Positions 1 to 22,202 are shown, counted from the stretch's first letter. The stretch: DNA of 22,202 nucleotides from Candidatus Thalassarchaeaceae archaeon (GCA_030747675.1 JASLKH010000097.1:1-22202); one strand, 5' to 3'. The notes: generated from the letters alone by a model not told the origin. A program made the numbers and translations.

Positions 1-1
1 C

Positions 2-130
2 TTGCAGTAAGTCGAACATGCTCAAAACGAAAGACTGGAGTTTCGCGAAGAAAACTCCGATGACGACTGTGCTAACATGATCTTCAGCCATTACACGTTC
101 AATTTCGTATTCGAGTTCTTGTTGTCTAGT
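2..130 (-). pseudogene. In-frame continuation of the ABC permease past a premature TAA (start of the missing last FtsX membrane domain); partial, runs off the window
   Basis: After the TAA at 133-131 the same frame stays open for 43 codons to the edge: TRQQELEYEIERVMAEDHVSTVVIGVFFAKLQSFVLSMFDLLQ. This resembles the helix that leads into the final TM bundle of MacB-like permeases. Confidence 0.6.
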
Positions 131-3100
131 TTAATCAATGTCTGAATATACACTAAATAGCTCCAATTTCGGTTCTGCATCGAACCTTTCTTCGGCAAAA
201 TCTGCAGAAATATGAATTCCAGACATGAAGAAAGAAGAAGATGGTGTCAAAATACCAGCAACGTAGACTGTTCTGTTGATTCCTTTATTGAGAGGGTCAC
301 TGACCACGACAGAATCACCTATCTGTAAATTGAGTGTTGGTGCAGTGTCAATTCCGCCCGCTGGTTGAGGGGTGAGGGAATAATCGACAATTGCGAGGTA
401 GGAATCATTGAATACGGCACTCCACAACTCAGCCTCAGTTTCACCAAAGAATTCATCCCAAGCAGCAAGTGACAAGGCCCCATGATCTGTGAAGTTTCTA
501 TCAAAACCTCGAAGATACACAATCAATTCGTCACCAGAACCGTCTAAACGCTCAGCATTAACAGGAGTGGTTGACATAAATGAGACTGAATCAAAATCTT
601 CAATTGAGGCCTCACTGAGGTTCCAATTAGACAAATCCTTATCCAAAGAATAGTCAAATTTACCACTAATAGCAACGATTTCATATTCCCCGCCAACTTC
701 TTCACTAAGATCATCCATGTAATTATTCAACAATGCACTATATCCAGACAAAACAACTACTGCGAACACAACAATCGAAAACATACCCATTGACATTGCC
801 GTACGGAATGGTGTGGCCAATGGATAAGAAAGGGAAGTTGGCAATACAGATGCGGCTCTTTTCGACCTTGCTGAAAGCAAACGTGCAATAGCTCTAGCAA
901 CGATTGGAGCCAGACTTGAAAGCAAAAGAACACCAGCTGCTACAAGGAAAATACCGAGCAAAATGAATGAGTAGGCACCTTGCTCCCAATCTGCACTGAT
1001 AGGATCTCCAATCCACCCCCAGAGAACCATAGAAGTGCCCAAAATAGTGAGAATTAAGCGTGGTAATATCACTGGCCGATGCAGTCGAATACGACCAAAA
1101 TGGATGTTTTCTGGTAAAATTACTCGCAATATCCAGAACATCGGAGGAAGTAAGGAAAACAAGAAAATGAATCCACCCAAAAGCCACCAAGCATGTCTTG
1201 AACCATCTTCAGGAGAACCCGCTAAAAATGCTAAACCAAAGAAAAGCATAGAAGAAAGAGCCAAAAACAGAGAAATTAAGATTGACCACCATGGCAGTCC
1301 ACCTGTAAATCGAACAGGAATATCACGAATTGCTGCGACTACATTCAATCGGCTAATCCAAAGGGAAGTAAGCCATAAGGTCACCCAGGTGACTAAGAAA
1401 CCGGTTACAAATCCACCCAACAGACTTTGGAATGTCCAATCAAATATTGCTCCATTCAAACGACCCCCTGCTTCACCAAGGGCGGTCCCCATGAATTGCA
1501 TGATGACCCAACCAAAACCAATTCCCAGCACAGCACCAAGCGCGCTTGAAATTAATCCTAAAAATGCCCCTTCCTGAACAAATAATGCACGTAAATCAGC
1601 ACGCTGCATCCCAATTGCCCGAGCCATGCCCATCTCAGGTTTGCGTTCATCCGCTAGCATAACAAAAATATTGATGACAAGTAAAATACCTGCAAAAATG
1701 ACAAATGACCCAAATATCAAAAACAACATTGAGAAACTCTCACCAGCACCTTCTGTAGCCTCTAATGCACGTTGTTTGATAGGAACTACACGCAAGTTCG
1801 TTGTCTGCAAATCAGCTTGCTCATCGGACCAAGCAATGATTGCTGATTCCATTACCGTATAATTTGTTGAATTGAACAATGCGGGACCAGATATAATCAC
1901 AAAAGTTCGATCACCGCTATTTCCTGAAGCAAGGTTTTCAGCATCACTCAAAGAGACCACTGCAAATGATATTGCATCAAAGGACGGTTGTCCAGGTGGT
2001 GAAGGAAATGTCAAATTTGAATTATCAACATACATCAATTCCCCTGTCAGCATCCCCCTTGCTACAGGAAGATAACCGCGTAAACGAATGAATTCGCCTT
2101 CATCCAAATCAAGTGTATCTCCAGCCCATTTTGAGATGACAACATGTTGATCATCAACATCGGGGAATCCCATGCTACCCTCACCAGAGAGGGCGATTGC
2201 TGTTAGTGGTACACGCAAGGCGTCAACCTTGATTCTGTTTGGGATTCTGCCAGATAATTCACCATCATCAGAAATTGCAACACCATTACCTGTAGTCACT
2301 ATTAATCTGGCTCCAACCATGCTTATGGCCGCCTCTGAAGTGGATGCTGCAGGGGGTAAAGGCATTGAGTACGAAGCGAAATTCGTAGTATTCCAATACC
2401 ACAAGCCTTCAGATTCAACCCACAATACGGACTCTGAATTAGCAAGAATTGAACCGTTTGGTAACCCCAGTGTGTTTGCAGGGATAAGAGTTCCATTATC
2501 CAGTAAATGAAGACTCTGTCCATTGTCTACCCATGCCGATCCTGCGTGGGAAAACAAGTTTCGACGCTCGACTAAATCGTCAGAGCAAAATTGTGACAGA
2601 GGGGTGTTTGTAGTATTTTCAAGAGAAAAAGAGCAACTTCTGCTTCCAAGTAAACGCTCGATTCTAATGTGTAATTGACTGTCGTCTATCGCCATATCGA
2701 GTCGCATCGCAGAACCGTCATCAAGAATTGAAAAAGTCAACCAGCCACTTAGGTTCAAATCTGACTGATGCAATATAACAGCACCTTCATCCAATTCCAG
2801 AGCGAATATTGAAGATTCTGATTGTTCGAGGGCCACTATTTCACGACCATTCAGATGATCAATGTCATTTGAATCAGGGGAAACATCCACCTCACGCAAA
2901 CCCTCTGAATGGGCAACTAAACCCTTTTTTTCAGATAAAATAAGTAAATCATTGATTGCTTTTTCATCTGCATCGGACTCCCAAATCCACCACTCTCCAA
3001 ACGAGTCCTGGAGTGATAAGCCGGAGGCAGTAGCATACCAATCCCAACCCTCAGTTTGCGCAATTTCAGTAATTGTACTTGATGCCAAACCAGATAGGTT

Positions 3101-4273
3101 TACACTTCCCTGCGCAGTGTTGTACAGTGGCACCTGAAGCATTTCGAGTATCTGGGCATCGGCATTAGTCTCATCTACAATTGCAGTTAAATTAGCAACT
3201 TCGCCTACATCCAGTAATCCGAAACCTGTTGTACGGGCAACTGCAATCATCCCATTCGCTTCATCAGCCTCAATTGTTAATCCTGCATCTTCTGCCAGTA
3301 GTTTCTCATTAATTGCATCTTTCAGATTGTCCCGGATTGCTGTGGTGCCATCACCTTTCACAGAAATTCCAATATGATTGACTAAGTCGGTTTTTTCCGT
3401 GTATGTTTGTGCATCTGACAAAGAAGTGAAAATTAAGGGGTATTTAGACCCCAAATAGCCAGTTGAAATATCCGATATTATCGCCTGAACAGTCATATTT
3501 AGAGACTTTTTCTCGATTCCAGAAGTGTAATCAATTATCATCCAATGAACCTCAAGTGTATCTCCCACATCGGCTGAGACTCTCTCAGCCATCTCCTCAT
3601 TGATCACAACATTCCCTGATTCAATGTCTGCATAATGAATACCATTTTCACCACCGATTGGGTCGAAACTACCCAATAATGAGCGGTTTGCATCAAAGGC
3701 CATCCACTGCCCATTCGGCTCTGCGAGGCCCGATTTTTCATGAATTGCCGAAATAGTCAGAGCCAGACCGGGTCTAGCACCAATAATATCGGGCATATCA
3801 ACTAATTCATCCGATAATTCACTGGCTCTTGTTGAATTCCATTCAGTCCATAGCCCCGTTATTGGGTCATTTCCACGGATGTAGTAATCAGTATCCCCCA
3901 ACGGCACAAGGAAATGTTGTTCCATTGTGGCATCCAAACTATCGCCAATAACCAATGACGAGGAAACAATTGCAGAACCAACTAAAAGTCCTGCAATAAC
4001 AAGTGCAGTATTGCGTTTACGGCGTACTAAATTATTGCGAGCCATTGTTGCAAGAATGCGGTGGCGGCTAGAAAGAAGCCATTGAACTACTGTCCATACA
4101 ACAAGACCAGCAATCGCTGAAATACCAACAGAAGTCAACGTACGACCCAAGGTCCAGTCATTTTCATCAATTTGTGCTGAAAAGGAGAGCCATGCGACAA
4201 TGGTCAGAGAAGAAATGCCTGAAATTGCCGTAACCAGTTTACGTGGCCACGTCCAAGCACCAGCCAAGGACAT
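131..4273 (-). CDS. Giant MacB/FtsX-family ABC transporter permease (fused double permease, about 1380 aa), probably C-terminally truncated
   Basis: RRKRNTALVIAGLLVGSAIVSSSLVIGDSL first-TM motif; FtsX signature INIFVMLADERKPEMGMARAIGMQRADLRALFVQEG; second PFRTAMSMGMFSIVVF repeat; lies directly downstream of the ATPase. ATG 4273 is preferred over the track's GTG 4282 because AGGTGA (4284-4279) sits 5 nt upstream of it. Confidence 0.85.
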   Translation of the reverse strand: MSLAGAWTWPRKLVTAISGISSLTIVAWLSFSAQIDENDWTLGRTLTSVGISAIAGLVVWTVVQWLLSSRHRILATMARNNLVRRKRNTALVIAGLLVGSAIVSSSLVIGDSLDATMEQHFLVPLGDTDYYIRGNDPITGLWTEWNSTRASELSDELVDMPDIIGARPGLALTISAIHEKSGLAEPNGQWMAFDANRSLLGSFDPIGGENGIHYADIESGNVVINEEMAERVSADVGDTLEVHWMIIDYTSGIEKKSLNMTVQAIISDISTGYLGSKYPLIFTSLSDAQTYTEKTDLVNHIGISVKGDGTTAIRDNLKDAINEKLLAEDAGLTIEADEANGMIAVARTTGFGLLDVGEVANLTAIVDETNADAQILEMLQVPLYNTAQGSVNLSGLASSTITEIAQTEGWDWYATASGLSLQDSFGEWWIWESDADEKAINDLLILSEKKGLVAHSEGLREVDVSPDSNDIDHLNGREIVALEQSESSIFALELDEGAVILHQSDLNLSGWLTFSILDDGSAMRLDMAIDDSQLHIRIERLLGSRSCSFSLENTTNTPLSQFCSDDLVERRNLFSHAGSAWVDNGQSLHLLDNGTLIPANTLGLPNGSILANSESVLWVESEGLWYWNTTNFASYSMPLPPAASTSEAAISMVGARLIVTTGNGVAISDDGELSGRIPNRIKVDALRVPLTAIALSGEGSMGFPDVDDQHVVISKWAGDTLDLDEGEFIRLRGYLPVARGMLTGELMYVDNSNLTFPSPPGQPSFDAISFAVVSLSDAENLASGNSGDRTFVIISGPALFNSTNYTVMESAIIAWSDEQADLQTTNLRVVPIKQRALEATEGAGESFSMLFLIFGSFVIFAGILLVINIFVMLADERKPEMGMARAIGMQRADLRALFVQEGAFLGLISSALGAVLGIGFGWVIMQFMGTALGEAGGRLNGAIFDWTFQSLLGGFVTGFLVTWVTLWLTSLWISRLNVVAAIRDIPVRFTGGLPWWSILISLFLALSSMLFFGLAFLAGSPEDGSRHAWWLLGGFIFLFSLLPPMFWILRVILPENIHFGRIRLHRPVILPRLILTILGTSMVLWGWIGDPISADWEQGAYSFILLGIFLVAAGVLLLSSLAPIVARAIARLLSARSKRAASVLPTSLSYPLATPFRTAMSMGMFSIVVFAVVVLSGYSALLNNYMDDLSEEVGGEYEIVAISGKFDYSLDKDLSNWNLSEASIEDFDSVSFMSTTPVNAERLDGSGDELIVYLRGFDRNFTDHGALSLAAWDEFFGETEAELWSAVFNDSYLAIVDYSLTPQPAGGIDTAPTLNLQIGDSVVVSDPLNKGINRTVYVAGILTPSSSFFMSGIHISADFAEERFDAEPKLELFSVYSDID

Positions 4274-4282
4274 TGAAATCAC

Positions 4283-4981
4283 CTATTCCTCTTCTCCAGA
4301 ACGGCGATCTTCTACTATTCTACCATCCTTCATTACGAGGGTGCGTGAACACCTAGCTGCAACTTCACTATCATGAGTTACCAAAACCATAGTCATGCCT
4401 CTATCCTTATTCAATTGCAATAGTAAATCAAGGACTTCGTCACTTGTTTTCGTATCAAGATTACCCGTAGCTTCATCGGCTAGAATAACAGCTGGGTTGT
4501 GAACAAACGAGCGAGCAATTGTTACTCGTTGTTGCTGTCCACCTGACAATTCTGCTGGAAGATGTCCTGCACGGTCCCCTAGACCAACAGATTCGAGAGC
4601 ATCAAGGGCCATTAATCTAGCATCACGTGGTGATTTACCAGCCATTAACAACGGTAATTCGACATTTTCAACTGCAGTTAATACGGGGAGTAAATTGAAT
4701 GCTTGAAATATGAAACCAAGTCTTTCACCGCGTGTTTGTGTTAACTCCCAATCTGACATCGCAGATAATCCAACTCCGTCAATCAATACTTCACCTGAAG
4801 TAATGTCATCCAATCCAGATAAGCAATTCAGTAGCGTGGTTTTCCCACAACCACTTGGGCCCATTACTGCAACCATTTCGCCAGACTCAAGCGTGACGCT
4901 TACTTTGCGAAGAGCCTCAACCCGATTCGTTCCCGTTTCGTAAATCTTCCACAATTCTTTGGCTTCAAGGACAGCGGGCAT
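4283..4981 (-). CDS. ABC transporter ATP-binding protein, LolD/MacB/SalX family
   Basis: Walker A GPSGCGKTT, Q-loop GFIFQAFNL, signature LSGGQQQR, Walker B VILADE, H-loop VTHD; 232 aa. Confidence 0.95.
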   Translation of the reverse strand: MPAVLEAKELWKIYETGTNRVEALRKVSVTLESGEMVAVMGPSGCGKTTLLNCLSGLDDITSGEVLIDGVGLSAMSDWELTQTRGERLGFIFQAFNLLPVLTAVENVELPLLMAGKSPRDARLMALDALESVGLGDRAGHLPAELSGGQQQRVTIARSFVHNPAVILADEATGNLDTKTSDEVLDLLLQLNKDRGMTMVLVTHDSEVAARCSRTLVMKDGRIVEDRRSGEEE

Positions 4982-5001
4982 GGAAATCTGTGGACAGAGC
5001 A

Positions 5002-5015
5002 GGGATATAACTCCC
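5002..5015. promoter_or_regulatory. Putative bidirectional TATA box (ATATAA / TTATAT) shared by the ABC operon and the Ubl gene
   Basis: GGGA-TATAAC-TCCC. The AT core at 5005-5010 is centred about 27 bp from both ATG 4981 (-) and ATG 5035 (+), which is archaeal TATA-to-start spacing for leaderless mRNAs. Confidence 0.5.
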
Positions 5016-5034
5016 CGTATTCACCCAACTCCAG

Positions 5035-5274
5035 ATGGGCAGAGATAAGATGCTGAGAAGAGTGACCCTTTTCGGGCCACTGAAAGATGATTTCGGAAAG
5101 AGAGAGTTGCAAATAGAAGCCGGGGGAGACGAAACAGTTCGCTCCATACTGGAGCGGTTAGAGATTCAGCCGGATATAGTGAAAGTGGCACTAGATGGTG
5201 AAATATCTGAATTAGACACCCAATTGTCTGATTCGATAGAAATTGCAATACTGCCGCCTGTATCTGGTGGTTAA
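5035..5274 (+). CDS. MoaD/ThiS-family ubiquitin-like protein (SAMP-type sulfur carrier/protein modifier)
   Basis: 79 aa; beta-grasp pattern VTLFGPLK...TVRSIL...VALDG...EIAILPPVSGG with free C-terminal Gly-Gly. Alternative start ATG 5050. Confidence 0.9.
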   Translation: MGRDKMLRRVTLFGPLKDDFGKRELQIEAGGDETVRSILERLEIQPDIVKVALDGEISELDTQLSDSIEIAILPPVSGG

Positions 5275-5347
5275 AACAGAGAAAATTAGCTGATTTTGTT
5301 CCGCAACGTTGAATGGGTGGGGGCTCTCAGCGGTGTTTGGTGCAATA

Positions 5348-5626
5348 ATGGCTTTTGGAACCAACGAACTCATCATCATACTAATCGCATTCTTCGTTCT
5401 CTTCGGAGCAGAACGCCTTCCGAAGTTAGCTCGTTCCCTTGGACAGGCCAAAAGTGAATTTCATGAAGGGATCAAAGACATCAAAGATGCCGGCGCCGAA
5501 ACTGAAGATGACTTAGCCCGTGGTGGTAGAACGGAATCTGCTGCTTTAGCTGAAAAGGCAGAGGAATCAGGTGTCGATGTAGAAGGAAAAACACCAGATG
5601 AAGTTGAAGAAGAGACATCTGAATAA
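5348..5626 (+). CDS. tatA: Twin-arginine translocase subunit TatA/TatE
   Basis: MAFGTNELIIILIAFFVLFGAERLPKLARSLGQAKSEF: single TM, FG hinge, amphipathic helix and acidic tail. ATG 5348 (GGTG upstream) is preferred over the track's TTG 5309. Confidence 0.92.
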   Translation: MAFGTNELIIILIAFFVLFGAERLPKLARSLGQAKSEFHEGIKDIKDAGAETEDDLARGGRTESAALAEKAEESGVDVEGKTPDEVEEETSE

Positions 5627-5657
5627 TCAATTGGAAAATTAATTTTATCAATTGGAA
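5626..5657. repeat. 11-bp direct repeat ATCAATTGGAA x2 around the palindrome AAAATTAATTTT; possible bidirectional terminator
   Basis: Copies at 5626-5636 and 5647-5657, palindrome at 5635-5646, between the convergent tatA and nob1 stop codons. Confidence 0.45.
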
Positions 5658-6139
5658 TTTTGGATTCTTTTAAGACGTAATTCGGCACCGCATTCCGGGC
5701 AATTTCCATACTCGCCTTTACGCTTAGTTTCAAGCGCTGGATGCTGACGACGACACCCTCTACATTCGAGGGTCCAAGTCCAAGAATCTTCTATTCCATC
5801 TTGTATGATTCCTGTCCAAGGATGGTCAAAATTAGTACAAACATTCTGTAGTCGATAATCATCAGTTACCAATTCCGCACCGTGTTCAATTGCTAGAGCC
5901 AGTATCTCAAGGTCAACTGCTGCTAAACCTGACAAATCACCTGTTTCAATAGCTGACGCCCGTGCCTGTTCGATCGCCTCGGTAGACGGCGAAAGAAATC
6001 GAGGGCCCTGAGATTGAATTAGCATGGCTCGTTCAGGGGAGTGTTTCATGACTTCAGCAACTTGCCCAGGGACACACAGACATCCTATCAAGTCCACAAG
6101 GGGCCATGCTAAGAGAGCCCCTGTATCCAGTGCGCGCAT
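5648..6139 (-). CDS. nob1: Nob1-family endoribonuclease (PIN domain plus Zn ribbon; SSU rRNA 3' maturation)
   Basis: ALDTGALL, VDLEILALA and TDDYRLQN PIN motifs; CRGC...CPECG zinc ribbon; 163 aa. Confidence 0.9.
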   Translation of the reverse strand: MRALDTGALLAWPLVDLIGCLCVPGQVAEVMKHSPERAMLIQSQGPRFLSPSTEAIEQARASAIETGDLSGLAAVDLEILALAIEHGAELVTDDYRLQNVCTNFDHPWTGIIQDGIEDSWTWTLECRGCRRQHPALETKRKGEYGNCPECGAELRLKRIQNSN

Positions 6140-6217
6140 GAATAGGGGGCATGAAACAAGAACATGAGGACTTCGGAGGCATCAACCTTGATGAAGGAGA
6201 TTCGTTGGAATGTGTCC

Positions 6218-6826
6218 ATGGGGTGGAAAGAGTCTATCTTAGATGCCTTCGATAATTTGGGCGAGGGGAGTCTTGCTGCCCTCTCATTTACTGAAGCGAT
6301 TATTCAACCAGTCCCTCCAGATTTACTGTATATGCCAATGGTTTACGCAGATAAAACGAATACGACTACAGTTCTCTGGCTTTGGACTGTTGTTACAATT
6401 ACTTCGGTTGCAGGAAGCTTAGTTGGTCATTGGATTGGGCAGCACTGGGGTCGCAATCTGTTAGAGAGATATGCAAATCCAAAACATGTAACCATGTTAG
6501 AAAACTTGACGGAAAAATACGGTACTGCTGGAATATTCATTGCAGCATTTAGTCCAATCCCATACAAGGTATTTGGGTGGGTAGCAGGAATGGGTGAGAT
6601 GGATCGCCGCACCTTTGCAATTGCAGGACTTTTCGGCCGAGGCTTACGGTTCGGATTAGAAGCAATTGCGATAGTCGTATGGGGGGATGAAGCCCTATCA
6701 GCAGCGGAGAGTTTTGTCGAAAATGAGTTTGCACTTGGGGCTATGAGTCTAGCAATAATTGGCTTAATCAGTTGGTTTTTGGTGCGTAAACAGATGTTTG
6801 CAATTCCCAGTGATACGGAAGAATGA
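6218..6826 (+). CDS. YqaA / VTT (DedA, SNARE-associated-like) membrane protein
   Basis: LSFTEAIIQPVPPDLL, SVAGSLVGHWIG, AAFSPIPYKVF and GRGLRF motifs. Start is ATG 6218, or ATG 6164 as in the track. Confidence 0.85.
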   Translation: MGWKESILDAFDNLGEGSLAALSFTEAIIQPVPPDLLYMPMVYADKTNTTTVLWLWTVVTITSVAGSLVGHWIGQHWGRNLLERYANPKHVTMLENLTEKYGTAGIFIAAFSPIPYKVFGWVAGMGEMDRRTFAIAGLFGRGLRFGLEAIAIVVWGDEALSAAESFVENEFALGAMSLAIIGLISWFLVRKQMFAIPSDTEE

Positions 6827-6868
6827 GACCGAACGTCTCATCAACTATGTTAACAGGCGACGGTTTAC

Positions 6869-6943
6869 GCTCGCGTGGTGTAGCTAGGCCCATCATGGTG
6901 GGTTTTCATCCCGCTGACTCGGGTTCGAATCCCGACGCGAGCA
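6869..6943 (+). tRNA. tRNA-Glu (anticodon TTC), no intron, CCA not encoded
   Basis: Acceptor stem GCTCGCG/CGCGAGC plus discriminator A; anticodon stem GTGGG/CCCGC with loop TT-TTC-AT (TTC at 6905-6907); T arm TCGGG-TTCGAAT-CCCGA; D arm of archaeal Glu type; 75 nt. Confidence 0.95.
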
Positions 6944-6957
6944 CTTTTCGAAAAAGT
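6943..6957. terminator. Putative bidirectional T-tract terminator
   Basis: ACTTTTCGAAAAAGT gives T4 on + right after the tRNA and T5 on - after the convergent Smr gene. Confidence 0.45.
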
Positions 6958-6971
6958 AGCACTGCGTGAAT

Positions 6972-7748
6972 TCATTGACGTTCGCGATAGGTTGCTAGCA
7001 TCGCACTCAGTACTATTCCCAATATCACTCCAACATACATCCCTTGTGTATGTGCACCATCGCCAGCTAGATCCCTAAACGCTAGAGAAAAAGCCACAGT
7101 AATAGGGCTGCCTAGGAAAATGAAGCGGAATAACCAGCGACCAAAGGTTGGGGCCTTTCCCATTGGCCGTAATGTCAAGGAGCCTTTCTTGAGTAATATC
7201 TCCCAATCCAATTGCTTGACAACTTGGCGGAGTCTATCTATCACCATGGGGCGGATCTTTGGAGCTGTGGCTGAATGCAAACCACGTCCAGTAATTATCC
7301 GAACCCGACCAATCCATTCACGCGAGGATATAATATGCTCAAGGATTTCTTTGGCTAACTTCAAATTCAAATCATGTAAATCAACTGTTAATGTTCCTCT
7401 TGATATCCTAACATGGCTAGATGTAGTCCATGAACGCTCATCCGCCCACGGTAGATTCAGGGCCATATTTTCAATTGGAGACAAGAGTAATTGCAGTCGA
7501 TCAATAGGTTCAACAGTAGCATCGGCATTTGAAATTCTTCGATTTCTTTCAAAATATCGAAACAAAGTATAACTCAAGAGGACTACTGTAGTGGCAACAC
7601 CTATCAAAAATCCAATACGAAATGAGTTTTTTAAATCTGCATCCCCCATTCCTGTTGCGAAAATGTGCATAAAGAAAGTCATTGTACCAACCATGGTCCC
7701 AAGAACTGCTGAAAGGATGAAAACATCCCGTATATTCAACTCGACCAT
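6972..7748 (-). CDS. Membrane protein (4 predicted TM) with a central Smr/MutS2-C nuclease domain
   Basis: TVDLHDL...VRIITGRGLHS Smr motifs between two hydrophobic hairpins (about aa 9-63 and 206-253); 258 aa. Confidence 0.8.
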   Translation of the reverse strand: MVELNIRDVFILSAVLGTMVGTMTFFMHIFATGMGDADLKNSFRIGFLIGVATTVVLLSYTLFRYFERNRRISNADATVEPIDRLQLLLSPIENMALNLPWADERSWTTSSHVRISRGTLTVDLHDLNLKLAKEILEHIISSREWIGRVRIITGRGLHSATAPKIRPMVIDRLRQVVKQLDWEILLKKGSLTLRPMGKAPTFGRWLFRFIFLGSPITVAFSLAFRDLAGDGAHTQGMYVGVILGIVLSAMLATYRERQ

Positions 7749-7836
7749 TAGTTCCTGACATTAACCACTACATATCAAAGGCATGGCTAATCATTTGGGA
7801 CGAAGCCTGTTAGACTAAGAGTGATGCGCAACCGAC

Positions 7837-8610
7837 ATGGAGCCTCCGTTCCGCAATGGACTATCATCTCGTACTCGCGAGAAGAAAGTGGGGGGTTGGT
7901 TAACAGGTATTTTTGGGTTTTATCTGATTTCTATGTTTCTCGTACCTGCACTATTACCTGCCAATTCTGTACCCGAATTATCAGGGCGCGCCAATACTTT
8001 GGATTATTATGACGAGGATGGATGGGGGAATAAAGAGCATCCTGAGGGTGGAGGGATGGGACATAACCAAAGCGAACATGGGGTATTCGAATGGAGTAAT
8101 TTGTCGAATCCATATTACTCATTTGTGTATGCATTTGGTGACTTCAATTGTCACCAAAAACATGAACGTTCATGGGAAATAAATGGTAACCAAATGCCCG
8201 TGTGCGTACGTGATGTAGGCATATTCCTCGGGTTAACCATAGGCGCGTGGTGGTGGTCAAGGCGTGGATTGAATCGATGGACATTGCGCGATTCATTCCT
8301 CACATTGTTACCCGATAGTAGAATACTAAACCTGTACCTAGTAGATCGACGAATGATTACAATGCTCGCAATTGGATTGGGAATGTCCTTACCTCTTGTT
8401 CTAGACGGTGGCATTCAAGCACTCACATCCTATGAATCAGTAAATCCCATGCGATTGGCAACTGGGATTCCATTTGGATTCATTATTTCGTGGTTCTTTG
8501 CAGCAAGCTTGTCTTCTCGCCCAGTAGATTTTGAGGGTAATCCGAGTAAAGTGAAATTGCCCAGTGGTGCTAGATTGATGTCTGAAAAACCATCAGATGA
8601 ATCTGAATGA
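7837..8610 (+). CDS. DUF2085-family predicted membrane protein
   Basis: CHQKHERSWEINGNQMPVCVRDVGIFLG signature, LDGGIQ and R-x-x-TG-x-x-FG motifs, several TM segments; 257 aa. Confidence 0.85.
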   Translation: MEPPFRNGLSSRTREKKVGGWLTGIFGFYLISMFLVPALLPANSVPELSGRANTLDYYDEDGWGNKEHPEGGGMGHNQSEHGVFEWSNLSNPYYSFVYAFGDFNCHQKHERSWEINGNQMPVCVRDVGIFLGLTIGAWWWSRRGLNRWTLRDSFLTLLPDSRILNLYLVDRRMITMLAIGLGMSLPLVLDGGIQALTSYESVNPMRLATGIPFGFIISWFFAASLSSRPVDFEGNPSKVKLPSGARLMSEKPSDESE

Positions 8611-8611
8611 T

Positions 8612-9970
8612 TTAGGTGGCACCATTGTGCCACCATTCCAATAATTCTTGGCGTGTAGAAGGTGAAGGAGTATTACTACAACCAGAACCCAGCAAAGACA
8701 AACGCGATAGACATGCGTCGAGTTGTTCTACTCTTTCTGGTGCTGGACGAGGACCAATGATACCTTTGAGAGCATGTTTCCAAGATGAATTGGGGTTGGA
8801 CTTCCTCCATTTCGACAATGATTCCTTTAGAGGCCAAAGCGCGATACCAATTCTTCCAAATGCTTGCCAATCAGGGCGTAATTCAGAACGTGAGGCGTCA
8901 CTACCCACTAAAGGACGGTGAATGCGCACCCACCCAGATTGCTCATGGAATATTTTCACCATCCGTCGTGTATGGCGATCAGTTACCATGCGAACTGGTC
9001 CTAACCATGAACGTAATTCACTAATTTCAACACCAGGTAGTAACGAAAGCGTCCCAACAATAGCGAGTACTGGATGGCTCAGAGGATCTGAAGGAGCATC
9101 TAACCTTGAAGGGGTCTCAGTGCCTTGAATGGCATCAATATACATCTGCGTAGAATCTCGAACTACCTCCCAAGGTTTACGAGAATCTAACCAATCCAAA
9201 TTGCTACGTGCAGGACGAGATTCAACGACATCGAGTGTAGTTTGCCCTCGCTGGGATGCCATTGCACGCCCAAGCAAATGCAAATCTACTTCCTCAGTCG
9301 ACACGTTCAACGGCACGGGCCGGTCATGCAGGAATCGACGAATCTCACCTTGCAACTTTTTCCTCAAATCGGATTTTTTTCCGTCATTAATTACAGGCCC
9401 AACAACACGGCCTTGGTTAAATGGAGATGGCATCGGAATATCTCCCCCCAAAAGAGCATGGTACCCTGCTCGAATTTTTATCTGGAATTCATCCGTTTCA
9501 AAATACTCTTGTTTACCAAGTGTCGACAAACGCAAAGTACCATGTTCAATCCGCCGTAATGCGGCTTCTGGATCGCAATCAACCCACACGCAAAGATCTG
9601 GGATCATTGCTGCTGCATTCATCCCTGCAACTTCTTCAATTCCCAAGTCACCGACAATTCCTTGATACACTAGGGAGGAGTGAACATTTCTCTCACTAAC
9701 AACAACATGGCCCTTAGAAAGTCGCGGTCGGATCCAAGTGTGTGAATGATCCATCCTGTCTGCTGCAAAGTAAACAGCCTCTCGAATTGGACCTGCTTCT
9801 CCAGTTTGGACTGCCTGTACAGCAAGCAAACCTAATTCTGCATCTCTCCTCGGTTCTGCAGTGATATCGACACCAGCAAACGTGAATTCCTGCTCAAGAA
9901 TTTCCGCAATCATTTGAGTTGCTAGACCCTTGCCAGAACCATCGCCACCTTCGATTGTGATGAGATACAT
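8612..9970 (-). CDS. tmk: Thymidylate (dTMP) kinase-like protein with an uncharacterised C-terminal extension of about 240 aa
   Basis: LITIEGGDGSGK P-loop, AEP, FAADRMDH, ERNVHSSLVYQG, PDLCVWVDCDPEAALRRI and EYFE..EFQ.KIRAGY motifs; GAGGTG RBS upstream; 452 aa. Confidence 0.8.
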   Translation of the reverse strand: MYLITIEGGDGSGKGLATQMIAEILEQEFTFAGVDITAEPRRDAELGLLAVQAVQTGEAGPIREAVYFAADRMDHSHTWIRPRLSKGHVVVSERNVHSSLVYQGIVGDLGIEEVAGMNAAAMIPDLCVWVDCDPEAALRRIEHGTLRLSTLGKQEYFETDEFQIKIRAGYHALLGGDIPMPSPFNQGRVVGPVINDGKKSDLRKKLQGEIRRFLHDRPVPLNVSTEEVDLHLLGRAMASQRGQTTLDVVESRPARSNLDWLDSRKPWEVVRDSTQMYIDAIQGTETPSRLDAPSDPLSHPVLAIVGTLSLLPGVEISELRSWLGPVRMVTDRHTRRMVKIFHEQSGWVRIHRPLVGSDASRSELRPDWQAFGRIGIALWPLKESLSKWRKSNPNSSWKHALKGIIGPRPAPERVEQLDACLSRLSLLGSGCSNTPSPSTRQELLEWWHNGAT

Positions 9971-9982
9971 CTTGGCACCTCA

Positions 9983-10771
9983 TCATTTGTCATCTTCAGT
10001 CCTATCTGCAAACTGATGCTTGGTCGCTGCAAGCATTCCCATTCCTGCCAATATCAAAAGTGGACCTATGAATATCCCACCTCTACTAAACAGGGCTAAT
10101 CCGCACAAATATTGCGTTCTTCGATAGTGCTGGCCCCGCTTTATTTCTGCGGCTCCGACTAAACCAACAAGAGCTGAAGTAATAGTTAGGATTGCTATAA
10201 CAGTCGCCAATACAACTGCTGAACCAAGGTTGCTTGAATGACGCCAATCTTCTGAAATTGTCCCTGAACCAGGGGACAAAGTCAATCCCAAATCCGATTG
10301 ATCACCTGGATTAAATGTGATTTCCATAGTTTTGTTACCCGGATGAGTTACTTCAAGAAGCAATGACTCAACTCTAACTCCAGACATTGTAAATCTACCA
10401 TCTCGATTAGAAGTAGCCTCATGTAAAGTTGCATCTCCATTGAGGTTCAAAATTCGTACGTAAACACCCTCTACAGGCCCTCCATCAGACCCATTTTCTT
10501 CGTCCAATGCTGAAAGAATTTGGCCGGTTACTACTTCTTCGTCTTTCGAACCAAATAATGGGCTATCGAGAACATCCGCTGGACTAGCTGCAATCAAAAG
10601 AACGCCGAACCACAACCCCAAAAGGGAACCTGTAACAACAAGTCCCATCGACATGCTGCGTGCCCATTCCAGGTCTTCTATACTGCCTGGCCCACGGCCA
10701 CGAATAACTGCGCGACTAATCTCTTCATTGGAATCAATAGTAACCACTAGTTCCACATCATCGTCCGACAT
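9983..10771 (-). CDS. Membrane protein with a carboxypeptidase-regulatory-like beta-sandwich loop
   Basis: About 3 TM segments flanking GGPVEGVYVRI...ATSNRDGRFTMSGV...LEVTHPG. ATG 10771 (G-rich RBS, no overlap with the upstream gene) is preferred over the track's 10798. Confidence 0.7.
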   Translation of the reverse strand: MSDDDVELVVTIDSNEEISRAVIRGRGPGSIEDLEWARSMSMGLVVTGSLLGLWFGVLLIAASPADVLDSPLFGSKDEEVVTGQILSALDEENGSDGGPVEGVYVRILNLNGDATLHEATSNRDGRFTMSGVRVESLLLEVTHPGNKTMEITFNPGDQSDLGLTLSPGSGTISEDWRHSSNLGSAVVLATVIAILTITSALVGLVGAAEIKRGQHYRRTQYLCGLALFSRGGIFIGPLLILAGMGMLAATKHQFADRTEDDK

Positions 10772-10787
10772 ACTACCCCCCCTTGTA

Positions 10788-11777
10788 TCACGGGTCACGC
10801 TCGCCGTCCTTCAAGTTCATGGCTCCTTGGGCCAATCGATGGAGGAATAGTCCGGTGGCACTCAGTGCCAATATAACCAAGAATACTGTGCTTAAACTCA
10901 ATTCTTCTGCCGTGTTTTCCACTTCAATACCTGGCGTGTTTGTATCTGGAACTTGGGTAGATGGTGGTGTTGTCAGATTTATCCGATACATTGATGGCCA
11001 TTTTTTGCCAGTAACCCACAATTCCTGATTTTGTTCATCCCAAGCAATCCCATTCAACGCTTCTGCAGACGAGTCATTTGGCCGTAATGAAGAGGCGTCA
11101 ATCTCCATCACAACCACGCCAGTCCCTGGATCAATAGCAACTATTGTGTCTGAATGATACACATTTGCAAAAATTAATCCATCAATACACTCTAATTCAT
11201 TCAATTTATCGCGGGGGGTACCATTGAGAGTTACATTGACAGATTCAATAATTTCGAACGTTGATTCATTCCGAAATATCAATTTATCACTGCCATCCGA
11301 CATTACTAATCGGTTCCCATCATGACATAAACCCCAACCTTCACCATCATAGGAATAATTTGTCAATTCATCAAATGTTTCAGACTCAAAGCGGAAGGCA
11401 GTACCATTCTTCCAAGTTAACATGATAATCTCATTTCCCACAAACGCAATTCCCTCTCCGAATATTGATTCATTAAGAGCGACAATGCGTGAAACATTAC
11501 CATCATCGGGGTTGACCTCGCGGAGGGACGATGATCCGTACAACCCTGTTGATTCAAACAAACGGCCGTTGTAGAACGTCAACCCTTGAGTATAAGCATC
11601 GGAATCATGAGGGATTGTTTCAACGATTTCAACCAAAAGTTGCTCGGGTCGAACTGATGATGATTGGGAGTTTTCATTCGCAACATTAGTCGGGAAAATC
11701 GAAATCGTAAACATGGCCGTCAAAAGCAATGCTGCGGCCCGAATTCGAGAGATATCCGAGTTGTGGAAGCCACCCAT
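10788..11777 (-). CDS. Glutaminyl-peptide cyclotransferase (type I, plant/bacterial five-bladed propeller), signal peptide plus C-terminal TM anchor
   Basis: PHDSDAYTQGL, FESTGLYG, FGEG, LTWK, EGWGL, SDGS, LNELE, LNGIAWD and VTGKKWP motifs. Start is ATG 11777 (28 bp from the TATA centre) or 11795 as in the track. Confidence 0.93.
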   Translation of the reverse strand: MGGFHNSDISRIRAAALLLTAMFTISIFPTNVANENSQSSSVRPEQLLVEIVETIPHDSDAYTQGLTFYNGRLFESTGLYGSSSLREVNPDDGNVSRIVALNESIFGEGIAFVGNEIIMLTWKNGTAFRFESETFDELTNYSYDGEGWGLCHDGNRLVMSDGSDKLIFRNESTFEIIESVNVTLNGTPRDKLNELECIDGLIFANVYHSDTIVAIDPGTGVVVMEIDASSLRPNDSSAEALNGIAWDEQNQELWVTGKKWPSMYRINLTTPPSTQVPDTNTPGIEVENTAEELSLSTVFLVILALSATGLFLHRLAQGAMNLKDGERDP

Positions 11778-11800
11778 GTATGAACAATGCTCCATTGTGA

Positions 11801-11809
11801 GTTAAATAC
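11801..11809. promoter_or_regulatory. Putative bidirectional TATA box (TTAAATA / TATTTAA) between the glutaminyl cyclase and peptidase genes
   Basis: The only strong AT box in the short divergent intergenic gap; purine-rich (BRE-like) flank upstream on each strand. Confidence 0.5.
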
Positions 11810-11825
11810 CTCTTCGGACACAAGA

Positions 11826-11852
11826 CTGCCGGAACACGTAGTGTTCCAGCAG
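11826..11852. repeat. Inverted repeat CTGC-C-GGAACAC-GTA-GTGTTCC-A-GCAG
   Basis: Perfect 7-bp core (11831-11837 / 11841-11847), 11 of 12 pairs overall, 3-nt loop; abuts the AGGGGG RBS of the peptidase gene. Confidence 0.7.
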
Positions 11853-11862
11853 GGGGATATCC

Positions 11863-14800
11863 GTGGCGACGCAAAAACTCTTCAGAAAACAAACCAAAAG
11901 TCTCCTCATCATTTCAATAATGATTCTAGCTTCATTGCTACCATTAGCCTCTGCCAATGAGGCTGAAGAAAGCAGTAGCCAAACTGGATGGGAACCAGTA
12001 GTATACTCACTGGAGGGTTTTGATCCTGAAACGATGGGTAAGGCGTATTTATTCACCAATGGAAGTGAACCACTTTACAGTGCAACTAGATTTCTGAAGC
12101 AGCAATGGCAGGATGATGATTACCCTCAACTTCGTTTACCTTTTGAAGAAACTACTGGCCGTACATCTGCTCGTGCTTGTGAAAATGCTTGGTCGACGGG
12201 CACTGCAGGCACGGTACAAACTACGGGAGGTCAGATCTCAGTTACTGCAATGCATGTCACCCAAAATGCTGCCATATTAATTGAGAGTGGGCAATCTGTT
12301 TCATCCACGACACTGAACAATATTGGTTCAACATGGGAGACTACCATCTACCCAACTAACACCAATTACTTTGGAAATCCACCGGACGTGGATAACAACT
12401 GCCAGATTGAAATTGTAATCTACGCCATAGATGGCCCTTCAAACATTGGTGGTTATTTCATGCCAGGCATGTCTGCAACGCGTGAAACAATCTATGTTGA
12501 TATCGATGATTTGGGTAGTGCATCGTGGAGAAATACTGTATTAGCTCATGAATTTGAGCATTTATTGCATAACGCAAGAGATCCTTTCGAATATGCATGG
12601 GTTGATGAAGGGAACGCTGACATGGCATCTTTCCTCAATTTTGGTGCATCCGATGGAGTCATTGGCCATGCAAATGCATGGGCTACAAATTCAACCTGTA
12701 GTGTCCGTTGGTGGAATCAAAGAGATGATGGTTGTGATTATGGTGGTGGATTCCTATTCATGCTGTTCCTAGCTGATAACCTAGGAGGTGGATCTGCTAT
12801 TCAACAACTGGTTGCAGATAGTCGGACAGGAGGTAATGCAATTGTACATCTAGCACAAACACTCGGACCTGGTGCAACACCGATTGGCCAAACAATGTCT
12901 GATATCTTTGCAAACTTCAGTGCATCCATGGTCCTTGATCATGGGACGCAAGCAGAATTTGGGCTGGATAATATCGACATGTTTGAAACATGTGGGAGCA
13001 CTGTGTTCTGCCGTTTGCAACTTGAAGCGTCCAACCTAAATTGGGCAACCATGTGGAATGGAGGACCATATGACACCGAAGGATGGGGAGTCAGTGCGTT
13101 TAGATTCAAAGATGGGACTGGAGCACCGTTGAACATTAAGGTCCAACCTACCGAGATTGGATTCGCAGGTGCGATGTTGAAAAAAGATGCAAATTCAGGA
13201 GCATGGTCAATGGAGCGACTTCGATTCGACCCAGCAACAGGAGTAGGAACTGGGCTTATCCCTGGATTTGGAAATGTTACCGATGATGTTTATCTCATAG
13301 TATGGTATGAAAGTCAAGTTGATGATTGCGACTATACTCAACCAAATTGTAATTTCCCAGGCTCTCCAGTTTATCCAATTGCATCATACAATGTATTCGC
13401 TGGATTAATCACAGAACCTGCCACAATTTCACTAACTGATGAAATTACGTCAGATCGTGATGGGGATGCTCTTGACGACACTGTCCAAGTAGATTTTGAA
13501 GTCAATTCTTCTGCATTCTATGAAGTATTAGATGTTGAAATGAAGGTCTATGTGAACAATACACTGCAAGATTCAATGGACATTTCACTTGATGCAGGGA
13601 ATAGTATCCCTACACAAAGTAGTGTATGGTTTACACCCCCCTGGGATGGTGATTGGACCCTACGCTTCACAATGCGGAATCAACTTGGTGAAGTTGTTGA
13701 TGAGGCATTGGCTATCCCACCAACTTTACACAACATGGCCCCAGTATCTGTTGGAACTGCTGCATCGAACGAAACACAAACATGGTTGGGTTTGCAATTC
13801 TTCGGCGCTGGTTATGACCTATGGGGACTTGGATTGACAAATGAAACATTCACTCACAACGTTACACCAATTGGATATTTATGGGACTTCGATGATGGTG
13901 CCTCGGGATCTGGATTAAAGGACCCATTGCGAGCATGGCAAAATGAAGGAAGTTACAATGTAACCTTACGCGTCAAGGACCAAGGTGGCTACCTAAGCCC
14001 GGTTCAGACTTGGACGATTAATGTCTCAGATACAGTAATGCCCATCCCAAAAATTAGCGTGGGCTCTCCCCCTGCTCCAATTTCCAACCCTTATGTGCTT
14101 CTTACCTCACAACGAGTGCAATTCTCTGCTACTCAAACGGAAGACAATGTTCCATTAGAACATTTGACATTCACATGGGACTTCGGTGACGGGACAATAG
14201 AAAGTGGTGTTGGACTATATTCGACATCCCATGAATGGGGGGTTGGCTCATCAAATGGCACACCATATAGCCTAAAATTAACAGTGAATGATGGAACATT
14301 CGAAACTAACGTCTCAGTTATTGTTTTAATTATGAATCGTGTACCTCGACAAATTTGGTTTGATGAAATGGAAACTCACACCCTTACGCCATTACAATTA
14401 CCAAACATCTTCACAGATGACGATGGAACAATTGTATCTACTCAATGGTGGTTTGACGAAGATGTCAACCTAGACGGTGGAATTGTAACAATGGGGTCAA
14501 CATTCAACACAAACCAAAGCACTGATGCAAACCCAACACCTGCTTGGTCAACGACTGGGATGAAGAATGTGACAATTTTCGCTACAGATGATGCAGGAGA
14601 TACATCAATGGGAATCGTTAGTATCAATGTTTTGAATCAAAAACCAGTCGCAATTTTCCCCCGGCCTAGTGACGGTACAACCAATACCATGTACACATTC
14701 CTATCATCATCGTTTGATCCAGATGGTAACACCGCTAATCTGCTACACAATTGGACCATTACAGGAGTTGGGACACCAATCACGAATAATCAAGCCACGC

Positions 14801-16029
14801 ATCTCTTTGAAGAGCCTGGACAATATACTGTGACTCTTGTTGTTACAGACGAACGAGGTGATGATTCACTACCAAAAAGCTACATTATCCACATAGCCAA
14901 CCCTCTTCCAATTCCAATCATGGATGTCAGAGAAGCATGGCTGAATGATGAGCCTCTTCAAGTCCCCGGTTCTAGTGAAATTGAATATCAATGGCGCCGT
15001 GGATTCACCCAAAATGGAGAACTTTTCGTTGCACCTGGAGCAGTACTATACTTTTCATCAAATGGATCGCATGATGGAGATATTGCATATTCCGGTATGC
15101 TTAATCCTGACCCGATGGCCATGGATTGGAACGGAATTACTGAAACCATCTGGGACTGGGGTGATGCATCGCCACCAACCACCACAACAAATGCATGGCA
15201 TATGTTCGACCTCCCCGGATTGTACACTGTCACATTAACAGTTAGAGACGGCTTTGGTATGGGAGATACAAATACCACAACAATCGATGTGTGGGTGTCA
15301 AGCGCCCCAGTAATCACCTCTGAAACAATCAGTGATGTTGATTTCGTGATAGTGGAAGAAATCAACGTCTTTGTTGGTTCGGCAGAAGATGCTGACATCA
15401 TTAACAACATCATGGCATGGAGAGATAATGATGTCACCTTTGATTCAGATGGCGACTCAATTACAGATAACGACAAAGATGTAAATTTGAATTATGACCT
15501 CACATATTGGTGGGATATTGACGACAGCGTCGATGCAGATGAAAATGGGAATCTGTTTGATGATTGGGTGACTAGCGACGTTCGCAGTGGGCGTGGAATT
15601 GATGCATTCTGGAACGATACTTCTGAGGTGAAAATAATCCTCATGGTTTGTGATGGAACCAATGTTTGTACAACTGAAGTCTATGAAATCAATGTTCGTT
15701 CAAGTAGTTCCGGGAGCGGAGGGGGCGTTGATGATTTGTCCATATCGGACTTGATGCCGTCCACTGATTCAGGTAGCTTGTACATCTTTATCCTCATCAT
15801 TTTGGTATTGACACTTGGATGGCTAGTCATGCGTCAGCCAGAGGAAGTTGAAGTTGATGCTGAAGATGCTGCAAGCACATACGATGTAGCAGAGGTCCAT
15901 ACCGAAGGAGGGATTCTTGGTATGGATCAACACACACCCCCACCCAAACCAAAACATCTGGGTCAAGATGATAGAAGAAGTAAGGAATCTGGCTACGTAC
16001 GACCAGTCACAAGCAGAAGGCGACGGTGA
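11863..16029 (+). CDS. Cell-surface zinc metallopeptidase (M30-like gluzincin) with about 5-6 PKD-like domains and a C-terminal TM anchor
   Basis: Signal peptide ending PLASA; IYPTNTNYFG..DVDNN..GGYF; HEFEH (12547-12561) plus WVDEG (Glu at 12607-12609); repeated WDFDDG/WDFGDG/WDWGD...Y.VTL.V.D PKD motifs; DxDxD Ca-type loops; TM LYIFILIILVLTLGWLVM; GTG start with AGGGGG RBS; 1388 aa. Confidence 0.85.
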   Translation: MATQKLFRKQTKSLLIISIMILASLLPLASANEAEESSSQTGWEPVVYSLEGFDPETMGKAYLFTNGSEPLYSATRFLKQQWQDDDYPQLRLPFEETTGRTSARACENAWSTGTAGTVQTTGGQISVTAMHVTQNAAILIESGQSVSSTTLNNIGSTWETTIYPTNTNYFGNPPDVDNNCQIEIVIYAIDGPSNIGGYFMPGMSATRETIYVDIDDLGSASWRNTVLAHEFEHLLHNARDPFEYAWVDEGNADMASFLNFGASDGVIGHANAWATNSTCSVRWWNQRDDGCDYGGGFLFMLFLADNLGGGSAIQQLVADSRTGGNAIVHLAQTLGPGATPIGQTMSDIFANFSASMVLDHGTQAEFGLDNIDMFETCGSTVFCRLQLEASNLNWATMWNGGPYDTEGWGVSAFRFKDGTGAPLNIKVQPTEIGFAGAMLKKDANSGAWSMERLRFDPATGVGTGLIPGFGNVTDDVYLIVWYESQVDDCDYTQPNCNFPGSPVYPIASYNVFAGLITEPATISLTDEITSDRDGDALDDTVQVDFEVNSSAFYEVLDVEMKVYVNNTLQDSMDISLDAGNSIPTQSSVWFTPPWDGDWTLRFTMRNQLGEVVDEALAIPPTLHNMAPVSVGTAASNETQTWLGLQFFGAGYDLWGLGLTNETFTHNVTPIGYLWDFDDGASGSGLKDPLRAWQNEGSYNVTLRVKDQGGYLSPVQTWTINVSDTVMPIPKISVGSPPAPISNPYVLLTSQRVQFSATQTEDNVPLEHLTFTWDFGDGTIESGVGLYSTSHEWGVGSSNGTPYSLKLTVNDGTFETNVSVIVLIMNRVPRQIWFDEMETHTLTPLQLPNIFTDDDGTIVSTQWWFDEDVNLDGGIVTMGSTFNTNQSTDANPTPAWSTTGMKNVTIFATDDAGDTSMGIVSINVLNQKPVAIFPRPSDGTTNTMYTFLSSSFDPDGNTANLLHNWTITGVGTPITNNQATHLFEEPGQYTVTLVVTDERGDDSLPKSYIIHIANPLPIPIMDVREAWLNDEPLQVPGSSEIEYQWRRGFTQNGELFVAPGAVLYFSSNGSHDGDIAYSGMLNPDPMAMDWNGITETIWDWGDASPPTTTTNAWHMFDLPGLYTVTLTVRDGFGMGDTNTTTIDVWVSSAPVITSETISDVDFVIVEEINVFVGSAEDADIINNIMAWRDNDVTFDSDGDSITDNDKDVNLNYDLTYWWDIDDSVDADENGNLFDDWVTSDVRSGRGIDAFWNDTSEVKIILMVCDGTNVCTTEVYEINVRSSSSGSGGGVDDLSISDLMPSTDSGSLYIFILIILVLTLGWLVMRQPEEVEVDAEDAASTYDVAEVHTEGGILGMDQHTPPPKPKHLGQDDRRSKESGYVRPVTSRRRR

Positions 16030-16033
16030 TTAC

Positions 16034-17014
16034 ATGCAAATGATCCGGCGACAAACGGTCGTGTCTGCTGTCGCCGTGATGATTTTATTACCCATGTTGA
16101 CTATTATTTCTCAATCTATTGGGATTGATATGATTGGGGCTGCACAAGCAGCATCCGATTGTTCTCTTTCAGGAGATGATAGTGCACCAGCATGGGGTTC
16201 AACTGTTGACAAAGATGAGCTCACAGGAGGTGGTTTTAGAAATTCAGACGACAGGTATGAATTTGGAGATATGGATGAGGGTGATTGGGATGAAGGAGGT
16301 AAAGATATGAATCGATTGATTCATTCCTTCCACACCTCATTTGTGATAGGAAATGATTCCGCTGTCTCTCTGAGAATGAATATGACTACCGGCTACAAGT
16401 ACACATTTTGTATCAACCTACAACCTGTGATTGGAGAAGCAAATCAACAAGAACCAACTGGCGATGTATATCTGCTCCAAGAATATGATTATGAGCGATA
16501 TGCCTTTGATTTTGACTCCCGTAATAATGAATTTGGGGGCTTTCGCTCAGATATTCAACATTCACCTCCTGTCATTCAAAACATCCTTTTTTGGCACCCA
16601 TTCAGAGATGTTCATGCCTATGAAAAAATCGATAATGTTGACTTTTCGGTAGCATTGGATCACGATGAAACTAGTAGTACTTGGGACCCCTTTTCAGATA
16701 AGCCACCTCAGCATAGGTCAATGTATCTGATTATCGATGGATGGGATAATATTAGGGATTACGATAGTGAAGAAATCAACCGAAATATGACCGCAGATGT
16801 CACCGTAGTTGTTGAAGAGCGATTCGCCCTCCCCAATTGGACCGTCGCAGTAATCTGTTGTGGTAGTTTGTTGGCTATTTTAGCAGCCCCATTCTTAGTC
16901 CATCATAGGTACATGAAAGCGGGTATGCCCGAAAATGTAACTGGTGACTTAATGCCTCACTTAGAAACTGAAGCTGAAAGAGATTCACTCCCTTCAATGA
17001 AAAGCGTTGACTAA
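16034..17014 (+). CDS. Hypothetical surface protein (signal peptide, acidic extracellular domain, C-terminal TM)
   Basis: GGTGA RBS (16025-16029) overlaps the upstream stop, which supports ATG 16034 rather than the track's 15917. N-terminal hydrophobic segment ending AAQA; TM WTVAVICCGSLLAILAAPFLV; about 326 aa. Confidence 0.75.
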   Translation: MQMIRRQTVVSAVAVMILLPMLTIISQSIGIDMIGAAQAASDCSLSGDDSAPAWGSTVDKDELTGGGFRNSDDRYEFGDMDEGDWDEGGKDMNRLIHSFHTSFVIGNDSAVSLRMNMTTGYKYTFCINLQPVIGEANQQEPTGDVYLLQEYDYERYAFDFDSRNNEFGGFRSDIQHSPPVIQNILFWHPFRDVHAYEKIDNVDFSVALDHDETSSTWDPFSDKPPQHRSMYLIIDGWDNIRDYDSEEINRNMTADVTVVVEERFALPNWTVAVICCGSLLAILAAPFLVHHRYMKAGMPENVTGDLMPHLETEAERDSLPSMKSVD

Positions 17015-17032
17015 GTCAAGTCGGTATTCAGT

Positions 17033-17830
17033 TCATTCATATTCCAATAAACGCCAAGCAGTGCGCAGATCATTGATGTTGACCATGCCGCGCTGGAAAA
17101 GTGAATAATCTCGTTCTAACGTTGTATAAACTAGTGATTGGTTTAACAATGGAGCGTGCAAACGAGTCCAATCTCCTCCTTGTCCAACTCCCATCAAAGC
17201 AATTGATACTTCGGATTCAGAAAGGGCGTGTGCTGCTTCAAAAACGTGCAAACTGGTAGAATGGTCAACATTTCTATAGCAGCACTTCACAAGTGTACCT
17301 GAATCACTATTTGAATTCACGAAATCTACAACCTCATCCATTGAAGACGGTGCTGGATCGTGGCTAGATGCAATAATTTTGACGTCTTCTCCACAAGCCT
17401 TCACCAACTTCTTTCGGTGTTTAGAAGCCATATTTATTTCCAAATCCACCCACGAAACAGCGCTATCAATTGCTGATTCAAGGACTGTGATGCGCTGCGC
17501 TTCACTACCATGGAAAAAACCACCCTGGTCCTTGGCCCTACAAGTGAAAATTACAGGTATCTGAATCCCATCTTTCAATGCATCAATAGCAGAATTAGTA
17601 TCAATATCTTCAATTGGTCTGTTTTCTATAATTGGTGGCTGCTTTTCGACCTTTTCTTCACCTTTTTCGTCAGTAGAAATTATTGGTTCCACTTCAATGC
17701 GATTCACATATAAATTGTCAAAGCGCACTTCAACTAAATCTGCTCCCGCAGCAGTAGCCCTACTAGCATCACGAACCATGTCCGCAACCGTGTGCCCACG
17801 CAGGGTGACGCAGATTTGAGTATCAGTCAT
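17033..17830 (-). CDS. aroD: Type I 3-dehydroquinate dehydratase-like protein (divergent)
   Basis: ICVTL, GADLVEVRFD, PVIFTCR, WVDLE, IIASSHD (His), LVK (Schiff-base Lys), LMG and TRL motifs. ATG 17830 is preferred because a TTAAAC box lies about 27 bp upstream. Confidence 0.8.
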   Translation of the reverse strand: MTDTQICVTLRGHTVADMVRDASRATAAGADLVEVRFDNLYVNRIEVEPIISTDEKGEEKVEKQPPIIENRPIEDIDTNSAIDALKDGIQIPVIFTCRAKDQGGFFHGSEAQRITVLESAIDSAVSWVDLEINMASKHRKKLVKACGEDVKIIASSHDPAPSSMDEVVDFVNSNSDSGTLVKCCYRNVDHSTSLHVFEAAHALSESEVSIALMGVGQGGDWTRLHAPLLNQSLVYTTLERDYSLFQRGMVNINDLRTAWRLLEYE

Positions 17831-17946
17831 CGAAGGCGCGACCCAGAACTCCTGTTTAATCATATTGTGAGCGCAAGAGGGCGATGTGATTTGACTAATG
17901 TATTACTATGACTTGTTTTTCAGTGATAAAAAAACAACAAATTTCC

Positions 17947-18030
17947 TTTGAATAAGAGGCCGTTTGGGGCTTCGGAAAACACTGGCTTTTCGGCACAATA
18001 AGGGGCTGCTAAAACGAATCATTCAATAAC
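17947..18030 (+). promoter_or_regulatory. Two tandem TATA-like boxes upstream of gyrBA (TTTGAATAAG 17947-17956; TTCAATAAC 18022-18030)
   Basis: Both match TT(G/C)AATAA and lie in the 274-bp aroD/gyrB divergent intergenic region. Confidence 0.35.
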
Positions 18031-18035
18031 CCTAA

Positions 18036-20094
<2,059 letters not shown>

Positions 20095-20096
<2 letters not shown>

Positions 20097-20101
20097 GGTG
20101 A
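20095..20101 (+). promoter_or_regulatory. Shine-Dalgarno GAGGTGA coupling gyrB to gyrA
   Basis: Overlaps the gyrB stop, 4 nt before the gyrA ATG; the same stop/RBS overlap occurs at 4284-4279 (-) and 16025-16029. Confidence 0.7.
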
Positions 20102-20105
20102 TTGA

Positions 20106-22202
20106 ATGAGTGATGAAGAAGTACAAGCAAATCCAACTGATAACCAAGTTAGGCATACCGTTGACGACGAGATGAGGACGTCCTACATCAATTATGCAAT
20201 GTCTGTCATTATTGGGCGAGCATTACCTGAAGTCCGAGATGGGTTAAAACCGGTACATCGCCGTGTTCTTTTTGGCATGCATGAAGCAGGACATACATCT
20301 GACCGCTCTTACTCGAAATCAGCTAGATCGGTTGGAGAAGTCATGGGTAAATATCACCCTCATGGTGACCAATCAATCTATGATACAATGGTTCGGATGG
20401 CACAATATTTCAGCCTCCGATACCCATTAGTCGACGGGCAGGGGAACTTTGGTAGCATCGACGGCGACCCTCCTGCTGCTATGCGATATACAGAAAGTCG
20501 GCTCGACAGGTTATCAAAACATATGCTTGAAGATATCAAAAAAGATACGGTCAATTTCCAACCGAATTTTGATGATTCAGAACAAGAACCCGAGGTATTG
20601 CCTGCAAGACTACCGAACCTTCTACTCAATGGGAGTGATGGGATTGCAGTGGGAATGGCGACAAAAATACCCCCACACAATCTGCCAGAAGTTGCTTCTG
20701 CAATACACCTACACGTATATCGAATTCTTGAAGATGGGAGTGAAAATGGTGACCCTGAAAATCCCCCTGCCATCGATATTGGAGAATATATGGAACACCT
20801 CAAGGGACCTGATTTTCCAACAGGGGCAACCATACATGGTGTCGACGGGATACGTGACATGTATGAAACTGGACATGGTCGATTCCATATCCGCGCGCAA
20901 TGTGAGGTCCATGATGATGGCAATGGAAAGCGTATTGTGGTCACTGAAATTCCCTATCAAGTCAAGAAGGCCGGAATGTTAGTAGGGATAGCCGAGCTTG
21001 TTAGTAAAGAAACTGTCAAAGGAATACGTGACATTAGAGATGAATCTAGCAAGGAAGGAATTCGAGTTGTTATCGAAGTTAAGCAAAATGCTGACCCACA
21101 TGCAGTTTTGAATCAGTTATACAAATCTAGTCGCTTGCAAGAATCATACTCAGCAAACATGATGGGTATTATGAATAGGGAACCAGTACAACTGACGCTT
21201 CCGGTGATTCTTCACGCATATGTTCGACACCGAGAGGATGTTATTCGACGAAGAACACAATTTGATCTTACGAAAGCTGAAGCCCGTGCGCATGTGTTAG
21301 AGGGGCTGGTCAAGGCTCAAACAAGAATTGACGATATTGTCACAGCAGGAAAGGGTGCAGAAAGTCGTGAACACTTTGAGAAAATACTGCGAGGTGAAGA
21401 TACATTTGAAAACATCACTGCATTTGATTTCACCGAACCTCAAGCTAAAGCCATTGCTGAAAGGAGACTTTACCAACTTTCTAAGATGGATACAAAGAAA
21501 GTTGATGATGAATTCACTGAACTCCAAATTTCCATCTCTGAGTACAATGCTATTCTCGGCAGTCGGAATCGACAATTGGAAATTCTCCTGAGTGAATTAG
21601 ATGAGATGGTTGAGAAACATGGCGATGAACGACGAACAAATATTGACCCTATGCCACTTTCAATGGACAGAGAAGATCTTGTCGAAGAACGAGCAATTGT
21701 CATATCGCTCTCTGAGGATAATTACATTCGCCACCTCCCGGTTGAAGCATTCCGTGTTCAGAATCGGGGCGGAAAGGGGTTGAAAGGTGTCACAACAAAA
21801 GATGAAGATTTCCCGAAATCAATTCTTACATGTTTTAGTAAAGACCGCTTGTTGATATTCACTGACCAAGGTCGCGTCTACGGGCTCAAAGCATGGGAAA
21901 CTCCACAAGGGAGTCGTCTAAGTCGTGGCAGTCATATCCGAAACTTAATTGAAAAGCTCAGGGAAGATGAAAAAGTAGTCACAATCCTCCCTATTTCGAA
22001 GGAAGTACAAGAAAATCCCGAAGGGCATTACCTTATTTTCGCAACACACGAAGGTATTGTAAAACGATCTAAACTTGGAGATTATACACGTATCAATCGA
22101 AATGGGAAATTCGCATTGAAATTCAAGACTGATAGCGACACACTTGTCGCTGTACGTGAAGCCACTGACGATGACCATGTTGTACTCGTCTCAAAGAATG
22201 GA
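20106..22202 (+). CDS. gyrA: DNA gyrase subunit A (partial; runs off the window end, absent from the ORF track)
   Basis: Hand-translated, open for 699 codons: [49 protein letters not shown] (catalytic Tyr 20487-20489), GPDFPTG and GyrA-box QNRGGKG (21759-21779). Confidence 0.98.

Follow-up and report, generated by a model that had tools for sequence, protein, structure and literature searches.

What does a Smr domain do when it is built into the membrane of an archaeon? Smr nucleases are central to the detection and resolution of ribosome collisions; to our knowledge, every member studied so far is soluble, and archaea have been thought largely to lack such nucleases. The question was raised by a 22,202-nucleotide stretch of a Candidatus Thalassarchaeaceae genome (hereafter, the window), in which an earlier interpretation of the DNA alone, called here the sequence-only reading, had proposed a membrane-anchored Smr nuclease encoded at 6972–7748, with its DLH motif at 7382–7374. 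Both positions proved to be exact. The minus strand holds at 6972–7748 an open frame of 258 codons for a 258-aa product, with the stop codon at 6972–6974, and the features of the protein and of its divergent neighbour are distributed as follows:

6972–7748, minus strand: coding sequence of the Smr protein (open reading frame; 34 homologue clusters; dN/dS 0.08–0.11)
7653–7724, minus strand: predicted TM1, residues 9–32 (hydropathy peak 9–27; model helix 6–32)
7560–7616, minus strand: predicted TM2, residues 45–63, followed by the basic RYFERNRR (hydropathy peak 45–63; model helix 39–74)
7398–7559, minus strand: linker and N-terminal extension of the Smr domain, residues 64–117 (motif common to bacterial relatives)
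7161–7397, minus strand: Smr domain region (Pfam PF01713; model secondary structure; fold matches 2vkc, 2zqe and 3fau)
7374–7382, minus strand: D123-L124-H125, DxH/LDxH catalytic motif (aligns to LDLH of N4BP2)
7281–7292, minus strand: T153-G154-R155-G156, TGxG loop of the family-2 type (aligns to TGRG of N4BP2)
7077–7139, minus strand: predicted TM3, residues 204–224 (hydropathy peak 206–224; model helix 202–228)
7041–7076, minus strand: predicted outward TM3–TM4 turn, residues 225–236, RDLAGxGA..QG (conservation in 23 orthologues)
6987–7040, minus strand: predicted TM4, residues 237–254, with the G236/G240/G244 glycine zipper and then RERQ (hydropathy peak 236–254; model helix 232–252)
7837–8610, plus strand: divergent gene of a DUF2085 membrane protein (PF09858, E 2.6e-21)

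Taken as a whole, the product is very probably a polytopic membrane protein with a single globular part, a predicted cytoplasm-facing Smr endonuclease of the TGxG/LDxH type, and with a hairpin at each end. The gene is real and evolves under purifying selection, on its helices as well as on its domain. Its 34 homologue clusters share 47–100% identity and all come from marine metagenomes or Thermoplasmatota MAGs. When the analysis was limited to pairs whose synonymous sites were not saturated, dN/dS was 0.08 for one pair (L011/L012; 0.05 in the helices and 0.06 in the Smr domain) and 0.11 for another (L015/L016).

The predicted Smr fold of the central domain of the 258-aa protein was confirmed by both profile comparison and modelling. 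Pfam PF01713, whose curated cut-off is 25.7 bits, matched the translated frame just below that value (24.7 bits, E 2.7e-5, model positions 1–53 only) and scored above it (26.6 bits) in a six-frame search of the genome, and the HMM check proposed in the sequence-only reading was settled in favour of the domain by fold and profile. A precomputed PF01713 match is carried by three homologue clusters, and over the 258 residues Pfam returned Smr plus weak membrane-protein noise and nothing else. The family profile, built from 20 homologues, aligned motif for motif with the Smr domain of human N4BP2 (E 0.007–0.013), pairing VDLH with LDLH, ITGRG with ITGRG, and KIRP with RIKP. In the AlphaFold2 model obtained from the same 20-homologue alignment (mean pLDDT 78.8), the domain would comprise a strand at residues 119–123, a helix at 129–141, a strand at 149–152, a helix at 165–176 and strands at 182–187 and 190–195. 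The best solved-structure match of this model was N4BP2 2vkc (Z 8.6), accompanied by the Thermus MutS2 Smr domain 2zqe (Z 8.1, rmsd 2.1 Å over 72 residues), N4BP2 3fau (Z 7.6, 28% identity), the PPR-SMR protein of the plastid polymerase (Z 7.2–8.2) and E. coli YdaL (Z 6.6). For N4BP2, pTAC2 and YdaL, the structural match begins at model residues 87–98. Lower in the ranking, two Smr look-alikes were found, the catalytic subdomain of RNase E (Z 6.0–6.4) and IF3-C.

The intact DLH and ITGRGLHS motifs (the latter at residues 152–159, 7295–7272 on the minus strand) recognised in the sequence-only reading were borne out by conservation. D123, H125, T153, G154, R155, G156 and S159 are invariant in the 20 homologues; D123, H125, T153 and G154 are kept at at least 95% in another set, of 23 orthologues drawn from several genera; and the D and H of DxH are invariant in every variant and relative aligned, including the 2+1-helix variant and the bacterial relatives discussed below. 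Smr family 2, the type usual in eukaryotes, is defined by LDxH together with TGxG instead of HGxG (PMC3200294), and the archaeal protein presents V122-D-L-H125 near the N-terminus of the core and T153-G-R-G156 in loop 3. Mutagenesis of N4BP2 demonstrated that K1722, S1735, R1741 and K1743 are needed for nucleic-acid binding (PMC3200294). This numbering fits the 2vkc chain, and the four residues align to R148, S159, K164 and R166, which are invariant or kept at at least 90% in the family. The core as a whole is basic, with 13 K+R and 8 D+E. From the sequence, we infer that the Smr domain is an active endonuclease and that its substrate is RNA.

The same residues also bear on another reading, in which the protein would be a membrane DNA-nicking enzyme acting on foreign or taken-up DNA, on membrane-attached chromosome or replication intermediates, or on branched DNA. 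DNA nicking was the first activity described for family-2 Smr domains, and the Smr domains of N4BP2 (family 2), MutS2 and YdaL nick or cut DNA in vitro, with branched DNA as the preferred substrate (PMC3200294). The conserved counterparts of the N4BP2 DNA-binding residues are in line with such an activity, as is a Cas4 Pfam match in the host genome (frame of ~408 aa, G000:C44:24402-24734), the Cas4 model being matched in 29 of 201 genomes, too patchily for a comparison of presence patterns. However, work since 2019 places the cellular roles of DxH-bearing Smr proteins with RNA on ribosomes, and this reading is considered unlikely.

Among known systems, the best matches are human N4BP2/B3BP (2VKC, 2D9I, 3FAU), yeast Cue2 and C. 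elegans NONU-1 (22–29% identity, Z 7.0–8.6), and the likeness to N4BP2 extends to LDxH plus TGxG, to the counterparts of the nucleic-acid-binding residues and to a helical extension before the core. However, these proteins are soluble, eukaryotic, multidomain (CUE/UBA, DUF1771, kinase) and recruited by ubiquitin, whereas the archaeal protein is prokaryotic, predicted to be fixed in the membrane on both sides and devoid of Pfam matches to CUE, UBA or DUF1771. E. coli SmrB, a collision sensor that cuts mRNA between ribosomes and serves as the model for proteins of this kind, resembles it in being a small protein that combines an N-terminal extension with one Smr domain in which DxH and GxG are intact, but SmrB is soluble and of the HGxG type (GHG), not TGxG. 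Moreover, the SmrB extension carries an acidic-acidic-x-x-x-aromatic hook that wraps uS2 (10.1101/2021.08.16.456513), whereas the archaeal extension bears a different motif (LPWAxExPW..H.R) and comes after two membrane helices. Bacillus subtilis MutS2, a ribosome-splitting collision sensor, shares a Smr domain that docks between collided ribosomes, but it also contains an ABC ATPase, a clamp and a KOW domain, and its Firmicutes form lacks DxH and does not cut mRNA (PMC11806357); neither MutS core/clamp nor ABC ATPase nor KOW domains were found by Pfam in the archaeal protein. The protein thus belongs to the Smr superfamily and carries family-2 motifs, but it is not of the SmrB, MutS2 or Cue2 type, since the extra modules that define those types were looked for and not found.

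The two transmembrane hairpins bracketing the Smr domain, as originally proposed, were recovered as four hydrophobic stretches in the Kyte-Doolittle profile (19-residue window, threshold 1.5), with peaks at residues 9–27, 45–63, 206–224 and 236–254, and as helices in the model. The ~140 residues between the two helix pairs carry the Smr motifs. The basic RYFERNRR after TM2 and RERQ at the C-terminus are both present, and over the 23 orthologues the mean K+R content is 4.3 in the segment after TM2, ~3 in the stretch just before TM3 plus the first TM3 residues, and 2.1 in the C-terminal tail, the two short outward loops being net acidic (K+R 1.0, D+E 2.3–2.4). By the positive-inside rule, this charge pattern places the Smr domain and both termini in the cytoplasm. 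In the bacterial relatives, which have a C-terminal anchor only and no N-terminal helix, the Smr domain can only be cytoplasmic. The cytoplasmic orientation predicted for the archaeal Smr domain, already suggested in the sequence-only reading, is therefore supported by the charge distribution as well as by its tail-anchored relatives. A central region without a Smr fold, motifs varying among orthologues and a domain lying outside the cell, which that reading had named as evidence against itself, were all looked for and none of them was found.

The membrane part is probably more than a mere anchor, since no segment of the protein is better conserved than its outward TM3–TM4 turn (mean top-residue frequency 0.77, versus 0.63 for the Smr core). 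The turn follows the pattern F-R-D-L-A-G-x-G-A-x-x-Q-G, in which L227, A228, G229, Q235 and G236 are kept at at least 95% in the 23 orthologues. It is followed by the invariant TM4 glycine zipper G236/G240/G244, in which G240 and G244 are kept at at least 95% in the 23 orthologues. In the latter set, M19, M23 and F30 of TM1 are also kept at at least 95%, and R208, F209, P215 and F224 are conserved in the TM3 region. The turn may be a docking site for another membrane component, or may gate the nuclease. In a rival reading, the protein would be a signal-gated or non-catalytic module whose membrane part senses the state of the envelope or membrane, or binds a membrane partner, while the Smr domain would be a switchable nuclease, or would only bind RNA or ribosomes. 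The turn (LAGxG..QG) and the zipper, more conserved than the Smr core, and the selection on the helices, as strong as that on the domain, are consistent with such a module, for which the MutS2 Smr domain of B. subtilis, which binds collided ribosomes without cutting (PMC10897456; PMC11806357), offers a precedent. Nevertheless, D and H are invariant here but DxH is absent from Firmicutes MutS2, no partner was found in the analysis, and the neighbouring DUF2085 gene persists in genomes without the Smr gene, so that a signal-gated or non-catalytic module appears improbable. An origin of the N-terminal hairpin as an internal duplicate of the C-terminal one was rejected, its hhalign score of 15 being equal to that of reversed controls. 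The homodimer prediction (two copies, 20-homologue alignment) gave a score of 0.01, which was counted neither for nor against a dimer.

The distribution of the gene was surveyed in 200 genomes of the order that carries it, most likely Poseidoniales (Marine Group II). With the family profile, one full-length copy was found in 68 of the 99 genomes of the window's family. The second large family has at the same position, adjoining the same DUF2085 gene, a diverged orthologue of ~210 aa with two N-terminal helices, a lengthened linker and, at the C-terminus, one short hydrophobic helix (2+1), in whose Smr domain D, H and GRG are invariant; a variant-specific profile detected it in all 99 genomes of that family, one copy in each. 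This membrane Smr family was not found in ~238 genomes of 46 other Thermoplasmatota families. A six-frame search of the host genome (1.68 Mb, 78% complete) found no second Smr above threshold. Within the window's family, the gene is missing from some genera (0/14 genomes in g9, 0/4 in g13, and most of g12). Five of the Smr-lacking genomes, which are 87–94% complete, keep DUF2085, have a SufD-like gene at the Smr position and revealed no substitute Smr above the Pfam cut-off. The function is therefore dispensable, being lost in several genera with no other Smr found in these five genomes. In sum, the Smr gene is an order-specific, single-copy core gene, mostly retained but dispensable.

The DUF2085 gene is adjacent and divergent in 13/13 loci sampled across both families, and beyond it the same 13 loci show a long thymidylate-kinase (TMK) fusion, a CarboxypepD_reg protein, a glutaminyl cyclase and a PKD giant. 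On the other side of the Smr gene, VTT/DedA, a Nob1-like PIN protein, TatA and ThiS are found in the closest genera only. The proximity of nob1 and tatA pointed out in the sequence-only reading thus holds for those genera, but distant genera differ on that side while DUF2085 and TMK stay, and a nob1/tatA linkage was discarded as not conserved beyond close genera. DUF2085 was also rejected as an obligate partner, considering that the whole block is syntenic, that DUF2085 persists without the Smr gene and that it does not lie beside the bacterial relatives. Because the block is simply syntenic, no functional link can be drawn from it. As side observations on the locus, a tRNA-Glu gene lies just downstream of the Smr gene on the opposite strand (6869–6944), and none of the listed sequencing runs that contain the stretch is recorded as RNA; one run possibly of RNA, X16, covers only 8418–8627, outside the Smr gene.

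No linkage of the Smr gene to ribosomal, Sec or SRP genes was found, no exosome or other RNA-decay gene is linked to it in the window, and no DNA-uptake, repair, restriction or defence gene neighbours it. Searches of phages, plasmids and PADLOC defence models gave no match, the PADLOC search covering the Smr protein, its neighbour, the second-family variant and a bacterial relative, and NCBIfam has no model for the protein. A defence or mobile-element origin was rejected on these grounds and on the position of the gene in a stable syntenic core block, and the missing phage, plasmid and defence matches fit a housekeeping role. The same observations weigh on the DNA-nicking enzyme considered above, which lacks a PADLOC match and neighbours concerned with uptake, repair, restriction or defence, and whose gene sits in a stable core-genome block and not in a variable island.

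The reading that we prefer, with a probability of roughly 40%, sees in the protein a membrane-restricted endoribonuclease that serves translation-coupled mRNA surveillance. Those stand-alone or C-terminal Smr proteins that have an intact DxH and a known role, namely SmrB, Cue2 and NONU-1, cut mRNA on collided ribosomes, and in SmrB and MutS2 it is the Smr domain itself that lies between the two small subunits (10.1101/2021.08.16.456513; PMC11806357). The archaeal Smr domain would cut messages that ribosomes keep at the membrane while making membrane or secreted proteins, the trigger being a translation stall or a ribosome pile-up at the membrane. On the truncated message, trailing ribosomes would run to the 3′ end, where they would be split by the archaeal Pelota pathway, and the remaining large subunit would be processed by an RqcH/NFACT homologue. 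An NFACT/RqcH homologue is encoded in the host genome. Full-length Pelota was found in 39 of 41 order genomes sampled, mostly with scores just short of the curated cut-off; the host genome, 78% complete, showed no Pelota.

Several observations keep this surveillance reading tentative, and with it the possible action on translocon-stalled ribosomes put forward in the sequence-only reading, whose functional proposal is supported only in part. None of the modules that might recruit the protein to ribosomes (a SmrB-type acidic-aromatic hook, KOW, CUE or UBA) was found in it. In the model, TM3 starts at ~205, after a final Smr strand that ends at residue 195, leaving a C-side tether of ~9 residues, by which the Smr domain would be kept a few nanometres from the bilayer at most. 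When a ribosome is docked on the translocon, its mRNA channel and its small-subunit interface lie considerably further out. From general structural knowledge, it is thus doubtful that the domain reaches the 30S–30S interface of such a ribosome, but it could meet stretches of mRNA or undocked disomes coming to the membrane. It is the missing recruiting module, the missing ribosomal or Sec linkage, the loss of the gene in some genera and the short tether that restrict translation-coupled surveillance to the probability given above.

With so short a tether, free RNA would be a more suitable target than a docked ribosome. Decay endonucleases tethered to the membrane are well established, among them RNase Y in Bacillus and RNase E in E. 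coli. These unrelated families offer an analogy of design only, an endonuclease placed at the cytoplasmic face of the membrane, and differ in that RNase Y is attached by a single N-terminal helix and RNase E by an amphipathic helix, neither being clamped between two hairpins. The archaeal protein might accordingly be conceived as a ribosome-independent membrane endoribonuclease, acquired by Poseidoniales from bacteria, that starts or shapes the general decay of mRNA or other RNA at the membrane surface. The fold, motif and topology evidence given for surveillance would serve this reading just as well, no ribosome-recruiting module was found, and the resemblance of the Smr fold to the RNase E catalytic subdomain, seen in the model, is also described in PMC3200294. 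Yet the gene of a general decay enzyme should not be lost so readily, and this one is absent from entire genera; the window likewise offers no linked RNA-decay or exosome gene. Also counting against it, we know of no characterised Smr protein that acts as a general decay nuclease. A free-RNA decay role is, on balance, rather unlikely.

A bolder form of translation-coupled surveillance would make the protein the missing endonuclease of no-go decay, an integral membrane sensor beside the insertion machinery that feeds Pelota/ABCE1 and RqcH, its Myxococcota cousins working alike. Docked there by its conserved membrane part, it would use the Smr domain to cut the mRNA of ribosomes stalled while inserting membrane proteins, of which rhodopsin, reportedly abundant in this archaeal group, is an example. 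Although this proposal is rather unlikely, it would, if true, be the first case of Smr-based translation quality control in archaea and, across all domains, of a ribosome-rescue nuclease integral to the membrane.

Whatever its substrate, a Smr domain with all the catalytic hallmarks appears here as a core single-copy gene of abundant surface-ocean archaea, and one predicted to be built into the membrane. If the protein acts on translating mRNA, it would show how prokaryotic quality control can be organised at the membrane, and archaea would gain an endonucleolytic cut ahead of Pelota; with DNA or free RNA as its substrate, it would be a new case of a spatially confined nuclease. Either way, the family provides a simple testable system, with a soluble core of ~120 residues and D123/H125 as controls.

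The archaeal family is not an isolated one. The sequence-only reading knew of no characterised protein with this architecture, and a literature search (Smr combined with transmembrane, archaea or membrane anchor) indeed found no paper on a Smr domain embedded or anchored in a membrane; the architecture nevertheless has company in the 2+1 sister variant and in anchored bacterial relatives. An exhaustive search with the family profile retrieved 189 proteins, among which the full-length archaeal clusters were followed by many proteins of 150–190 aa matching profile positions ~80–185. The closest relatives outside the order are bacterial Smr proteins anchored at their C-terminus (E 1e-19 to 1e-10 to the profile). 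They carry the extension motif L-P-W-A-x-E-R-P-W...H-x-W, DLH, TGRG and an 'AP' junction, with one or two C-terminal hydrophobic helices and no N-terminal hydrophobic segment; a few are soluble. The corresponding motif of the archaeal extension, L99-P-W101-A...W107...H112-x-R114, recurs in both the anchored and the soluble bacterial relatives.

One of these relatives, P0210, was found in Myxococcota/'Deltaproteobacteria' MAGs, and the P0066 cluster is bacterial, assigned to Myxococcota in the Atlas. One strong full-length copy occurs in ~25 of 251 Myxococcota genomes. Around these homologues the neighbours differ by genome, none being shared by more than 3 of 24 loci. In an unrooted tree, a branch with an SH-aLRT of 83, not starred, has the archaeal sequences to one side, and the anchored bacterial sequences form a clade (SH-aLRT 94), a topology that, being unrooted, shows neither the donor of a transfer nor the order of events. 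Because the nearest relatives, uncharacterised Myxococcota Smr proteins, are anchored at the C-terminus, membrane anchoring in this Smr branch predates the archaeal family and reaches beyond it. What is new in the archaea is a second hairpin, at the N-terminus; the Myxococcota proteins, equally unstudied, lack it and are tethered at one end only. These relatives thus extend the finding to an entire unstudied branch of membrane-bound Smr proteins, and some of the Myxococcota genomes with a homologue are complete and may belong to culturable strains; one homologue is located on a contig of over 7.6 Mb. The anchored bacterial relatives were also observed to come from high-GC genomes.

The Smr gene and the DUF2085 membrane-protein gene beside it were always divergently arranged, and the DUF2085 gene was still present in genomes lacking the Smr gene. 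Several genes on both sides of the Smr gene are listed below.

Genes flanking the Smr gene in the window
131-4282, minus strand: giant FtsX/MacB-type permease, 1383 aa
4283-4981, minus strand: ABC ATPase
5648-6139, minus strand: short Nob1-like protein, 163 aa, with a PIN_6 domain
7837-8610, plus strand: DUF2085 membrane protein, conserved motif CHQ...C.RD
8612-9970, minus strand: thymidylate kinase fusion, 452 aa, kinase domain at residues 6-174
11863-16029, plus strand: PKD-repeat surface protein, 1388 aa
15917-17014, plus strand: 365-aa frame
18096-22202, plus strand: adjoining gyrB and gyrA

Sampling across the order gave 13 loci, and every one of them kept the 452-aa form of the thymidylate kinase, with 43-61% identity; its remaining ~280 residues had no Pfam match. 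On the other side of the Smr gene, conservation of the permease and ABC ATPase pair was limited to the nearer genera, and the Nob1-like protein presented a weak zinc-ribbon signal at its C-terminus. The 365-aa frame had no Pfam match, and its start is only putative because it overlaps the end of the PKD gene by ~110 bases. The gyrase genes are of bacterial type, carried here by an archaeal genome.

Pelota was found in genomes of the order as full-length matches of 117-182 bits, and since most of these scores fall below the NCBIfam cut-off of 177.65, the Pelota of the order is a divergent one. The genome of the window (at G000:C37:4739-5272) and one close relative returned only a partial, aRF1-like match in this search, which is probably due to incomplete assemblies.

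Elsewhere in the genome of the window, a Cas4 (PF01930) match at G000:C44:24402-24734, in a frame of ~408 aa, covered only model positions 53-158.

Among the Smr relatives outside the order, one locus (L028, CAYVQL010000008.1) was deposited as 'uncultured Enterobacterales bacterium'. This label looks wrong, given that the source genome has 11.8 Mb and that its Smr protein clusters with the Myxococcota sequences.
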